Below, piece after piece: positions 1 to 64,000 of a DNA stretch of 64,000 nt. The notes below the pieces were generated by a model. It ran no database searches and was not told the DNA's origin. It worked only from the letters and a program-made list of their open reading frames with translations. Source of the stretch: Candidatus Bathyarchaeota archaeon. GTDB taxonomy: Archaea > Thermoproteota > Bathyarchaeia > Bathyarchaeales > Bathycorpusculaceae. How positions within the stretch are numbered: the first letter of the stretch is position 1; every line of letters starts with the position of its first letter. The stretch is taken from NCBI GenBank assembly GCA_963707955.1, contig OY970176.1, positions 1,216,001 through 1,280,000 of the forward strand. The letters are read 5' to 3'. A program made the position numbers and the translations under genes.

Positions 1-57
1 ACGGGTTTCCTCAATTATCTATCACTTTCACATCAAACCTTGAAGGTGAGTTAAGAG

Positions 58-756
58 TTGAAGGTCAAGCTCCTCCGGTGCACAGCAGATGCGGAGCTAC
101 TGTGCGGAACCGCAGCGTTAACGACGATAAAAAGTGAAAAACCCTCAGACATTCTTGAAAAAATGGATTCCGAAACGGCTAAACAAAAAATCAGGAAAGT
201 AACAGGCTACGGACACGCCTCAGTCATCGAACACGCATCCTTCACGTTCAGTATCGAGGACGTTTCAAGGGGCATGACACATCAGCTGGTCAGACACCGC
301 ATAGCCTCGTACTCGCAACAGAGCCAGCGCTACGTAACCTATGACACGTTGGAAAAGTATGTAACGCCTCCCAGCATCGCTTGCAGCTCGCAAGCAAAAA
401 AGGCCTTCGATGACGCGTTGGAGAACATTTCTGAAGCATACCGCAAGCTTTTGAAGATGGGAATTCCGAAGGAAGACGCAAGGTTCATTCTCCCGAACGC
501 TGCTAAAACCAACATCATCGTGACGATGAACGCCAGAGAACTGCGTCACTTCTTCAACCTAAGATGCTGCGCCCGCGCACAGTGGGAGATCAGAGAAGTC
601 GCCGTTGAAATGCTAAAACAGGCAAAGAAAGCTGCACCTGCATTATTCGAAAACTGCGGGCCGAGCTGCGTTGAGCTGGGTTTCTGCACTGAAGGGAAGA
701 TGAAGCCAGCAGAGTGCAACGTCTCAGAAATAAGAGAGAAGTTCAGACGTTTGTAA
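58..756 (+). CDS. thyX: FAD-dependent thymidylate synthase ThyX
   Basis: GHASVIEH motif and the ThyX signature RHRxxSxxQxSxR (RHRIASYSQQSQRY); AQWEIR motif. Confidence 0.97.
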   Translation: MKVKLLRCTADAELLCGTAALTTIKSEKPSDILEKMDSETAKQKIRKVTGYGHASVIEHASFTFSIEDVSRGMTHQLVRHRIASYSQQSQRYVTYDTLEKYVTPPSIACSSQAKKAFDDALENISEAYRKLLKMGIPKEDARFILPNAAKTNIIVTMNARELRHFFNLRCCARAQWEIREVAVEMLKQAKKAAPALFENCGPSCVELGFCTEGKMKPAECNVSEIREKFRRL

Positions 757-794
757 GTGGGCAAGTTCTGGTTCTAAACATAGACGCGATACGA

Positions 795-1637
795 ATGACC
801 GGGTACAGGGTTCTACCAATTGTCACAAAATATTGGAAACCGGGACAAGACTACTTGGAAGAGATACTCAGATCCGTTAGAGGAAGATTAGCTGATGACG
901 ACTTCATCGTCGTCTCAGAGAAGGCAATCTCAACAGCCCGGAACAACATAGTGGACGAAAACCAAGCGGAACCAAGCCTAAGTGCAAGGTTCATCGCCGC
1001 ATTTTGGATGCGCATAGTCTGGGGCCACTTTCTAGGCACGCTGTGTCATCTTAGAAGAGCACTGCTTCAGCATATCCGAGAATATCCAGCGGATATGGGC
1101 AGCCGTCACAAGCAGGTTGCGCTTCAGCATGCAGGTTTGCTGCAGACTCTTATGTTCGGGTCTGAAGGCGGTATCGATGGCAGTAACTTGCCGTACGCTT
1201 ACGTCAGCCTGCCCTTGAACGATGCCAACACAGTAGCTGAGACGATACGCAAGCGAGTATGGCTCGGACTGCAGAAAAAAGTGGTCGTCATGATCGTTGA
1301 CACTGACAAAACATATTCTCTGAAATGTTTCCATTTTACGCCACGCCCAAGCCCGATTGAAGGCATACATTGTTTCGGAGGATTCATAGCGTACGTTGCG
1401 GGGCGGTTCTTCAAGCTCAAGAAGAGAGCAACGCCTTTGGCCATTTCTGGGCGAAAGCTCAGGGTTGAAGAAGCTTTGGAAATTGCCGAATTGGCAAACC
1501 GTTCCAGAGGTTTCGGCGCCGGACGAACCGTGTGGGACATGGCAAGAAACTTCAAAGTGGCCTTGACTGATGTAAGCTGGGAAATGCTTCAGACAGTAAG
1601 ACATAAACCCATAGTTATTGTTAGAAGCAAGAGCTAG
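795..1637 (+). CDS. CofE-like gamma-glutamyl ligase family protein
   Basis: VVSEKAIS, GGIDGSNLP, IVDTD and GxGAG motifs typical of the F420:glutamate ligase fold; ORF is open from 714, ATG at 795 chosen. Confidence 0.75.
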   Translation: MTGYRVLPIVTKYWKPGQDYLEEILRSVRGRLADDDFIVVSEKAISTARNNIVDENQAEPSLSARFIAAFWMRIVWGHFLGTLCHLRRALLQHIREYPADMGSRHKQVALQHAGLLQTLMFGSEGGIDGSNLPYAYVSLPLNDANTVAETIRKRVWLGLQKKVVVMIVDTDKTYSLKCFHFTPRPSPIEGIHCFGGFIAYVAGRFFKLKKRATPLAISGRKLRVEEALEIAELANRSRGFGAGRTVWDMARNFKVALTDVSWEMLQTVRHKPIVIVRSKS

Positions 1638-1646
1638 GAAGCGAGG

Positions 1647-3167
1647 GTGAAAACGTCGATGGAAGAGGAAACGAAAGCACTGAACGCTTTTTTTAACCCC
1701 CGCTCCGTCGCAATCGTGGGGGCTACCAAGAAAATAGAAAAAGCTGGACAGATCATATTCAAAAATTTCGTCGAGAACAAGACGAGACAGGTTTTCAAGG
1801 GCGAATTGTATGCGGTTAATCCAAACGAAAAGTCGATACTGGGCATCAAATGTTACCCGAACTTGAGCAAGATCTCAGGAGACCTTGAGCTGGTTGTCAT
1901 CGTCGTCCCAGCAGACGTTGTGCCCCAGATCATGAAGGAAGCGGCTGACAAGAAGGTCAAAGCGGCCGTCATCATCAGCGCTGGTTTCGCCGAGGTGGGA
2001 AACTGTGAGCTTGAAAGTGAAGTTGCAGCCATAGCTAAGGAGGCTGGAATTCGGGTTCTTGGACCCAACTGTCTCGGCGTGTACGATTCCAGAACAGGAG
2101 TGGACATGCTTTTCCTGCCAGAAACAAAGGTTCTGTTAACTGGAGACGAGGTTGTTGCGACACCGCGCCCCTTGCCGGGAAACATAGCGATCGTCAGTCA
2201 GAGCGGCGCTTTCGGCGCAGCGGCCCTTGACTATTTGGCAGGTTTACACACGGGAGCCAGCAAATTCGTGAGTTTCGGCAACAAGATCGATGTGGACGAG
2301 GCGGAGATGCTTCGGTACTTGTACCACGACAAAGAAACAACCGTGGTACTCCTCTACGTTGAGGACATAAAACATGGCAGAAGGTTTCTTGAAGCAGGGG
2401 AAGAAATAACCAGGAAAAAACCTGTCGTTGCCATAAAATCTGGAAGAACAGAGGCTGGTGCACGAGCTGCAGCCTCGCACACAGGCGCTATAGCCGGGTC
2501 GGACAGCATCTATGATGCTGCCTTCCAGCAGACGGGCATTCTCAGGGCAAGGGATATGGATGAGTTCTTCCACGCTGGAAAGGCGTTGTCGATGCAGATG
2601 CCTGCCAAAGGACAGAATGTTGCGGTAATCACGGATGCAGGAGGTCCGGGCATAATGGCGGTTGACGAATGCGGAGCAGTGGGGTTGAACGTCAAACGCT
2701 TCTCAGAAGAAACGGTTGCAAAGTTTGAGAAGTTGAAGGCAGAAGGTAAGCTTCCGAAGTTTGCAACAAACTTCAACCCTGTGGACGTGACGGGTTCAGG
2801 CACGTCGGAGATGTTTGAACTTGCAACAGAAATCGTCTTTCAAGACCCAGATATCCACGGCGTAATAATGATGGGTCTGCACCAAACTCCCGCTCTGAGA
2901 GAAGACTACATCGACAGAGTCGCAAAAGTTGCCTGCAACTATGAAAAGCCGATGGTTGCGTGCGACATCGGCGAGACGGAAATGGCCCTGAGCATTCGCC
3001 TAAGGTTTGACGGGTTAGGCGTTCCAGCTTATTCATCACCGGAAGACGCTGCAAGAGCCATGAACGCTCTTGTAAGGTACGGACTCTACCTGCAGAAGAA
3101 GGGCTATCTTGAAGAGTACATCAAGAACTTCTTGGAAAACAAACGAAGGAAGCATGTCAAAACGTGA
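1647..3167 (+). CDS. acdA: acetate/acyl-CoA ligase (ADP-forming) alpha subunit
   Basis: CoA-binding PRSVAIVGA, GPNCLG, SQSGA and phospho-His motif ASHTGAIAG. Confidence 0.92.
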   Translation: MKTSMEEETKALNAFFNPRSVAIVGATKKIEKAGQIIFKNFVENKTRQVFKGELYAVNPNEKSILGIKCYPNLSKISGDLELVVIVVPADVVPQIMKEAADKKVKAAVIISAGFAEVGNCELESEVAAIAKEAGIRVLGPNCLGVYDSRTGVDMLFLPETKVLLTGDEVVATPRPLPGNIAIVSQSGAFGAAALDYLAGLHTGASKFVSFGNKIDVDEAEMLRYLYHDKETTVVLLYVEDIKHGRRFLEAGEEITRKKPVVAIKSGRTEAGARAAASHTGAIAGSDSIYDAAFQQTGILRARDMDEFFHAGKALSMQMPAKGQNVAVITDAGGPGIMAVDECGAVGLNVKRFSEETVAKFEKLKAEGKLPKFATNFNPVDVTGSGTSEMFELATEIVFQDPDIHGVIMMGLHQTPALREDYIDRVAKVACNYEKPMVACDIGETEMALSIRLRFDGLGVPAYSSPEDAARAMNALVRYGLYLQKKGYLEEYIKNFLENKRRKHVKT

Positions 3168-3543
3168 CCTTAACCTCAACCCAGCTGCCATCGACAAGAT
3201 GAAGCCTTTCTCTCAGGTTTGCTGATGAAATCACTTCAACAACATCCTCTGGGTAACCGGGAACTTCTGGGATGACAACTGCACACTTCACTTTCATTAT
3301 GCTTGCCTCGAAGATTCGTCCACGACAATAGCCAGGAGCAGGCAAGATTTCCGCCCCTGTCGCGTTCATCAATGCCTTCTTCATTTTGGCGCCCTTCCCA
3401 TCAAGCCTTATGTTCAACGTGCCAGAATAGGGCGTGAAACCCAACTTTTCTTCTATCTGTTTTCTAGCCCAGGAAAGGTTTACGAATTCTTCTCCTTCAC
3501 CTTTGCCCGAGAAGACTCCTCCCTTCAAGCGCAGCGTATTCAC
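3157..3543 (-). CDS. ribK: CTP-dependent riboflavin kinase (DUF120)
   Basis: GxVFSGxGEG, LGFTPYSGTLN and EVISxxNLRERL motifs. Confidence 0.88.
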   Translation of the reverse strand: MNTLRLKGGVFSGKGEGEEFVNLSWARKQIEEKLGFTPYSGTLNIRLDGKGAKMKKALMNATGAEILPAPGYCRGRIFEASIMKVKCAVVIPEVPGYPEDVVEVISSANLRERLHLVDGSWVEVKVTF

Positions 3544-3604
3544 GCAATCAAGACTCCTGCCTCACGTTTAGATGTTCAAAGAAAAACTGGGGGGCAAAAA
3601 AGGT

Positions 3605-3973
3605 CTATTTTTGCTCTTTCAGCCAAACTGCAACTTTCTTGATCACCGCGTTAGACGTCATGTCGACAACGGGCACTATCATTTTTTCTCGCGTCTCGAT
3701 AACCGGCTGGTACTTAGGCATAAAGGAATAGCCGAGGAAAGTCCAGTAGACGCGTCCCTTTTCAATCAGCATTTTCGCGGTGGCCTCTGTTGATGCTGGC
3801 AGGGGGAAGTAGAGAAAAACCACGCCTTCAGCCCAGTACAGGCCCGCAGCTTTGCCGCCGGCGATTATAGACGCAAACCTCGCTATCTCATCAGCGTTCG
3901 CGAAGTAATCCTTCTCCATGATCACGATCTCCTTGAAAGGCTCGTATTTCACTGCCACTTCGCCTTCACTCAT
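3605..3973 (-). CDS. conserved archaeal hypothetical protein
   Basis: Clean ORF (open from 4018); LYWAEGVVF motif resembles small TACK-type conserved proteins. Confidence 0.65.
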   Translation of the reverse strand: MSEGEVAVKYEPFKEIVIMEKDYFANADEIARFASIIAGGKAAGLYWAEGVVFLYFPLPASTEATAKMLIEKGRVYWTFLGYSFMPKYQPVIETREKMIVPVVDMTSNAVIKKVAVWLKEQK

Positions 3974-4080
3974 AACGTTCACCGTTCTCTTGTGTTGTCT
4001 AACTGGTTTAAGTTCCATTTTAATTTTGTCTTTCCAGAAAAGTTATACAGCAGACGTCTGTTAAAGCCTTAAACCAAACA

Positions 4081-5178
4081 GTGTTGAAGGAGAAATTTAG
4101 CTTGCCAGAAGTTCGTGTCGCGCTGGTGGGTGTGGGCAATTCTGCCTCGGCTCTCATTCAAGGAGTCCAGTATTACAAGAACGCAGAGGAAAATAGGAAC
4201 GTGCCAGGCTTGATGCACGTTAATTTTGGCCCGTACCACATAAGGGACGTGAAGTTCGTAGCAGCCTTTGAGGTGAACAAGGACAAGATCGGAAAAGACT
4301 TGTCTGAAGCCATTTTTACTGCGCCGAACTGCTGCGAGAAATTTGCAGACGTGCCCACCTTGGACGTCAAAGTTACGGGAGGGCCAGTTCTCGACGGGGC
4401 GGCTGAACACATGAAGAAGGTTTTCAACGTTTACAAGAACGAAGTTGGCCCCGAGCACGTCGTCGACGTTTTGAAGAAGTCCAAGGCGCAGATACTCGTG
4501 AACTATCTGCCCGTGGGAAGCCGAAAGGCCGCTCGATTTTATGCCCAATCAGCCTTGGACGCTGGCTGCGCCTTCATCAACTGCATGCCCGAGTTCATCG
4601 CTTCGGACGGTTCATGGAGCAAAAAGTTTGAGGAAAAAGGACTGCCGATCGCTGGAGACGACATCAAAAGCCAGTTAGGAGCCACCATTCTGCACCGAAG
4701 CATCGCCAAACTGTGCGTGGACAGGGGCGTGATCATCGATGAAACCTATCAGCTGAACCTCGGAGGAGACACCGACTTCCTGAACATGACGGTCGAGGAA
4801 CGGTTGAAGACTAAACGGATCAGCAAGACCGAAGCCGTGACGAGCATGGTTCCATACGACTTGCCCACCCGTATAGGACCTTCAGATTACGTGCCGTTCC
4901 TGGGAAACAAGAAGATCTGCTACTTGTGGCTGAAGGGAAGGAAATTCGGTGACAGACCCTTGACCGTGTCTGTTAAGCTTGAGGTTGAAGACTCACCGAA
5001 CAGCGCGGGAGTCGTGATCGACATAATACGAGCGGTCAAAATTGCATTGGACCGCAAGATTGGAGGAGCATTGCTGAGCATATCCTCGTACGCCTTTAAG
5101 CACCCTCCGATTCAGGTTCCGGACGCCTTGGCCAAGCAGGCTGTTGAAGAATTCATTCAAGGGAAGAGAGAACGCTGA
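4081..5178 (+). CDS. ino1: myo-inositol-1-phosphate synthase
   Basis: GVGNSASAL, NYLPVGS, GDDIKSQLGAT, QLNLGGDTDF and DSPNSAG motifs. Confidence 0.96.
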   Translation: MLKEKFSLPEVRVALVGVGNSASALIQGVQYYKNAEENRNVPGLMHVNFGPYHIRDVKFVAAFEVNKDKIGKDLSEAIFTAPNCCEKFADVPTLDVKVTGGPVLDGAAEHMKKVFNVYKNEVGPEHVVDVLKKSKAQILVNYLPVGSRKAARFYAQSALDAGCAFINCMPEFIASDGSWSKKFEEKGLPIAGDDIKSQLGATILHRSIAKLCVDRGVIIDETYQLNLGGDTDFLNMTVEERLKTKRISKTEAVTSMVPYDLPTRIGPSDYVPFLGNKKICYLWLKGRKFGDRPLTVSVKLEVEDSPNSAGVVIDIIRAVKIALDRKIGGALLSISSYAFKHPPIQVPDALAKQAVEEFIQGKRER

Positions 5179-5249
5179 GAGCCTTAAGAATACGCCCGCG
5201 CTTCGCAGCAGTAGGCAGCTTCCTGATTTTCATCGGTGTCTCTTGGTCT

Positions 5250-6080
5250 CTAGGAAGTAAACAGTGCTGAACCGTCGCCGAACAGCGCAAGGATCTTCCT
5301 TGGGTTAAAAACGCTGAAAACTGACTTTCTTAGATTCTTTCCCATCCTTGGAATCAAACCGGCAGCATCCGTGCCTAACTTGCACAGGACCGCATGTTCA
5401 AACATTCCCAAGGACTCGACCTTGACGATGTCACGGTTAAATTCTGCTCTTCTTATAGCCGACATCACTTCGCCATAGGAAGCTCCGAGAACCAACAGCC
5501 TGTCGAGCAGGGAACGCGTCCAGCCTGCGTACTGTTCCTGCTGCTTCTCTGAGAGCTCAGCTTCAATGTGCTTTTTTTCAAGGTCGGCGCTTGTAACTCT
5601 GATGTGTAACGGTAGGTTTTCACAGAAACCGAAAAGCTCCGCCATCTTGCCGAGCGCAATCTTGCTTCCATCTCCCAGCTGGGCCTGCAGTTGATTCAAC
5701 GAGACCGCAGCGTCAACGTGGCTTGGTGAAGAAACTCCTATGTCGACCCAGAGCTCGTTCTTGCTTTTCGATGGGTCCATAACGTATCCTTTAAGCGTTG
5801 AATATTTCCTGACCTTTTCTAAGCCTCCTGGGCAAAGCCCTATGTTGTCGGCCAGATAGCGGACGGCCACGTTCTCGTCTTCGCCGGAAATCGACACGTG
5901 AACCCATCCGAGTGAATCGGTCTCGAGCATGTTGGTCTTAACCTTCAACCCCTTCAACAAAGACCTCAAGTTTCCGTCAACTTGGTCTAACTGAGAATTG
6001 TTGTAGATTCTGGTAAGCAGAGTTATGGAAGGCAATCGCAATCGCCGACTAGAGCCAACATTTCCTCGTGCAGTTTCCAT
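5250..6080 (-). CDS. DUF2110-family conserved archaeal protein
   Basis: Sits in the conserved tfe/HD cluster; C-terminal LGxFEHxVLCKLGTDAxGLI motif; true start probably near 6035. Confidence 0.7.
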   Translation of the reverse strand: METARGNVGSSRRLRLPSITLLTRIYNNSQLDQVDGNLRSLLKGLKVKTNMLETDSLGWVHVSISGEDENVAVRYLADNIGLCPGGLEKVRKYSTLKGYVMDPSKSKNELWVDIGVSSPSHVDAAVSLNQLQAQLGDGSKIALGKMAELFGFCENLPLHIRVTSADLEKKHIEAELSEKQQEQYAGWTRSLLDRLLVLGASYGEVMSAIRRAEFNRDIVKVESLGMFEHAVLCKLGTDAAGLIPRMGKNLRKSVFSVFNPRKILALFGDGSALFTS

Positions 6081-6565
6081 ATTCTCTCAATGGCAGCCGG
6101 CGGCAACTCCTGTGAAAGCTGGTCTATCGTTTTCTCTATTGGGACGCGACGTGAGCTTTCAATAAGCTTGTCTGCGTAGCAGACGATTTTTTCTTCAAGC
6201 GTCTGTGGAACGTACACGTCTTTGGGCCACCCGAGTTTCTTTGCCTCTCTGGCCGTTATCCCGCCGCCCACGTGCTTCTTGATAATTGATACAACCTGCT
6301 CCGGAAGTCCCAGGGACCTTGCGATTTCTGCCCCGACTACTGCGTGATGGACAGTGTGCGTCTTGCCTCGTCCAATGTCATGTAAGAGTCCTCCGACCTC
6401 GACGAGTTCCAGATTAACATGTGAACCGCTTTTCTGGCATGCTTCAGCGATCTCGCAGGCAAGCTCAGTAACTTTTTCAGCGTGTCTTACAACGTTCTCG
6501 CGGCATCCGCTCTGCCTGAGAAACTGCAGTGCTTCTTTTCTCGTGGGGAGCTTTTCACTCACCAA
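6023..6565 (-). CDS. HD-domain protein (TIGR00295-like)
   Basis: H...LHDIG...HAVVG...HVGGG...YADKL metal-binding motifs. Confidence 0.88.
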   Translation of the reverse strand: MVSEKLPTRKEALQFLRQSGCRENVVRHAEKVTELACEIAEACQKSGSHVNLELVEVGGLLHDIGRGKTHTVHHAVVGAEIARSLGLPEQVVSIIKKHVGGGITAREAKKLGWPKDVYVPQTLEEKIVCYADKLIESSRRVPIEKTIDQLSQELPPAAIERIWKLHEEMLALVGDCDCLP

Positions 6566-7066
6566 GCTCCTTCCTTAGTGTTTCGACCTTCTTTCCCAAC
6601 GCTTCAAGGATCTTGTCGTTGTCGTAGTGCATCAACGGTTTTCCGCATGTTGGGCACTTGAAAACCAGTTCCACAGCTTCTTCAAACGGATCCGCTTGCA
6701 TCCAGGCGTGGTGCAATAGTAGAAGTCATGGTTTTTCTCGAACTCCAGTCGGACGTTGAGTTTTTCAAGAACCCGACGTTTTTGGCTCTGTATGAAACCT
6801 TCCAGCTGGTCTGACTGTAGCCTCCAATGAAAAATGAACCAGCCAGTCTTCGGGTCGCGTGTTCGTCTCAAGCTTACAAGAGAATGGTCATAAAGCTTGT
6901 AGAGGATCTTGCGCACCGAGTTCAGTCTTATGCCCGTTTTGCTTGCTATCTCATCGTCTGTTGTTTCTTGTGCGTTTTTGAGGATTTCAATGAGCTTGAT
7001 GGCGTCCTCCTCGCCTAGGGCTTGTGCAACTCTCGTCAGTGTTGCGTCGTCTATGTTGGACAACAT
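6555..7066 (-). CDS. tfe: transcription factor E (TFE), single-base frameshift near 6688
   Basis: Winged helix TDDEIASKTGIRLNSVRKILYKLY...GWFIFHW. Restoring one C (ATC CCG TTT GAA) gives FEEAVELVFKCPTCGKPLMHYDN...KELGE*, which completes the Zn ribbon. Confidence 0.93.
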
Positions 7067-7166
7067 AGTGCTCCTTTTGTTTCCCCTCTTCAACGCTGGT
7101 CTCTATATTGTATATTGTGCATGGTTCGACCTTAAATCTCTTTGGAAAAAAGCAGAATCACACCAT

Positions 7167-7709
7167 CTATTCATTCACTATCTTCTTTCCCCTTGCTTGA
7201 GGAATGATCTCCAGGTGCGTGTTCTCGAACCTTCTCGTCAGTTCCTTTCCCTCGAAAAAGCGATCAAGAAAAACCGCCAAACTTGCACATTCCGAATGCG
7301 GCTGGTTTCCGACTGCCACGTTGAAGTCTGACACGGCTTCGGAGAAGAATTCGCCAGGCACTTTCTGGCTTCCAACGATGACCAAAACGTCCTTTCCTGA
7401 TGTCTTGATCTTCTCTATCGCATCGCTGGTTTCAACGTTTTCTCCATAAGCCGTCAGATGGACAACTAGGCCGCCCTTGACTCTCCAACCGTGAACAACT
7501 CTTTTCCAAGGAGTTCCCATCTCAAAGAAGAAAGGGCCTCCCCATTCTCGAGTGACTTTTTCAATCGAGTCCTTGATCTTGGGGTCGTTTGTGTCTGAAA
7601 CTATTAGGCCAGCAGCTCCGAAAGCCCTAGCTGCCAGCGCAACGTGCGATGTTAGCCTTGCGTCTCTCTGCGGTCTGTGACCCCATCTCAGAACAACTAC
7701 TCGAGGCAT
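7167..7709 (-). CDS. trm56: tRNA (cytidine(56)-2'-O)-methyltransferase aTrm56
   Basis: LRWGHRPQRDARLTSHVAL, HLTAYG and VGNQPHSE SPOUT motifs. Confidence 0.95.
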   Translation of the reverse strand: MPRVVVLRWGHRPQRDARLTSHVALAARAFGAAGLIVSDTNDPKIKDSIEKVTREWGGPFFFEMGTPWKRVVHGWRVKGGLVVHLTAYGENVETSDAIEKIKTSGKDVLVIVGSQKVPGEFFSEAVSDFNVAVGNQPHSECASLAVFLDRFFEGKELTRRFENTHLEIIPQARGKKIVNE

Positions 7710-7720
7710 GTTCTCTCCTT

Positions 7721-8941
7721 TCAGACTTTCTCCATTTTCCCGTTGAATTCTTTCGCTACGCGATTCCTCACCTTTTCAGCGAACGATGGGCTTGCTTCAA
7801 AAACCACGTGCACCGAGTCTGCCGTGTAATCTGCCGCTTGCACGTCAGCGCCTTTGAAGAGCCAGGCCATGAAGGGCATCGTTTCCTTCGTTACCGGTAT
7901 CGTGAATGAGGCTTTCACATACTCCTTAAATCCGTTCAGTATTTCTTGTTTCAACTGCTCGATGTTTGTTCCGTACAACGCGGATATGGGCACCGGCGTT
8001 TTGGCTCTGTCCCTCAGGTTTTCGATCTTCTGCTGGATGTCCGCGTTCGAGACCAAGTCGATCTTGTTCAGCACGACTATCGTTGGTATGCCTCCTGCTC
8101 CGATGCGCTCTATCGTCTCCATACATGTTGAAAGTTTCTTTTCCATAATGCTCATCGCTTCGCTTGCGTCTACCATCAGAAGTATGAGGTCAGAGTAGAT
8201 TGTTTCTTCAAGAGTTGAATGGAAAGCCTCTATGAGTGTTAACGGCAACCGGTCTATGAAGCCCACAGTGTCTGTCAACAGGAACTTCTTCTTGGAGAAA
8301 GTGACAAGCCTCGTCGTTGTTGAGAGTGTCGTGAACAACGCTGTGTCCACTGGAACTGTTTCTTTTGCAAGAACGTTGAACAGGGAGCTTTTTCCTGCTT
8401 TTGTGTATCCAGCCAGAGAGATTGATGCGAAGCCCAATTCGGCCCTCCTTTCGCGGTGTAGTAGACGCTTTCCTCTGAACTTCTTCAGTCTTCTTCGTGT
8501 GGCATGCACTTCTCTCTTGACGCTTTCATAGTAAACGTCAACTTCATAAGCTCCCAGCCCCATGAACCCAGGCTGCTCTGCCCTCTTTGCCAACCTTACT
8601 CTCTCTTTTGCCTGCGTAAGGTCGTACTGTAGCTTTGCAAGGTGGATCTGCATCTGTGCCTCAGATGTTGTAGCTCTTCTTGTGAAGATCTCCAGTATGA
8701 GTTGGAAGCGGTCGATGGACTCGACGTTGGTCGCCTTTGCCAGGTTGTAGGATTGCAAGGGTCTCAGAAGGTTGTCGAATATGATTTTTTCAGCGCCAGT
8801 TTTCTTTACAAGTTCGGCGAGTTCTTCGACCTTTCCAGCGCCTATCTGGTAACGTGCGTCAGGTTCTTTGACCTGCTCCATCCTGCCGACAACCGTGTAG
8901 CCTGCTGTTTGTGCTAGGCTGTCAAGCTCATCAAGTGTCAT
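7721..8941 (-). CDS. hflX: GTPase HflX
   Basis: DRFQLILEIF, G1 GYTKAGKS, LFTTL, DTVGFI and NKID motifs; start may lie slightly upstream. Confidence 0.95.
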   Translation of the reverse strand: MTLDELDSLAQTAGYTVVGRMEQVKEPDARYQIGAGKVEELAELVKKTGAEKIIFDNLLRPLQSYNLAKATNVESIDRFQLILEIFTRRATTSEAQMQIHLAKLQYDLTQAKERVRLAKRAEQPGFMGLGAYEVDVYYESVKREVHATRRRLKKFRGKRLLHRERRAELGFASISLAGYTKAGKSSLFNVLAKETVPVDTALFTTLSTTTRLVTFSKKKFLLTDTVGFIDRLPLTLIEAFHSTLEETIYSDLILLMVDASEAMSIMEKKLSTCMETIERIGAGGIPTIVVLNKIDLVSNADIQQKIENLRDRAKTPVPISALYGTNIEQLKQEILNGFKEYVKASFTIPVTKETMPFMAWLFKGADVQAADYTADSVHVVFEASPSFAEKVRNRVAKEFNGKMEKV

Positions 8942-8967
8942 TGGTTCGGACCGCTGCCGGCGCTGAA

Positions 8968-9519
8968 CTATGATTGCTCTCGTCCTGCAGCTTCCTCCTT
9001 GTCGCTGCCTCCCTTTTTAAGTTGAATGAGGTCTCCGAGCGTCAGTTCACGGCTGAGCGCCCTGGGCATCTTCGCCTGTGGAACTTTTTCCTCCTTCCTA
9101 GGCACTATCAATTTGACCTTAAGAATATGCTCCAACGCTGTTGCAAGCTTGTCGCTGGGCGTCATCTTGCCCGTCTCAATCTTCTTTAGAAGCGATACCT
9201 TTTCGTTCAATCTCTTCCCCAGTTCTTCATGCGAAAGTCCCAGCTTCTCCCTTGCATTTCTTATCCTCGTGCCATAATCTTCCGTCAGTTCCACGCTCGT
9301 GTCGACTGGCGGCGCCGACGGCTTAGTTTGGACTCTAAGCGCGACGGGTGCCGTTCTGAGCTTCGGAAACACGTGTTTCGGTCTGGGCTCCTCGTAGCAT
9401 ATCTTGCCATGCTTTGCACATTCGCCACACACCGTGAGTCTTGCCCCTTCGATCATGACGTTGAATGATTTGCCAGGGATCTTGCATCCGCAGACTTCGC
9501 ATCGCAACTGGCTGCACAC
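8968..9519 (-). CDS. mbf1: archaeal multiprotein bridging factor aMBF1
   Basis: N-terminal CEVCG...CGEC Zn ribbon, Cro-like HTH, and LTLGD tail. Confidence 0.93.
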   Translation of the reverse strand: MCSQLRCEVCGCKIPGKSFNVMIEGARLTVCGECAKHGKICYEEPRPKHVFPKLRTAPVALRVQTKPSAPPVDTSVELTEDYGTRIRNAREKLGLSHEELGKRLNEKVSLLKKIETGKMTPSDKLATALEHILKVKLIVPRKEEKVPQAKMPRALSRELTLGDLIQLKKGGSDKEEAAGREQS

Positions 9520-9590
9520 CTAGACTGCTTTTATTATAAAGGGTCATGTTTATAGTTGTCGAACGCGCATGCACGAGCTGTCGGTGAGTA

Positions 9591-10064
9591 ATGTTGGAGG
9601 ATGCTCTAAGGCGAGTAAGGGCTGTTGCAGACTATCAGTTTGGTAGAGGCGTAGGCGCGGAGCTTTTTCCCGAAGGGGTGAAAATTGTATTTTCCAGAAG
9701 GACGAGAAGAATCCGCTACATTTATCTGGACGGGAAACGGCTTGCCACTATGCGTCCGACGGATGGTATGCTTTCCCTGAGCATCAGAGGTGCAAGACGG
9801 ATCGTTGAAGGCGTGGCTTCTGCAAGGTGCTTTGTAAGAGTTCAAGATGATGTCTCAAAGTTTATTGCTGAAGGTGGCGACGTGTTTGCAGCGCACGTCG
9901 TGAAGGTTGATGAGGAGGTCCGCGCGAAAGACGAGGTAGTCGTGCTCGACGGCGACGAAAAGGTCTTAGCGGTCGGTCGGGCCATGTTGTCTGGTGAAGA
10001 GATGAAAGCTTTCAAGCGCGGCGTCGCCGTCAAGGTTCGACGTGGCTGTACGGATGAAGGTTAA
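9591..10064 (+). CDS. PUA-domain protein (archaeosine TGT C-terminal-like)
   Basis: ADYQFG, DVFAAHV and GVAVKVR motifs. Confidence 0.85.
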   Translation: MLEDALRRVRAVADYQFGRGVGAELFPEGVKIVFSRRTRRIRYIYLDGKRLATMRPTDGMLSLSIRGARRIVEGVASARCFVRVQDDVSKFIAEGGDVFAAHVVKVDEEVRAKDEVVVLDGDEKVLAVGRAMLSGEEMKAFKRGVAVKVRRGCTDEG

Positions 10065-10110
10065 GTTTATGAGTTTTGACTAGTAAAGGTTAGATGGAAA
10101 GGGTGATCAT

Positions 10111-10464
10111 GTGCAGAGACGTGTCAATCCGCGTGAAGCAAGACGCATGATGCAACGCATGGGCATGAGCATGGACGCAGTTGCGGATGTTGAACAGGTT
10201 GTCATAAAAACAAGCGCAAAAGAGATAACTATCGAGGAGCCTGATGTTGCGGTGCTTGAAGTGCAGGGCCAGAAAATCTATCAGGTGACAGGCGGCAAGA
10301 TCACTGAGAAAGCCGCAGAGCGTAAGCCCTCGGGAATAGCTGAGGAAGACGTAAGACTCGTGGCCGACCAGACCGGCAAGAGCCCAGATGAAGCCAGGAG
10401 AGCCTTAGAAGAAAGTGGCGGAGACCTGGCAAAAGCAATTCTTCTATTACAGTCAAAATTCTAG
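10111..10464 (+). CDS. nac: nascent polypeptide-associated complex protein
   Basis: RRMMQRMG NAC domain plus C-terminal UBA (GGDLAKAIL). Confidence 0.95.
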   Translation: MQRRVNPREARRMMQRMGMSMDAVADVEQVVIKTSAKEITIEEPDVAVLEVQGQKIYQVTGGKITEKAAERKPSGIAEEDVRLVADQTGKSPDEARRALEESGGDLAKAILLLQSKF

Positions 10465-10692
10465 CATTCGATCTCTTTTTACTCAGAACACTAACTCGCG
10501 AGCTTTTCACAAACTGTAGGGCCGCTAGTCGATGGATTCAAAAACGGTTGTTGCAGAGAGGAAAGTTGAAGAAACCATTAGGAATATACTTGTAGACTCG
10601 TTTACGGTCCGCGCGCAGAATGAAAGGTAGTGAGGTTCCGTTTAGTTTAAGTTTACTTGGGGTCAATATGCTAGGCGAGGTCAGATTCGCGC

Positions 10693-11607
10693 GTGTTCGA
10701 CATTGTTTCAGCAGGGCACTTTGCTGTGGATTCGATTTTCCTGCCTGATCGAAAGACTGCGTTTGTCGTTTTAGGCGGTTCCGTGACTTATGTTTCCCTT
10801 GCTGCGAGGCGCTTGGACGCCAGAGTTTCAGTTATTTCTAAGGTTGGCAGTGACTTTCCAGAGGCTTACAAGTGGTGGCTTGGGCAGGAGAGTGTTGACT
10901 TATCGAATTTGCTGAAGGTTGAGGGGACGCGGACTACACGTTTTGAACTGAAATACAACAGTGATTTTTCAGACCGTGACTTGCGGTCAGAGTGCAGAAT
11001 GTCTCCAATCACTGTTGAAGATGTGTCGAATCCTCCGAGGGCCAAAGCTGTTCATATCGGACCCATAGCTGGCGAGGTTGCATACGATGTTGTCGAGAAG
11101 CTGAGAAACTGTTGTGAAGTCACCTCTCTTGATCCGCAGGGATTTGTGCGCCGGTTTGACGAGAACGGGAACGTTACCCTTGGGCCGCTCGTGGACGAGC
11201 GTGTGTTGGAGCTCATCGACATTTTCAAGTCTTCACTCAGTGAACTCTGGGCTGTGACCGGTCTTTCAGAGCTTGAACCGGCCGTGAAGGCAATACATGA
11301 TCACGGTGTCAAGATTGTCATAACCACTTTGGGTGCGAAGGGAGCGGCGGTTTCAGTTGAGGGCACAATCCATAATGTTCCAGCCTACAAACCTGAGAAG
11401 CTTGTTGACCCAACTGGAGCTGGAGACGCTTTCATCGGAGGTTTCTTGGCCGAGTATGTTCGTGGCGAAGATTGTTCTTGGTGTTCATGCGTCGGGACGG
11501 CGGTCGCTTCGCTAGTTGTTGAAGGTGTCGGTCCGACATTCTTCGGTGACAGAGAAGAAATCATTCGAAGAGCCCGCGTCCTCTATGAAAAAGAAATTAA
11601 GGAATGA
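10693..11607 (+). CDS. PfkB-family carbohydrate/nucleoside kinase
   Basis: GGSVTY and DPTGAGDAFIGGF signature motifs. Confidence 0.92.
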   Translation: MFDIVSAGHFAVDSIFLPDRKTAFVVLGGSVTYVSLAARRLDARVSVISKVGSDFPEAYKWWLGQESVDLSNLLKVEGTRTTRFELKYNSDFSDRDLRSECRMSPITVEDVSNPPRAKAVHIGPIAGEVAYDVVEKLRNCCEVTSLDPQGFVRRFDENGNVTLGPLVDERVLELIDIFKSSLSELWAVTGLSELEPAVKAIHDHGVKIVITTLGAKGAAVSVEGTIHNVPAYKPEKLVDPTGAGDAFIGGFLAEYVRGEDCSWCSCVGTAVASLVVEGVGPTFFGDREEIIRRARVLYEKEIKE

Positions 11608-11647
11608 AGTATACTGTAATTCATCAAAACCACGTATATGAGAGGCA

Positions 11648-11860
11648 ATGTCTTTGGGACGTGTCGCTAAGGGAGTGAAATGCAGCGTGTCGAGTTGTGG
11701 TAAAGATGCTGTACGTTCGCTTTCAGCTGAAAAGGTCAGAGCCGCAGGCCTGAGGGTTGGTAGCGAAAGGCACGCTTACCTGTGCAAGGAACACTACAAA
11801 GAGTATAAGAAGAAGACGAAGAAAGACAAGCAGATTGAGCAGTGGCGCTACAAACCATAG
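11648..11860 (+). CDS. small basic Cys/His (probable Zn-binding) conserved protein
   Basis: CSVSSC...YLCKEHYKEYKK; RBS-like GAGG upstream; directly upstream of thrS. Confidence 0.7.
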   Translation: MSLGRVAKGVKCSVSSCGKDAVRSLSAEKVRAAGLRVGSERHAYLCKEHYKEYKKKTKKDKQIEQWRYKP

Positions 11861-11881
11861 ACTTTGGAGGACAGACATTCA

Positions 11882-13753
11882 ATGCGAATATTGCAGCTGC
11901 ATGCGAACTTTATCGCATACAAGCCTGTTCAGAAAGAGATTGCCATGGCTGAGGAAACCGAGAAGGAAGAGGTCCGATTAGAAGAACTGATCGTTCTGTT
12001 CACCGCAGTTGAAGACGGTGACGATGCAAGAGTCGCTCAGAAGGCTATTGACGAAGTTCAGGCCTTTCTCGAAAAACTCGGCGCGAACCGCATTTTGATT
12101 TACCCGTACGCCCACCTGAGCAGCAGGCTTGCCAGGCCGTCAGAAGCGTTGAAAACGGTTCAAGCCATGGAAGCTTATGCGAAGAAGAAGGGCATAGAGA
12201 CATTTCGCGCACCGTTCGGCTGGAACAAACAGTTCACGGTCTCAGTCAAAGGTCACCCTCTCGCAGAGCAGTCTCGAGTGATACTGCCCGCAGAAGCCAA
12301 GGAGATAAAAGAAGAAGAGAAGGTTTCTGAGGCGGTGAAGGCCGAGGAAAAACTCAGGTCATCCTGGCACATCCTTCGGCCTGACGGAAAAATGGTGCCG
12401 GTCGAAGAGTTCAATTTCAAGGGGTACGTAGACCTTGAAAAATTCGCAAGGTATGAAATATCAAAGGTGAGAGCCAGCCAGCAGATGCCGCCCCACGTGA
12501 CGCTGATGAAAAGGCTGGAGATCGCTGATTACGAGCTTGGAAGCGACCCTGGAAACATCCGTTGGTACCCGAAGGGCCGGCTCATCAAGTCTCTACTCGA
12601 GGAGTTTGTGGGCGCCAAGATGAACGAGTATGGCGCGATGGAAGTCGAGACTCCTGTAATGTACGACTTTCATCATCCTAGCCTAGCAGATTACGTGAAC
12701 CGTTTTCCCGCGAGACAATACTTACTGAAGTCAGAGGGCAAGGAGCTGTTCCTGCGTTTTGCCGCGTGTTTCGGGCAGTTCTTGATGGTTCATGACGCGC
12801 AGTTCTCTTACAAACACATGCCAATGAAAGTGTACGAGTTAACTCGTTACAGCTTCAGGAGAGAAAAAAGTGGAGAGGTTGTGGGTCTCAGAAGGCTCAG
12901 GGCTTTCAGCATGCCCGACTGTCACGCCTTCTGCACAGACCTGAAGCAAGCCCGAAAAGAATTCGTGACACGTTTCAAGATGTGCATGCAAATTCTAGAA
13001 GAGATAGGCTTAGGCAAGGATGACTACGAAGTGGGGATACGGTTCACCAAAAACTTTTATGAAGAAAACAAGCGGTTCATCGCGTCCCTGGTGAAGACTC
13101 TCGGCAAACCCGTGTTGGCTGAGATGTGGAGTGAGCGCTTCTTCTACTTCGTGCTGAAATGGGACTTTAACTACGTGGACAATCAGGACAAGGCCGCTGC
13201 TCTCTCAACGGACCAGATCGACGTTGAGAACGCCAAACGGTACGACATAAAGTTCGTCGATGAGAAGGGTGAGAAGCAGTATCCGTTGATTCTGCACTGT
13301 TCTCCGAGCGGGGCGATTGAGAGAGACGTGTATGCGCTTTTGGAGAAGGCCTACAAAGAACAGAAGAGAGGCAGGCCGCCAATGCTTCCTGTCTGGCTTT
13401 CTCCGACACAGGTTCGGCTGATCCCTATATCCGACAACTTCCTCAAGGATGTGGAGAAAATGGCTGAAGAGATGGAAGCTCACCGTGTGAGGGTGGACAT
13501 CGATGATCGTGCGCTGACGCTGCAGAAAAGAGTACGTGAAGCTGAGATGGAGTGGGTTCCTTACATAATTGTTGTAGGTCAGAAAGAACTGGAGTCCGAT
13601 GTGCTTCCGGTTAGGGATAGGGCAAGTGGGAAGATGCGCAAGTTGAAACTGAAAGAGTTCATGGCGGAGACTGAAAAGATGATCAGCGACAAGCCCTTCA
13701 AACCGTTGCCGTTGCCGAAATATCTTTCTAAGAGGCCGCAGTTCTACGGGTAG
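11882..13753 (+). CDS. thrS: threonine--tRNA ligase (archaeal type with N-terminal editing domain)
   Basis: MRILQLH start, YPYAHLS, RAPFGW, LRFAACFG and LHCSPSGAIER motifs. Confidence 0.97.
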   Translation: MRILQLHANFIAYKPVQKEIAMAEETEKEEVRLEELIVLFTAVEDGDDARVAQKAIDEVQAFLEKLGANRILIYPYAHLSSRLARPSEALKTVQAMEAYAKKKGIETFRAPFGWNKQFTVSVKGHPLAEQSRVILPAEAKEIKEEEKVSEAVKAEEKLRSSWHILRPDGKMVPVEEFNFKGYVDLEKFARYEISKVRASQQMPPHVTLMKRLEIADYELGSDPGNIRWYPKGRLIKSLLEEFVGAKMNEYGAMEVETPVMYDFHHPSLADYVNRFPARQYLLKSEGKELFLRFAACFGQFLMVHDAQFSYKHMPMKVYELTRYSFRREKSGEVVGLRRLRAFSMPDCHAFCTDLKQARKEFVTRFKMCMQILEEIGLGKDDYEVGIRFTKNFYEENKRFIASLVKTLGKPVLAEMWSERFFYFVLKWDFNYVDNQDKAAALSTDQIDVENAKRYDIKFVDEKGEKQYPLILHCSPSGAIERDVYALLEKAYKEQKRGRPPMLPVWLSPTQVRLIPISDNFLKDVEKMAEEMEAHRVRVDIDDRALTLQKRVREAEMEWVPYIIVVGQKELESDVLPVRDRASGKMRKLKLKEFMAETEKMISDKPFKPLPLPKYLSKRPQFYG

Positions 13754-13838
13754 CGATGGCAACGATCAGCCAGTTCTGTCCAAAAGATATATGAAACCTT
13801 GATTTGATAGATTAACTTCTCGTTTCGGGGGCAGTCCA

Positions 13839-14723
13839 TTGGAGAAGGAGTTGCAGGTTTACATAGACGGGAAATATTATCCGAAGTCGGAAGCGAAAGT
13901 TTCGGTTTTTGACCACGGCCTGCTGTACGGTGATGGCGTTTTCGAGGGTATCCGCGCCTACGACGGCGTAGTCTTCAAACTGAAGGAGCACATCAACAGG
14001 CTTTACAGTTCGGCTCACATGCTAATGCTGTCGATTCCGATGACCAGAGAAGAGCTGATCCAGAAGACGTTGGAAACGTTGCGGAAGAACAAGTTGAGAG
14101 ACGGGTACATACGTCTAGTGGTTACGAGGGGGGCAGGCGACCTCGGGTTGAATCCGAAGAACTGCCCAAAACCAACAATAATCATAATCACAGACACGAT
14201 CTCCATGCACAAGGATGACGCCAAAGAGAACGGCGTCACTGCCATGATTTCATGGGTCAAAAGAGACCCTGTAGACGCAACGTCACACGAGATGAAGTCC
14301 CTCAACTACCTCAACAGCATCTTGGCAAAGATCGAGGCAAACATAGCCGGTGTTGATGAGGCAATCTGTCTTGACAAGAACGGGTTTGTCTGTGAAGGTG
14401 TAGCGGAAAACGTGTTCATAGTGAAGAACGGCAAGATACAAACGCCGCCTAGTTGCACGGGCGCCTTACCCGGAATAACAGCGGAATCGGCTAAGACCCT
14501 CGCTAGACAGCTGGGGTATGAAGTATCTGAAAAGAACGTGACACCTTATGAGCTGTTCAACGCTGACGAGGTTTTCTTCACGGGAACAGCCGTGGAAATC
14601 GTGCCTGTGAGAGAAATAAACAAAAGGTCTATAGGCGACGGCAGGCCAGGTCCGATTGCGAGAAGACTGATAGCAGAGTTCTCAAGAATGGTTCTCGATC
14701 CGAAGGAAGGAATAACCATCTAA
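13839..14723 (+). CDS. ilvE: branched-chain amino acid aminotransferase
   Basis: LYGDGVFEGIRAY, KSLNYLNS, LPGIT and FFTGTA motifs. Confidence 0.95.
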   Translation: MEKELQVYIDGKYYPKSEAKVSVFDHGLLYGDGVFEGIRAYDGVVFKLKEHINRLYSSAHMLMLSIPMTREELIQKTLETLRKNKLRDGYIRLVVTRGAGDLGLNPKNCPKPTIIIITDTISMHKDDAKENGVTAMISWVKRDPVDATSHEMKSLNYLNSILAKIEANIAGVDEAICLDKNGFVCEGVAENVFIVKNGKIQTPPSCTGALPGITAESAKTLARQLGYEVSEKNVTPYELFNADEVFFTGTAVEIVPVREINKRSIGDGRPGPIARRLIAEFSRMVLDPKEGITI

Positions 14724-14760
14724 CAATACCACGCGCTTTGTTGACGCAGGCTCATGCTTT

Positions 14761-15975
14761 TTACTTGTGTTTCTTCATGAAACCTTCAATTTCATCAAAC
14801 GCTTTTTCAAGAATCTCGATCGGTGGAAGGACAACTCCTCTAACGTGTCCAGCTCCGTACACTGGGTCGAATCCAGATCCGTGAACGAAAAGCACTCCGG
14901 TTTCCCTTAGAAGATCCAAAACGAACTCCATATCTGTCTTCCATTTTCTCCCTACTTCATGGATTTTGGGGAAGACGTAGAACGCGGCTTCAGGTTTTGC
15001 GCAACTGACCCCTTCGATTCCGTTCAGCCTCTTCCAAGCGAAGTGGCTTCTTTGCCGAAGTTTTTCAACTGTGGCGTTTATGTGTTCTTGCGGACCGTTT
15101 AAGGCTGCCACTCCGGCTTTCTGGACAGGCGTGTTCGCGCAGAGTCTTATTCTAGCTTCTTTCTCGATGCAGTCTCTCATTTCTTGCAGTTCGCCTCTTC
15201 GGCTGTGGAAGTACAGGTATCCGAGTCTCCAGCCTGTCATCAGGTAAGCTTTTGAAAAGCCGTTCAAGCCTATGACTGGAACGTCTCCGGCCAAGTGGGT
15301 TGTGCTGACAAACTTTTTCTGAAACACTAGCTGGTCGTAGATTTCGTCTGACAAGACTGGGACGTCGTTTTCGCCTGCCAGGTCCACTATTTCCTTTATC
15401 ATTTTGCCTTCGTACAGCGCACCGCAAGGGTTGTTTGGGTTGATGATCACTATTGCACGAGTCTTAGGTGAGATCTTTTTTCTAAGGTCATCGATGTTTG
15501 GCTGCCAGCCGTCTTCCTCAACTGTTTCGTATGTTATCGGTTTTCCGCCGAAGAACCTGGCATACGAGATGTAAGGCGGGTAAGTTGGTCCTGGGAGAAG
15601 GATTTCGTCTCCAGACTCGATGAGCGCGGCCATAACCATCATGATGCCTTCAGAAATTCCTGATGTGACAATCACGTCTTCGGCCGAGACTTCAACGTCG
15701 TTGACTCTTTTCTCTTTCTGGCTGATTGCCTCTCTGAGTTCTGGCAACCCTTCTGAGGGTGAGTAGAGATTCGCTCCTTCTTCAACCGCCCTGATCAGGG
15801 CTTGTTTGATGTGCGGCGGCGTGTCAAAATCGAACGCGTTTGGGTCTCCTATGTTCAGATAGTAGATCTTCTTGCCTGCTTTCGCAACTTGTTTTGCGTA
15901 GGGGATGACATCGCGAATCGCGTACTCGATTGTCTGCACTCTTTCGGTCGGCTTCGTTTTGGCCAAGTTTATCAC
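14761..15975 (-). CDS. class I/II PLP aminotransferase (alanine aminotransferase-like)
   Basis: EYAIRD, LNIGDP, INPNNP, SDEIYD and GFSKAYLMTGWRLG motifs. Confidence 0.9.
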   Translation of the reverse strand: MINLAKTKPTERVQTIEYAIRDVIPYAKQVAKAGKKIYYLNIGDPNAFDFDTPPHIKQALIRAVEEGANLYSPSEGLPELREAISQKEKRVNDVEVSAEDVIVTSGISEGIMMVMAALIESGDEILLPGPTYPPYISYARFFGGKPITYETVEEDGWQPNIDDLRKKISPKTRAIVIINPNNPCGALYEGKMIKEIVDLAGENDVPVLSDEIYDQLVFQKKFVSTTHLAGDVPVIGLNGFSKAYLMTGWRLGYLYFHSRRGELQEMRDCIEKEARIRLCANTPVQKAGVAALNGPQEHINATVEKLRQRSHFAWKRLNGIEGVSCAKPEAAFYVFPKIHEVGRKWKTDMEFVLDLLRETGVLFVHGSGFDPVYGAGHVRGVVLPPIEILEKAFDEIEGFMKKHK

Positions 15976-16023
15976 GTTTTAGGGCTGAGATTGTTCAGAA
16001 ATGAGATAAAGATTTTGGAGTGG

Positions 16024-17659
16024 CTAGCCTACTTCAAACGTTGCAGATGTTTGGTATCCGTCCGCAGTCTGTATGGTAATCGTCACGTTTTGACCAACGT
16101 ACGGTTCCCATTTCAACGCAAAGAGCATTTCGACGACTGACCCTATGGAAATCTGTTGTCCCGCATCAGTTGCGGATTGCCAGGAGATCAGCATTGTTCC
16201 GTTCGCGGCCACGGTATTCATCTGGGTCACTGTTTCGTTGATTTGGGAAAACTCGCTGTTGTAGATTGTGACGTTTAAGTAAGGACTTCCAGGTGAGAGA
16301 TAGATGAAAGAGGCATTGGTTATTTCGAGGTATGGAACCGTCAGGTTGTAAGTGAGTAGCGATTCGTTTGAACCATACGTAAAGTGAGCTATCACGGTGA
16401 CGTTTTGTCCGACGAGGCTTGACCAGTTGAGAACGCAGGTAAGAGTAGATGGTGCGCCTGGCGCTATCAGTGTTGCACTGGTAACGGTTTGGTTTTGGTT
16501 GAGGTCTACTTCTGTCACGTTGATGGTGTTAAGCGAATAAGGCATGTTGGTCATGTTTATGAGGAAAAGGCCGGTGTTGTTCAGGTCAAAAACCACGTTG
16601 TTTATGTTTGCTGCGACTCCCAGAGGCGTTGTGACAGTCTCAGACCCAGACACGAACCCTTCTTCAGTGTTGGCGGTCACTGTAACGTCCATGTCACGGT
16701 AGCTGATGTCTGTCCAGTTCCAAGCACACGCAAAAACGACGGTTTGATTCACGTCGATAGCCATGGGGAGACTTGGGTTTGAGAGGTTTCCGCTTATGAC
16801 GTCTACTGTGCTGTTATATGCCAAGGTTATGTTTGTGACGACCACAGAAGCGGTAGAGTCCGGCATGTTGGATAGTGTTATGTCGGTCTCATTCGTGTTC
16901 GTTTCGTTAAAGGTGACCTGTGCCACTTGCAGGTCGACCGAAGGAATGGCTTCTTGTATTTGAGACTGTGTAGCCTTCAAGCGTTTGAACTGTGATTATG
17001 GGTTTTACGAGCTCTTGCCAGTTTGCGAAGCAAGTAAACGTTATACTCTGGTTTGCGGGGATTACCGCTGGAACCTTTATGCTCAGGTTTTCGACAACAG
17101 AGTTGTAGTTAAGCAAAAAGTCCGATAGGGTCAAGTTGATCGGCGAAGGTTGATTCGTGACGGTCACGTTGAAATATGCGTCACTCTGGGAAGCGTTAAA
17201 ATTTGTGGCAACTCCAAGGGTTACCTGTTGCGTCTGGACAGAAAGCGCGGTCTCCGTGTTATTCGCGGTCAACACGTGCACTGAGATGAGGCTTCCAGCC
17301 ATCGCGCCCCATTGTAACGAGCAGGTGATGGTTTGGGAGGTTCCTACGGCAAGAACGAATGGAAGTTCTGGCGTAGAGTCCGTAATGCTGGATGCGTTGG
17401 TCCCGGCTGCTGTTATGTAAATGGTCGTTATGTTTGCACTGAAGCTTGAATGCGATGGGTTCAGAACTGTCACGTTGAAATGATTTGCGTCGTTGACTGG
17501 GAAATTAGCGCCTGTTACAATCACGTCTAGGCTGTTTTGGGGCTCCAGATAGAACGGTGCCATCGTCCACATGTATGCTATGAGGGCTCCGATTATCGCT
17601 GAGAGCAAGATGAGTAAGATTGCAAAGAGCGTGGAGATCGCCTTCACCTCTTTTCTCAT
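16024..17659 (-). CDS. surface protein with class III (pilin/archaellin-like) signal peptide and tandem beta-sandwich modules; frameshift near 16960
   Basis: MRKEVKA|IS followed by a hydrophobic helix; two overlapping ORFs share repeated W...VTV/ITxxTxxG module ends; many NxS/T sequons. Confidence 0.7.
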
Positions 17660-18019
17660 GTGCAAGTTCTTCCCTCGATTTTTAAACGATTGTTGTAAAT
17701 CATATTTCTCAGTAGTAAATAAGCATTCTCTAGTTCGTTTTCACTATCCACTCATCAGCTTGACCCGGTCTCTTGCGTTTTCAAAGCCTACGCGAGCAAC
17801 AGGGCTGTTGTTCAAAGCACACTTTCACAGTGTTTCTTTGGAGCAGATGTGCATTTCGCGTGAAAGAACCGACAAACTAATGTATGGGTCGCGATGAGTT
17901 CACGGAACAGAAAGGGTCTCTCGCAGCGAGCGCCAAGATCTTTTCTGCTTCTAGTGTTACAGCTAAGTTTAAATCTTGTTCACTTGAGATAATTCAGTTT
18001 CCGATCCGAAGGGTTAGGC

Positions 18020-19306
18020 ATGCCAGAACACGATGCGGTCATAGTGGGTGCGGGAATCATAGGGTTAGCAACTGGGTATCACATTAAAAGGATGAATCCT
18101 AAACTTGACGTTTTGATCGTTGACAGGCTTGGCGCCGCGGGCCAAGGAAGCACGGCGAAGAGCGCGGCTGCTTTCCGTTGTCTTTTTGCTTCTCGCACAA
18201 ATTTTGCTCTGGCGGATTCTTCTGCAGAGTTTTACAGGTATGTGCAAGACGACTTGCGCTTTGATCTTAAGCTACGGTGGGCTGGTTACCTGTGGTTTTT
18301 TGACGCGGAAAGCTACAGCAGGATGCTCCCAGTGCTGAGGGACCTGGCTGGCAAGGGTTTTCAGTATATGGAGTACGATGAAGAAGAGTTGGCTGAGAAA
18401 CTTGAGATGCGGACTAGCTTTGATAATGATGAAGAAGCCAAAATGATGGGGTTGGGCAACGTTCACAAGGGGGTTCTGATTCCGAAGGCAGGTTTGATCG
18501 ATGTGGACTCTCTGGTAAAGTTTTATGAGTCCGAGTTTCTCAGGCTCGGAGGGAAGATTCAGTATCACACTGACGTGAAGGAACTCGTCGTTGAGCCTCG
18601 CAGGCCTCTGGGTATGCCGGGTGAACCATACTTTTGGCAGGACGCATCGATCACGGGGGTGAAGACGACGAAGGGTCTGATAAAGGCAAAGAAAACAATA
18701 GTTGCGGCCGGCGCATGGATTTCTCAGCTCCTGGACCCTGTTGGGGTTGAATGCTTTGTCAAGGCTAAGAAGCGGCAGGTTTTCTCTATCAAAGCGAAGA
18801 CGGAGGGGCTGAAGAAACTATTGACATGCAAGGAATTCACGAGAGCAGGGTGTCTCCCGTTCACGATTCTTCCTAAACCGTCTGCCTACATTCGGCCTGC
18901 ACCTGAAGAAGACGCTCTTTGGCTAGCTTACGCTGACGAGTTTCCGAGAGCCTTCAAGGTAGAGGATGAACCTGAACCTGAAGAAAACTACTACACGTAC
19001 GGATTGTACCAAGTCGTAGTTAAGTACTTCCCGCAGTTTACAGACTGCCAGCCATTCTCAGCTTTCGCCGGGCTTTACGAGGTGAACAGCATCGACGGTC
19101 AACCCGTGATTTTTGAGGAAAACGACCTGATGGTCGTCGGCGGCGCAAGTGGAAGCGGCATATTAAAAGCTGACGCAATAGGAAGGATAGCTGGAGCACT
19201 CTATAATAGTGAAGAGTACGCTAACTTGTACGGTGACAGAAAGTTCAGGGTCAGCGACCTTGGCCTGAAACATAGAAGCGTCGAACCAGAAAAGCTCGTG
19301 ATCTAA
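18020..19306 (+). CDS. FAD-dependent oxidoreductase (glycine/D-amino acid/sarcosine oxidase family)
   Basis: IVGAGIIG, GSTAKSAA, AAGAW and C-terminal SGSGILKADAIG motifs. Confidence 0.9.
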   Translation: MPEHDAVIVGAGIIGLATGYHIKRMNPKLDVLIVDRLGAAGQGSTAKSAAAFRCLFASRTNFALADSSAEFYRYVQDDLRFDLKLRWAGYLWFFDAESYSRMLPVLRDLAGKGFQYMEYDEEELAEKLEMRTSFDNDEEAKMMGLGNVHKGVLIPKAGLIDVDSLVKFYESEFLRLGGKIQYHTDVKELVVEPRRPLGMPGEPYFWQDASITGVKTTKGLIKAKKTIVAAGAWISQLLDPVGVECFVKAKKRQVFSIKAKTEGLKKLLTCKEFTRAGCLPFTILPKPSAYIRPAPEEDALWLAYADEFPRAFKVEDEPEPEENYYTYGLYQVVVKYFPQFTDCQPFSAFAGLYEVNSIDGQPVIFEENDLMVVGGASGSGILKADAIGRIAGALYNSEEYANLYGDRKFRVSDLGLKHRSVEPEKLVI

Positions 19307-19380
19307 CCTCCATAAAGGATTACGCTTATTTACTTACGGTCACTTATTTTCATAACACTCATTTTCGGGAAGTCAGCGTT

Positions 19381-21216
19381 ATGTTCGGTTGGAACGGCAA
19401 GCTCTTACATGTAAACCTGAACAAAGGCAAAGGCGTTGCGGACAAGTATGAAGCGGGAATGGCCAAGAATTTTCTAGGAGGCAGAGGCTTTGCAGCTAAA
19501 ATTCTCTGGGATGAGCTTAAACCTGGGATCGACCCGTTGTCGCCAGAAAACAAACTTGTCTTTGCCGCTGGTCCTCTAACGGGCTTTACACTGCCGAGCA
19601 GTGGCAAGCTGGTTGTGGCCGCCAAGAGTCCGCTAACGTGGGGCTACGGAGACGGAAATGTGGGAACCTTTGCCGCTGTTCACATGCGCAAAGCAGGTTT
19701 TGACGCTGTCATTGTGGAGGGCAAGGCGCGTGACCCTGTTGTGTTGGTTGTTCGAGACGAGTCAGCTGAGTTTCTTGACGCCAGAGACCTCTGGGGTCTG
19801 AATTCCTTTGAAACGGAGAGGAAATTGGCAGAAGTCTACGGGCGCACAGTCGGCATCCTCTGCATAGGCCAAGGTGGAGAAAACCTAGTGAAGTATGCAA
19901 ACATAGTTTCTCAGGAAGGCAGGGCAGGCGGCAGACCCGGGATGGGCGCTGTTATGGGGGCCAAGAACCTTAAGGCCGTCGTGCTAATCGGCTCCAACGA
20001 GTTGCCCGCTGCCTATCCGAATGAGATGAAGGAGTTGGGGGCGGAAGCCTTGCGAGAGGTTTTAACCAAGCCTAACTATGCCTTCTGGAAACGTCAAGGC
20101 ACCATGAGCACGATTGAATGGAGCCAAGAGAACAGTGTGCTACCGACTCATAATTACAGCGAAGCCGTTTTTCAAGAGGCAGACGCCATAGGCGGGTTTG
20201 CCATGGAGAAGATAAAAGTTTCTAATCGCGGTTGCCCGCAGTGTAACATGACGTGCGGCAACGTCGTAAAGGATTCTGACAGGAAAGAGTCGGAGCTTGA
20301 CTACGAGAATGTTGCGATGCTGGGTTCAAACATTGGACTTGGCAACTTGGGAAGGGTTGCAGCGCTAAACAGAGTTGCGGATGAGTATGGTTTGGACACG
20401 ATTTCTTTGGGCAACGTCCTTGGGTTTGCGATGGAAGCCTCAGAAAGAGGACTAATCGCGGAGAAGGTTCCGTGGGGCATGTTCAAAGCAGCTAAAGCCT
20501 TGATCAAGGACATTGCATACAGACGAGGCTACTTGGGCAACCTCTTGGCAGACGGTGTCTATTCCGCTTCCGAGGAGATAGGTCATGGTTCAAGTCGTTG
20601 TGCTATGCACGTGAAGGGTTTGGAGGTTTCGGGTTATGATTGCCACACCACACCTGCAATGGCGTTGTCTTACGGAACCTGTTCCATCGGGGCTCATCAC
20701 AAGGATGCATGGGTTATTTCTTGGGAAGTGAAGGCTGGCCGCAAGGGCTACACTGCGGAAAAGGTTGACAAGGTGATTGAGCTTCAACGCATGCGCGGCG
20801 GAGTGTTCGAGTGTTTAACTGTTTGCAGGCTTCCATGGGTAGAATTGGGCTTTGAGCTTGAATGGTACCCGAAGCTGTTGCATGCGGCAACGGGCACTGA
20901 GATGCCGTGGGACGCCTTGAACTTGATCGGCGACAGGGTTTTCAACTTGATCCGCGCCTTCTGGGTCCGCGAGTTCGGCAAGAAGTGGAATTCCGGAATG
21001 GATGTTCCCCCGCCGAGGTGGTTCGAGGAGCCGTTGACCGAAGGTCCCATGAAGGGAATGAAACTCGACAGGGCCAAGTACGAGTCCATGCTGCGCATGT
21101 ATTATCAGAAAAGAGGCTGGGACGAGCATGGAGTCCCGCTGAAGTCAACTCTGAACAGACTTGGGCTGAAGGACGTCGCACATGATCTGCGCAGACACGT
21201 AAAATTGTCGGATTAG
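19381..21216 (+). CDS. aor: tungsten-dependent aldehyde:ferredoxin oxidoreductase family
   Basis: LGGRG, KSPLT, GRxGMGAVMGAKNLKA, CxxCxxxC, DxxGLDTIS and HVKGLE motifs. Confidence 0.93.
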   Translation: MFGWNGKLLHVNLNKGKGVADKYEAGMAKNFLGGRGFAAKILWDELKPGIDPLSPENKLVFAAGPLTGFTLPSSGKLVVAAKSPLTWGYGDGNVGTFAAVHMRKAGFDAVIVEGKARDPVVLVVRDESAEFLDARDLWGLNSFETERKLAEVYGRTVGILCIGQGGENLVKYANIVSQEGRAGGRPGMGAVMGAKNLKAVVLIGSNELPAAYPNEMKELGAEALREVLTKPNYAFWKRQGTMSTIEWSQENSVLPTHNYSEAVFQEADAIGGFAMEKIKVSNRGCPQCNMTCGNVVKDSDRKESELDYENVAMLGSNIGLGNLGRVAALNRVADEYGLDTISLGNVLGFAMEASERGLIAEKVPWGMFKAAKALIKDIAYRRGYLGNLLADGVYSASEEIGHGSSRCAMHVKGLEVSGYDCHTTPAMALSYGTCSIGAHHKDAWVISWEVKAGRKGYTAEKVDKVIELQRMRGGVFECLTVCRLPWVELGFELEWYPKLLHAATGTEMPWDALNLIGDRVFNLIRAFWVREFGKKWNSGMDVPPPRWFEEPLTEGPMKGMKLDRAKYESMLRMYYQKRGWDEHGVPLKSTLNRLGLKDVAHDLRRHVKLSD

Positions 21217-21229
21217 AAGGGAGTTTATC

Positions 21230-22693
21230 TCAGTATGCTATTGCCGTCCTGACGATTGAATCCGTCTTCTCACCGCAGACTATGCATTTTCCTGTGATTC
21301 TTTCTTTCACATCCTCCGGAATACCCAAAACTCGAGCGCCGGTGATCTCTTCAAGTCTGTGTCCGCACTCCGTTTTGCCGCACCATGGGACCTCAACGAT
21401 TCCGGCACGTTTGTCCAAGAGTTTCTTTGCCTCTTCCAGTTTTTCAGTGCGGTGAACGCGCTGTTTTGTGTATTGCCAGGCTTTCTGCATCATATCAGAT
21501 GCCATTTTCTCTTGCGTCTTGCTGAGGAGCTCTGCGAGCTCCTTTCGCTTACACGTCTGCTTTTCCAAAGTGTCGCGTCTGACAACGGTGGCTTCGCCTT
21601 TTTCAATGTCCCTTGGACCAATTTCAACCCGCAGTGGAACGCCTATGAGTTCCCAGTCGAAGTATTTTGACCCAGGTGTGATGCCCTCTCTCAGGTCAGC
21701 TTCAACTCTGAACCCTCTCTCTTTCAGTTCTCTTGCAACGCTCAGGCATTCTTTGTTTACCAATTCTGCCTTGCCCTTGTACGGGATCGGGATGACTACT
21801 ACCTGTGTCGGCGCGACTTTAGGCGGCAGGACTGTTCCATGGTCGTCACCGTGCATGATCAGGACTGATGCTATTCCTCTGCCTGAGATTCCAGCGCACG
21901 TTTGCCAGACGTGTTCTCTGTCGCCGTCCCTTGTTTCGTATGAAACGTCGAAGGCCTTGGAGAAGTGTTGGCCAAGGTTGTGAACCGTTCCGATCTGCAG
22001 CGTTCTGCCGTCTGGGCATATCATGTCAAACGCGGTTGAGTACTTCGCGCCGGCAAACTTGTCCCATTCTGGCCTCCGTGAGATGCAGTAGGCCACGCAC
22101 AGTTCGTTGAAGATTTTTTTGTAGTTGTCTATCTCCTCTTGCACTTCAGCCTCTGCCTCTTCAGCCGTGGCATGCGCCGTATGTGCTTCTTTGAAGTCGA
22201 ATTCACGCATCCTCAGGATGGGTCTTGTGGCTTTGGTTTCAAACCTGAAAACAGTCACGATCTGGTAGAGTTTCAGGGGCAAGTCTGTGTAGGAGCGTAT
22301 CCACAGGTGTTCCATGGGTCCGATGATTGTTTCGCTCGTGGGCCTCAGCGCTAGCCGCTGTTTCAGTTGCTTTTGTCCTCCGTGAGTGACCCAGAAAACC
22401 TGTGCTTCAAACCCTTCGACGTGTTCAGCCTCCTTCTGCAGCGAAGACTCAGGAATCAGAAGCGGAAAAAGTGCTTCTTGATGTCCAGTCGAGTCCAGCT
22501 GGTTTCGAATCACTCGGAAGACGTTTTCACGTATCTTGAAGCCGTAGGGAAGCCACACTGCCAGTCCTTTGATCGGATACCTGTAGTCGAAGATTTTTCC
22601 TTCGATCAAAACGTTTCTGAACCATTTACCGAAATGTTTACTCCATTTTTCCCTTGAGACAGCCTTTTCACTAGTCTTTGCCGTTTTTGACAT
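21230..22693 (-). CDS. proS: proline--tRNA ligase (archaeal/eukaryotic type)
   Basis: RPTSET, FRFETK, EAHTAH and [10 protein letters not shown] motifs; C-terminal Zn site and terminal Tyr. Confidence 0.97.
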
Positions 22694-22918
22694 TTTGGTC
22701 TCTCCCTTGTCTTCTACTGCTAGAATATAATTCTACCGTGAAGCTTTTCCTGAAATGGGCTGAGTCTTTCAAGAATTTAGCAACGTGGAACGCAGTCGCC
22801 CATTTCAACCACTCGTCACAACATTGCAAGAAGAAGCTATTAAACATTTTCTCGTCGCATTCTTTCAACTCTTCGGGACTCAAATGATGGAAGATTTCTC
22901 TGAGAATATTTATACTGT

Positions 22919-23284
22919 TTGAAATGGCATAGTAGAAGAAAAGAGAGTGATAAAATGACTCTTTTCAAAGTAGAAACATACGTCATAAAACCAGAAAAGC
23001 AGGAGGAGTACAGGGCAATCATGAAGAAATGGGTCGCATATATCAAAAAGAACAAAGAAAAATGTATAGAGCTTAAATCATGGAAACTGTTCTCCCAAAT
23101 GACTGGTGGCAACTCAGGTGGATATGTCGAAATGGGCGCGTTTGAGAGCCTGGCGGACTATGAGAAGTTCATGCACAGAATCTTTCACGGACAGGACAAA
23201 TTCATCGCGGCAATCGTGTCAGGTTTTACGACTTGTGTAGTGCCTGGCACATACTCGATGAATATATGGAATTCTGTCATGTAA
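22919..23284 (+). CDS. hypothetical protein, NIPSNAP/dimeric alpha-beta barrel-like
   Basis: TYVIKPEK...FESLADYEK pattern; probable start near 22955. Confidence 0.55.
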   Translation: MKWHSRRKESDKMTLFKVETYVIKPEKQEEYRAIMKKWVAYIKKNKEKCIELKSWKLFSQMTGGNSGGYVEMGAFESLADYEKFMHRIFHGQDKFIAAIVSGFTTCVVPGTYSMNIWNSVM

Positions 23285-23325
23285 CTCACCAAAAGGATTT
23301 TTGGGGAACGGCCATGTTCCATCAT

Positions 23326-23506
23326 ATGCAGGGTCACTCCAGCGAGTTTTATGATCGGTTTGCCGACAAGTGTGATGTGATGATTTCCGGATAAGCGATA
23401 CGGTGTAGATTTGCCGTTTTTCAAGAGTGTTTTTGGGAGGTATAACGTAAAATCCATACTCGACTGTTCGTGTGGAACTGGAAAACATGTAGCCGGAACA
23501 AAGTGA
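23326..23506 (+). pseudogene. truncated class I SAM-dependent methyltransferase remnant
   Basis: Reads FYDRFADKCDVMIS, frameshifts, then DKRYGVDLPFFKSVFGRYNVKSILDCSCGTGKHV (motif I), then stops. Confidence 0.7.
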
Positions 23507-23707
23507 TATCTGAGAATTACGTAGAGACGGAAGTGCACGGTTTTGGAAATTGCCTTCCAATTTGGCACCTTTTTTTGAGGCAATTCGAGCCCAGAGGATT
23601 CAACGGACTTTTCTTTGTCACTCTTCTCTGGCGGTTGCGTAAGTGTTTTAACTTCTTCAGCCTAAGCTTAGTGCGTTCTCAGAATGCGGGGATGGCGCAG
23701 GTTGAGT

Positions 23708-24950
23708 TTGAAGGCGATTCTAGTCGTTGCAGATGGGATGGCTGACAGGCCTTTAAGGGAGACTGGGCTGGAAAACACCGTTGGAGACGGCCAATAAGCC
23801 TGTGCTGGATCAGATAGCCAAGACAGGAATCTGTGGCATAATCGACCCGATCGCCCCCGGAGTCCCTGCTGGAAGCGACGCTGCCACGCTTGCGATACTA
23901 GGTTACGAACCTGTGAAGTTTTACTCAGGGAGAGGCGCTTTGGAAGCCGTAGGCTCAGGCGTTACAGTTTTGCCTTCAGATGTCGGTATCAGGTGCAACT
24001 TCGCAACGGTCAACGAGGTCCTTGCCGTTTTAGACAGACGCGCCGGCAGGATTGATAATAAAGACGCTACCAAACTCGCCGCAAGTCTTCAGAAAGTCAG
24101 GCTTCCAAAGTCGTTCAATGCCGAATTCCTGTTCAAGAACACTGTACAGCATCGTGCAGCCCTGGTTCTTCGCGGACCAAAACTGTTACCCGCGATAAGT
24201 GACTCAGACCCCGAGACTGATGGAAAGAAAGTTTTGCAGGTAAAACCGTTGGACAAGAGTCCAGAGGCTAAACGCACGGCCAGAATCGTGAACACGCTCA
24301 CGCATGAATTTCGCATGGTTTTGAAAGAACACCCAGTCAACAGGAGAAGAGCCAAGGAGGGATTGCCGCAGGCAAACATGATCTTGTGCAGGGGAGCGGG
24401 CACCGTTCCGAAAATAGTCCCGCTGCATGAACAGTTCGGCATTAAGCCTGCGTGCGTTGCGGCTGTCTCTCTGATTAAGGGCGTGTGCAAAGTTGCTGGG
24501 ATGAGTCTGATCCATGTTAAAGGGGCCACTGGAACTCCTCAGACTGATTACTCGGCTAAAGCGAAGGCGGCCGTTCATGCCTTGAGGACACATGATTTTG
24601 TGTTTTTGCACGTGAAGGCAACAGACGTGGCAAGTCACGATGGGGATGTCAAGCTAAAGATCGAAGTGATAGAAAAGATTGACAGGATGCTTGGTTATGT
24701 TGTTGACCACGTTGATGTCGACTCAACTTTCTTGGCGGTGACTGCCGATCACACAACGTCTCTGGCTACGCGGAACCATGAGGGTGACCCCGTTCCTGTC
24801 GCAATCGCTGGGCCCTACGTTCGACGTGACGATGTTGCTGAGTATGGTGAGAGAACGTGCGCCCGAGGAGGTTTGAACAGGATAAGGGGTGTTGATCTTA
24901 TGCCTACTCTGATGAGCTATATGGGTAAGGCAAAGAAGTTCGGTGCTTAG
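23708..24950 (+). CDS. apgM: 2,3-BPG-independent phosphoglycerate mutase (archaeal), frameshift near 23762
   Basis: MKAILVVADGMADRP in an upstream frame joins LGWKTPLETA; GSD, DVASHDG and TADHTT motifs. Confidence 0.92.
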
Positions 24951-24998
24951 CGCACGCTTGTCTGAGCAGACTAGATATGAGTGTTGCAGGCTTCACGG

Positions 24999-25622
24999 TT
25001 ACTTTTTCTTTTCAGATTTGGCAGCCGCCATGAGAGACTCTATGAAGCTTTCAGGGTTCTTCGGAGTTATTAGATAGATTCCATGCTGGGCTCTTATCAA
25101 CACGCCGTCTTTGAAGTTGGTCATGGCCACGAAGGCTCTTCCAACGTTTGGAAAATAAAAGTACCCTCCATACCCGCTTGCTCCGAAGAGTCTGATGCCG
25201 AAGGGTATCAATGTTCTCTCCGCGGATTCTATCGTTTCCAAAGGGATCCTCTTCGTCCCCCCGATTAAGATCGATGCTTTTATGACAAGTTCTTTCTGGG
25301 TCAGCGTGTACGTTGTTCTGTAAATGGAAGCCACTAGAGATATCATTATTATCTCCACTGCAGCTATGACGATTAATCCGATGATTGCTCCAATCTGAGG
25401 CGACTGCAAGTACAAGTAGACAAAGAGAAGCCCGAGAGCAGCAACTACGACTATCATTGCTACATAAAACCGAGCCAGCGGTCTCGAAACCTCGGGTCTA
25501 TTAACGACACTCGTTTCTGCTCGCCATACACGGATTTGCGCTAGACTAAGAGGTGGCACGTATGTAAGGTTACTCGTCCCACAACAGTGGGCGGGCTTTA
25601 TTGAACCTGCATGAGTCTCCAT
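24999..25622 (-). CDS. membrane protein with bacterial PH-like domain
   Basis: Two TM helices followed by IRLFGASGYGGYF...YLITP; start uncertain. Confidence 0.7.
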   Translation of the reverse strand: METHAGSIKPAHCCGTSNLTYVPPLSLAQIRVWRAETSVVNRPEVSRPLARFYVAMIVVVAALGLLFVYLYLQSPQIGAIIGLIVIAAVEIIMISLVASIYRTTYTLTQKELVIKASILIGGTKRIPLETIESAERTLIPFGIRLFGASGYGGYFYFPNVGRAFVAMTNFKDGVLIRAQHGIYLITPKNPESFIESLMAAAKSEKKK

Positions 25623-26716
25623 TCTTTGTAGTCTGTTACGACTCTGATGTATCCCCTGAGCATCTTGTCCGTTCTAGGGTCACCAGTGTCGACCCTTAAG
25701 ACTTTCCCGTTAATGTTCTGTAGCTTACTCTTCGTTGCTGCAACGATTATCCGTTCCTTTCCAACGCGTTTCACGATTTTTGGACTTATCTGCTGATTCC
25801 CTCTTCCAAGCAGAATACCCTGATGTCCAATCGGCGAAAGAACAATCCACGCGTTTTTCCAATCTTTCACTTCCTGAAGAATTCTTCCCTCGTCGACATC
25901 CTGAATCGCCTTCTTGTTTTGGCAGATGTCCACGCCTAGAACCGTTTTTTCGACGCCAAGCAGCTCTGCGATTCGCTTAACCGTTGTCCCAGGTCCCAGA
26001 ATCCACGTTGCATCGTTCGGCACTTGTTCCAAAATGAACCGCGCTATCGCCATCTGATTGTCAGCCTCGTCATCCGTTTCAGGACTCACCTGCTTGCTTC
26101 CCGCTATGCGAACTGGCAGAAAAGGCCCTTTCAAAAAGCCATGAAGCTTTACGGCGAAGACGTCTCTGCGTATCGCCTTTTCATCAGAATCCATAACTTC
26201 GAGGTCAGTGATTTCAGCTCGCCCTTGGGAATACGCCAGAACGACTTCCACGGCGTCTGAGGGGTTAACGGCAAAGATGCCGCTGTACATTTTGACGCCA
26301 GACGGGACGCCTAGAACTGGCACCTGGCGACAGCCTTGCATTGCGTCTAGAATGTCCTTAGCTGTTCCGTCGCCGCCCACAAAGACTATCAAGTCAACGT
26401 TTGCCCCAGCAAGAAGGTCAACCGCTGTCTTTGTATCTTCAGCAGTTGTCTCACTTCCAATTTTCATCGGCAAAACTTGCACGTGGAAGTCTGCTTCCCT
26501 TGCCTCTTCTTCACCCATGATTCCGGGGCATGCTATGACCTGGACAGACTTCTCCGTCATGTTACGCTTCAGCTTCTTCAGGAATTCGGTTGCTCTGCTC
26601 GGCGCAACCTGTTTAGCTCCTCTGGCTATCGCCTCTTCGAGCACGTCGTCTGTTCCTTTCAAGCCCACTCTGCCACCCATGCCTGCTATAGGGTTCACGA
26701 TGAAGCCTAGACGCAT
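25598..26716 (-). CDS. ATP-NAD kinase-like / AcoX family protein (COG3199-like)
   Basis: IVNPIAGMGG, GGDGTA, GVKMYS, GRGNQQ and VDTGD motifs. Confidence 0.88.
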   Translation of the reverse strand: MRLGFIVNPIAGMGGRVGLKGTDDVLEEAIARGAKQVAPSRATEFLKKLKRNMTEKSVQVIACPGIMGEEEAREADFHVQVLPMKIGSETTAEDTKTAVDLLAGANVDLIVFVGGDGTAKDILDAMQGCRQVPVLGVPSGVKMYSGIFAVNPSDAVEVVLAYSQGRAEITDLEVMDSDEKAIRRDVFAVKLHGFLKGPFLPVRIAGSKQVSPETDDEADNQMAIARFILEQVPNDATWILGPGTTVKRIAELLGVEKTVLGVDICQNKKAIQDVDEGRILQEVKDWKNAWIVLSPIGHQGILLGRGNQQISPKIVKRVGKERIIVAATKSKLQNINGKVLRVDTGDPRTDKMLRGYIRVVTDYKEWRLMQVQ

Positions 26717-26924
26717 CGTTTATCAGTTAAACAAGATTTGCTGAGTGAGCTATAAACCATTTTTCACAGGCATAGAAAGTTCAAAGACTGGGTTGACCGC
26801 GTGCATGGAAATTCAGAGAGTCTCACCGACGTGAAAACTGCTTTTCAGGCTGAAAACTCTTATATTTCAAAATCCTAGACCCTCTGCTCACGGACGGAGA
26901 GGGCTTCAAGTGCAGAGCAGAAGG

Positions 26925-27887
26925 ATGAAAAAGCTTCTTGTAACCGGCGCCACCGGCCAAATCGGTTCTGAACTGACCGTGGCTTTGCGGAAAAAATACG
27001 GCGGTGACAACGTTGTTGCTGTCGGTCATAAAAGAAAGCCAAGCGATGAACTCGTTAGTTCAGGTCCCTTCGAGTTTGTCGACGTTGGCGAGAAGAAAAG
27101 CCTTGAAAAGGTTGTGAACAAGTATGGTGTTGACACTGTTTACCATCTGGCGGCTGTTCTTTCCGCTACGGGGGAGCAGAACCCTCAGGCTGCGTGGAAC
27201 CTGAACATGAGTAGCCTTTACAATGTGCTCGAAATCGCGAGGGAACACGGCTTAACCAGGGTTTTCTGGCCCAGCTCAATCGCGGTTTTCGGGCCTACCG
27301 CTCCGCGCACTGACACTCCTCAGGAAACGGTTATGATTCCGGGGACGATGTACGGCGTTACAAAAGTCGCTGGTGAGCTCCTGTGCAACTATTACTTCGT
27401 CAAGTACGGCGTGGACGTTAGAGGCGTCAGATACCCGGGCATAATAAGCAGTGAAACTGCTCCAGGCGGAGGGACAACGGACTATGCAGTGGAAATATTC
27501 TATGAGGCTTTAAAGAAGAAACGGTACACGTGCTTCGTGAGGGAAGACACGGTTTTGCCGATGATGTACATGCCGGACTGCCTCAAGTCAACCCTAGATC
27601 TGATGGAAGCCGACGCGTCAAGAGTGAAGCGTCACGACAGCTACAACGTGGCGGGGATGAGCTTCTCGGCCGGCCAGCTTGCGACAGAGATCAGGAAGCA
27701 CGTTGCGGATTTCAAGTGCGACTACAAGCCCGACTTCAGACAAAAAATCGCCGACTCATGGCCCATGTCGATCGACGATAGCGCAGCACGCAAAGACTGG
27801 GGTTGGAAACCATCCTACAACCTGGCCACGATGACGGCGGATATGGTGCAGAAGCTGTCGAAAAGGTTCGCTGAGGGCGGACTCTAG
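26925..27887 (+). CDS. tdh: L-threonine 3-dehydrogenase (SDR type)
   Basis: GATGQIG, YGVTK, PGGGTTDYA and RQKIADSWP motifs; adjacent to kbl. Confidence 0.9.
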   Translation: MKKLLVTGATGQIGSELTVALRKKYGGDNVVAVGHKRKPSDELVSSGPFEFVDVGEKKSLEKVVNKYGVDTVYHLAAVLSATGEQNPQAAWNLNMSSLYNVLEIAREHGLTRVFWPSSIAVFGPTAPRTDTPQETVMIPGTMYGVTKVAGELLCNYYFVKYGVDVRGVRYPGIISSETAPGGGTTDYAVEIFYEALKKKRYTCFVREDTVLPMMYMPDCLKSTLDLMEADASRVKRHDSYNVAGMSFSAGQLATEIRKHVADFKCDYKPDFRQKIADSWPMSIDDSAARKDWGWKPSYNLATMTADMVQKLSKRFAEGGL

Positions 27888-27943
27888 CCTGCGAGCGAGA
27901 AAGAGTTAAGAGAAGGATCCGGAAAAATAAAACGAAAAGAGGC

Positions 27944-29146
27944 ATGGTGAAAATGCGGGATCCCACATCGTTTCTGCGAGAAGAATATGAAGCGTTGGTG
28001 AAAAGCGAGCTTGACTGGAAAATCCGTGTTCTGCAAGGCCCTAGCACGCCGTGGTGCGTTGTCGACGGCAAAAAAGTTTTGATGTTCTGTTCAAACAATT
28101 ACCTGAGCCTCAGCAATCATCCGAAGCTGAAAGAAACTGCGATAAAGGCTGTTCAAACTCACGGTGCAGGCTCCGGATCAGTTCGGCCTATAGCGGGAAC
28201 AATGGACATACACGTTGAATTAGAGAAACGGCTTGCGAAATTCAAACACGCGGAGGCTTCGCTCGTTTATCAGACGGGCTTCGCGGTCAACGCAGGTCTC
28301 ATCCCTCAGCTTGTTGGAAAAGAGGATCTGATAATAAGTGATGAGCTTAACCATGGCAGCATCATCGACGGTGTCCGACTGGCTCACGCTGAGAGGGCGG
28401 TTTACAAGCATTCGGACACGCAGGACTTGCGACGCGTTTTGGATGAGGCGGAGAAGCATTCTCCACCGTACAGACGAATTCTGATAATCACTGATGGGGT
28501 TTTCTCGATGGACGGTGACATCGCTCCCCTTGACAAGATAGCTAAGGCCGCCGCTGAACACGGCGCAATGGTCTACGTTGATGACGCCCACGGCGAAGGC
28601 GTACTTGGCGAGGGCGGCAGAGGCATCGTCTCGCACTTCAAGCTTACCCGAGACTTGGTTCACGTGGAAATGGGCACCTTCTCAAAGGCTTTCGGAGTTG
28701 TGGGCGGACACGTTTCAGGCTCTAAAGACCTGTTCAACTTCGCCTACAACAAGTCGCGGACCTGGCTTCTCAGCGGGTCACACCCGCCCGCGGTTGCAGC
28801 CGCTTGCATAGCCGCCATTGACGTCTTAGAAAAAGAGCCACAACACGTGAAGACCCTGTGGGACCACACTACATACTTCAAGAAAGCCATGAAGGACCTA
28901 GGCTTCAACATAGGCAACAGTCAAACACCGATCACACCGATCATCGTGGGCGAAAGCGGCCTGGCAAAGAAACTGAGCCAACGGCTCTTTGAGGAAGGAG
29001 TGTTTGCTTTGCCTATTGTGTTTCCGATGGTTGCACGGGACAAGGCTAGGATAAGAACGATAATGAACGCTGCCCTGACGAGGAAGGACTTAGATTTCGC
29101 CATCAGCGCTTTCGAAAAGATCGGAAAAGAACTGCAAATAATCTAA
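27944..29146 (+). CDS. kbl: glycine C-acetyltransferase (2-amino-3-ketobutyrate CoA ligase)
   Basis: SNNYL, DELNHGSIIDG, DGVFSMDG, DDAHG and GTFSKAFG motifs; follows tdh. Confidence 0.9.
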   Translation: MVKMRDPTSFLREEYEALVKSELDWKIRVLQGPSTPWCVVDGKKVLMFCSNNYLSLSNHPKLKETAIKAVQTHGAGSGSVRPIAGTMDIHVELEKRLAKFKHAEASLVYQTGFAVNAGLIPQLVGKEDLIISDELNHGSIIDGVRLAHAERAVYKHSDTQDLRRVLDEAEKHSPPYRRILIITDGVFSMDGDIAPLDKIAKAAAEHGAMVYVDDAHGEGVLGEGGRGIVSHFKLTRDLVHVEMGTFSKAFGVVGGHVSGSKDLFNFAYNKSRTWLLSGSHPPAVAAACIAAIDVLEKEPQHVKTLWDHTTYFKKAMKDLGFNIGNSQTPITPIIVGESGLAKKLSQRLFEEGVFALPIVFPMVARDKARIRTIMNAALTRKDLDFAISAFEKIGKELQII

Positions 29147-29184
29147 AACTGCTCATTTCTAAAGGCTTTTTCAATTGTTCTCGG

Positions 29185-29871
29185 GTGCAAAGTGAGACAG
29201 TGATGGATGTTAGAACAGCCAAGAGGCTTCTTCGAGAGGAAATATGGAGAAAACTTGAGGCTGAAGGTGTTGCAAGGTTTCCACTACCATGCTTTGGACA
29301 CGTGCCAAACTTTGAAGGCTCCGACAAGGCTGCACAGAACGTTAGGCTTCTGACAGAGTGGAAAGAAGCGAAGGTTGTGTTTGTCAACCCAGATTTTGCT
29401 CAACAGAAAGTCAGAGAATATGCGCTTTTGGACGGAAAGTTGCTTGTCATGGCTTCGCCGAAACTTGAACACGGCTACATCGTGGTTGATCCAGCGAAGG
29501 TTAGAGGCTCAGAGAGTCATGCTTCCACCATAAGAGGAGCATTCAATGTGGGAAAAATCGTAGACCTTCAACAGATGCCCAGGCCGGACCTGATCGTTGA
29601 GGGATCAGTTGCCATCGATCTAGATGGGAACAGGCTTGGCAAAGGAGGCGGGTATGGCGACGTGGAGATACGAGCTTTGAAGACAGAATTTGGGTCTCTG
29701 CCTGTCATAACGACCGTCCATGACATGCAAGTTGTTCGAAGTGTTCCCTTTGAGGGGAAAGATGAAAAAGTGTCAATTATCGTGACGCCCAAGAGGGTCA
29801 TTCGTGTTTCAAGAAGCGAAGAGCATGCAGCACGTGCATCTCCAGATTCGAATAAGTTATGCCCAACGTAA
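29185..29871 (+). CDS. 5-formyltetrahydrofolate cyclo-ligase family (MTHFSD-like)
   Basis: PNFEG, NPD, GSVA and RLGKGGGYGD motifs. Confidence 0.88.
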   Translation: MQSETVMDVRTAKRLLREEIWRKLEAEGVARFPLPCFGHVPNFEGSDKAAQNVRLLTEWKEAKVVFVNPDFAQQKVREYALLDGKLLVMASPKLEHGYIVVDPAKVRGSESHASTIRGAFNVGKIVDLQQMPRPDLIVEGSVAIDLDGNRLGKGGGYGDVEIRALKTEFGSLPVITTVHDMQVVRSVPFEGKDEKVSIIVTPKRVIRVSRSEEHAARASPDSNKLCPT

Positions 29872-29931
29872 CAGTTAATCTTAAAACCTAAGATGTGAAA
29901 GAATAACAGCACTACAATAAGGTGAACAAAC

Positions 29932-30342
29932 ATGGTGAAAGTAGAAGGATACGAAGTTCCTGAAGGACTATACTACACGAAAGAGTTCGAATGGCTCAAG
30001 GTTGAAGGTGACAAGGTCCGCGTAGGTGTCACAGACTACGCTCAGAAACAGCTCAGGGAAATCGTCTACGCAGAACTGCCGAGCCCGGGGACGACGACGA
30101 AACAGAACGAGCCATACGGCACTGTGGAGTCGGTTAAAGCGGTCTCAGACCTGGTCGCGCCCGTAAGCGGAACGATAGAGGAAGTGAACACAGAGGTCCA
30201 GTCGAAACCTGAACTGTTGAACGAAGACCCGTACGCGAAAGGCTGGCTCGTGATAATGAAGCCGTCAAACCTGAAAGCAGAGCTTGCCAACCTTATGGAC
30301 TTCAACCAAGCCGTCGAGTGGCACAAGACGCTGAAGAAATGA
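29932..30342 (+). CDS. gcvH: glycine cleavage system H protein
   Basis: VGVTDYAQ, lipoyl-Lys motif VESVKAVSD, and NEDPY..GW. Confidence 0.96.
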   Translation: MVKVEGYEVPEGLYYTKEFEWLKVEGDKVRVGVTDYAQKQLREIVYAELPSPGTTTKQNEPYGTVESVKAVSDLVAPVSGTIEEVNTEVQSKPELLNEDPYAKGWLVIMKPSNLKAELANLMDFNQAVEWHKTLKK

Positions 30343-30352
30343 AGGCCCACAA

Positions 30353-31699
30353 ATGCCTAAGCGCATAGTAGTCATCGGTGCACACGCAGCAGGCGTGGAC
30401 GCTGCGTCAGCGGCCAGAAAAACGGACCGGCAAGCAGAAATAACTATGATAACTGAAGAGAAGCATGCTGGTTACTCGCGCTGCGGACTGCCCTTCGTCA
30501 TAGGCGGCCAGATCCCAAGCTTTAATGACCTGATAGTTTTTTCTCCAGCATATTTTCAAATGATGAAGATCAGCCTTAAAACCGAAACGAAAGCGACGGC
30601 TGTAAACACGCAAAACAAGACTGTTGACACGACTGACAAGGACGGCAAGACTGAAACGTTACAGTACGACAGCCTGATATTAGCCACGGGCGCCAGCTCG
30701 TTTACGCCTCCGATAAAGGGCAGAGAGAAGCAGGGTTTGAGTTCCCTTCGAACCTTAGAAGACGGCGAGAAGATTGATCAGGCGATCAAGAAAGGAGCAA
30801 AGACCGCCGTTGTCATGGGTGCAGGTCTGATTGGGCTTGAAACGGCCGTGGCACTGCACGAAAGAGGGTTGAAAGTAACAGTTGTGGAGATGCTGCCTCA
30901 GGTGCTGCCTCTCCCTCTTGACGTTGAAATGGCGAAGATGCTTCAAGACCTGCTTGAGCAAAAAGGAATAACTGTGCTCACTGGAAAAACCGTTGAAGAG
31001 TTCCTGGGAACCGACAGGGTGACAGGCATCATGGCAGGCGGAGAGCAGATTAACGCAGACCTGTTCATGAGCGCCTTCGGAGTGAGGTCAAACACGCAAC
31101 TCGCCGTCAACGCTGGCATAGCCTTGGGTGAAACCAAAGCCATCAGAACAAACGCGCGAATGGAAACAAACATCAAAGACGTCTACGCCATAGGCGACTG
31201 CGCAGAAACCTTTGGCATAGCAACGCAGAGACCAGTGCTGCCGCAGCTCGGCACGGTGGCGGTGAGAACGGGAAAAGTGGCAGGCATGAACGCCGCAGGA
31301 GGATACTCCCTCTTCACAGGCGCCTTAGGTTCCGCTGTTTCAAGGCTGTTTGACACAGACTGCGGTTGGACAGGGTTGACGGAAGCAGCCGCAAAAAAGG
31401 CAAGTATAGAAGTGGTCAGTGGCACAATCGCTTCAAAGACCAAGGCTGACTATTATCCAGGCGCCTTGCCGATAAAGGTCAAGCTTGTCGTGGAGAAAGA
31501 GTCGCAGAGAATAATCGGCGCACAGATCGTCGGCGGAGAAGAAGTCACTCAACGCATCAACGCCATATCTCTGGCAATACAGAGGGGAATGACCGCGAGA
31601 GACCTTTCGAAGGCAGACACTGCATACGCACCGCCCTTGTGCGAGACTTGGGAGCCGATGGTTCTGGCTGCAGAAATGGTGCTGATGAAGCTCCGTTAG
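30353..31699 (+). CDS. FAD-dependent pyridine nucleotide-disulfide oxidoreductase (NADH oxidase/CoA-disulfide reductase type)
   Basis: Single redox Cys in YSRCGLPF; GAGLIG, GDCA and YAPP motifs. Confidence 0.9.
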   Translation: MPKRIVVIGAHAAGVDAASAARKTDRQAEITMITEEKHAGYSRCGLPFVIGGQIPSFNDLIVFSPAYFQMMKISLKTETKATAVNTQNKTVDTTDKDGKTETLQYDSLILATGASSFTPPIKGREKQGLSSLRTLEDGEKIDQAIKKGAKTAVVMGAGLIGLETAVALHERGLKVTVVEMLPQVLPLPLDVEMAKMLQDLLEQKGITVLTGKTVEEFLGTDRVTGIMAGGEQINADLFMSAFGVRSNTQLAVNAGIALGETKAIRTNARMETNIKDVYAIGDCAETFGIATQRPVLPQLGTVAVRTGKVAGMNAAGGYSLFTGALGSAVSRLFDTDCGWTGLTEAAAKKASIEVVSGTIASKTKADYYPGALPIKVKLVVEKESQRIIGAQIVGGEEVTQRINAISLAIQRGMTARDLSKADTAYAPPLCETWEPMVLAAEMVLMKLR

Positions 31700-31774
31700 C
31701 AACGACTCATTTCTTCAATGCAAAACAAGTCGGAAACTTAATTAGGAGCATGCCTAAACAAAAAACACGCAATT

Positions 31775-32800
31775 ATGGTGATGGAAATGACGGTAAAAGC
31801 AGCTATAAACGGTTTTGGAAGAATAGGGCGTCTGCTTTACAGAGCGGCTCTTGAAAGAAAGGCCGACATAGATTTTGTCGCTGTCAACGACATAACCGAC
31901 GCGAAAACGCTTGCACATCTGCTTAAGTACGACTCAGTTCACGGGAGATTCAACGGTGACGTACAGGTGAGAGGCAATGACCTCGTGGTGAACGGAAAAC
32001 TGTTGAAGGTCCTAGCGCAGAAAGACCCGGCTCAGCTTCCTTGGAAAGACTTGGGCGTCTACTTGGCCGTAGAATCGACAGGGTTTTTCACGGACAGGGA
32101 AGGCGCATCGAAACACCTCGCCGCAGGAGCGAAGAAGGTTCTGATCTCGGCGCCAGCAACGAACCCTGACGTTACAATGGTCATCGGCGTCAACGACAAA
32201 TCATACGATCACCAGAAGCACAATTTGGTCTCGAACGCCTCGTGCACGACGAACTGCGTTGGCCCCGTCACGAAAGTGCTGCATGACAACTTCGGCGTTG
32301 AGAGAGCGTTCATGATGACGGCCCACGCGTACACAAACGACCAGAGACTACAGGACCTAGTGCACAAGGATCTGAGACGCGCCAGAGCCGCTGCAGTGAA
32401 CATTATCCCCACGTCAACCGGAGCCGCCCGCGCGATCGGCGAGATCATGCCCGAACTCAAGGGAAAAATAGACGGCATAGCCCTCCGAGTTCCTCTTCCG
32501 GACGTTTCAATCGTAGACTTGACAGCGTCGCTGAAGAAAGAGGCAACGAAAGAAACAGTGAACGCAGCCTTCAAGAAAGCTGCTGAAGGTTCTCTGAAAG
32601 GCATTCTGGAGTACACGGAAGACCCGATAGTCTCATCAGACGTGCTCCACAGCACGTACTCAGCGGTGTTCGACGCACAGTCAACGATGGTCATCGACAA
32701 GAACTTCGTCAAGGTGCTCGCGTGGTACGACAACGAGTGGGGCTTCTCGTGCCGCATGGTCGAACAGATAGAGATGATCGGGAAAAAGGAAGGTCTCTAG
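31775..32800 (+). CDS. gap: type I (bacterial-type) glyceraldehyde-3-phosphate dehydrogenase
   Basis: AINGFGRIGR, SNASCTTNC, NIIPTSTGAA and WYDNEWG motifs. Confidence 0.96.
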   Translation: MVMEMTVKAAINGFGRIGRLLYRAALERKADIDFVAVNDITDAKTLAHLLKYDSVHGRFNGDVQVRGNDLVVNGKLLKVLAQKDPAQLPWKDLGVYLAVESTGFFTDREGASKHLAAGAKKVLISAPATNPDVTMVIGVNDKSYDHQKHNLVSNASCTTNCVGPVTKVLHDNFGVERAFMMTAHAYTNDQRLQDLVHKDLRRARAAAVNIIPTSTGAARAIGEIMPELKGKIDGIALRVPLPDVSIVDLTASLKKEATKETVNAAFKKAAEGSLKGILEYTEDPIVSSDVLHSTYSAVFDAQSTMVIDKNFVKVLAWYDNEWGFSCRMVEQIEMIGKKEGL

Positions 32801-32860
32801 CCCAGACCTGACGAGTGGAATCATAAACACTCTCCGCGGTTTTTTTTGTGTTGCTAGGAG

Positions 32861-34099
32861 TTGGAGAATATGCCGAAGTTCCTCACGTTGGATGATGTGA
32901 AAGTTAAGGACAAAGTCGTACTGGTGAGGGTTGACTTCAACTCGGCAGTAGACCCGAAGACCCATAAGATCTTGGAAGACGCGAGGATTCGCGCTCATGC
33001 TGAAACAACGATTAAAGAGCTTTCCGATAAGGGCGCAAAGGTCGTGATCCTGGCGCATCAGGGACGCAAAGGAGACCCGGATTTTATTCCTTTGAAGCAG
33101 CATGCTGAAATCCTCGGCAAAATCTTGAAGAAGCCAGTCAAGTATGTTGATGACCTTTTCGGAGAAAAAGCGAAGACCGCCATAAAGAACTTGAAGAGCG
33201 GCGAAATTCTCGTTCTGGAGAACGTGAGGACGTTTGCGGGTGAAACCAAAGATGGATCGCCGGAAGAGCATGCGAAGACGGAGCTTGTGAGAAACCTTGC
33301 TCCTCTGGCGGATCTTTTCGTGAACGATGCTTTCGCAGCTGCGCACAGGGCACACGTGTCAATGGTAGGCTTCACAGCCGTATTGCCCAGCGTTGCAGGA
33401 CGCATAATGGAGAGAGAACTGAAATCGCTCAGCAAAGTGTTGGAGAAGCCGGAAAAGCCTTGCATCTTCATACTTGGAGGGGCCAAAGCGGACGACTCGC
33501 TTGAAATCTCCAAGTACGTGCTGGACAAGGATATAGCGAACACCGTGCTAACAGGAGGAGTCGTGGGCCAAGTGTTCCTGGCGGCAAAAGGTGTAGACCT
33601 TGGCAAACCGAACATGGACTACTTGGAGAAAAAGGAGCTCATGAACCTCTTACCAGGCATAAAAGCACTCATCCAAAAATACTCGGACAGAATCAAGACT
33701 CCGCAGGATCTGGCCGTAGAAGTGAACGGCAGAAGAAAAGAGATATCGGTTAACGAGCTGCCCACGGAATATTCAACTTACGACATCGGGACGAAAACGG
33801 TTGATGACTACGCTAAGATCATAAGAAAGGCGAAGTCAATCGTCATCAGCGGGCCGATGGGAGTTTATGAGAACAAGGAGTTCAGTTTTGGAACGAAGAG
33901 GATTCTTGAAGAGGTCGCGAATTCTAAGGCGTTTTCTCTGGCCGGAGGGGGACACACGATATCGGCTATTGAAGAGTTTGGGCTGAGCAAGAAAATATCG
34001 TACGTCAGCACGGCCGGTGGAGCGTTGATAGAGTTTCTGATGGGTAAGAAGCTTCCAGGCGTCGTTGCACTGGAAAAAGCTGCGGCTAGAACAGATTAA
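32861..34099 (+). CDS. pgk: phosphoglycerate kinase
   Basis: RVDFNS, AHQGR, DAFAAAHR, GGAK and STAGGA motifs. Confidence 0.97.
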   Translation: MENMPKFLTLDDVKVKDKVVLVRVDFNSAVDPKTHKILEDARIRAHAETTIKELSDKGAKVVILAHQGRKGDPDFIPLKQHAEILGKILKKPVKYVDDLFGEKAKTAIKNLKSGEILVLENVRTFAGETKDGSPEEHAKTELVRNLAPLADLFVNDAFAAAHRAHVSMVGFTAVLPSVAGRIMERELKSLSKVLEKPEKPCIFILGGAKADDSLEISKYVLDKDIANTVLTGGVVGQVFLAAKGVDLGKPNMDYLEKKELMNLLPGIKALIQKYSDRIKTPQDLAVEVNGRRKEISVNELPTEYSTYDIGTKTVDDYAKIIRKAKSIVISGPMGVYENKEFSFGTKRILEEVANSKAFSLAGGGHTISAIEEFGLSKKISYVSTAGGALIEFLMGKKLPGVVALEKAAARTD

Positions 34100-34180
34100 G
34101 CGCGCGCTAGTGATAAGGAAAAAGCTTACAGCCTCCAACCAAGCACTTTGCGCTGTTCCACAGACAAGACCTGGGCGCGA

Positions 34181-35159
34181 CTATAGCTTCAGGAGTTTTG
34201 CGGCGTTTTCCCCGAGGATCTTCCGCTTCTCCTCGTCGCTTATATCCAGTCGCCTTATTCGCTCCACGGCTTTTTCCAAGTCGCTTATTTGGTGGGGGAA
34301 GTCGCTCCCCAGCAGGATTTTGTCGGCTCCTGAGTAGGCGTAGGATGACATGAGAATGTCCTGATCGTAGCAGATGGAGTCCATCCAGATCTTCTTGAGA
34401 TAGTTGGAGGGGGGTTCTGAGATGTTGGTCTTACATTCGGGGTAGGCGTTGAAGCCCATGTCTATCCTTCCGCGAAGGTAGGGGAAGACGTCTCCTAAGT
34501 GGGAAGCGATGAGCTTCAGGTTGGGCAACTTCTTCATGATGCCGCTGAAGACGAGCCTTAGTACGGCGAGGGCGGTGTCGACTCCGAACCCGAGGATGGG
34601 TACTAGCCTGTAGTCGCTCATCGCTGTGTGATTGAGAGGCGACGTAGGATGAATGAAAAGAGGCACGTTGAGCTTGGCTGCCTTCTCGTAGATCGACATG
34701 AGGTTCTCGGAATCAAGGGGCTTATTGTTCGCGTTTGACATCAGCGTTGCCCCACTCAGGCCGCATTCCTGAACCGCCCTTTCCAGCTCGGTCGCCGCCG
34801 CTTCTGGGTCCTGAAGTGGCAACGCCGCTAGGGCCGCGAATCGGTCCGGCTGCTTCTCAACTATCTCGCCGAAACCATCGTTCGCCAGATGAGCTAATCT
34901 TATACCTCTCATCGGAGCCTCGCGCTCCACGCTGGGCGTCGTTAGAGTAAGCACCCTGCAGGTCAATCTCATGCTTGTTCATCGCCTTGATCCTGTCCCC
35001 GAGATTAACGTGGGGTCCAACGACGATGTTGTAGTCGCCTGCGTATTGTATTAAGAGCCTGCCTTTTTCGTCCTTGGAAAATGACGCGTATCCTTTCACT
35101 CTCTTCAACTCATCGATGTAGGCCTTTGGGTAGAAGTGGTTGTGAAAGTCAACAATCAA
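34181..35159 (-). CDS. amidohydrolase 2 family (ACMSD-like decarboxylase), frameshift near 34955
   Basis: N-terminal IVDFHNH lies in one frame; FIHP, SHLG and GSDFP lie in the next; extra G in CAGGGTG. Confidence 0.85.
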
Positions 35160-35510
35160 GCAAATTCCTCTTCTGCAGAAAACAAGAAACATCCGAATAA
35201 TAAAAGGAGTGAGGCAGTTAGCAGAACCTGAGGGGAGATTTATTCTGAATCCATATTCACGGTTAACAAGTGACTTAACCACGAACCCTCACAAAACGTG
35301 AACCGAGAAGAGGTAAAGGCAATGTGTCACGATATGAGACGATTTGAAAGGATGGCGGAAGAAAAGAGACGCCGCCAGGCCGAAGGAAAAATCGATTCCA
35401 TAATCAACGAGCCCGAAGGAATCGCAGTGGCTCCGGAAACGAAACCTAAAGAAGACCAAATCAAGACGACTTCGTGAACGCACCGTCTGCAGAAGAAGAC
35501 GTTGGTTGTA

Positions 35511-36011
35511 TCAAAAAACCTGGTTTACCGTCGTTGCTGTCTCCACGATTTCCGTCAGCTGTGATTCGCTTATCTCTCCCAAGATGAGACTCAGCGTCTT
35601 TAGCACTTTCAAACTCTTCTTTTCAAGCCTGTTCTTCAGAGCTTTCGCATAGCTTTCTCTTCCCAGTCCGGATGAGACGAAGGCTATGGCCTTTTTTCCT
35701 TCGGCGTTTGTCATCTCCTTTATGAAAGTGCTTACCGGAGGCGCTATTCGGCCGTACCAGTTGGGCGTTCCAACACAGATAACATCGTATGGACTCATGT
35801 CTTGCAGAGACCTTATCCTCGGCTTCCTGTTCAGAAAGGTGTCGAGGAGAACCCTTGGGTTAAGGTGGGGCAAGGTGCTGCTGTACTCCCTCACCATCTC
35901 GATTTTTAACACGTCGACTTCACAATTCGATTCCAAAGCCTGCTTTACAGCATTAGAGATCTTTTCCGTATTTCCCGTCTTCGAGTAGTACGCGATCAAA
36001 ACCCTCAACAC
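35511..36011 (-). CDS. flavodoxin family protein
   Basis: YYSKTGNT FMN-binding loop; GTPNW motif. Confidence 0.85.
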   Translation of the reverse strand: MLRVLIAYYSKTGNTEKISNAVKQALESNCEVDVLKIEMVREYSSTLPHLNPRVLLDTFLNRKPRIRSLQDMSPYDVICVGTPNWYGRIAPPVSTFIKEMTNAEGKKAIAFVSSGLGRESYAKALKNRLEKKSLKVLKTLSLILGEISESQLTEIVETATTVNQVF

Positions 36012-36072
36012 CAGTATCCTCCTGTTTTCGGCTAGCTACTTTTGGTTGTGAGGAATGAGAAATGATGCGTGC

Positions 36073-36910
36073 CTAGTCTTTTCGGGAGACGAAGACCAAT
36101 TCTTTCGCCTTTGGTTTCTTAGGCGGCTTTATCTTCCAGTCGGGGTAGCAGTTGATCTCTTTGAAGCCAAGCTGCCTGAAGATAGTGAAGGATGTCCCAG
36201 TAGGTGAATAGCCGCGAGTGTTCGCGGTCTCGAAAGATGTGCATGCCGTCGGGAGCCTCGCTTATGCTCGTCTCCTGATCCCAAGCCACACCATGGATCG
36301 GTTCAAAGTCTTGGAGTCGACAGATAGTTGTGATGCGTATGCCACGAGCGTTGGATTCTTCAACATGAAACCCCTTATGGATCAGGTCTGAGAACCAGCC
36401 CTTACCCTCATACAAAGGATTGTAGATGTTGCAGACTAGTATGCCGCCTGACCTTAGTCCACGGTAGATCCGGCGCAGAGTCTTCACAACATCATCATCG
36501 TCTGGAAGGAGGAAGAGTATGTAGAGTGCAAGCGCTGCATCAAACTCATTCTGATACTCTATTCTCGTGGCATCACCCTGCAACAGTTTGACAGAGACAC
36601 CTTCGCGTTTAGCTCTGACTTTGGCTATTTGAACTCGTTCAGAGGTGTAGTCTTGTCCAGTGCATTGGTAGTGACGGTGCGCCAACCCGATTACGTGTCG
36701 ACCGTTTCCACACGCAACATCAAGTACCTCCCTGACTTGATGGTCTGCAAATGCGCGGAAGGCAGATTCAAGGAAGTCGAGTTGACGTTTTGTGGTCTCA
36801 GCGGCTCCTCGCTGTCGCTGAGCCAGTAGGTCTTCGTAATAGGCTATGTGAGTGTAGTAGGCACGAGAGGCTTTCAGAACATTCTCTCTTGTGTTTTCGT
36901 TTTGGTCCAT
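36073..36910 (-). CDS. class I SAM-dependent methyltransferase, frameshift near 36170
   Basis: VLDVACGNGRH and GDA motifs; removing one T gives the typical tail LQAAGFKEINCYPDW...VSRKD*. Confidence 0.85.
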
Positions 36911-37129
36911 GATGTCAGGTCTGGTTCCGCTCAGGATATAAGATTTCTGAGGGACATCAGATTGAAATCGTGTGCCAAGGCCTAAGCGCGCTAGTCAAAT
37001 TCCAACGATTCTTCTGTTTCAGTTCTCGTAACTTGTGCAAAAATCTTTGGCCAAGCTGCAGAGGACCAGGTTTCAAGACCTAGTCCACTCATTCTATTCT
37101 TTTAAGTAATAAGAAGCGCGCGCGTTTTT

Positions 37130-37672
37130 TCACAAAGTCTCGATGGTCTGCAAGATCGCGAGTACTCCGGCTTCTCTGGCTCTTCTCTCAAGGTACTGTT
37201 TATCGAGCTTGTTTTCTTGTCTGACCAGCACGCTTTTTACGTCTTGTTCGTCAGTCACTCCCCTGTCGGGTCTGGCCAGCTTGTTAACTATGAAATCCTC
37301 TGCGGAAATGACCCATGCCAGAGTGTTCGCATCCAGTCTGACTTTCTGTCTTCTTCTGAGGTTTTCATCGTCAAAGACAATGCCGTCAGGCTTCAACCAT
37401 AGTTCTATTTCTACTTTCTCTTTTCGGTCCACAACAAGGATCAGAGGGTTATTTGGGGACTTGATAGTTGGGTCAAAATCTGCTGATTGTAGCAGATCAA
37501 GCAGATGGTTTAGTTCTTCGCCGGTTTTGATTGCCACGGCCAAGTCAACGTCGACTGTTGTTCGGATTCTTCCGTAGAAGGGAAGAGCGTAGCCTCCGAT
37601 TATCATGTAGGGGACTTTTTTGTCTTCAAACAGTTTCAGAAGTCTGTGAAGAGACCTTAATATTGCGGGCAA
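37130..37672 (-). CDS. nucleotidyltransferase (DUF6036/AbiEii-like), putative toxin
   Basis: IIGGYA...RTTVDVD, EDFIVNKL...R..D..D motifs. Confidence 0.8.
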   Translation of the reverse strand: MPAILRSLHRLLKLFEDKKVPYMIIGGYALPFYGRIRTTVDVDLAVAIKTGEELNHLLDLLQSADFDPTIKSPNNPLILVVDRKEKVEIELWLKPDGIVFDDENLRRRQKVRLDANTLAWVISAEDFIVNKLARPDRGVTDEQDVKSVLVRQENKLDKQYLERRAREAGVLAILQTIETL

Positions 37673-38036
37673 TCGTGTTCAGCTCCATGAAGATTTGGAA
37701 GGGTGAATGACCGTTTGCAACGAGTCTGCTGGCGTATGCTGCGTCTTTCGCTGCGTGGTCTAGGTCTTCTTTTCTCGCTCTGAGCGGTTTGGTTCTTAGT
37801 TTTCTGTAGGTTTCAAGGAACTCGAAGCCGAGAGGCGTGCACGTTACGGTCTTTCGGGGTCTACCTCGCTTCGAACCTGCGACCTGTTTGAACTCGATAA
37901 GCTGCTCTTCGCTCATCTTTCTTAATAAGCCGACGACGTTCGATGTTTTCCATTTCAGTGTCCTAGCTAAGTCTCTGACGCCGCTGGTGGTCGACGCTGC
38001 GGCTTCAAGTATTTGAGCTCGTTGATCCGAAGACAT
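37626..38036 (-). CDS. winged-helix DNA-binding protein, putative antitoxin
   Basis: HTH with wing GRPRK...TPLG; overlaps the nucleotidyltransferase gene. Confidence 0.7.
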   Translation of the reverse strand: MSSDQRAQILEAAASTTSGVRDLARTLKWKTSNVVGLLRKMSEEQLIEFKQVAGSKRGRPRKTVTCTPLGFEFLETYRKLRTKPLRARKEDLDHAAKDAAYASRLVANGHSPFQIFMELNTIARNIKVSSQTSETV

Positions 38037-38039
38037 TTT

Positions 38040-38056
38040 GTTTCCCTTTTGGAAAC
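38040..38056. promoter_or_regulatory. palindromic operator GTTTCC-N5-GGAAAC
   Basis: Perfect 6-bp inverted repeat a few bases upstream of the wHTH start codon. Confidence 0.5.
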
Positions 38057-38385
38057 TTATTTACTCTATACGTGAAGCCCCATCTATTTAAACACAGCGC
38101 AACTCGGTTCTGTGAAATCTTCGGTTGATGATTCATTCTTGAACGCCATTGAAGCAACTAGTGCAAGTTTGCCTAATCCCATCATTCAAGTCTTGGAGAG
38201 TGGACCAAACTATTCCACTTTTCCATTTAACCTGCTCTTAAAACACATTTGGGCGCGCTGGTCAGAAAAGGGAAATGGTCAGAACTGTGGGAGGTTTGTC
38301 TGCAGTACGATGATGAGATCTCCACTCAACTTCGGGTTAAGAGACGTGTCCATGGGCTGTTCTTAAGAATTTTTCAACGTGGGCT

Positions 38386-39645
38386 CTAAAACTGCAGTTT
38401 TCTCGTGGAGCCTTCTCTCACGTCACCGGCCAGTATGAGGGCGGTCCTTTCGGGTCTGCATATTTCTGCAACATTCTCTTTGAATTCGTTGAAGTTTAGT
38501 GTTTCGAGCTGCGAGGTCAGCCCGTCCCATGAGCAGTGTCCTCTTCTGAGGGTTTCCCATGCGCCTTGCAGTGTTCTGTACATCATTGTGCTGTCGATGT
38601 TTGTTGTGAGTTGGCCGATTGCGTGGTTGCGGGCGTTTTCAAAGTGTTCCTTGAACTTGTCTGTGTCTTCTCTCAGCTCGCCGAGTGTTTCTGTCAGGAT
38701 CTTTAGGACTTTCGATGCTTTGTCTGGCCGAGTGGCGAAGGTTGTGAACAGCATGCCGGCTTCCTTGTAGCATGGTGTGAGCGTGCGGAGTTTGTCGGTG
38801 AGCTGTGCTTCCAGGACGAGGCGTCTGCGCAGTATTGATGATTGGCCGGATGAGAGCATGGAGCCGAGAATTTGAAGCGATGCCCTTTCTTGGGCAGAGC
38901 CTGTTGGGCCGCTTAGTGCCAGACCGACTTGGAGAAGCTTGGTGGGGCGGCGGAGCTCTGTTGTTGAAGGCCCTTGAGGCTTAAACTTCTCGTAAGAGAC
39001 AGTTGGGCCTTTCAACCTTTTCATCCAGTAGTCGTGACCATTCACGCAGTCAATCAGCTTGTCCATTGTCAGGTCGCCTGAGACCCATACGACTGTGTTG
39101 GCCGGGTTGTAGAGGGAGCGGAAATAATCGTGCATTTTGGAGTGTATTATGGCTTTTATGGTTTCTTCTGAACCGATGACCGTTGTGGACAGGGGATGGT
39201 CTTTGAACAGGGTGAGTGTGGCGGTTTTTTCAACCAGCTGGTCAGGGTTGTCTTCTGTGATGAAGTATTCGCTGAGGATGACGCCTCTTTCGCGTTCGAA
39301 CTCTTTGGGTTCGATTGATGCCTCGGACAGTAGGTGCAGCCATAGGTCAAGCGCTCTGATTGAGTGTTCCTTGGGGCATTCTGCAATGTATATTGTTGCG
39401 TCGACATCGGTCCACGCGTTGTTTCTTGCGCCGAGCTTGTCAAAGGTCGCGTCGACGCTCTTGACGGTTCTGGTTCCTTTGAAGATCATGTGTTCAAGAT
39501 AATGAGAGATTCCGGATACGTCTGGTTCCTCTGTGCGGCCTCCCACTGGGAAGCCGACGGCAACGCCTGCCGACTTTGCTTTGGGCAGGTTTTCCAGGAC
39601 CAGTCGCAGTCCGTTGGAGAATTTGTGAGTTTCAGTGTCGGTCAT
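38386..39645 (-). CDS. M16 (pitrilysin) family zinc peptidase, catalytic subunit
   Basis: HxxEH motif HYLEHMIFKGT; NAWT and ERGVILSE. Confidence 0.92.
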   Translation of the reverse strand: MTDTETHKFSNGLRLVLENLPKAKSAGVAVGFPVGGRTEEPDVSGISHYLEHMIFKGTRTVKSVDATFDKLGARNNAWTDVDATIYIAECPKEHSIRALDLWLHLLSEASIEPKEFERERGVILSEYFITEDNPDQLVEKTATLTLFKDHPLSTTVIGSEETIKAIIHSKMHDYFRSLYNPANTVVWVSGDLTMDKLIDCVNGHDYWMKRLKGPTVSYEKFKPQGPSTTELRRPTKLLQVGLALSGPTGSAQERASLQILGSMLSSGQSSILRRRLVLEAQLTDKLRTLTPCYKEAGMLFTTFATRPDKASKVLKILTETLGELREDTDKFKEHFENARNHAIGQLTTNIDSTMMYRTLQGAWETLRRGHCSWDGLTSQLETLNFNEFKENVAEICRPERTALILAGDVREGSTRKLQF

Positions 39646-40918
39646 TCTGTTCCCTCTCTTAATGTTTCGGCGAGGTTCTTCATGCTCGGCGGTTTGCCTG
39701 CGATGCTGAGCGACACTCGGGAGCTGGTGAGAGATTTTTCGAGGGTTTTTCTGATGGTTTCAGGCGTAAGTGCTTCGATTTTCGACATGTAGGATTCAGG
39801 GTTTGTTTCTGCTCCTCGGAAGAGGTTCAGGGCCAGCCAGGTGGAGGCTCTGGAGGGCACTTCCAGCATTGTTTCGATGACTTGTCGGTGAAGGGTTTTC
39901 AGTTCTTTCAGGCTTTTTTCGGGCAGGGCCTTGTCTCGTAACTCTGTCATGCACTTGAGCGTGAGACGAAGCGCTTCAGAGACTTTCTCGTGTTTCACAC
40001 CTGCATGAGCGGTTAGAAGGCCGCAGGGTTTGAGGGCGAACAGTCTTGAGCCTGGGAAGTATGTTAATCCTCTCTTTTCGCGAAGTTCCTTGAACAGGGT
40101 TCCAGCGTAATGGCGTTCGGAGCCCAAGCAGTCCTCTAGAAGCAGCAGCGCTGGGTAGTCGGGGGAAGAGACCCCGCCGTCACTGCTCCCACTGTGAAGG
40201 TTGTCTGCTGTGCTTGAAGCAAGGTTCGGAGAACGTTGAATTCTCGCCCAGAACCTGGAGTGATTTTTTCTGGCGACGGTTTGAGTGAAACGTTTTCAAA
40301 CGAAGAGGCAGCCCAGTTGACAAGCGTTTCTTCTCTTTGCTTGCCCACTATGGATATGACGAGCGGCGCGGTCCGTCTCGTTTGTTCATCAAACTCTTTC
40401 AATGTTTTAGGTGTTATCTTCTCTATTGTGTTAGGGTACCCTGTAACCGGGTGGCCCAGAGGGCTCCGTGGGAACGCTGCTTCCCAAACGTTTGTCATCG
40501 ACGCCGTCATCGGGTCCTGCGTAACCTTCTCGTACACAAGTCTTTGGGAAGCCTTTTCTTTGTCAAGTTCTGACGTTGGAAAAGACGGAAACGGGTACAG
40601 TTCAGCGAGGAGTCTCAGGCATTCTTCCAATTTCTTGGAAGGAACCTGGGCCCGGAGCAGCATATAGTCTCGGTCAGTCACAGCCTCGACCGTTGCGCCT
40701 AAGCGATCCATAGAGGCCTGCAAGGCCAGCGGGTCAAGTTTTGATGCCAGCCTCAAACGCATAGAGTTGTCTATGCACGCGCAACCTTCTATCGGGTCAC
40801 TGTAGGAACCTCTTCCCACAAGAAACGCAACTGATGCAGAACGCAGAAACCCGTTAGAAAGCGCAACGACGTTGACTCCTTTTGAAACCTCCCTGACCAG
40901 AACTGGAAAAGTGACCAC
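39642..40918 (-). CDS. M16 family peptidase, non-catalytic subunit; frameshift near 40173
   Basis: M16 fold without HxxEH; adding one G joins ...AG to VSSPDYPALLLLEDCLGS...LFKELREKRGLTY. Confidence 0.8.
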
Positions 40919-41274
40919 CCACCACCTTTTCTTGAAGCCATTCCTCTAAAAGCTTTTTCTCCAGCGCGCGCTTGTCAACTGCACCAAGTTGGCCTGTGTG
41001 AACATGACGATCCTGAAGCGCGCGCGCCTCATAAAATTCGAAGGCTAACCCATTGAGCCCTGTGATTTTAATATAAGGACTTCTGATAGATCACGGAAAT
41101 TTGCGTCTGTGCTCTTAGCGCGCGCTCTTGTTGCGGTTTCTTATGGTTTTTGGAACGCGAGCTCGCACGCGAAAAGCGAGGGAGAAACGAAAGGAGAAAG
41201 GAAAAGTTTTCTCCCACGCATTTCGTTAAGTTATGAAGTGTCAATCTGCGATTTAATTCTACGTTTTTGTACGC

Positions 41275-42729
41275 GTGTGCAAACGATTTGAACAGCGCGC
41301 GCCGCTTTCCGACGACCGCGCGGGCAGAAGAAAGCCACTTTCTCGAGCCCGCGCTATACTTTATTATACTAGGAGAAAGGCAAAAAAATGGGAAGGACGC
41401 GTTTTGGGGAAAGCGGAAAACGCTCGGGAAAGTTGGCAGAGTGCGGCTCAAACTCGGGATCTGCAGAGTGGATCGGAGAGAACAAAGCGTGGCTCCTGGG
41501 TCAATGCTGTTCTTCCCTTTAACGTCGCGTTGGGGCCTGTTGGAACTCTAATCCAGCTTCTTATACTCAACCTGCATGGAACGGTAATTGATGTTGGCTT
41601 AGCTGTCACTCTTTTCAACGCGGTCAGTGTGCCCTCCGCAATAGTGTGGGGTTTTGTCACCGATCGCTTCCATAGGAGAAAGATGACAATCGTCGTAAGC
41701 TACTTGGTGACAGGTGGGGTTCTGGGTTCGTTTCTTTTTGCAACTACGGGATACCTTGTTTCGTTGCTGTACGCGTTGTTTTCGTTTGTATCATCCGCCT
41801 CAACGACGCCGCTGAATCTTCTCATCATGGAGACGGAGCGCAAGCAGAAATGGGCGACCGCTTTCGCCAGGTTCTCCATGATCACGAGCATCGGCAACAC
41901 GGTGGGGTTGATGCTGAGCGTGGTTTGGGGATTTTTCTTTTCTTTGAATTACCTCGTGCTTCTCTTGGCTATTCTCACTGTGGTATCTGCGGTTCTTGCT
42001 GTGTTGATGATACAGGAGCCCAGCGTGATCTTCGAGCGAAACGTCATAGTGCTGAGCAAACCGAGCTTCTTCGAGCGGCTTCGAGCGGACCCTTTCTTCT
42101 TTCTCAGGGTTCCCCGTTTAAGCGATTTCAGAAGAGTTTTCAGGAACCTAAAGTATGAACTTACTCGACAGATGCCTATTCTCTACTTCTCAATCTTCAT
42201 GTTCTACTTCGCGTCGGGACTCTTCAACACTTCAATCGTTTCGTCTCTGCAGGCGAATAGTCTTTCCAGCTTTCTGATCTTCCTCGTCATGACTGTAATG
42301 ATGCTGGCCCAGATAGTGGCGTTCAAGTATTCGGGACCTTACACTGAAAAGAGGTCGCTGGTGAAAACATCTGTGGAAGGGCTCGTGCTCAGATCCGCAT
42401 GTTATGGGGTTCTGGGAGTGTCATTGTACATGATTTCTGGAGTATGGTTTTTGATTCCTGTCTTGATCTTCTATCCACTCGGGGCAGGTGTTGCCTTCTC
42501 GCTCTATTACACTGCGTCCAACACGATGGTGTTCAACACGCTCAGCGGGGCGAGGCAGGGTCAATCCTTAGGAGTGTACAGTGCACTTGTGGGAATCGCC
42601 ACTCTTGTGGGTTCGGCGGTTTCAGGGTTTACGTCTTTTTTCCTCGGTTTCTCCACGACATTCATCCTAGCCGCCGCGTTTATGGGATCATCCGCATGGC
42701 TTGCCTCATTACTGGAGCATTCTAAATAG
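41275..42729 (+). CDS. MFS transporter
   Basis: About 12 hydrophobic segments and WGFVTDRFHRRK motif A; true start probably downstream of 41400. Confidence 0.85.
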   Translation: MCKRFEQRAPLSDDRAGRRKPLSRARAILYYTRRKAKKWEGRVLGKAENARESWQSAAQTRDLQSGSERTKRGSWVNAVLPFNVALGPVGTLIQLLILNLHGTVIDVGLAVTLFNAVSVPSAIVWGFVTDRFHRRKMTIVVSYLVTGGVLGSFLFATTGYLVSLLYALFSFVSSASTTPLNLLIMETERKQKWATAFARFSMITSIGNTVGLMLSVVWGFFFSLNYLVLLLAILTVVSAVLAVLMIQEPSVIFERNVIVLSKPSFFERLRADPFFFLRVPRLSDFRRVFRNLKYELTRQMPILYFSIFMFYFASGLFNTSIVSSLQANSLSSFLIFLVMTVMMLAQIVAFKYSGPYTEKRSLVKTSVEGLVLRSACYGVLGVSLYMISGVWFLIPVLIFYPLGAGVAFSLYYTASNTMVFNTLSGARQGQSLGVYSALVGIATLVGSAVSGFTSFFLGFSTTFILAAAFMGSSAWLASLLEHSK

Positions 42730-42854
42730 CGCGAGCAGAGACAGACAAAGAGATCCAAAAACTCAAATTCTAACTACTCGTCCGGTTCAGACCGCATAAA
42801 GATTAAATTCTGCCAGCAGTTCAATACTAGTTGCAAATTGGAAATCGATTGAAA

Positions 42855-43469
42855 ATGAGCTTTTTCAAATGGTTGTCCAACAAACTCAATCCTCCTAAAG
42901 CAAGAATTATGCTTGAAACTCAGAAAGGTGAGTACGCACTTGGGGAAGAACTGAGGGGCGACATTCAAATCATGTCAGAAGAAGAGTTCGAGGTGGAGCG
43001 AATAGCGGTAAATTTGTCATGTTGGGAGAATCTCAGGAAAACGCGTACGGTTTCCACTCAGGTCGGTGACACTCAGAGGCACAGACAAGAGCAATATTGG
43101 GATCAGGCGAAACTGTATTCGGATCAATTCGTTGTCTGCAACGCTGCAAGAATACCTCAAGGTTTCAATAGTAAGTATCCGTTCACTCTGAGAATACCAA
43201 CGGTTGCGAGGGAAACATACTACAGTGTTGATAACAACGTGAAATGGTGGATGCAGGCAACCGTGAGAGTTAGAGGACACCCAAGCATGGAAACAGAAAA
43301 TCGCGAAATCTTGGTCGCAAAACAACAGACTCCTCCTCCGCCTCCGCCGATAGTTTCAAAAGAAACCATTCGGGAAGTGGTTCTGATACCTTGCCAGTAC
43401 TGCGGCGGACTCATGCCACAAACTTCAATCTTCTGTCCAAACTGCGGAGCAAGAAGAAAAGCTTCATGA
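42855..43469 (+). CDS. SpoOM/arrestin-fold protein with poly-Pro linker and C-terminal zinc ribbon
   Basis: YxxGExLxG...YPFTLRIP...VKWWxxAxV arrestin-N-like pattern; CQYCG...CPNCG. Confidence 0.6.
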   Translation: MSFFKWLSNKLNPPKARIMLETQKGEYALGEELRGDIQIMSEEEFEVERIAVNLSCWENLRKTRTVSTQVGDTQRHRQEQYWDQAKLYSDQFVVCNAARIPQGFNSKYPFTLRIPTVARETYYSVDNNVKWWMQATVRVRGHPSMETENREILVAKQQTPPPPPPIVSKETIREVVLIPCQYCGGLMPQTSIFCPNCGARRKAS

Positions 43470-43755
43470 AAATCAGAATCTAAGACTTCGAATGTTCGGA
43501 CACAGCTGATCATCGCTTGAGCAAGTCTTTTTAGAATCTGCCCGAAGTCATTTGAAGATCTTGAACCCGTCTGTGTAGGCGTTCTCGTGTCCGCTGTCTG
43601 GCTGGAAGTGCCAGACGCGCTTTGAGCATGGCGATTTTCATGTTTACCCAGATGATTTGCAGGATCAGTATGATACCACTTGCCATGACAATTCCCAACC
43701 TTCAAAACCGCCGGCGATGGTTAAGCTTGACACACTTGTTATTGGGGATTACGCA

Positions 43756-43986
43756 TTATGCTTGTTTGAGTAACTTCAGGAATTCCTTTTTTGAGAAGCC
43801 CGTGTCCTCTATTATCTTCATAAGTAACCCTCTGCTGATTTCTTCTCCAGCATGAACAGGGATGACAGTGATTCTACCGTCAGAGTGTTTCATAACAACA
43901 TGACTGCCACGCTTTCGGACAACCACAAACCCTAGGGTAGAAAGAAGTTTTATGATTTTCTTGGCTGGTTGAGGTTTCAAGCTCAT
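43756..43986 (-). CDS. hicA: HicA family toxin
   Basis: GFVVVRKRGSHVVMKH...VIPVH...GLLxxI. Confidence 0.93.
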   Translation of the reverse strand: MSLKPQPAKKIIKLLSTLGFVVVRKRGSHVVMKHSDGRITVIPVHAGEEISRGLLMKIIEDTGFSKKEFLKLLKQA

Positions 43987-44201
43987 TGAGCCGGAACCTC
44001 TACGAACTGAAATCCTACCAGTTCGATACGTTCTTTTCGTCTTGCTCCTTCAGCCTCTAAGTACGCTTGAATGGCTTCTCTGATTCTCTTGGTCAACTCA
44101 TCCAGAGTCTTGGCCTGAGTGTGGCATCCAGGTAGCTCTGGAACTGAAGCAATGTAGTACCCCTCTTCATCTTTTTCGACGACAACGCCGAACTTCACCA
44201 A
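43983..44201 (-). CDS. hicB: HicB family antitoxin (short form)
   Basis: EEGYYIASVPELPGCHTQAKTLDE...EAI; 4-bp overlap with hicA. Confidence 0.93.
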   Translation of the reverse strand: MVKFGVVVEKDEEGYYIASVPELPGCHTQAKTLDELTKRIREAIQAYLEAEGARRKERIELVGFQFVEVPAQ

Positions 44202-44264
44202 ATCACCGAGAAATATTGACTGCGAACTATTACTAAAGCCTTCTTTCTTCGAGGCGTGCTCGCG

Positions 44265-47200
44265 TTATGGGTAGTGTTGTCCGAAGTTGGCGCAGGCGAT
44301 GATTATGTCGCTCATGTCGATTTTGCCGTTGCCGTTTATGTCGCAGTTTGGATTATAATTCGGCTGTCCGACTGTTGAACCAAACGCCAAGCAGAGGCTG
44401 ATTATGTCGCCCACGTCAACTCTGCCGTTTCCGTCAACGTCGCCTGGAATCGTTAAGATCACATTGCCGCCTGTGTAGTTGTTGTTTGAAATGTTCGTTT
44501 CGCCCGGAACAGGCCAGGCGTAGGCGCTTATGGTGTAGTTGCCGTAGGGATAGCCTGCAGTGTTCAAAACGAAGGTAATGTTTAACGAGTTTCCGCTTGA
44601 CAAGGTGACGTTCTGTGAGGAAGCAAAAGCCATGGTGACGTTTTCTGAAGCGATAAAGAGGCTGGCATAGACTGTTACGTTGAACGTTTCTGGGAGATCG
44701 CCCAAGTCTGCTGCTGTAACGGTTACGTTCAGGCCGTCGCCTTGGCCGACCACGCACTTCGATGAATTAACATTGGTGACGGCTACGTCATGGATATGCA
44801 CGGTGACAGACGCGTTGTCAGACGTTGCCTGCACTCCGACGCTGTCGGTGACATTCACATAGACTGTGTGGAAACCTACAGATGTAGGAGTGAAAACCCA
44901 TGTTGCGTTTGTGGCGCCAGAAACGGGGACGCCGTCTAGGTACCACTGATAAGAGTAGGGAGACGTACCGCCCGTGATGCTCGACGTGAAGAGTTGAGAC
45001 TGACCAACAACCACACCGATTAAAGTGGGCGAAACACTGACCAAGGGCGAAGGGTTAACGATGACGGTAGTGACGTTGGATTCTGCCATAGACCCAACAC
45101 CGTCCGTTACGTTAACGTAGACGTTGTAGAAGCCAATAGAGATTGGCGTAAAGGTCCACGTGAAACCCGTGGCACCCTGCACTTCTGAGCCGTTCAAGTA
45201 CCATTGGTATGTGAACGACGAAGTGCCGCCAGAGACTATGGAAGTGAATAAGTGCGATTGGCCCGTGTCTACAGCAACAGAGGTGGGCGTTATGCTGATT
45301 GAAAGTGGCTCGTTCACTGTCACTGGAACACTATTGGACATTGCAACGGCGCTCACTGAGTCTGTGACGTTTAAGTAGACCGTGTAAGAGCCTGCGGATG
45401 CTGGCGTAAACGTCCACGTAATACTCGTGGCACCTGAGACGGGAGAACCATTCAAATACCATTGATACGAGTAGGCAGACGTGCCACCTGAGACAGTTGA
45501 GGTGAAGAGTTGAGACTGACCGAAATCCATCGTGACTGAAGGCGGCGAGACAATGACCGAAAGCTGCCTATTCACAGTAATTAGAACAGTATTGGAAGTT
45601 GCCGCCTGGCCCGATGCGTCAGTGACATTCAAGTAAACCGTGAAAGAACCTGAAGAAGAAGGCATAAACGTCCATGCACTGCCAGTAGCACCTGAGACTT
45701 GGGTGCCGTTCAGGTACCACTGATAAGAGTAAGGCGACGTGCCACCTGACACGCCACAGGTGAACAGTTGAGACTGACCAAGATCCATCGTGATGGAAGG
45801 GGGCGAGATAACGACCGAAGGCTGCTTATTCACAGTGACACTCGCAAAAGTAAGGTCACTGAATCCGACGCTGTCAGTGACCTCGACGTAAACAGCATAG
45901 TAACCTGAGAGTGTAGGCGTGAACGTCCAAGTTGCGTTGGTGGCTCCAGGAACGACAGCACTGTTAAGAAGCCATTGGTACGTGTACGGTGAGATGCCTC
46001 CAGAAACTGTGGATACGAAGAGTTGAGACCCGCCGACATCCATAGTGATTGAAGCTGGCGAAACATTAACTGAGGGCCACGGATAAACATTGACGGAAGC
46101 GGTGCTAGATTCTGCTGTAAACCCAGCATTGTCGGTTACGTTAACGTAGATGCTGTAAAAGCCAGATGAACTCGGCGTAAAGGTCCAGCCGCTAAAAACG
46201 GCTCTTGAAACCGGTGTGCCATTCAAACACCATTGATAAGAGTATGCTAACGCACCTCCTGAAGCGACCGAATTGAATAACTGTGACTGGTCGACCTCCA
46301 AGGTTGCGGAGCTAGACGAAATGTTAACAGAAAGCGAATTAGCGCAGTAAGGATTCATCAAAGGATAATTGTCCACGTCGGCAGAACCAATCGTGTACGG
46401 CGTGTCCCCTATCCCGTCGCTTCCAATCAAGTTCTGGCTTGGGCCACACATTATGTCTTGACCGTTGTAGTCGCTCCAAAAGTTTCCGCCTGAAGGATAA
46501 CCGTTATCCCAGTAGTTTGCTGGCGAAGGATGCGGTTCATCCCACGCCACGTACGCGTTGAGCACGTTGCTCAAGAGGTTGTTGTGGAAAATGTAGTTTG
46601 ACCAACAATCATAAACGTAGACGCCGTACTCGTTTGAAGTCAAATTGTTGCCAACTACGTAATTGTAGTAGGAACAGTAGAGTACTACGCCGCCGAAGTT
46701 GGACGATACGGAGTTTGCCAAGCTGTTCGCGCTCACGTTGTTGTAGCATGAGTAGTAAAGCCAAACTCCCGCCCAAGTGTTCGCAGATACGTTGTTTCCA
46801 CTCAAGACGTTGTACTGCGAGCCCACTATGTAGACCCCGTAACTGTTGCCAGACAGGTTGGCTTCAAACACGCAGCAGCTCGAGCACCCTGACTCATAAA
46901 TCCCGAAAAAAAACGACCTTACCGACACGTTCCTAATCGTCACGTCGCTCAAGCCACTGAGGTAGATCCCGTTCGAGCCCGTGACCATTCCTCCCTGAAC
47001 CGTGTGTCCTCCTCCGTCCAAGACCGTGTTGTTTCTTTCGACCACGATTCCGTTGTAAGCTGGGTAGCTCACGTTGCCGGTGATTGTGTAAGTTTTACTA
47101 TCAGAAGTTACGATGGGAGCTCCAGACGGGGTGATAGAACCATCAGCGTTAATGTAAACCGTCGCAGCCTGTGCGCGCACCAGCCCAACGTTAAACGCCA

Positions 47201-47279
47201 ATGCCAACATGCTTGTTACGAGCAAAACCAGCATTACCCCGGAAACAGGCTTCCGCAAGAACCCGAACCCCCCCTCCAA
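44265..47279 (-). CDS. large secreted protein: NosD/beta-helix, six Ig/PKD-like repeats, CARDB-like domain and C-terminal dockerin-type EF-hand pair
   Basis: Signal peptide; GIxL/N-rich beta-helix, WDNGYPSGGNFWSDY, six YxYQWxLN/DG repeats, GDVDGNGRVD/CDINGNGKID. Confidence 0.85.
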   Translation of the reverse strand: MEGGFGFLRKPVSGVMLVLLVTSMLALAFNVGLVRAQAATVYINADGSITPSGAPIVTSDSKTYTITGNVSYPAYNGIVVERNNTVLDGGGHTVQGGMVTGSNGIYLSGLSDVTIRNVSVRSFFFGIYESGCSSCCVFEANLSGNSYGVYIVGSQYNVLSGNNVSANTWAGVWLYYSCYNNVSANSLANSVSSNFGGVVLYCSYYNYVVGNNLTSNEYGVYVYDCWSNYIFHNNLLSNVLNAYVAWDEPHPSPANYWDNGYPSGGNFWSDYNGQDIMCGPSQNLIGSDGIGDTPYTIGSADVDNYPLMNPYCANSLSVNISSSSATLEVDQSQLFNSVASGGALAYSYQWCLNGTPVSRAVFSGWTFTPSSSGFYSIYVNVTDNAGFTAESSTASVNVYPWPSVNVSPASITMDVGGSQLFVSTVSGGISPYTYQWLLNSAVVPGATNATWTFTPTLSGYYAVYVEVTDSVGFSDLTFASVTVNKQPSVVISPPSITMDLGQSQLFTCGVSGGTSPYSYQWYLNGTQVSGATGSAWTFMPSSSGSFTVYLNVTDASGQAATSNTVLITVNRQLSVIVSPPSVTMDFGQSQLFTSTVSGGTSAYSYQWYLNGSPVSGATSITWTFTPASAGSYTVYLNVTDSVSAVAMSNSVPVTVNEPLSISITPTSVAVDTGQSHLFTSIVSGGTSSFTYQWYLNGSEVQGATGFTWTFTPISIGFYNVYVNVTDGVGSMAESNVTTVIVNPSPLVSVSPTLIGVVVGQSQLFTSSITGGTSPYSYQWYLDGVPVSGATNATWVFTPTSVGFHTVYVNVTDSVGVQATSDNASVTVHIHDVAVTNVNSSKCVVGQGDGLNVTVTAADLGDLPETFNVTVYASLFIASENVTMAFASSQNVTLSSGNSLNITFVLNTAGYPYGNYTISAYAWPVPGETNISNNNYTGGNVILTIPGDVDGNGRVDVGDIISLCLAFGSTVGQPNYNPNCDINGNGKIDMSDIIIACANFGQHYP
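44800..46340 (-). repeat. six tandem ~258-bp (86-aa) Ig-like repeats
   Basis: Recurring SQLF...SGG..YSYQWYLNG...WTFTP...YVNVTD; boundaries approximate. Confidence 0.85.
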
Positions 47280-47433
47280 ACTCTAAATCAACTTGACGTG
47301 ATAAAAGGTTTATGAAAGAAACTTCCACCATCATCCTCTACAGTTTCTATTCACACTATCCATGATGCCGAACTAGGTGCGGCACTATTTTATATAGTCT
47401 AGTTTTGGTTCAAATTTAGGAGTAAACTTAGCT

Positions 47434-47724
47434 GTGTCAACAATGAAATTTTTGAAAACGGACCGAGGAGTAGTCCTGAATGTCTACGTTAAGCCAGACT
47501 CGAGAGAATTCAAAATTGAGGTAGAAGATGATGAACTTGTGGCGCATTGTAAAGAGTCTCCAGTAAAAGGCAAGGTTGATAAAGAGTTGATAAAGGAACT
47601 TTCAAAGATTTTCAAGAGGAAAGTTGAAATTATTTCTGGTTTTACTTCAAGGCAGAAGAAGATTCTGATTAGAGATGTCAGCTCAGAGGAAGTCAACCGT
47701 ATTCTTTCTAAATGTAAACACTAG
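47434..47724 (+). CDS. DUF167 (UPF0235/YggU) family protein
   Basis: VKP...P.KGK...EL...L...IISGFTSRQK. Confidence 0.85.
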   Translation: MSTMKFLKTDRGVVLNVYVKPDSREFKIEVEDDELVAHCKESPVKGKVDKELIKELSKIFKRKVEIISGFTSRQKKILIRDVSSEEVNRILSKCKH

Positions 47725-47867
47725 CGCGCTTATTCTCACTCACACTCCCTGTGCGTGTGCGCGTGTGTGCGTGCTGTAGGATAAAGCTTTACCCTTTTTT
47801 CTTTTCGCACCTAGCGCGCGCTTGAGTCGAAGCAAAACAGAAATCTATTGGCAGCGTAAGAATTGTC

Positions 47868-48245
47868 ATGGGGAGTTTTGAAATGAACAGACCAAGCAGA
47901 CTGTCTGACCAAACGGTCACGTTTGTCACGGACGGCAACTTTGCTATACATGTGACGGACTTGGGGAAAGCGGAGGATTTCTACGGCAATGTTTTGGGGT
48001 TTAAACTCTCGAAAAGAACGGATGAGCGGTTTGTCTATGATACGGGCAAAATCACCCTCTACGTAGTGAAGGACTAGAAGGTTATTCCGTTCATTCCAGC
48101 GCTCGAGGTCAGCAACTACGAGAAGGCAAAGCAGTATCTCATGAAAAATGGTTGTAGAATAATCAAAGAGTGGTCTGAAGATAGAGCACTTTACTTCGAA
48201 GACCTATTTGGCATCGTGATCGACATCGTTGAAAAATCGTCATAG
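47868..48245 (+). pseudogene. VOC/glyoxalase family protein interrupted by an in-frame TAG (48075-48077)
   Basis: AIHVTDLGKAEDFYGNVLGF; the same frame continues past TAG as KVIPFIPALEV...LYFEDLFGIVIDIVEKSS*. Confidence 0.75.
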
Positions 48246-48267
48246 AGCGCGCGCGTACACATAATGG

Positions 48268-48998
48268 TCATTGATTCAAGCCAAGCATGTCCAGTAGGTT
48301 TTTGATGTCAACTGCAATGTATGGCGAATAGCAACCTGCGTCTTGTCTCGGGGTCGGGTTGGTTATCAGTCCTTCTTTCATCATGAGACCGAGTGCTCCT
48401 TCAAAAATGAGGTGATATAGGGGGTTGAAGGCTTCTTCAAATGCAATCCCGTTCTTTGCGGGTGAAGTCTTGGCATAGACCTCCAACATCTCAGACTTTT
48501 CGGCCTCTAGAGACTCTGCAAACTGTCTCAGAATTAGCTCTGCGACTAGCTTCATTTTGGCCAGGTCGTCAGGGAAAAAGAAAGGTCTGTTGATTCTCCA
48601 CCTGTTGCATTTGAGGGCAACATACCCAAGCGTCAGCAACAAGGTCACCTCTGCCAGCAACCGAGCGTTGTCGCCGCCTGCTTTTGTCTTCAGTTCGCTT
48701 GTCGACAAATCCTCCTTTGAGAGAGCCTCCAAGATTCGGCCGATCTTCTCCATCTCTGCCTCTACGTCAGCTTGCTCAACCTGTTCTGCCCAGTGCGATG
48801 CTATGTCCGGAAAAGCCATCCTGAATCCTGCGGGAGGAAGCCTTCCATGAGTGCCAAACCAGTACTTGCCGAAACCCGAGTTATTTCCCCACATCCAACC
48901 CTCTTTAAGATTGAAGGAACCCGACTTAAGACCTGAAAACACGTACTTGCCTCCGCCGGGCATGTTTCTTCCGGCAGAAAGCAACTTCTTGGACTTCA
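48268..48998 (-). pseudogene. hypothetical protein, probably 5'-truncated by the adjacent transposon
   Basis: Reading frame is open up to the left terminal inverted repeat; no matching 5' part seen beyond the right repeat. Confidence 0.55.
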
Positions 48999-49021
48999 GA
49001 TACTGTCCACTTAATCGGGAT
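48999..49021 (+). repeat. left terminal inverted repeat GATACTGTCCACTTAATCGGGAT
   Basis: Exact reverse complement of 55569-55591; starts like IS6-family ends (IS26 GGCACTGT). Confidence 0.92.
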
Positions 49022-49079
49022 AGGGTTCTGTCAAGTCTTCGGTTGATACGAGCCCTTGTAAAAAATCGGTTGACGAAGA

Positions 49080-49598
49080 TTAGCCTTCCGAGATATGTTT
49101 CTTTATTTTGTCCCTCATTACCCCTTTTAGCTTACTCAAACGGTCCGTAATTTCAATATTTGCTTGGTCTTCTGGAGGAAGGTCCGCGAACCACTCTTCA
49201 TACTCGTCTTCCTCACCTAGGTCGGGGGGTTCTCCATATATCTCAATTTGTTTCTCCGTAAGGAAGGTGTCAATGTCGTCTATTTCCTTTTTCAATTCCT
49301 CTCTCAGTTTTTCAGGGAGGAAGAGTCCAGTACTGCCATCCAGAAAAACAGTAACGGCATTTCGAAAATCGGGAAAACTCTTGTAACCCTGTTTTAATAA
49401 TTCATCGAGCTTTACTAGGGCATCTTTTCTGTCCTCATGATACAGTTGCATTCTTGTAATTGTCAGACTTAGTTCTCGTTGAGTTTTAAGGCTCTTTTCA
49501 GAAAAGTAATGCGCTATGATTTGTGTAACGATTGCTATTACAACTCCAGAAATCAGCGGGAAAATATACAGGCTGTAATCGGACAAAAGCATTCCCAA
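49080..49598 (-). CDS. hypothetical cargo protein with N-terminal TM helix
   Basis: 172 aa; hydrophobic N-terminus followed by a helical, acidic region. Confidence 0.65.
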   Translation of the reverse strand: MGMLLSDYSLYIFPLISGVVIAIVTQIIAHYFSEKSLKTQRELSLTITRMQLYHEDRKDALVKLDELLKQGYKSFPDFRNAVTVFLDGSTGLFLPEKLREELKKEIDDIDTFLTEKQIEIYGEPPDLGEEDEYEEWFADLPPEDQANIEITDRLSKLKGVMRDKIKKHISEG

Positions 49599-49659
49599 AA
49601 AAGTATGACTATCGTTTGGATATAACCGTATTGTTGCCTCGATATTGTAAACTTGTTTC

Positions 49660-51033
49660 TCATGGTTGGTTTTGATTTTGGTTTCGCAGTAGTTCCTTCA
49701 CTGTGATTGTTTTGATCTCAATGTTATCGTGTAGTCCCGCTCTCGCGACTTCGCCAAAAGCACCCTTGCCGAAACTGAAGGCCACGATTGTTCCCTTCTT
49801 CGCATTTCTTCTCCTGATTGCAGTCTCAAAATTGTCAACCACGTTTCTACCAATATCATCCGACTGCTTAACCTGAATGGGATCGCCTTCAAAGGTAAAA
49901 CCATCAATGCCCATGTCTGAACTTTTCCTTTGTGACACTCTACCGAAAAGCCTCTGAACAACCCAATTCTGAAACTCGAACGCTGGCAGTTTTCTCAGAT
50001 CCTCTTCAGTCATAGGCATGCCCATGACACTGGGCGACACATGCAATTTCCTAAATCTCTTCTCCATAAGTTTGCATGCTGTTGGAGAAACGTCTATTCC
50101 TGCCCATTGCCTTCCAAACTTATGAGCTACTACGATAGCTGTGCCACATCCACAAAAAGGGTCGAGAACAATATCCATCGCATTAGAAGAAGTTTTGATG
50201 ATTCGTTCTAAGAGAAGTTCAGGCTTTTGTGTGGGGAAACCGAAACTCTCTCTAGAAGTTGAAACAGGGTTCACGTCATCCCATAAGTCTTGAAATGGAA
50301 CGCCTTTCATTTCGTCCAGATACCTCTTGTATCTGGGGACGTTGCCTTTCTTTGTCTGGACGATTCGACCTTCTTTGTACAGCTTCTCCATCGTCTCTTT
50401 GCTATATCGCCAGTATCTTGTTACGCCTAAGAACTCATATCTTGGGTTTCCTTTCGCTGCTCCACCAGGCCCATCTATTGCGGTGAGCTGGTATCTTCTC
50501 CCTGTTTCATGTTCTACGTGTCCGTAGAACTTATCTTTTGATTCCTCAGTGAAAGGCAAGTATTGCTGATTCCAAGTGTAGTCTTTAGATTTGGCATAGA
50601 ACAGTATAACATCATGTATTCTACCATAGTGTTTCGCTCCCTGTTTCGCGTCACTGTGCTTTGCAACCTGTCTTTTCCACACAATCTCGTTTACGAAGTT
50701 AGTCTCTCCGAATAGCCTGTCCATTTCATACTTCAAATAATGCGAAGCGTGCCAATCGCAATGAAGATACATCGAGCCAGTCTTTTTGAGAACTCGATAA
50801 CATTGAGTAAGCCTTTCAACCATCCAAGCAACATAATAGTCTAAACCGCCTTTCCATCTGTCCTCGAAAGCTCTAAGCTCATATCCGTCTCCCCAGATGA
50901 TTTCGTAACGTCTGTTGGAAAAGAAAGGCGGATCAGCATAAATCAAATCGACAGATTCGTTCGGAAACTTGCTCAAAACATCCTTGCAATCGCCACAATA
51001 GATTGTGTTAGGTCTGAAATATGGAATAGTCAT
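49660..51033 (-). CDS. N6A/N4C DNA methyltransferase (beta class) fused to a C-terminal Mrr-like endonuclease domain
   Basis: DPPF (motif IV) precedes DPFCGCGT (motif I); FPTQKP; C-terminal FEF..DMGIDG..IQVKQ. Confidence 0.9.
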   Translation of the reverse strand: MTIPYFRPNTIYCGDCKDVLSKFPNESVDLIYADPPFFSNRRYEIIWGDGYELRAFEDRWKGGLDYYVAWMVERLTQCYRVLKKTGSMYLHCDWHASHYLKYEMDRLFGETNFVNEIVWKRQVAKHSDAKQGAKHYGRIHDVILFYAKSKDYTWNQQYLPFTEESKDKFYGHVEHETGRRYQLTAIDGPGGAAKGNPRYEFLGVTRYWRYSKETMEKLYKEGRIVQTKKGNVPRYKRYLDEMKGVPFQDLWDDVNPVSTSRESFGFPTQKPELLLERIIKTSSNAMDIVLDPFCGCGTAIVVAHKFGRQWAGIDVSPTACKLMEKRFRKLHVSPSVMGMPMTEEDLRKLPAFEFQNWVVQRLFGRVSQRKSSDMGIDGFTFEGDPIQVKQSDDIGRNVVDNFETAIRRRNAKKGTIVAFSFGKGAFGEVARAGLHDNIEIKTITVKELLRNQNQNQP

Positions 51034-51095
51034 CTAGTTACCTTGAACTAGAATTAGTGCAACATCCTATTAACTCGTTTGCTGTTGTTTAATGG

Positions 51096-51290
51096 TTATT
51101 TTGCGAACTGTATGTCTCGATACTTGGTTTTTCCCACGTTTTTTTCGAGGTTTGCTTTAATCTGTTTTTCCCATTCGTCCTCTGTCAAGATTCCCTTTCG
51201 TTCAAGAACTTCAACGAGACTGGAAAGCATCATATCGAGACTATCAAGTTCCTCAGCAAGTTCTCTTGTTAGATTCTTTTTCTTGCTCAT
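51096..51290 (-). CDS. small helical hypothetical protein
   Basis: 64 aa, LVEVLERKGILTEDEW; ATGA overlap with the RHH gene. Confidence 0.7.
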   Translation of the reverse strand: MSKKKNLTRELAEELDSLDMMLSSLVEVLERKGILTEDEWEKQIKANLEKNVGKTKYRDIQFAK

Positions 51291-51442
51291 TGCTTTCCCT
51301 TCGTAGGTAAATATCCTTTCTCAGATAGAAAAGCTATGACTATAGTTCTTACTATCTCTGAATCACTTTCGCCGAAAGTGCCTTTCAGATTGTCCACGAT
51401 TTTCTTTATCTCATCTGGAAGACTTAACAAGATTCTTTTCAT
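51287..51442 (-). CDS. ribbon-helix-helix (CopG-like) regulator, not in the supplied ORF track
   Basis: MKRILLSLPDEIKKIVDNLKGTFGESDSEIVRTIVIAFLSEKGYLPTKGKQ (51 aa); ATGA overlaps on both sides. Confidence 0.8.
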   Translation of the reverse strand: MKRILLSLPDEIKKIVDNLKGTFGESDSEIVRTIVIAFLSEKGYLPTKGKQ

Positions 51443-52332
51443 TTAGCTACCACCTCTATCGGTTTTTCGTTCACTGTTCTATTCTCTCCACTCGTTGCCT
51501 TGAATTTGGTTGCTTCTTTTACTATTGTGTGCCAATCGTTCTTCATAGTTAATCCAGAGGCCTGAGCAGGAGTCATTCCAAGAGTCTGATGCTTTCGTAC
51601 ATAGTCATAGTGAACTGCCCAACCTTCTAGTAGTGTCCTTACTGTGTCTTCTCCTTTCAAACCTCGCGTTGGCCTCAAACGGTCTTTCAACGTGCCATGC
51701 AGTCTTTCAACAGCATTCTGATTATGAATCGCCCTTATTCCCACTCTTCTGATTAGCTCGGGTCTGCCTTCTTTCTTCATTGTATAGAAGACCTTGTTGA
51801 ATCCATCTATGTAAGCTGGCAAGCCATCACAGTAAATTGAAACTGGCTTTCTCTTAGCTACTCTGATGCTTTTCTCGAAAAGTGCTATCGCGTCTTCGGT
51901 TGTTCTTGAACCTGACAAGTGACCTGTAACCAGAAACTTTGTCTGATCATCGATGATTTCCCAGAACCACTTCTGAACACCCTTACACTTGATCGCGGTT
52001 TCATCAACGTGATAAATGCCTAGAAGATGTGGTGTTAAGGTTTCTACATACTCAGCGCACAGTTTTGAATATTTCATGATCCATTTCCAGATTGCAGACT
52101 TGCCTATCTGAATGCCAAAAATCTTTTGAAGCTGATTCTGAACCTTTCTGATGCTAAGTCCTTCGTAATACATGTCAATTGCCGTGGAAATGATTCGGGA
52201 CTCCACACGCATTTTTGGAAAGTCCGAACCTTCAACAAACTTGTGTCCACAAGAGCGACAAACGAACTGTTGCTTGCCCTTCACTTTGCCATCCTTAACG
52301 ACTTTCTCTGAGCCACAATACTTGCATGGCAT
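51439..52332 (-). CDS. IS6-family DDE transposase with N-terminal zinc ribbon and HTH
   Basis: CKYC..CRSC, GLSIRKV HTH, and catalytic triad HVDET / CDGLPAY / NAVERLH; ORF open from 52428. Confidence 0.92.
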   Translation of the reverse strand: MPCKYCGSEKVVKDGKVKGKQQFVCRSCGHKFVEGSDFPKMRVESRIISTAIDMYYEGLSIRKVQNQLQKIFGIQIGKSAIWKWIMKYSKLCAEYVETLTPHLLGIYHVDETAIKCKGVQKWFWEIIDDQTKFLVTGHLSGSRTTEDAIALFEKSIRVAKRKPVSIYCDGLPAYIDGFNKVFYTMKKEGRPELIRRVGIRAIHNQNAVERLHGTLKDRLRPTRGLKGEDTVRTLLEGWAVHYDYVRKHQTLGMTPAQASGLTMKNDWHTIVKEATKFKATSGENRTVNEKPIEVVAK

Positions 52333-52346
52333 CGTTATATCACCAG

Positions 52347-52376
52347 AGTCATATACAGTATATAACTGGTTTATAA
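52347..52376 (-). promoter_or_regulatory. TATA box and 21-bp imperfect palindrome upstream of the transposase
   Basis: Minus-strand TTATAAA (52370-52376) followed by AGTTATATAC-T-GTATATGACT, 15 bp before the ATG. Confidence 0.55.
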
Positions 52377-52436
52377 GCTTTGCTCTTTTTGATTCTGTCG
52401 AGCCCGTGTCATAGACTGTCTTGAGCAAGTGAGGTG

Positions 52437-53591
52437 CTACACTACGTGTTGAAGTATTATTTCGGTATTTTGTTTCCTTTCAAGAAGCTGTGCTTTATCG
52501 TTTCTGTTCTTTAACGGATAGACACTGAAAGCTTCCTCAAAACTGTGGGCTTTTTTGAATTTCTTCACTAACCCCTTGTATGGTGGAAACGCTCCACCGT
52601 ACCCAAGTATTCGTCTTGCCTTGCCGATCAATTTCAAGTGGTAATCAGTCCATAATGGAGATATAAAACAGTTCTTCTCCAACGCATTCAGTGGTTCATA
52701 CCTCATTGGATATGACACACAGCCTAAATCTGCGATGTGCTTTATTCTTTCAAAAAATGTCGCGGGTATATCGCTATGATATTTTTTGTTGTAGAAATTG
52801 TATAGAGTATATATGAAGATTTTTCGTCTTCTTATACCGCTTTTCGAAAGAATATCTATAGCATTAGTGAGTGCTCTCTTCTCACCAATGTCGTCAAAAG
52901 CAGTTCGAATTAGGGGTGTTTTTAAATCAGCGATCATACGGGCTTTTTCATCATCAACCAGACGAGCATCAACGCCCTGATTGAAATCAACAGGCAATCC
53001 TATGTCCAGTAGTTCATTGAGTATTTTTTTCCAGTTTGACATTGCAAAGAAATTATTGTCCCATAAGATAATCCGCTTGTAATCTGGATAGATATAACGC
53101 TCAAGATCTTCCACAACTCCGTGGATCTTTCCTTCCAACTTTGGAACAATGCAATAAGGGCAACTTCGAATGCATCCTCTTGAAGTGAATAGGATTGTGC
53201 TGTCCCATTTTTCCCATTCCTTTACTTCTTTTAAGAGGTCATATGCTGGCAGGTAGCCATCTGCCTCCTTACAAAGACCGATATTAATATCTATGAATGG
53301 AAAAAAAGATCTAAGTCTACGCGACATTAACGAAGCATATATACCTCCAACCCGTATTTTTGCACCACTAAATTTGGTGTGATAGAATTTTATGGCTTCG
53401 TGGACTGGTTTCCAAGCATAAGTGAATAACGACGTGATTTCGATGCGATCTGGACTAAACTTCAAGTCTTCTTGAATATCACGCACGAGTTTTACTTGGT
53501 TCCCTCTGGAACGATGATATGAAGCAAGCTTCAATAAGCCTAATGGAGGGAATTTCGTGTAATATGCAGGTTCAACAAGCAGAACTTTCAT
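52437..53591 (-). CDS. radical SAM protein with N-terminal B12-binding-like domain
   Basis: PPLGLLKLASY, GGIYASL, TSRGCIRSCPYC (CxxxCxxC), WDNN and DFNQGVDARL motifs; ORF open from 53675. Confidence 0.88.
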   Translation of the reverse strand: MKVLLVEPAYYTKFPPLGLLKLASYHRSRGNQVKLVRDIQEDLKFSPDRIEITSLFTYAWKPVHEAIKFYHTKFSGAKIRVGGIYASLMSRRLRSFFPFIDINIGLCKEADGYLPAYDLLKEVKEWEKWDSTILFTSRGCIRSCPYCIVPKLEGKIHGVVEDLERYIYPDYKRIILWDNNFFAMSNWKKILNELLDIGLPVDFNQGVDARLVDDEKARMIADLKTPLIRTAFDDIGEKRALTNAIDILSKSGIRRRKIFIYTLYNFYNKKYHSDIPATFFERIKHIADLGCVSYPMRYEPLNALEKNCFISPLWTDYHLKLIGKARRILGYGGAFPPYKGLVKKFKKAHSFEEAFSVYPLKNRNDKAQLLERKQNTEIILQHVV

Positions 53592-53674
53592 AGGATAGGT
53601 AGTGCTTACGTTATTCTTAAAGTTTCCTATAAAATTGGAAAAAGGATCCAAATCCTTGAAACCGGAGGATCCCA

Positions 53675-55435
53675 TTAGGTCTTGAGCTTAGACTTCTCTA
53701 TTAATCGGAGAATGAGATCTTGTGTCATATGAAAGTCTGTTAAGATGTCGATTTTTTCTTCTTTAGTCATCAATTCATAGAATGCGAAAGAAGGTTTTCC
53801 TTTTTCATGCTTTGAGGTGTTGACAAACAACTCATGGAGTGCATCAATCATAACTCCGAAGAGACGATCGCGATATTCCTCTGACAAAAGAAGCTTTGGA
53901 TTATCACCCTTTTGTACTTCTTTCCAGCCATAAGCTTTTTTGGATAAGTCGCATATTGAATCGAGTGTTGTCAAGCCTGTTTTTCGTTGAAGAAGTTCTT
54001 TCACTGGGTTCATTGCATCAATATCAAATTCCGTCTTTCCCTTCTTTGTGGTCTTCTCAAGATGCTTCTTCAAGTCAGGATGGGATGTTTTGATAAATTC
54101 ATTGAATCTATCCGTTTTTTCTTTGATGATGTCTGTGGGCTGTTCCTTTATTTTGTCTTGAACCGTTTTTTCCAGTGTTTTCAGAAAGGTTCTATTGGTC
54201 GCGGATTTCTTATTGATGACTTCTTTCATTCCTTGAAGTGCTTGTTCCGTTGGAAAACTTCGCTTTCGCTGCAACTTCTTTTTCAGATGTACGATTCTCT
54301 CATGTGCTGGCTTCACCTCACCAATCTCTATTTGTTTCTTTATTTGCTCGATTGGCCTGGTCACGATATTGTCTGATTGGTATTGATTCATCAATTGCAG
54401 TTGACCCACAAATTCGCCCACTTGTTGGTAGAACGGTTCGATTATCTCATTGTTTGCTTCGAAATTATTGCGGGGTGCATTTTCCTTTAGTGCGTCAAGG
54501 ATTATGTGAATTTCCCCATATTGCCATTGATTATAGTTTCCTGGATGCAGGTTTGAGACAAGGTTTTCATCTCCAATGGTGAACCCTTTTTTCTTGAAAC
54601 AGATTCCCCTATTTGGCGGATCCAGTTTACGGTTGGTTTTGCTTGAAAGAACCCATCCATATGCAACAGTTTCATTTTTGACAATGAATTTCTTCTCTAT
54701 GATTTTGTTGAAGAAAACGTTGTCGTTGTCTGGTGGACGAAAGATTTGTTGTTTCTCAAAAAAGATAGGCGTTTCTTGGATTTTGACATCATTTGCTGAA
54801 AGTTTCTTGGCAATCTCTTTTCCTAAAGTGAATTTCCCTGTATCGAAAGGAGCAGGAACAGTAGTGGAAAGATATTCTCTTACGGCTTTTTCTGTGAAAA
54901 TTGAACGTTGGTTCGGCAAAATGTCCTCAAGCCGAATCGTTGTGAATTGTGAGTTTTCAATGGATTCATCGCCACCTGTTTCTAACTCTTCTATATCTCC
55001 TGTCACGTCAGTTAACACTCTCGCAGCTGAAATATTGAGATTGTATTGTTGACGCAATTTATCAGCATCAATTTGGACTCGAAGTTTTGGGTGATTTTGT
55101 TTCTTAGTAATTATCACGATTCTTCGACAAGCAGGAATCCCGCTCCAAATTCCAATTCCTCTCCAACCAATCGCGCCAGGAGGTTTCTCGCTTATGCCGA
55201 GATAAAGTGCTTCCTCAAGTTTCCCCTTGTCCATTCCACACCCATTATCTTCGATAACCAAAACAGTTTGATTCTCAAAATATACATCGATTCTATTTGC
55301 CCCTGAATCAATACAATTCTGAACATACTCGCGCAGACAATTCAGATTTCCATCATAAAGCCCCGCTGTAATTGCCTCAATGAGTTTGGCCCCAAAAGAT
55401 TCATCGGTAAATTTAACCAAGGAAAACTCCCTCAA
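53675..55435 (-). CDS. GHKL (Hsp90/MORC/MutL-like) ATPase
   Basis: REYVQNCID (N box), EDNGCGM (G1) and IGWRGIG (G2), then an S5-like region and coiled coil. Confidence 0.88.
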   Translation of the reverse strand: MREFSLVKFTDESFGAKLIEAITAGLYDGNLNCLREYVQNCIDSGANRIDVYFENQTVLVIEDNGCGMDKGKLEEALYLGISEKPPGAIGWRGIGIWSGIPACRRIVIITKKQNHPKLRVQIDADKLRQQYNLNISAARVLTDVTGDIEELETGGDESIENSQFTTIRLEDILPNQRSIFTEKAVREYLSTTVPAPFDTGKFTLGKEIAKKLSANDVKIQETPIFFEKQQIFRPPDNDNVFFNKIIEKKFIVKNETVAYGWVLSSKTNRKLDPPNRGICFKKKGFTIGDENLVSNLHPGNYNQWQYGEIHIILDALKENAPRNNFEANNEIIEPFYQQVGEFVGQLQLMNQYQSDNIVTRPIEQIKKQIEIGEVKPAHERIVHLKKKLQRKRSFPTEQALQGMKEVINKKSATNRTFLKTLEKTVQDKIKEQPTDIIKEKTDRFNEFIKTSHPDLKKHLEKTTKKGKTEFDIDAMNPVKELLQRKTGLTTLDSICDLSKKAYGWKEVQKGDNPKLLLSEEYRDRLFGVMIDALHELFVNTSKHEKGKPSFAFYELMTKEEKIDILTDFHMTQDLILRLIEKSKLKT

Positions 55436-55568
55436 TTAATCCTAATATGAACTGTTAGCCATTTAAATTCTTGTGTTATATCTTGCTTGAGTTTTTCCAT
55501 GACTTTTTGAGTTTAACGCCTTTTTCTTCAAACCAAAGCAACACATGGCTTTAGTACTTCACTATTCC

Positions 55569-55591
55569 ATCCCGATTAAGTGGACAGTATC
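55569..55591 (-). repeat. right terminal inverted repeat
   Basis: ATCCCGATTAAGTGGACAGTATC, reverse complement of 48999-49021. Confidence 0.92.
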
Positions 55592-55613
55592 AGGTCCGAG
55601 GGGACTTGAAACC
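55592..55613 (-). other. possible tRNA 3'-end remnant (att-like)
   Basis: Minus strand GGGTTTCAAGTCCCCTCGGACCT resembles a T-arm plus acceptor 3' strand, with one extra T; no 5' half. Confidence 0.35.
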
Positions 55614-55634
55614 CACGGGGTGAATTTGTACTGT

Positions 55635-55694
55635 TTCCCCTTTTTTCTGTCGCCGTGTACATGCTTTAGTGTTTATGGCTCTGTCCTTATCATA
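55635..55694 (+). repeat. 60-bp direct repeat, copy 1
   Basis: 50/60 identical to 59950-60009 by manual alignment. Confidence 0.8.
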
Positions 55695-56316
55695 TTGGAG
55701 AAGCCATGACAGGCCTAACCTCTCAACCCAACCTTCTTGAAGATTTGCAGCGATCTAGAACTGTGAGTTCAAGCAGCCCCATCACTCTGGAACTGAATAT
55801 GTACCGCTTCCTCAATCATTTTCCCATTTTTGTAATTTAACCGAAGCACGCAGATGCTTTTGTTCTCCAGTCTCGCTGGGTTCCGGTTGCCGGTTTCTCC
55901 CGGGCTACCAAAAGCGCAAGCGTGAATTTATACTGAATTTCTTCCTTTTTTGGAAGCCTAGCCTTGAAGTGAGCTGGCCCCTATGCTCGGCAGGGGCTAG
56001 AGCATCAAGAAGATCTTGAGTCTCTTGCGCACCATACGTATCAACACTCATTTCTAATCACCATAAAGCTGTAATAGTCGCAAGAAACGAAAATTAGAAC
56101 AAGCGCGCTTTTTCAGAGCTGGGGACTTTCATCCTCACGAGAATTGGGACTCCCTACGATGAACGTCGCAACAAGGATGCGAGCCTGAACAATCCAAAAA
56201 GTGAAGGAAATACTGCGATAGAAAGGCTTAAGTCTGACCGGAGAAAAGCAGAACTTGAGGCGAGGATCATTCGACATTTCCGCGCTGGTTACATTCTGAT
56301 TCTGTTAACGCCATTC

Positions 56317-56745
56317 TTGTCCTTCGCCGTTATACTGGAACTAGGGAACACGCTGACTTTTAGCCAAAATTATCTTCTGCCCATTATGCTGACCACAGAG
56401 TTGAACGCTTCGATAGTGGCACTCTTGATAATCGGGATAGCCCTGTACATGTATGGGTACCTGAGGCGAGAGGCAACAGATGCCGAAGCAAAAGTGACTT
56501 TGCTGATCGGCTTCTTTCTCATTCTGTGGGGAGTGTTCACTTACCTTATTGCTTCAGGGTTTTACAATGACGCAATTGTTGGGAGCATGAACCCTGGGGT
56601 GAGGGCACTCACAATGTGGGACTACATGGAATACTGGACGTGGGAGCTGAAAGGAATCTTAGGTATAGGCACAGGGCTTCTATTAGCCGTCACATCACTC
56701 ACGAAAATGTACGCAGCGCGAGCAAGAGACAAAAGCAGTAATTGA
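56317..56745 (+). CDS. hypothetical membrane protein
   Basis: Three to four hydrophobic segments. Confidence 0.6.
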   Translation: MSFAVILELGNTLTFSQNYLLPIMLTTELNASIVALLIIGIALYMYGYLRREATDAEAKVTLLIGFFLILWGVFTYLIASGFYNDAIVGSMNPGVRALTMWDYMEYWTWELKGILGIGTGLLLAVTSLTKMYAARARDKSSN

Positions 56746-57314
56746 GAAACGCATTTCGCCGTCTGTTGTTTTGGTGGCGCCTCCGAAGCTACGATTACAA
56801 AAGTTATAGAAGAAAGTTCTAAATTAAGCGTTCGTGAACTGAAAGTGATAAATGCAAAGGAGAGGTATAAAGTTGTCAAGTGATATGGAGATACGTAGAC
56901 CTGGGCATCCTTGCGTCGTTTTTGTGGGGGGTGGGGAGTCTTCATAATCAGCGCAACGATCTACAGCATGATAGGCTTAGATTACGCTTATTCTGTTCTC
57001 GAAAGCCGTCACCAGATCATCAGCAAGCATTCTTGCATGGGTTTTCGCAGTGCATGCATCTCAGTCGCGAGCGCTTTAAGGATTTTTGTTCTAATTTTTT
57101 GCGTTGCTGTGCGGCTGTTTGTGGTTAATTTTTCCTTTCTCCTATGGGCTTTGCTTGTTTGGTCGTGTGTTATGGCGCGGGTGCTTAACTAACTTATGAA
57201 ACAGATGCCAGTAGAAGAACGCCTAGAGCGCGCGCACACAAAATATATATAGAACTTTTTAAAAATTAACATTTTTCGATTGAAAAGTATAAAAAAACAA
57301 ATGAGGAAGGAAAA

Positions 57315-59921
57315 ATGCAAAAGAAAAGCTTTTTGCGCTTAGCAACAATTTGTTTTGCAGTAATGCTTTTAGTTGTCTTCATGCCCGCGCCTAAGGTTTC
57401 AGCTTCTGGAGCTTCTGGAGGCCCGACACTGTGGTGTAACCCCGAGCCCCTATTTGAACCCACGTACTTGGACTATTCGGCAGGGTATGCATTGCTCGCA
57501 GACCCTCCGACGTATTTGAATCTAGCTGCGTCGGCGTTACAGGTCACAGTGTCCTTCGCTGAGGCGGCTAACTTGGTAGGATACCTCGGAAAGGGGAATT
57601 ATTTGGGAGCTGGGATGACCACGACGAGCTTCGACCGCATCAATACAGGCGGGTGGTATGCTATAGATTACGGCTGGAGTTACGTCGTGTACATTAATGA
57701 CAGCGGCGGACCCTATATCAACATGGAGTGCTGGCAACTGGGGGAATACACTGGACAAAGCACGTGTTTGCTCACTGAAGGGTACTATAACCCTTCAATT
57801 TCCATCTCTGATGACATTACCTTAACTATGCAATGGGACGGTGCATCTGTTATCTTCTCCGTTCAGGACGGTTCTTTGAATGAAATCGTATATACTTTTA
57901 CGACAAGCTCACGTATGGCGCAATACTTTGAGGTGGGTTCTATTGGAAACGGCATTCCAGTGGTGGGCGGCCTGTTACCCACTGTCAAATACTTTCAGTT
58001 TGTGGGCGCTTGGAGCCCTTGCGCAGACCCGGGAACGAACCTCGATTGGACTACTTACCTATCTAATCCGCAGTTTATGCTTACGGGTGAAACTACGTGG
58101 ACGGAAGTCTGGATCGCATATACGACAACAGGTACCGATTCGGCACTCGACAACGGGTGGAGTTGGGGGTGGATACCAGGCTTTGACGATATCTATGTCA
58201 CGGGTGGTTATGATACGGATATGTTCGGAGTCATCAACGACCTCTATGTTGGATTCACGCACTATGCAAACCAGCAAATATATTCTGGCAATGGTGCTTG
58301 TTTGTGGGACATCCCGCCGGTCAACCTTCAGATTTCCATCGGCTCTGGTTCTGGTTCAATCAATCCTTCCGCAGGAAGCTATTCCTACAATTTTAGCACT
58401 TGCGTAACGGTCAGCGCGAATCCTGCCACCGGTTATTGGTTTAATCACTGGCTCCTTGTACTTAACGGCGAAGGCAACCTACCAACAGAGTCGTGGGAGT
58501 GTGCATCCCTTGACTGGTCGTTTTGTATGAACGCTTCCTATTCGCTGACCGCATACTTCACTCCTAATCCAACTCTGACTATTTCAGTTTCAGGTTCAGG
58601 TTCAACCACCCCGTCAGGAACGTTTTCCTGTTGCCACGGCTCTACCGTTACGGTTACGGAAATTCCATCGAGCGGTTATGCTTTTGCCTATTGGTTGCTC
58701 GACTCGACAACGTACTACTATACCACTTCGATTACCGTGACGATGGGGCACCATAGCCATTCGCTGACAGCATACTTCGTCGTTTATTATCCAACGTTGA
58801 ACATTTCAGCTTCGAGCGGCGGAACGACAATACCCATCCCAGGACAGTACTCCGAAAGCTACGGCAGTAGCGTGAACGTCACGGCTAACCCATATCCAAA
58901 TTACGCTTTTCAGTATTGGTTGCTTGATCAGGTAGTCAATATCAACAATCCAATAACTGTGGATATGACGGCTGACCATTCGCTGACCGCATACTTCAAC
59001 TACGTAGGTGGCGGAGGCGGGGGAGACGGGTGCCCGTACGTTTACGATTGGAACGGCTCGGCTTATGTGAAGGATAACAATATTCTGCCAGCGTCCGAAA
59101 CGGGCAACGGCACCGACACCAAAGACTACTGCCTGCTTCAACTGCAGCTCGTTCCAGTTTTCACCGCCAAAAAAGAGTCTGTGTACTCTCTGCAGATAGG
59201 CGAGTTTGAAAGCGAGATCGATTACATCGACCAGGTGAAACTCATGGCGGTCGACCATTCGCAGGGCACAAACGTGGCCGTGACGCCTGAAGGCCAGATC
59301 CTCACGTACACGAACCCGGCCAGCCCAATCTCGGCCATCGACAACAACGGCGTCAGCCAGCTGAGCGAGATAGCGACGATGAACGGCAACGTCAGCGACC
59401 CCTCCACGTACTTCCAGGGCAACACGGGAGACTGGCTGCTGCTGGACCTTGGCAAGGTCACAGGGCCATACGCCAACCTCATCCTAAGAGACGACATGAA
59501 TTGCGAGAAGATATGCTTGGACGTGCAGGTGCTCAACGCATCTGGCGACTGGCAGACGGTTGAAACGCTGCATCCCCGAGCCTACTGGAGCATTGAAGCC
59601 GCTAACATGGCTGCCTACTTGCCCAAAACGGGCGACTTCAAAGTCAGACTCTACTGGACGACGCCCCACAGGCTCGACTACGTGGGCCTAGACACCTCAC
59701 CGCCAGCTCCAGTGCAAGTGAACTCTGCACCCCCAACACTGGCCATCCACTCAACCATGGGAGACGTGACCCAAAAGCTGCTGTACGACGACGAACAGTG
59801 CGTGAAACTCGTCAACGGCCAGCACATAACACTCTGGTTCACACTGCCCAGCCAAGCGCAAGGCACAACAAGAAGCTTCATCCTATACACAGACGGCTAC
59901 TACTACACCATAACACCATAG
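57315..59921 (+). CDS. large secreted protein: unique N-terminal domain, three InlB-B/Flg_new-like repeats, Gly linker and CPYVYxWNG C-terminal domain
   Basis: Signal peptide; repeated G.T.P..G...VTA.P..GY.F.YWLL...HSLTAYF; GGGGGDGCPYVYDWNG. Confidence 0.8.
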   Translation: MQKKSFLRLATICFAVMLLVVFMPAPKVSASGASGGPTLWCNPEPLFEPTYLDYSAGYALLADPPTYLNLAASALQVTVSFAEAANLVGYLGKGNYLGAGMTTTSFDRINTGGWYAIDYGWSYVVYINDSGGPYINMECWQLGEYTGQSTCLLTEGYYNPSISISDDITLTMQWDGASVIFSVQDGSLNEIVYTFTTSSRMAQYFEVGSIGNGIPVVGGLLPTVKYFQFVGAWSPCADPGTNLDWTTYLSNPQFMLTGETTWTEVWIAYTTTGTDSALDNGWSWGWIPGFDDIYVTGGYDTDMFGVINDLYVGFTHYANQQIYSGNGACLWDIPPVNLQISIGSGSGSINPSAGSYSYNFSTCVTVSANPATGYWFNHWLLVLNGEGNLPTESWECASLDWSFCMNASYSLTAYFTPNPTLTISVSGSGSTTPSGTFSCCHGSTVTVTEIPSSGYAFAYWLLDSTTYYYTTSITVTMGHHSHSLTAYFVVYYPTLNISASSGGTTIPIPGQYSESYGSSVNVTANPYPNYAFQYWLLDQVVNINNPITVDMTADHSLTAYFNYVGGGGGGDGCPYVYDWNGSAYVKDNNILPASETGNGTDTKDYCLLQLQLVPVFTAKKESVYSLQIGEFESEIDYIDQVKLMAVDHSQGTNVAVTPEGQILTYTNPASPISAIDNNGVSQLSEIATMNGNVSDPSTYFQGNTGDWLLLDLGKVTGPYANLILRDDMNCEKICLDVQVLNASGDWQTVETLHPRAYWSIEAANMAAYLPKTGDFKVRLYWTTPHRLDYVGLDTSPPAPVQVNSAPPTLAIHSTMGDVTQKLLYDDEQCVKLVNGQHITLWFTLPSQAQGTTRSFILYTDGYYYTITP

Positions 59922-59949
59922 AAAGCAAAACCAAGAAACCCAAACCACA

Positions 59950-60009
59950 TTCCCCTTTTTTCTGTCCCAGTGTACATGCCTTAACGTCCACGGCTTTGTC
60001 CTTATCACA
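59950..60009 (+). repeat. 60-bp direct repeat, copy 2 (includes T-rich terminator-like tract)
   Basis: TTCCCCTTTTTTCTGTC...GTGTACATGC...TGTCCTTATCA shared with 55635-55694. Confidence 0.8.
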
Positions 60010-60296
60010 TAGCGGGCGCGGCTAGGTGTCGGTCGTGTCAAAAGATAGCAAATCTTGGGCTTCCATCAAATCCCGAACGGAGCAGTTTTTCCATAAACTG
60101 TAGAGGCTACACGCACTCAAATGCGCGCGCTATCTTTGGTCTAGACCAAACTTGTTTTTATAGCGCTTATGGAAGGGCGAAGGATGGATGTCATGCTGCG
60201 TGTTTCCGAGTGCTTAGTTGAGAGGGTTGTTGAGGGCATCATCGTGGATTGCATTGAGAAAACCCTTACAATCCTCTTAGAGTGTGTTGTTGAGTT

Positions 60297-60414
60297 GGGA
60301 AACAGTGGAAACATGGGAATTTTGGAAACAAAGCTTTGAACGGGGAGATCATGAGAAACAGGGCTTTTATTTCGGAGACAGTGTGGGAAACCTGTGGAAA
60401 CATGAGAAACATGG
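60297..60414 (+). repeat. cluster of seven G(G/A)AAAC-core short direct repeats
   Basis: gggaaacagtggaaacatggg...tggaaac...gagaaac...gggaaacctgtggaaacatgagaaacatgg. Confidence 0.55.
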
Positions 60415-60457
60415 CGCTGATCGGTGTGTCAGGGCTAGAATGCTCTGGGATGCTTCA

Positions 60458-61052
60458 CTAGTATCTTCGAAGCGGCTGGCCTTCTTTAACGTATGATCCG
60501 CAGAGGCTGCAATAGTATCCATTTTTGATTTTGAGGATGTACTTTCCCACGCACGTCGGACAGGGCGTATTTCTTAGCATTCTTACCTTGCTCCACGCTT
60601 CGTTGGCTCCTTTCATTGCTGTGTCCAACTTATTCCTCAAAACATTGTTATCAGACTCAAGCTTGTTGATTCGCTCCCACGAGTTCTCCTATTTCCTCTA
60701 TCTCTGCATCTGCCATCAGGATCTCCTTCTCAAGCTGTCTCTGCCTCAACTTCTTCTTCAGACCAATGATTTCTGGAGCATGCTCAATGTCGGTTTCTTC
60801 AGTTTCAGGGCTGACAACCACACGTTTCTTCCTCACTTTGGAGATCCATTTCAGGCTTTTCCTCTCATTGAAGTTATTCCTTATTTCGGCTTGAAGCTGC
60901 CTCAACGTTTTGTCGACATTTTCGCTGATGCATTCTTGGACCTCGTGCTCACTCAATGCTTTCCATACCTCGCGATAAGTATCCGCGCCGTTGGATGATT
61001 GATCGAGAAAGAGACTTTGCTGAGCGTGCTGAAAAAGGGAGGGCGGAAGCAA
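60458..61052 (-). CDS. hypothetical coiled-coil protein with C-terminal zinc ribbon; frameshift near 60677
   Basis: Removing one G joins ...GELV to ERINKLESDNNVLRNKL...CPTC...CSLC. Confidence 0.55.
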
Positions 61053-61305
61053 TGAGAAAACAACTGGCTTTTCGAGAACGGCAGGAGCCGTGAAGCCTAG
61101 AGTGAGTTTGAGAGATGGGTGGGCAGGAATGAACGTGTTTGTCGGTTCATATTTGGACCCAAATATCCATGGTACGTTGAAACCTAGGAGGGGAGGGATC
61201 TCTGGCCCGTCAGGAAGGGAAAGTGAGTCTATGGGTTTACGCTTCGAAGCTGGGGATGGAAGTTGGATCCTGAAGCGCGCTGCAGTGAGCGTTTTGGCAG
61301 GCGTT

Positions 61306-62027
61306 TCAGAGCTTCTCTAGGGCTTTGACAGCGTTGGGCAGTTCTTTCCATGAGTAAATTATCATGTCGGGTTTAGCGTTGCTTGCAGCCATGTTGGTTG
61401 ACGGTCTCTTCAGCAATATGGTGTGCAACCCCACTTTCTTGGCGCCTTCAACGTCATGGTCCAATTCGTCTCCCACGTACACCGTCTGCGATGCTGATAT
61501 TCGCATGAGCTGCAAAGCCTTCTTGAAAATCCTCGGGCTTGGCTTTCGCCATCCATCATCAGCCGACACGACGATCACGTCGAAAAGCTCAGCCACACCG
61601 AACCGCATAAGAGTCCTACTGACCGCCGGCGAATACGCCAAGTTGGAGACAACGCCTAACCTGTACCTCTTTCTCAACGTCCGAAGCATAGAGGGAACGC
61701 TTCTCTCCATCGTCCTCGCCTGTATCCAGCACTGCATGAAAGCTTCCGTCGCTTCCACAACGGCCTCATCAACCGGCTTCAAAGAAACGCCGCACAGACC
61801 CAGTGTTCGGGAAACCACCACGCTGAACGGCACTTCTCGAACAGAGTTGTCAGCAAGGATTCCCTCATAAATCACCCCATAAGCCCTCTTGAAACCCTCA
61901 AAGGAAACCATGATGCCGTTGCGTTCCAGACTCTTCACAAGACGCGACAAGCATGTGTCAAGATTGTACCGAGGAGAACCTGCACCAACGTGTCACCGAA
62001 ATCAAAAAGAACATTCCTAATCCGCAT
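61306..62027 (-). CDS. HAD-superfamily hydrolase; frameshift near 61980
   Basis: MRIRNVLFDFGDTL motif I lies in an upstream frame; VVSN, KPSPRIF and VGDELDHDVEGA follow. Confidence 0.88.
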
Positions 62028-62123
62028 GTTCACACTGCTCTTCTTCTTCCAACATGCTTAACGGGGTTATATAGGAAGCGCGCGGGGACGCAGAGCCCGC
62101 CGCTCTTTTGGACAGCGCGCGCC

Positions 62124-63368
62124 TTAAACTTGCTTAGCACTTGTATCAGATATCGTGAAGTAGGCGATTGCAGCGATTGGGATTGCGGCTATACCCAGCA
62201 GTATGAAGGGTGTTGTTGGGGCTACGTAAGCGTAAAGCGCGCCGACCAAGAGCGACGCGAACGCCTGGCCCATGTACATGAAGAATTGGCTGCATCCAAC
62301 CACTTTGCCCCTGAGCTCTCGTGGAGTCAAGTCTCCTACTAAGGAGGCGTACCCTGTTCCCACCAACATCTGGGCGAGACCGAAAAGGAAGACGCTCAGC
62401 AAAAGCGTGTAAAAGCTCGCGCTTAAAAAGATGAGCATAGCTGGAGTGAACAACAGAAAACCCAGAATCAAAAACTTTTTGCGCCCAGTGACATCCATTC
62501 GGATGCCTGCGAGAATTGAAGGTATCGAGATACTAACAGCCATGAAAGCCATGACTACAGCCCATTGGAACATGCTCACGTGAAGAAAACTCGTGGCGTA
62601 CACGACGAAATACGCTTGGCAGCCAAAGATTAAGCTGTTTATTCCAGCGTTTGTCAGGAAAAGGTAGAAAACGGCCTTCGGAACTTTGCTCCAGACGTCC
62701 AGACTTTCGCTCACGGATTTTGGGTATTCTCGAAGGACAGCTAAGACGCTTGGAAGACTTTTCGTGTTGTTACTTGGCAGGGTTTCTTTAAGCCTGATTC
62801 TCAACGTGGCAGCGATGAAATAGCCGATTAACACGATCGCGTAAGCTATGCGCATGCCAAAATCAAGGTTGAACACCAACACCAAGTAACCCGCTATTAA
62901 CGCCGCAGGCAAAGAGAACAGGTTGGTCACAACCGCTTGGAACATGAATCCCTGTCCTCGATACTCAGGGGCAACAGAATCCATCATAATCGCATACATC
63001 GCAGGCTGATAAAGGAGACAGAAATTCTGAATCACCACACCCAACACTATGAATTGCCACGTCGGAGCAAAAATGAAGAAAAACGTCGAAAGAGCAACAC
63101 CATACGTCATAACAACCACGAGCAATCGTCTACCATGCCGATCCGCCAAGTACCCCCCTGGAAACTGGACAAGGGCAATCGCAATCGACCCGGCGAAACC
63201 TATCACGCCTAAGAGAAAATAGTTCGCACCTAGACCCTCGAAAAACAAGCTCGAGTAGGTCTGAGGAATCGGGCCTGTGAAATTCATCAGAATCCAGCTC
63301 ATAACGAGAATTAAGAAGTTGCCTTGAAGGAACACGTAACGGCTGCGAAGACGCGAACTCAGATTCAT
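62124..63368 (-). CDS. MFS transporter
   Basis: GGYLADRHGRR motif A; about 12 TM segments. Confidence 0.92.
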   Translation of the reverse strand: MNLSSRLRSRYVFLQGNFLILVMSWILMNFTGPIPQTYSSLFFEGLGANYFLLGVIGFAGSIAIALVQFPGGYLADRHGRRLLVVVMTYGVALSTFFFIFAPTWQFIVLGVVIQNFCLLYQPAMYAIMMDSVAPEYRGQGFMFQAVVTNLFSLPAALIAGYLVLVFNLDFGMRIAYAIVLIGYFIAATLRIRLKETLPSNNTKSLPSVLAVLREYPKSVSESLDVWSKVPKAVFYLFLTNAGINSLIFGCQAYFVVYATSFLHVSMFQWAVVMAFMAVSISIPSILAGIRMDVTGRKKFLILGFLLFTPAMLIFLSASFYTLLLSVFLFGLAQMLVGTGYASLVGDLTPRELRGKVVGCSQFFMYMGQAFASLLVGALYAYVAPTTPFILLGIAAIPIAAIAYFTISDTSAKQV

Positions 63369-63478
63369 CGTTCAAAGTTCATTCCAAGCCAACATATAAA
63401 CTGCAACCAGCAGGAACTCACGCGCTAGATATCCGTGTTTTGGAAGGATGTGGTTGTTGTGTTTTCTCTGGGTTCTAT

Positions 63479-64000
63479 CTAACTTTGGCTTGTTTTCACG
63501 CCTTTCTTTTTGTAAATTATAACTGCAAGTAGTGTTGCTATCATGAACAATGGCAGAAATAGGAATGATGGAAACTCTGGAACCACTACAGTTGGAACTA
63601 TAAGCGGGTAATAGTCAGTGTTGTTTGCGTCGATTACGTAAGGCGTGTTCCAGACGCCTGAACTGTCAACTTGAACGGCGTTCGGATACTTTGTCACATA
63701 GTCGCTCCAGTAGTTGCCCACGCTCCCATTATCCCAAACGTTAGCCAACCCATCTGTGAGGATTTGGTATGTGTTGTTTACAAAACTGTTGTAGAAAATA
63801 CTGTTGTTAGAAGAATCGCTGAGCGTAATGCCAAACCCGTTGTTTGCCGTGACGTTGTTGCCAGACAAAGTGTCATCAGAAGAAGAGTCGAGAAAAATGC
63901 CAACGCTGCCGTTTGCCGTGACGTTGTTGCCAGACAAAGTGCAATTAGAAGATTCTTCTACATCAATGCCACCATATGTGTTTGCCGTGACGTTGTTGCC
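63479..64000 (-). CDS. 3' end of a NosD/beta-helix surface protein with PEF-CTERM-like sorting signal (partial)
   Basis: 23-aa (69-bp) LSGNNVTAN repeats, WDNGSVGNYWSDY, and VPEF + TM helix + KKK tail. Confidence 0.85.
   Translation of the reverse strand, partial: GNNVTANTYGGIDVEESSNCTLSGNNVTANGSVGIFLDSSSDDTLSGNNVTANNGFGITLSDSSNNSIFYNSFVNNTYQILTDGLANVWDNGSVGNYWSDYVTKYPNAVQVDSSGVWNTPYVIDANNTDYYPLIVPTVVVPEFPSFLFLPLFMIATLLAVIIYKKKGVKTSQS

What the first reader, a model, noticed from the sequence alone, without database searches (positions are those of the whole stretch)
48999..55591. Single-transposase IS6-type transposon carrying a five-to-six gene cargo
Seen: a perfect 23-bp inverted repeat pair 6.6 kb apart encloses seven co-oriented genes with the transposase in the middle. 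The order is GHKL ATPase, radical SAM, tnp, RHH, small ORF, MTase-Mrr, TM protein. Known: IS6 members are usually ~0.8 kb and mobilise cargo as two-copy composite elements. Inference: this is a unit 'transporter' transposon with cargo on both sides of one transposase, apparently intact (perfect IRs, complete DDE triad).
Basis: partly seen in the sequence, partly recalled or inferred. Interest (0 to 1): 0.85.

Follow-up and report, generated by a model that had tools for sequence, protein, structure and literature searches.

The report
Archaeal IS6-like cargo-carrying unit transposon
This 6.6-kb stretch is a real jumping gene of an uncultured archaeon: one central transposase carries defence-type passenger genes between its own two ends, it was assembled from pieces of related elements, and it appears to have deleted part of a neighbouring gene after landing.

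Summary
Confirmed. A perfect 23-bp inverted repeat, unique in the genome, bounds seven co-oriented genes around one zinc-ribbon/HTH/DDE transposase. It belongs to a family: 31 of 44 loci with related transposases have such end pairs 2.5-6.9 kb apart, 26 of 31 with a perfect 9-bp target duplication.

Corrections: RHH and the small ORF are conserved core (28 and 33 of 35 elements), so cargo is four genes. This copy has no target duplication, and its left end cuts a gene whose 5' part is missing from the genome, which points to an adjacent deletion. Two spare ends of sister elements lie inside (49641, 49024). The GHKL-radical SAM pair sits on the opposite arm of other elements. The transposase recognition helix co-varies with end bases 8-12, so the outer ends are probably the cognate pair.

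Likely mechanism (inferred): IS26-like copy-in, resolved by host recombination, with cargo gained by nesting. It is IS6-like but fails strict IS6/IS26 criteria (size, GG tips, 8-bp duplication). I found no description in nine paper searches. The scan has already found this family on other DNA.

The parts
48268..48998 (-). Left flank, outside the element: 3' ~60% of a ~406-aa host gene, cut at the element tip
   Evidence: Homologues have open frames of 412 and 439 aa. Homology of L066 starts at its residue 165, at the IR, and residues 1-164 have no significant tblastn hit in G000.
48999..49021 (+). Terminal inverted repeat downstream of the transposase (working end)
   Evidence: 23/23 with the other end; unique in the genome; family tip consensus GRTWCTG.
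49024..49073 (+). Nested spare end of the sister clade (longer transposase, 8-bp duplication), 2 bp inside the IR and facing outward
   Evidence: 20/25 to the end of the G000 element at 1715704; 0.03 expected per element in shuffles. Solo copies occur in G000 and related genomes. No partner inside the element.
49080..49598 (-). Cargo: 170-172-aa protein with one N-terminal hydrophobic segment, no family
   Evidence: No hit in Pfam, NCBIfam, PADLOC or PHROGs; hydropathy.
49641..49665 (+). Relic end of an L022/L025-type sister element, directly after the methyltransferase gene and facing outward
   Evidence: 21/25, none in 100 shuffles. The tip of L025 aligns to exactly this base as part of a 628-bp block at 75% that includes the methyltransferase 3' part.
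49660..51033 (-). Cargo: N6/N4 DNA methyltransferase fused to an Mrr-like nuclease domain (457 aa)
   Evidence: PF01555 5e-46 and PF04471 5e-5; PADLOC MTase_II; 65% and 62% identical to cargo of L025 and L043.
51096..51290 (-). Core: conserved 64-aa helical protein, weakly SHOCT-like
   Evidence: Present in 33 of 35 elements. 10 of 31 members hit PF09851 at E<=1, best 8.5e-5. Atlas hits are unnamed and below 0.9.
51287..51442 (-). Core: ribbon-helix-helix protein (51 aa), overlapping both neighbours by 4 bp; probable repressor
   Evidence: RHH_1 E 0.013, below cut-off; homologues in 28 of 35 elements.
51439..52332 (-). Core: IS6-like transposase, 297 aa from the ATG at 52332 (zinc ribbon, H-HTH, D110/D169/E209/K216)
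   Evidence: PF13610 73 bits; NF033587 121.5 against cut-off 125; alignment; model pLDDT 82; fold matches DDE transposases and integrases.
52437..53591 (-). Cargo: radical SAM protein, 384 aa
   Evidence: phrog_9298 2e-63. Start corrected from short-read contigs and from 0 of 44 homologues having the extension.
53675..55435 (-). Cargo: GHKL (MORC/MutL-like) ATPase, ~581-586 aa, forming a conserved pair with the radical SAM gene
   Evidence: PF13589 6e-13; 248 homologues; radical SAM directly downstream in 38 of 41 assessable loci.
55569..55591 (-). Terminal inverted repeat upstream of the transposase (working end)
55592..55676 (.). Right flank, outside the element: non-coding repeat resembling a tRNA 3' end; probably the original landing site
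   Evidence: Similar copies at G000 1000209 and 2124584; closest genuine tRNA 3' end is tRNA-Leu at 1344357, an imperfect match.

Best explanation
This is an autonomous unit transposon of a large archaeal IS6-like clade. A ~1.3-kb core operon (transposase, RHH regulator, small helper) sits between two ~22-bp ends, and everything between the ends moves as one piece, leaving a 9-bp duplication. SHOWN from sequence: the ends, the core, the family-wide duplications, cargo exchange between arms, and the nested spare ends. INFERRED, specificity: the HTH recognition helix (residues 77-80) reads end bases 8-12, so each sub-lineage moves only its own ends, and here those are the outer pair. INFERRED, movement: it works by IS26-like copy-in, and the cointegrate is resolved by host homologous recombination across the several kb of duplicated element, so no resolvase is needed (about 0.55 for this route). 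INFERRED, this site: the copy landed in non-coding DNA and later attacked a nearby gene in cis, deleting that gene's 5' part and one copy of the duplication. INFERRED, cargo gain: a sister element or a transposase-less cassette lands in an arm and then loses its core or one end, leaving genes plus a spare end, which happened twice on this downstream arm. The cargo is mostly restriction-modification, nuclease and toxin-antitoxin genes that favour retention or protect the host.
For: Family anatomy: 31 of 44 loci have end pairs (all >=18/22; control 9 of 300 random windows reach 17) and 26 of 31 have a perfect 9-bp duplication. Seven other end-paired elements in G000 all have duplications, and four of them lack a transposase. 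Core conservation is 33 and 28 of 35. 25 of 31 relatives carry cargo on both arms. The GHKL-rSAM block is 83% identical over 3.05 kb to L080, where it lies on the other arm of a transposase only 52% identical. Relic ends score 21/25 and 20/25. Each of five departures from the consensus end core comes with a changed recognition helix, including a unique pair in the window, and five further elements fit the code. The flank gene is cut at the tip with its 5' part absent, whereas none of 22 duplication-flanked relatives has more than 71 open codons on both sides of its site. 28 of the 34 cargo proteins with a Pfam hit (82 scanned) are RM, nuclease, toxin-antitoxin or defence types, and none is a recombinase.
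Against: There is no empty site, second copy, circle or cointegrate junction: only contigs of one study were available, and the flanks are not syntenic in the related genomes examined. A lone element with a duplication fits cut-and-paste or copy-out as well as copy-in. Two of 30 assessable relatives also lack a duplication, and I did not examine their flanks. Five loci with adequate flanks have no end pair (four of them match only part of the transposase). The helix-end code rests on about five events among kin and is not a statistical test. The window transposase has D243 where at least 90% of relatives have N, so present activity is unproven. No source for the 172-aa gene was found. Family-wide, internal end-like hits at 19/25 are at chance level (5 seen, 6.6 expected at >=19); only the six at >=20/25 stand out.
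Confidence: 0.8

Rival explanations
1. Same unit element, but it moves by cut-and-paste or through a circular copy-out intermediate (IS1- or IS256-like). The missing duplication would come from recombination between two former copies or from an abortive single-end event.
For: The 9-bp duplication, the InsA-like zinc ribbon (NF050000) and the single copy of each element in G000 all fit. No resolvase is encoded. ISCth4 (IS256 family) is among the best fold matches.
Against: The IS6 profile beats IS1 by about 50 bits or more in 10 of 10 proteins. The top 40 listed of 950 plasmid records are annotated IS6, hypothetical or nothing. End motifs are IS6-like. Adjacent deletion is the expected product of copy-in (PMC7986276 and PMC6807381, passages).
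Confidence: 0.3
2. The element is a dead chimera. The core and methyltransferase came from an L022/L025-type element that landed inside an older element, so the outer ends are not recognised by this transposase.
For: The outer ends are closest to those of L031 (19/23, transposase 65% identical), while the closest transposases (70-75%) have ends 13-17/23 alike. The relic end matches L022/L025, whose transposases are 73% and 70% identical.
Against: L022 and L025 share one recognition helix and one end core, whereas the window has a different, unique helix matching its unique outer-end core. The outer ends are still 23/23. The relic has no partner. The flank truncation ends exactly at the outer tip.
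Confidence: 0.12
3. It is a chance or assembly product: a defence island with a small IS inside and an accidental repeat pair.
For: Low-GC defence genes cluster in islands anyway, and there is no duplication at this site.
Against: The repeat is 23/23, unique in the genome and carries the family tip motif. Both junctions are bridged by short-read contigs. The same anatomy occurs with duplications in 26 relatives.
Confidence: 0.02

Closest known systems
IS6/IS26 family insertion sequences (IS26, IS257, IS1006; PMC7986276, PMC6807381)
   Same: H-HTH plus DDE with a downstream lysine; best profile match; G at end positions 1 and 7 with a CTG core; no resolvase; adjacent deletion.
   Different: 2.5-6.9 kb rather than ~0.8 kb; 9-bp rather than 8-bp duplication; mostly GA rather than GG tips; ~22-bp ends; zinc ribbon; two accessory core genes; cargo lies inside one element rather than between two directly repeated copies. 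Identity to IS1006 is 27%.
Long zinc-finger IS6 group (clade h/i of Varani 2021; clades VII/VIII of Harmer and Hall 2019) and ISDsp3, the single passenger-carrying IS6 member listed
   Same: N-terminal zinc finger; longer ends, mostly not starting with GG. The best E-value among the listed plasmid hits is a 341-aa cysteine-rich IS6 transposase, 30% identical.
   Different: Those elements are 1.2-1.8 kb, mainly clostridial, with at most one hypothetical passenger gene. This clade has one CxxC-CxxC ribbon, an RHH/small-ORF core and up to ~5 kb of exchangeable cargo.
Archaeal IS6-like groups (ISH14, ISC774, ISPfu1; PMC6807381 Table 5)
   Same: Archaeal hosts; longer ends; some GA tips and occasional 9-bp duplications; E...K-x-R signature.
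   Different: They are 670-850 bp with 206-237-aa transposases and no zinc ribbon or cargo. A halobacterial example is 25% identical and falls outside the clade.
Transporter IS (tIS) and mobile insertion cassettes (MIC) of the IS1595, IS1/ISMhu11 and IS4 families (tIS concept from PMC7986276; examples recalled, not checked)
   Same: One transposase with passenger genes inside one pair of ends, plus transposase-less cargo derivatives (four in G000).
   Different: Different transposase family. Here cargo carriage is the rule (31 of 31 delimited elements) rather than the exception.

Membership tests
IS6/IS26 family (strict) | DDE transposase matching the IS6 profile | tested here: inconclusive
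   PF13610 passes (73 against 27). NF033587: window 121.5 and L021 124.0 are below 125, while 8 of 10 family proteins pass.
IS6/IS26 family (strict) | H-HTH before the catalytic domain; DDE followed by K/R | tested here: met
   Helices 44-56, 61-72 and 78-96 in the model; D110, D169, E209 and K216 invariant.
IS6/IS26 family (strict) | Single ORF filling a ~0.7-0.9-kb element; transposase 213-254 aa | tested here: not met
   6,593 bp, seven ORFs, 297 aa; relatives are 2,459-6,861 bp.
IS6/IS26 family (strict) | 14-20-bp ends with GG tip and G7 | tested here: not met
   G1 and G7 are present in 62 of 62 ends, but position 2 is A in 55 of 62, as in the window; ends are ~22 bp (the search motif fixed G1 and the CTG).
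IS6/IS26 family (strict) | 8-bp target duplication | tested here: not met
   9 bp in 26 of 31, 8 bp in 1; none at the window copy.
IS6/IS26 family (strict) | Copy-in cointegrate formation and targeted conservative reaction | not testable with these tools
   Only indirect support, from the adjacent deletion.
Long zinc-finger IS6 clade (h/i, VII/VIII) | ~90-aa N-terminal extension with several CxxC motifs; 340-450 aa; 1.2-1.8 kb | tested here: not met
   One ~35-aa ribbon and 297 aa; 30% identity to one such protein, which lies outside the clade in a quick tree with long-branch warnings.
IS1 family | Transposase passing the IS1 profile | tested here: not met
   62-76 bits against a cut-off of 100 in 10 of 10 proteins; only the zinc-ribbon model passes.
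Transporter IS / unit transposon (functional class) | Passenger genes inside one pair of ends served by one transposase, with a duplication outside | tested here: met
   the duplication is absent at this copy but present in 26 relatives and in L080 and L085.
IS6 pseudo-compound transposon | Two directly repeated IS copies flanking the cargo | tested here: not met
   One transposase gene in the element and no second copy of it or of its ends in the genome.

The most novel reading that the evidence does not exclude
This is a separate archaeal transposon family, sister to IS6/IS26, that works as a defence-gene shuttle. It has an obligatory small accessory protein not known in any DDE element, a readable recognition-helix-to-end code that lets mutually orthogonal variants coexist in one genome, and a dedicated route of cargo exchange (landing in the arms of sister elements and trimming back to the core border). 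It also carries an undescribed GHKL plus radical SAM DNA-modification or antiviral system.
Probability: 0.3. Interest if true: 0.8.

Novelty: new variant of a known kind. Interest (0 to 1): 0.6.

Why it matters
IS6 elements are thought to move passenger genes only as two-copy pseudo-compound structures. A 2021 review lists one member with one passenger gene, and a 2019 survey states that passenger-carrying composite DNA transposons had not been detected in archaea. Here cargo carriage inside a single element is the rule, in Bathyarchaeia and in methanogens; related transposases (both clades) occur in 23 of 201 genomes of the class. That gives a route for the spread of restriction and other defence genes in uncultured archaea. 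This copy adds three testable points: a deletion scar that bears on the unknown mechanism, a record of two nested captures, and a candidate helix-to-end specificity code that could yield orthogonal multi-kb delivery tools for archaea. Relatives in culturable methanogen genera (Methanobacterium, Methanolobus) make the tests feasible.

Tried and rejected
Target duplication at shifted borders: the best was 7/8 at an offset of +10, taken as chance.

A third relic end at ~52392, between the transposase and the radical SAM gene, seen by eye: not significant, since 67% of shuffles score as well. The 19/25 hit at 55022 lies inside the GHKL ORF and was treated as chance (0.22 expected).

Duplicate of the 8-mer before the nested end at 49024 elsewhere in the element: none, so that insertion's other junction is gone.

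Empty site: the DNA search of 40 related genomes and four fetched regions showed no synteny across the site. Viral contigs gave no relative of the transposase.

Circular, cointegrate or empty-site joints: none in four runs, but contigs drop rare forms, so this is no evidence. No RNA holder was listed.

PDB sequence searches: nothing significant for the transposase or the radical SAM protein. PADLOC names no system for the GHKL-rSAM pair beyond a weak N-terminal MzaB hit.

Complex prediction of transposase with the small ORF: never ran because the queue was full, so there is no verdict. The careful tree did not finish; only the quick tree was seen, and the reference IS6 proteins are on long branches.

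PMC7190074 was not held. Aloposons (PMC8813620, passages) are unrelated. One of 83 candidate cargo ORFs (an antisense frame over the core in L029) was left out of the Pfam scan. Supplements of PMC11529989 (five IS-like elements) and PMC13343696 were not read and could list members of this clade.
Full report
Observation. The inverted repeat is as described: 48999-49021 and 55569-55591, 23 of 23 complementary, with no other copy in the 2.35-Mb single-contig genome at up to five mismatches. Seven minus-strand ORFs lie between the arms, at 40.4% GC against 48-49% outside. Short-read contigs of runs X1 and X2 bridge both junctions with flat depth (four runs of one study, X1 possibly the source), so the structure is not an assembly join. 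The same contigs show an extra A after 53638 in three runs, and 0 of 44 homologues have the 28-aa extension. The radical SAM gene therefore starts at 53591 and does not overlap the GHKL gene.

The family. A scan of GTDB genomes with the transposase gave 44 loci (42-75% identity), mostly Bathyarchaeia, with some Methanobacterium, Methanolobus and Methanoperedens. In 31 of 44, a pair of ends with the same tip motif (all at least 18 of 22 identical) encloses the transposase at 2,459-6,861 bp, median 4,376. Nine of 300 random windows of G000 reach 17 of 22. Of the 13 without a pair, seven have under 1.1 kb on one side, one has a pair missed by the motif (L028), and five have none (four match only part of the transposase). 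Of the 31, 26 have a perfect 9-bp duplication, one has 8 of 9, one has 8 bp, two have none and one is at a contig edge. No end lies closer than 432 bp to the transposase. G000 holds seven more end-paired elements, all with duplications (three of 9 bp, four of 8 bp), and four of them have no transposase. At least one 8-bp element (G000 1715704) has a longer transposase, 35% identical, on a separate branch. The profile finds either clade in 23 of 201 genomes of the class, and 272 clusters at 50% identity match at 1e-30.

Core and cargo. The small ORF is present in 33 of 35 elements (absent only from the two 8-bp-clade elements of G000 in the set) and RHH in 28 of 35. The six methanogen elements lack this RHH; two have what looks like an AbrB-type ORF instead (my recognition of cluster 21, not tested). 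In 14 of 14 element pairs with cores at least 80% alike, DNA homology stops within 30 bp of the small ORF's stop codon. Part of this is simply faster divergence outside genes, but the cargo proteins also differ. Cargo is on both arms in 25 of 31 relatives and fully co-oriented in only 6, so co-orientation is not a family trait. Of 82 cargo proteins scanned, 34 have a Pfam hit: 15 restriction-modification, 13 nuclease, toxin-antitoxin or ABC-three-component, 6 other, and none a recombinase.

The window's cargo moves between elements. A metagenome scan for the GHKL protein gave 65 loci. The radical SAM gene follows directly in 38 of 41 assessable loci. In L080 and L085 the pair lies downstream of the core inside complete elements with 9-bp duplications; in L081 and L087 it faces the core; and 9 of the 13 near-full-length loci at 60% identity or more have a family transposase or a strong end beside it. 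No distant locus has an end pair around it. The block is 83% identical to L080 over 3.05 kb, whereas the transposases are 52% identical.

What is special about this copy. (1) There is no duplication at any border offset. The left tip cuts a gene: homologues are ~406 aa, homology begins at residue 165 exactly at the tip, and the first 164 residues are not found in the genome. None of 22 duplication-flanked relatives has more than 71 open codons on both sides of its site. The right, non-coding flank is therefore the likelier landing site and the left junction a later deletion (inference; the reverse order, or recombination between two former copies, gives the same picture). (2) Two spare ends lie on the downstream arm, both facing outward: 49641 (21 of 25 to the L022/L025 end; none in 100 shuffles) and 49024 (20 of 25 to the 8-bp clade; 0.03 expected). 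The tip of L025 aligns to base 49641 within a 628-bp block that includes the methyltransferase. Neither spare end has a partner. Because the two outer ends are identical to each other and differ from all 59 distinct library ends, they are best read as the original pair, with the inner pieces arriving by insertion. Family-wide, six internal hits reach 20 of 25 and five face outward; hits at 19 are at chance level. (3) The model places residues 77-80 at the start of the third H-HTH helix. Among 28 elements, 19 with the commonest helix start have the consensus end core at bases 8-12, and each of five other end cores goes with a different helix start, one of them unique to the window; one helix change (L054) has no end change. 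Five more elements fit. These are kin and few events, so it is a strong hint rather than a statistic, but it says the outer ends, not the relic, suit this transposase.

Mechanism. Shown: unit anatomy, duplications in relatives, core, cargo exchange and relic ends. Inferred: copy-in transposition as for IS26, which gives cointegrates resolved by host recombination, needs no resolvase and produces adjacent deletions that remove one duplication copy (PMC7986276 and PMC6807381, passages read). I put this route at about 0.55 and cut-and-paste or copy-out at about 0.3, since the 9-bp duplication and zinc ribbon recall IS1 (recalled). RHH most likely represses the operon and the small protein assists or regulates the transposase; both roles are inferred from conservation only.

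Comparison with what is known. The transposase is nearest to IS6 (121.5 bits against a cut-off of 125; 8 of 10 family proteins pass; IS1 62-76 against 100). It is 25-30% identical to three plasmid-borne reference IS6 proteins. It fails the strict definition on size, tips and duplication length. Varani 2021 (passages) gives 700-890 bp for most members, at most 1,760 bp, 8-bp repeats and a single passenger-carrying member, ISDsp3. Harmer and Hall 2019 (passages) propose removing the archaeal and long zinc-finger groups from the family and note the lack of experimental data for them. Krupovic 2019 (PMC6563490, passages) says passenger-carrying composite DNA transposons had not been detected in archaea. 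Passages of PMC13343696, PMC8813620 and PMC11529989 describe nothing like this; their supplements were not read. Nine searches found no description of the family or of the GHKL-rSAM pair. The library lacks most subscription journals, and ISfinder and TnCentral were not searchable. The scan itself has reported the family on other DNA several times.

Verdict. A real, probably still competent unit transposon, and a new variant of a known kind (an IS6-like transporter element). Interest 0.6: a specialist would value a cargo-carrying archaeal IS6-like family with accessory genes and a specificity code, but the chemistry is probably conventional and the decisive mechanism is untested.

Noticed in passing
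window 52437-55435; L079-L137: The GHKL ATPase plus radical SAM pair is a conserved two-gene module (38 of 41 assessable loci, ~80-120 bp apart); named GHKL homologues come from both archaea and bacteria. It has no PADLOC system match and is a candidate DNA-modification or antiviral system.
   Followed up: partly
window 53638 and 51900: Short-read contigs show an extra A (a homopolymer error in the window assembly) that removes the apparent GHKL/radical SAM overlap, and a T>C that gives Thr145Ala in the transposase.
   Followed up: yes
G000:C1:1714622-1719962: Two 8-bp-clade elements sit tip to tip around the same 8-bp target, repeated three times. The larger one has a 9-bp-clade end 37 bp inside its own end.
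   Followed up: partly
G000:C1:2007253-2008763, 2116195-2117633, 2251984-2253519, 1714622-1715695: Four transposase-less cassettes of 1.1-1.5 kb with family ends, duplications and one to three cargo ORFs (MIC-like).
   Followed up: partly
G000:C1:383850, 1254106, 1824944, 2247329; L013, L014, L015: Solo copies of the end type found at window 49024, several with two internal repeats and no partner or transposase seen nearby.
   Followed up: partly
window 55592-55676; G000:C1:1000209, 2124584: A repeated non-coding sequence resembling a tRNA 3' end with one extra base in the T-loop; possibly attachment-site scars.
   Followed up: partly
L138-L141: Four metagenome loci hold only the first ~44 codons of the GHKL gene at 91% identity, suggesting a recurrent truncation of the cassette.
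   Followed up: no
L085:5089-5560: Two same-clade left ends nested 471 bp apart, both facing outward.
   Followed up: partly
L052, L060: In these Methanobacterium elements the small core ORF is transcribed away from the transposase and is paired with a short ORF that looks AbrB-like instead of RHH.
   Followed up: no
window 44265-47279 and 57315-59921: Two large surface-protein-like genes with 258-bp and 219-bp internal repeats flank the region, which is not syntenic in related genomes.
   Followed up: no
L047:7258-7362 and 13578-13682: A longer imperfect inverted repeat lies outside this element's own ends, possibly an outer host element.
   Followed up: no

Follow-up and report, generated by a model that had tools for sequence, protein, structure and literature searches.

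A gene for a GHKL-type ATPase and the gene for a radical SAM (rSAM) enzyme beside it form one conserved, co-inherited unit whose pairing is nearly obligate, and a small transposon spreads this horizontally mobile module across archaea and bacteria. We analysed it in a 64,000-nucleotide stretch of Candidatus Bathyarchaeota DNA (hereafter the window), and consider, from the sequence, that the pair probably marks or polices DNA.

Pairing of the two genes and the junction between them

In the window the ATPase gene occupies 53675..55435 on the minus strand and encodes 586 aa; the rSAM gene lies downstream of it on the same strand at 52437..53591 and encodes 384 aa when read from the start conserved in its family. 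The preliminary description took these for a real pair of genes, and so they proved: both reading frames hold up and their homologues co-occur. A GHKL homologue was present in 19 of the 53 genome loci retrieved by an rSAM search, and in 15 of those 19 it stood directly upstream of the rSAM gene on the same strand with a gap of at most 99 nt; a GHKL search gave 80 metagenome loci, 60 of them with at least 1000 bp of downstream sequence, and 59 of these 60 contain the rSAM gene (directly downstream in 49); and pairwise distances of the two proteins are correlated (Mantel r 0.72 over 58 pairs, with 0 of 999 permutations as high), although shared ancestry among the sequences means that both the pairing counts and this correlation overstate independence. 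The window rSAM falls in a clade with an SH-like support of 96 that comprises 19 rows, 14 of them GHKL-linked. Mean pairwise distance is larger for the ATPase (0.57) than for the rSAM enzyme (0.41). Within the phylum, a full-length GHKL of the pair type occurs in 2 of 401 genomes; in the window's own family 1 of 25 genomes gave a match, a partial one.

The two reading frames had been described as abutting, with a TAA/ATG overlap. The letters TAATG are indeed present at 53675 and the genes are adjacent, but the overlap is probably not the true junction, the rSAM start of relatives lying 84 nt further down. All 15 aligned rSAM homologues begin at the residue equivalent to M29, which is the ATG at 53591, and the intergenic gap measures 41-98 nt in 14 other pair loci. 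The supposed rSAM extension is broken by an in-frame stop in L005 and L021 (Methanohalophilus euhalobius WG-1MB), and an extra A behind 53638, present in contigs from three public runs of a single study that may be on the source sample, would put the ATG at 53675 out of frame with the rSAM core. Taken together, the homologue starts, the gaps, the in-frame stops and the extra A indicate adjacent genes with, most likely, some 84 nt of spacer between them.

This spacer (53592..53674, minus strand), recognised from alignments, is conserved. It contains two GGATCC palindromes (RGATCY in the family; 53644-53672), followed by a T-run and a TATA-like box, TTTAAG or TTTATA, about 30 nt before the rSAM ATG. 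The double RGATCY motif was found in 32 of 44 distinct spacers, compared with 31 of 2200 control segments, and occurs once in the window. RNAalifold predicted 0 pairs and no consensus structure for the aligned spacers, so we reject an RNA hairpin or terminator and prefer an element acting at the level of DNA. With its two palindromes and TATA-like box, the spacer probably controls rSAM expression separately from that of the ATPase. Of 6 sequencing runs, none was listed as an RNA data set containing the locus.

The transposon unit and its cargo

The pair lies within a 6.6-kb unit of low GC content (0.39-0.45, compared with about 0.50) that is flanked by perfect 23-nt inverted repeats. A repeat search placed the left terminal repeat, GATACTGTCCACTTAATCGGGAT, at 48999..49021 and the right one at 55569..55591, the two being 100% complementary over 23 nt, and this 23-mer has exactly two copies in the 2.35-Mb genome, at the two ends of the unit. 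Besides the pair, the unit carries three genes on the minus strand. A transposase gene (51439..52428, 329 aa) starts 8 nt past the rSAM stop codon and encodes a DDE transposase of IS6-like type that has a zinc ribbon at its N-terminus, matching PF13610 DDE_Tnp_IS240 (E 3.5e-20, 73 bits against a cut-off of 27) and, just under the cut-off of 125, the IS6 family model NF033587 (121.1 bits); four further related copies or fragments are found in the genome. Beyond it lies a gene for an N6_N4-type DNA methyltransferase fused to an Mrr-like nuclease domain (49660..51033, 457 aa; PF01555 E 5.3e-46, PF04471 Mrr_cat E 5.3e-5, PADLOC MTase_II E 2e-64). The last gene inside the inverted repeats is a 172-aa reading frame (49080..49598) that matched no Pfam, PADLOC or NCBIfam family.

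The DDE transposase and short inverted repeats are those of an IS6-family element, but the cargo of 5.6 kb is unlike that of a plain IS. Similar arrangements recur elsewhere: in L014, L163, L166 and L167, repeats of 23-24 nt surround a transposase together with the GHKL and rSAM genes, in varying gene order, and in L162 the GHKL and rSAM genes alone stand between two imperfectly matched repeats. IS6 elements usually generate an 8-bp target duplication; none was seen in the flanks of the window unit. Contigs of 4 runs contained no joint skipping the unit, and no empty site could be reconstructed from 30 genomes of the family, in which the flanks match only short repeats. The window has no tRNA gene that could form an island border.

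The preliminary description also had the pair travelling with a DNA methyltransferase-nuclease. The fusion protein is real, but its link to the pair is local: only 2 of 19 genome loci and 4 of 80 metagenome loci have a DNA-methylase-like gene close to the pair, and in the window the transposase gene separates the two. We thus discard the idea that the pair and the methyltransferase-nuclease make up one system; the latter is extra cargo of the window's transposon copy and not a feature of the pair.

Architecture of the two proteins

The ATPase is of the GHL type, with ExxxNxxD, DxGxG and GxxGxG motifs followed by an S5-like transducer domain. Its N-terminus matches PF13589 HATPase_c_3 (E 6.4e-13, 49.3 bits against a cut-off of 25), and the Bergerat motifs (E36/N40/D43, D63xGxG67 and G90xR92-G93xG95) show no variation across 18 aligned homologues. 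The Bergerat ATPase and S5-like middle domain take up residues 1 to about 330, and residues 332-586 form a long helical C-terminal region. Judging by the upstream sequence, translation may in fact begin at a TTG four codons downstream. Foldseek aligned a structure model (pLDDT 83) with TRAP1/Hsp90, MORC3, MORC2 and MORC4 over 400-460 columns (E 2e-13 to 1e-11), and the earlier claim of a MORC-like protein is thereby borne out for the predicted MORC/Hsp90 architecture, at the level of the fold. Neither Pfam nor the fold matches reveal a nuclease domain, which leaves the two-gene form with no evident restriction arm. MutL was rejected as an identity (TIGR00585, 31.9 bits against a cut-off of 180, over residues 29-77 only), as was MzaB (NF041932, 22.5 bits against 850, with no Mza model matched by the scanned neighbours); NCBIfam matches to both proteins of the pair are all below threshold.

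The closest published relatives of the ATPase are perhaps the prokaryotic MORC and paraMORC GHKL+S5 ATPases, which occur in restriction-modification operons (Iyer, Abhiman & Aravind 2008, PMC2292703). Going by the main text of that paper, the window protein resembles these ATPases in its intact ATP motifs and S5-like middle domain, in its sporadic, laterally mobile spread and linkage to DNA-modifying and DNA-cutting genes, and in a conserved acidic/histidine motif, G307-E308-x-H310, towards the end of the S5-like region. It differs in that the motif is printed as ExxxH for paraMORC2 and reads ExH in the window protein, and in that it is partnered by an rSAM enzyme where theirs are superfamily-II helicases, methylases or endonucleases; the paper's main text nowhere uses the word 'radical', the neighbourhood lists being in its supplement. 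In its S5 domain MORC proper carries a motif specific to the family, GhXhhpXXRhl (PMC2292703), and the likeness of the window protein to it is one of fold alone.

The longest rSAM reading frame (52437-53675, minus strand) comprises 412 aa, with the CxxxCxxC motif at C168/C172/C175, three cysteines that are invariant in 16 sequences and also across 13 distant relatives. No Pfam or NCBIfam family exceeded its cut-off for this protein (Radical_SAM PF04055 gave E 0.001 and 19.7 bits against a cut-off of 29.5), and a profile search of PDB sequences yielded matches of E 0.04-0.06 at best. With Pfam below threshold, we base the identification of an rSAM enzyme with a B12-type N-domain on its match to phrog_9298, 'radical SAM domain protein' (E 2.6e-63), on a structure model (pLDDT 78) and on fold matches: AprD4 (Z 22.3), MgmA (Z 21.1), MiaB (Z 20) and TsrM (Z 19) for the protein, and AerR (Z 10.4), 1y80 (Z 9.5), MetH (Z 9.2) and MtaC (Z 8.6) for the N-domain (residues 28-140). 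The core, a partial TIM barrel with the CxxxCxxC motif that places it in the radical SAM superfamily, resembles many rSAM structures (Z 8-22). PF02310 was reported for several homologues (in L057 with 33.9 bits against a cut-off of 32.1), though not for the window protein itself in the Pfam search.

At the domain level the model would make this a class B rSAM, with a Rossmann-like corrinoid-type N-domain ahead of the CxxxCxxC core as in the B12-domain enzymes MgmA (9ccb), TsrM (6wte), CysS, TokK and OxsB and in AprD4 (6fd2); it aligns to such structures with Z 14-22 over 310-360 residues at 12-16% identity. Characterised B12-domain rSAMs have proteins, antibiotics or nucleoside analogues as substrates, and none is known to act on DNA. 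AprD4, the top structural match, has the same kind of domain yet is not known to depend on cobalamin. The original proposal of a cobalamin-dependent enzyme is borne out as far as the fold only. A MiaB-type methylthiotransferase was rejected: the only invariant cysteines are C168, C172, C175 and C319, the three of the auxiliary cluster in the N-domain being absent, TIGR00089 (MiaB/RimO) scored 16.8 bits against a cut-off of 251, and alignments to MiaB end near residue 368 of the model, with no C-terminal TRAM domain.

DNA as the probable target, and other readings

Since the best fold matches include the RNA and protein modifiers MiaB, RimO and MgmA, the fold itself does not point to DNA; what does is the wider rSAM family, in its gene contexts and its fusions to C5 DNA methylases. 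We found 3502 homologues (2089 representatives), and the family, phrog_9298, is large and common in phages. At least 501 relatives lie in viral contigs, many of them in replication or early regions beside genes for DNA methylases, ParB_N, SNF2, PD-(D/E)XK and DUF5131 proteins. Operon partners of sister rSAMs, encoded on the same strand, are a type IIG restriction-methylase (PADLOC E 0), a HerA-like ATPase with a NurA-like gene (the NurA-HerA-rSAM trio is also found in the temperate Marinitoga camini virus 1), ParB_N, DndB-like with SNF2 genes, and an OLD/AriA-like ATPase. A C5-cytosine DNA methylase (PF00145) is fused to the rSAM in 4 of 29 long relatives; one of these is a complete methylase (E 5e-57), and in another the rSAM appears inserted inside the methylase. 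These fusions, and most of the methylase neighbours, come from distant branches that share 30-36% identity with the window rSAM and lie outside the GHKL-linked clade.

Nearer to the pair, we scanned up to 5 called ORFs of at least 100 aa on each side. By raw count, 10 of 15 pair loci had an integrase, an IS element or some gene of defence type nearby, and the other 5 had housekeeping or unassigned neighbours alone. Among the neighbours were a group of Vsr, MutH-like, C5 MTase and CAP12-TIR genes, GmrSD_N, ResIII with AAA_15, a REase_MTES_1575 helicase, a D12 MTase, HD_assoc and AAA_14.

On this basis we propose, with about an even chance of being right, that the pair is one mobile module in which the rSAM modifies DNA and the ATPase serves as a clamp, making up a self-marking or defence unit. 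In this genome the module rides as a passenger on the IS6-like transposon with its 23-nt inverted repeats. The rSAM would act on DNA via a radical derived from [4Fe-4S] and SAM, perhaps aided by cobalamin, placing a modification on a base or enlarging one already there; the candidate substrate best supported for the family as a whole is a methylated or flipped-out cytosine. The MORC/Hsp90-like protein would be an ATP-driven dimeric DNA clamp that either brings the rSAM to DNA or detects the mark and turns against DNA lacking it (foreign DNA), in the latter case taking the place of the NurA-HerA, type IIG or ParB/DndB-like plus SNF2 components of the sister operons. The whole would be a minimal modification-based self-marking or defence unit, also benefiting the element that carries it. 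A bolder form of the proposal, which we regard as possible though doubtful, is that the rSAM family carries out oxygen-independent hypermodification of (methyl)cytosine in DNA, an anaerobic counterpart of TET/5mC oxidases, and that the pair is a new minimal immunity or epigenetic module, spread by IS6-like transposons and switched via the RGATCY sites of its spacer; the base would there be flipped out by a methylase or held by the clamp, in anaerobes and their phages.

Another way to view the pair is as an abortive infection system, in which the ATPase detects incoming DNA or a protein of the phage and activates the rSAM to damage DNA through radical hydrogen abstraction or to make a toxic or chain-terminating nucleotide, with no self-marking. 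Sensor-effector systems typically come as two-gene cassettes carried by mobile elements and close to defence genes, the ATPase evolves faster than its partner, as sensors often do, and Viperin is a precedent for an antiviral rSAM, matching the core only (Z 9.5-9.7). However, a suicide effector makes little sense in the replication regions where hundreds of lone rSAM relatives are borne by phages, and the C5 methylase fusions suit modification better than damage, so we think it unlikely. Of the two products first suggested, a nucleotide modification or an antiviral small molecule, the family contexts and fusions uphold a DNA-directed role, and nothing speaks for the small molecule. We judge it equally unlikely that the ATPase loads the rSAM to modify transposon, phage or host DNA so as to evade the restriction of new hosts, with no restriction arm of its own. 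No nuclease was detected in the pair, the phage relatives occupy the usual places of orphan anti-restriction methylases, and the pair is repeatedly transposon-borne; against this, sister operons do contain nucleases or translocases (type IIG, NurA-HerA, SNF2), and the ATPase would have no clear necessity although the pairing is so consistently kept.

That the target is not DNA at all, and the Hsp90-like ATPase a dedicated chaperone or maturase for an rSAM modifying RNA, protein or a metabolite, would agree with the best rSAM folds (the MgmA protein methylase, the MiaB and RimO methylthiotransferases of tRNA and ribosomal protein, the AprD4 sugar dehydratase) and with Hsp90/TRAP1 as the top structural matches of the ATPase. 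We nevertheless hold it to be very unlikely: family neighbours across clades are DNA enzymes, the fusions are to DNA methylases, and the MiaB-type auxiliary-cluster cysteines are absent. Highly improbable, finally, is a repair role in which a MutL/MORC-like clamp recruits a radical enzyme to reverse a lesion in anaerobes. An rSAM enzyme that repairs DNA is known in spore photoproduct lyase (PMC8989533), the N-terminus of the ATPase has weak MutL-like matches, and NurA-HerA, ParB and SNF2 are known from repair pathways too; but a patchy, transposon-borne, low-GC accessory distribution is unlike that of a repair gene, type IIG operons and C5 fusions would not be expected, and the lyase matches the rSAM core only (Z 8.0).

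For the preferred reading, DNA modification by the rSAM, a precedent for chemistry on polymer DNA is gp53 of phage M6, a radical SAM isomerase of thymidine hypermodification that edits the base on DNA (PMC8989533). Like gp53, relatives of the window rSAM are phage-borne; gp53 is photoproduct-lyase-like and not B12-type, and works in a 5-hmdU pathway with kinase and PLP enzymes, none of which was seen at the window pair. That 2021 paper (PMC8989533) knew of only one radical SAM enzyme installing a DNA modification, of a different type from ours. The family's layout recalls the Dnd/Ssp phosphorothioate and Dpd 7-deazaguanine systems as outlined in PMC10853773, with a modification set and interchangeable ATPase, helicase or nuclease arms, and DndB/ParB-like and SNF2 (DpdE/ZorD-like) genes adjoin sister rSAMs; unlike there, DndA/C/D/E and DpdA/C are absent and the modifying enzyme is a single rSAM protein. 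The ATPase shares its GHKL N-domain with MzaB of MZA and with Tiamat, but MzaA/C/D/E genes are absent at the window locus, and the PD-(D/E)xK or NOV_C domain given for Tiamat (10.64898/2026.09.30.754977) is lacking. As first supposed, the pair falls outside the named defence systems: PADLOC-DB 2.0.0 gave 0 families for the rSAM at E <=0.01 and, for the ATPase, a weak N-terminal MzaB-like match (E 1.2e-8). A literature search covering main texts yielded no paper analysing the pair or the rSAM family; one passing clause mentions GHKL plus rSAM in an immune context, with no analysis, and probably refers to the same core as the window pair.

The rSAM family has thousands of members, is common in phages of anaerobes and is organised in operons built like modification-restriction systems. 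If it modifies DNA, it would open up epigenetic marks of a new chemical class in habitats free of oxygen (methanogens, gut Bacteroides phages, sediments), add an arm to the phage-host arms race, and provide an enzyme able to derivatise DNA at unactivated carbons. Its GHKL partner would offer a simple prokaryotic setting in which to ask how a MORC-type clamp and a modifying enzyme work together, and the transposon design shows a route by which such modules travel. The window carries the pair with no third gene of its own; an unassigned third gene lies between or beside the pair in L034, L045, L186, L234 and L235, its protein in L045 having no PDB match by sequence.

Composition and recurrence of the transposon unit

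The pair belongs to an island of five genes, all transcribed in one direction on the minus strand: the GHKL ATPase gene (53675-55435; 586 aa, with PF13589 and conserved ATP motifs), the radical SAM (rSAM) ORF (52437-53675; 412 aa, with a CxxxCxxC motif and a Rossmann-like N-domain), an IS6-like transposase (51439-52428; 329 aa), a methyltransferase-Mrr fusion, one polypeptide made of an N6/N4-type DNA methyltransferase and, at its C-terminus, an Mrr-like nuclease domain (49660-51033; 457 aa), and orf172, a 172-aa ORF without assignment (49080-49598). Perfect 23-nt inverted repeats (48999-49021 and 55569-55591) enclose exactly these five genes and occur as these two window copies only in the whole 2.35-Mb genome. 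The GC content of the island is 0.39-0.45, against about 0.50 for the remaining window.

At four other loci, one from a Bathyarchaeota genome (L014) and three from metagenomes (L163, L166, L167), an IS6-like transposase, GHKL and rSAM lie between perfect 23-24-nt repeats that are particular to each locus but similar in sequence, with the transposase lying on either side of the pair and in either direction. A further locus, L162, has an imperfect repeat pair around GHKL and rSAM only. Because this repeat-bracketed design recurs at L014, L163, L166, L167 and L162, the pair is a recurrent cargo of an IS6-like transposon, and the methyltransferase-Mrr fusion and orf172 are extra cargo of the window copy. 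The preliminary description had the pair travelling with a methyltransferase-nuclease, an association that is not general, since methylase-like genes lie near the pair at only 2/19 and 4/80 loci. We found no target duplication of the 6.6-kb unit in its flanks, no excision joint in the contigs of public runs, and no empty site among flank matches and own-family genomes. Ten of 15 pair loci lie beside integrase, RM, CAP12-type TIR, GmrSD, OLD-like ATPase or helicase-nuclease genes (a raw count), and 5 of the 15 have ordinary or unassigned neighbours only.

L014 has, immediately inward of its repeat, a 47-residue remnant of a methyltransferase-Mrr-like gene. In the genome sequence holding the window (G000:C1), other IS6-like transposase copies at 2028328-2029245 and 994819-995666 carry in-frame stops (TAG, TGA) and are probably decayed; one interrupted copy is 70% identical to the window transposase. 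Large surface-type proteins flank the island, at window positions 44265-47279 (minus strand) and 57315-59921 (plus strand); NosD/beta-helix, PKD/Ig repeats and a dockerin mark one side, Flg_new_2 repeats the other. The first ~100 nt beyond the right inverted repeat (55592-55700) are a short dispersed repeat, with 82-88% identity to several other places in the genome (G000:C1 around 1000209, 249423, 2124525 and 1275950), and many assembly contigs end within it (loose ends at 55601-55668).

Pairing of the two genes and the spacer between them

An rSAM-seeded search of one genome per species gave 53 loci, distributed patchily over archaea (Methanosarcinales, Methanothrix, Methanomicrobia, Thermoplasmata, Bathyarchaeia and an Asgard archaeon) and bacteria (Dehalococcoidia, Zixibacteria, WOR-3, Omnitrophota and Clostridia). 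GHKL is present at 19 of the 53, directly upstream on the same strand at 15, and several of the 53 loci leave no space for it on the upstream side. When metagenome contigs were seeded with GHKL instead, 60 of 80 loci had at least 1000 bp downstream; rSAM is present at 59 of these 60, directly downstream at 49, and GHKL is truncated at the sole locus lacking it. GHKL and rSAM distances are correlated (Mantel r 0.72, a value inflated by shared ancestry, with 0/999 permutations as high). The co-occurrence of homologues of the two genes is thus borne out, and we conclude that GHKL and rSAM form a genuine two-gene module, conserved and carried by a transposon. A FastTree phylogeny of 116 rSAM sequences places the window enzyme inside a supported clade of 19 rows, 14 of them GHKL-linked; in its sister clade, of 25 rows, the partners are of several types. 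The pair is rare among relatives: at phylum level 2 of 401 genomes have a full-length GHKL of the window type, and within the organism's own family GHKL was matched in 1 of 25 genomes, partially.

The TAA/ATG overlap previously noted between the two ORFs exists as letters (TAATG), but is probably not the true reading junction of the pair, judging by homologue starts, gaps and in-frame stops. All 15 aligned rSAMs begin at the residue equivalent to M29, the two genes are separated by 41-98 nt in 14 other loci, and the supposed N-terminal rSAM extension is cut by in-frame stops in two loci. In contigs of three public runs (all from a single study that may be the source) an additional A stands behind 53638, a homopolymer-length difference that breaks the long rSAM frame and brings a different upstream ATG into frame.

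Across archaea and some bacteria, the spacer between the genes (window 53592-53674, with GGATCC at 53644-53649 and 53667-53672) is conserved in its DNA sequence: two RGATCY palindromes 17-20 nt apart are followed by a T-run and then, ~30 nt ahead of the rSAM start, by a TATA-like box. Of 44 distinct spacers, 32 have paired RGATCY sites; among 2200 control segments taken from these loci, 31 do. RNAalifold detected no RNA structure in the spacer. We infer that the spacer acts at the DNA level as a control region and gives rSAM a putative promoter of its own; it may serve as an operator, or as a site that switches rSAM according to its modification state.

The two proteins and the wider radical SAM family

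The rSAM protein scores under the Pfam Radical_SAM threshold and carries, besides its Rossmann-like N-domain, CxxxCxxC at C168/C172/C175. It matches PHROG 9298 'radical SAM domain protein' (E 2.6e-63), its structure model (pLDDT 78) aligns with AprD4, MgmA, MiaB and TsrM at Z 19-22, and the N-domain, taken by itself, aligns to corrinoid-binding domains with Z 8.6-10.4. The PHROG match and these alignments settle its radical SAM identity, so that naming the pair a GHKL ATPase plus a B12-type radical SAM holds as a fold assignment, with cobalamin use putative. In the 586-aa ATPase, PF13589 is matched at E 6.4e-13 and the ATP motifs are invariant across 18 aligned homologues, which also conserve a GEIH...R motif late in the S5-like domain. 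Its model (pLDDT 83) runs from a Bergerat domain through an S5-like middle domain to a long helical tail, and matches Hsp90/TRAP1 and MORC2/3/4 in structure search.

Another way to view the enzyme is through its large family, for which searches gave 3502 matches and, at the 50% identity level, 2089 representatives. Cellular members conserve as neighbours a type IIG restriction-methylase (PADLOC E 0), a NurA-like gene together with a HerA-like ATPase, ParB_N with an unassigned 503-aa protein, DndB-like proteins with an SNF2 helicase, and an OLD/AriA-like ATPase; the temperate Marinitoga camini virus 1 carries a NurA-HerA-rSAM trio near a resolvase and a repressor. Among cultured carriers are also Methanohalophilus euhalobius WG-1MB (L021), Desulfovirgula thermocuniculi DSM 16036 (L047, of the NurA-HerA type) and Bacteroides phages. 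Viral contigs contribute relatives at 501 loci or more. In the viral collection, six contigs (L077, L085, L088, L094, L108, L113) share the gene order DndB-like, small ORF, SNF2, DndB-like, long rSAM (540-690 aa) and GHKL (480-560 aa), with the ATPase after the enzyme; in L077 and L094, the two loci whose neighbours were scanned, the cluster has a serine recombinase gene next to it. True phage genomes carry a shorter rSAM form in early or replication regions, amid methylases, ParB_N, SNF2, PD-(D/E)XK and DUF5131 genes. DUF5131 (Gp37/Gp68-type) is a radical-SAM subgroup in the RadicalSAM.org listing (PMC9477430), and it lies near the phrog_9298 rSAM at 10/80 viral loci (e.g. L057:4858-5631 and L063:4762-5490), so some phages have two different radical enzymes in one region.

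The most telling evidence on substrate comes from C5-cytosine DNA methylase fusions, found in 4 of 29 long rSAM relatives scanned (P0153 among them); one partner is a complete methylase with the catalytic PCQ motif, and in another the rSAM is seemingly inserted in the methylase's variable region. Together, neighbour genes, phage contexts and these fusions point to DNA as the probable substrate, and to cytosine or 5-methylcytosine for part of the family. This evidence derives from rSAM branches 30-36% identical to the window enzyme, and we infer that the preference would carry over to the GHKL-linked clade. Five of the 29 long relatives (P0156, P0166, P0169, P0230, P0238) contain inteins with LAGLIDADG or HNH homing endonucleases.

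Proposed function and known systems

The combination had not been recognised as a named defence system, and no PADLOC 2.0.0 model covers the rSAM. NCBIfam gave it no match above cut-off, and we found no published analysis of the pair or of the rSAM family in the literature; a single clause in a preprint mentions, in an immune context, what may be the same GHKL + rSAM core. Iyer et al. 2008 (PMC2292703) describe RM operons in which MORC and paraMORC ATPases accompany helicases, methylases and nucleases, and the main text of that paper makes no mention of radical enzymes. The module is related to such MORC-type RM modules, but its catalytic partner is a radical SAM enzyme. Lee et al. 2021 (PMC8989533) present M6 gp53, which is photoproduct-lyase-like, as the first case of a DNA modification being installed by an rSAM enzyme.

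Modification of DNA is the role with the best support. The rSAM would alter a base in DNA by means of SAM and its own cluster, and perhaps of a corrinoid as well, while the MORC/Hsp90-like ATPase would clamp DNA and then deliver the enzyme or read its mark, GHKL taking the place of the nuclease-translocase arms of sister operons. Taken whole, we give this model an even chance. Neither Pfam nor structure search recognised a nuclease domain in the GHKL protein, and the absent nuclease is the weakest point of the model's 'restriction' half. Without that half the pair would be a modification-only stealth cargo, which we consider improbable, and we hold a sensor-effector suicide module to be no likelier. 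It is more doubtful still that the rSAM is a non-DNA enzyme with GHKL as its dedicated chaperone, and a DNA repair pair seems to us the least likely of these alternatives.

At some loci (L034:7008-7841, L045:9347-10372, L186, L234, L235) GHKL and rSAM have a third gene, of 277-341 aa, between them or next to them. Its proteins have no Pfam or PDB sequence matches and weak matches to the NCBIfam PP_RS20740 family, and may be the PAACC of a 2026 preprint.
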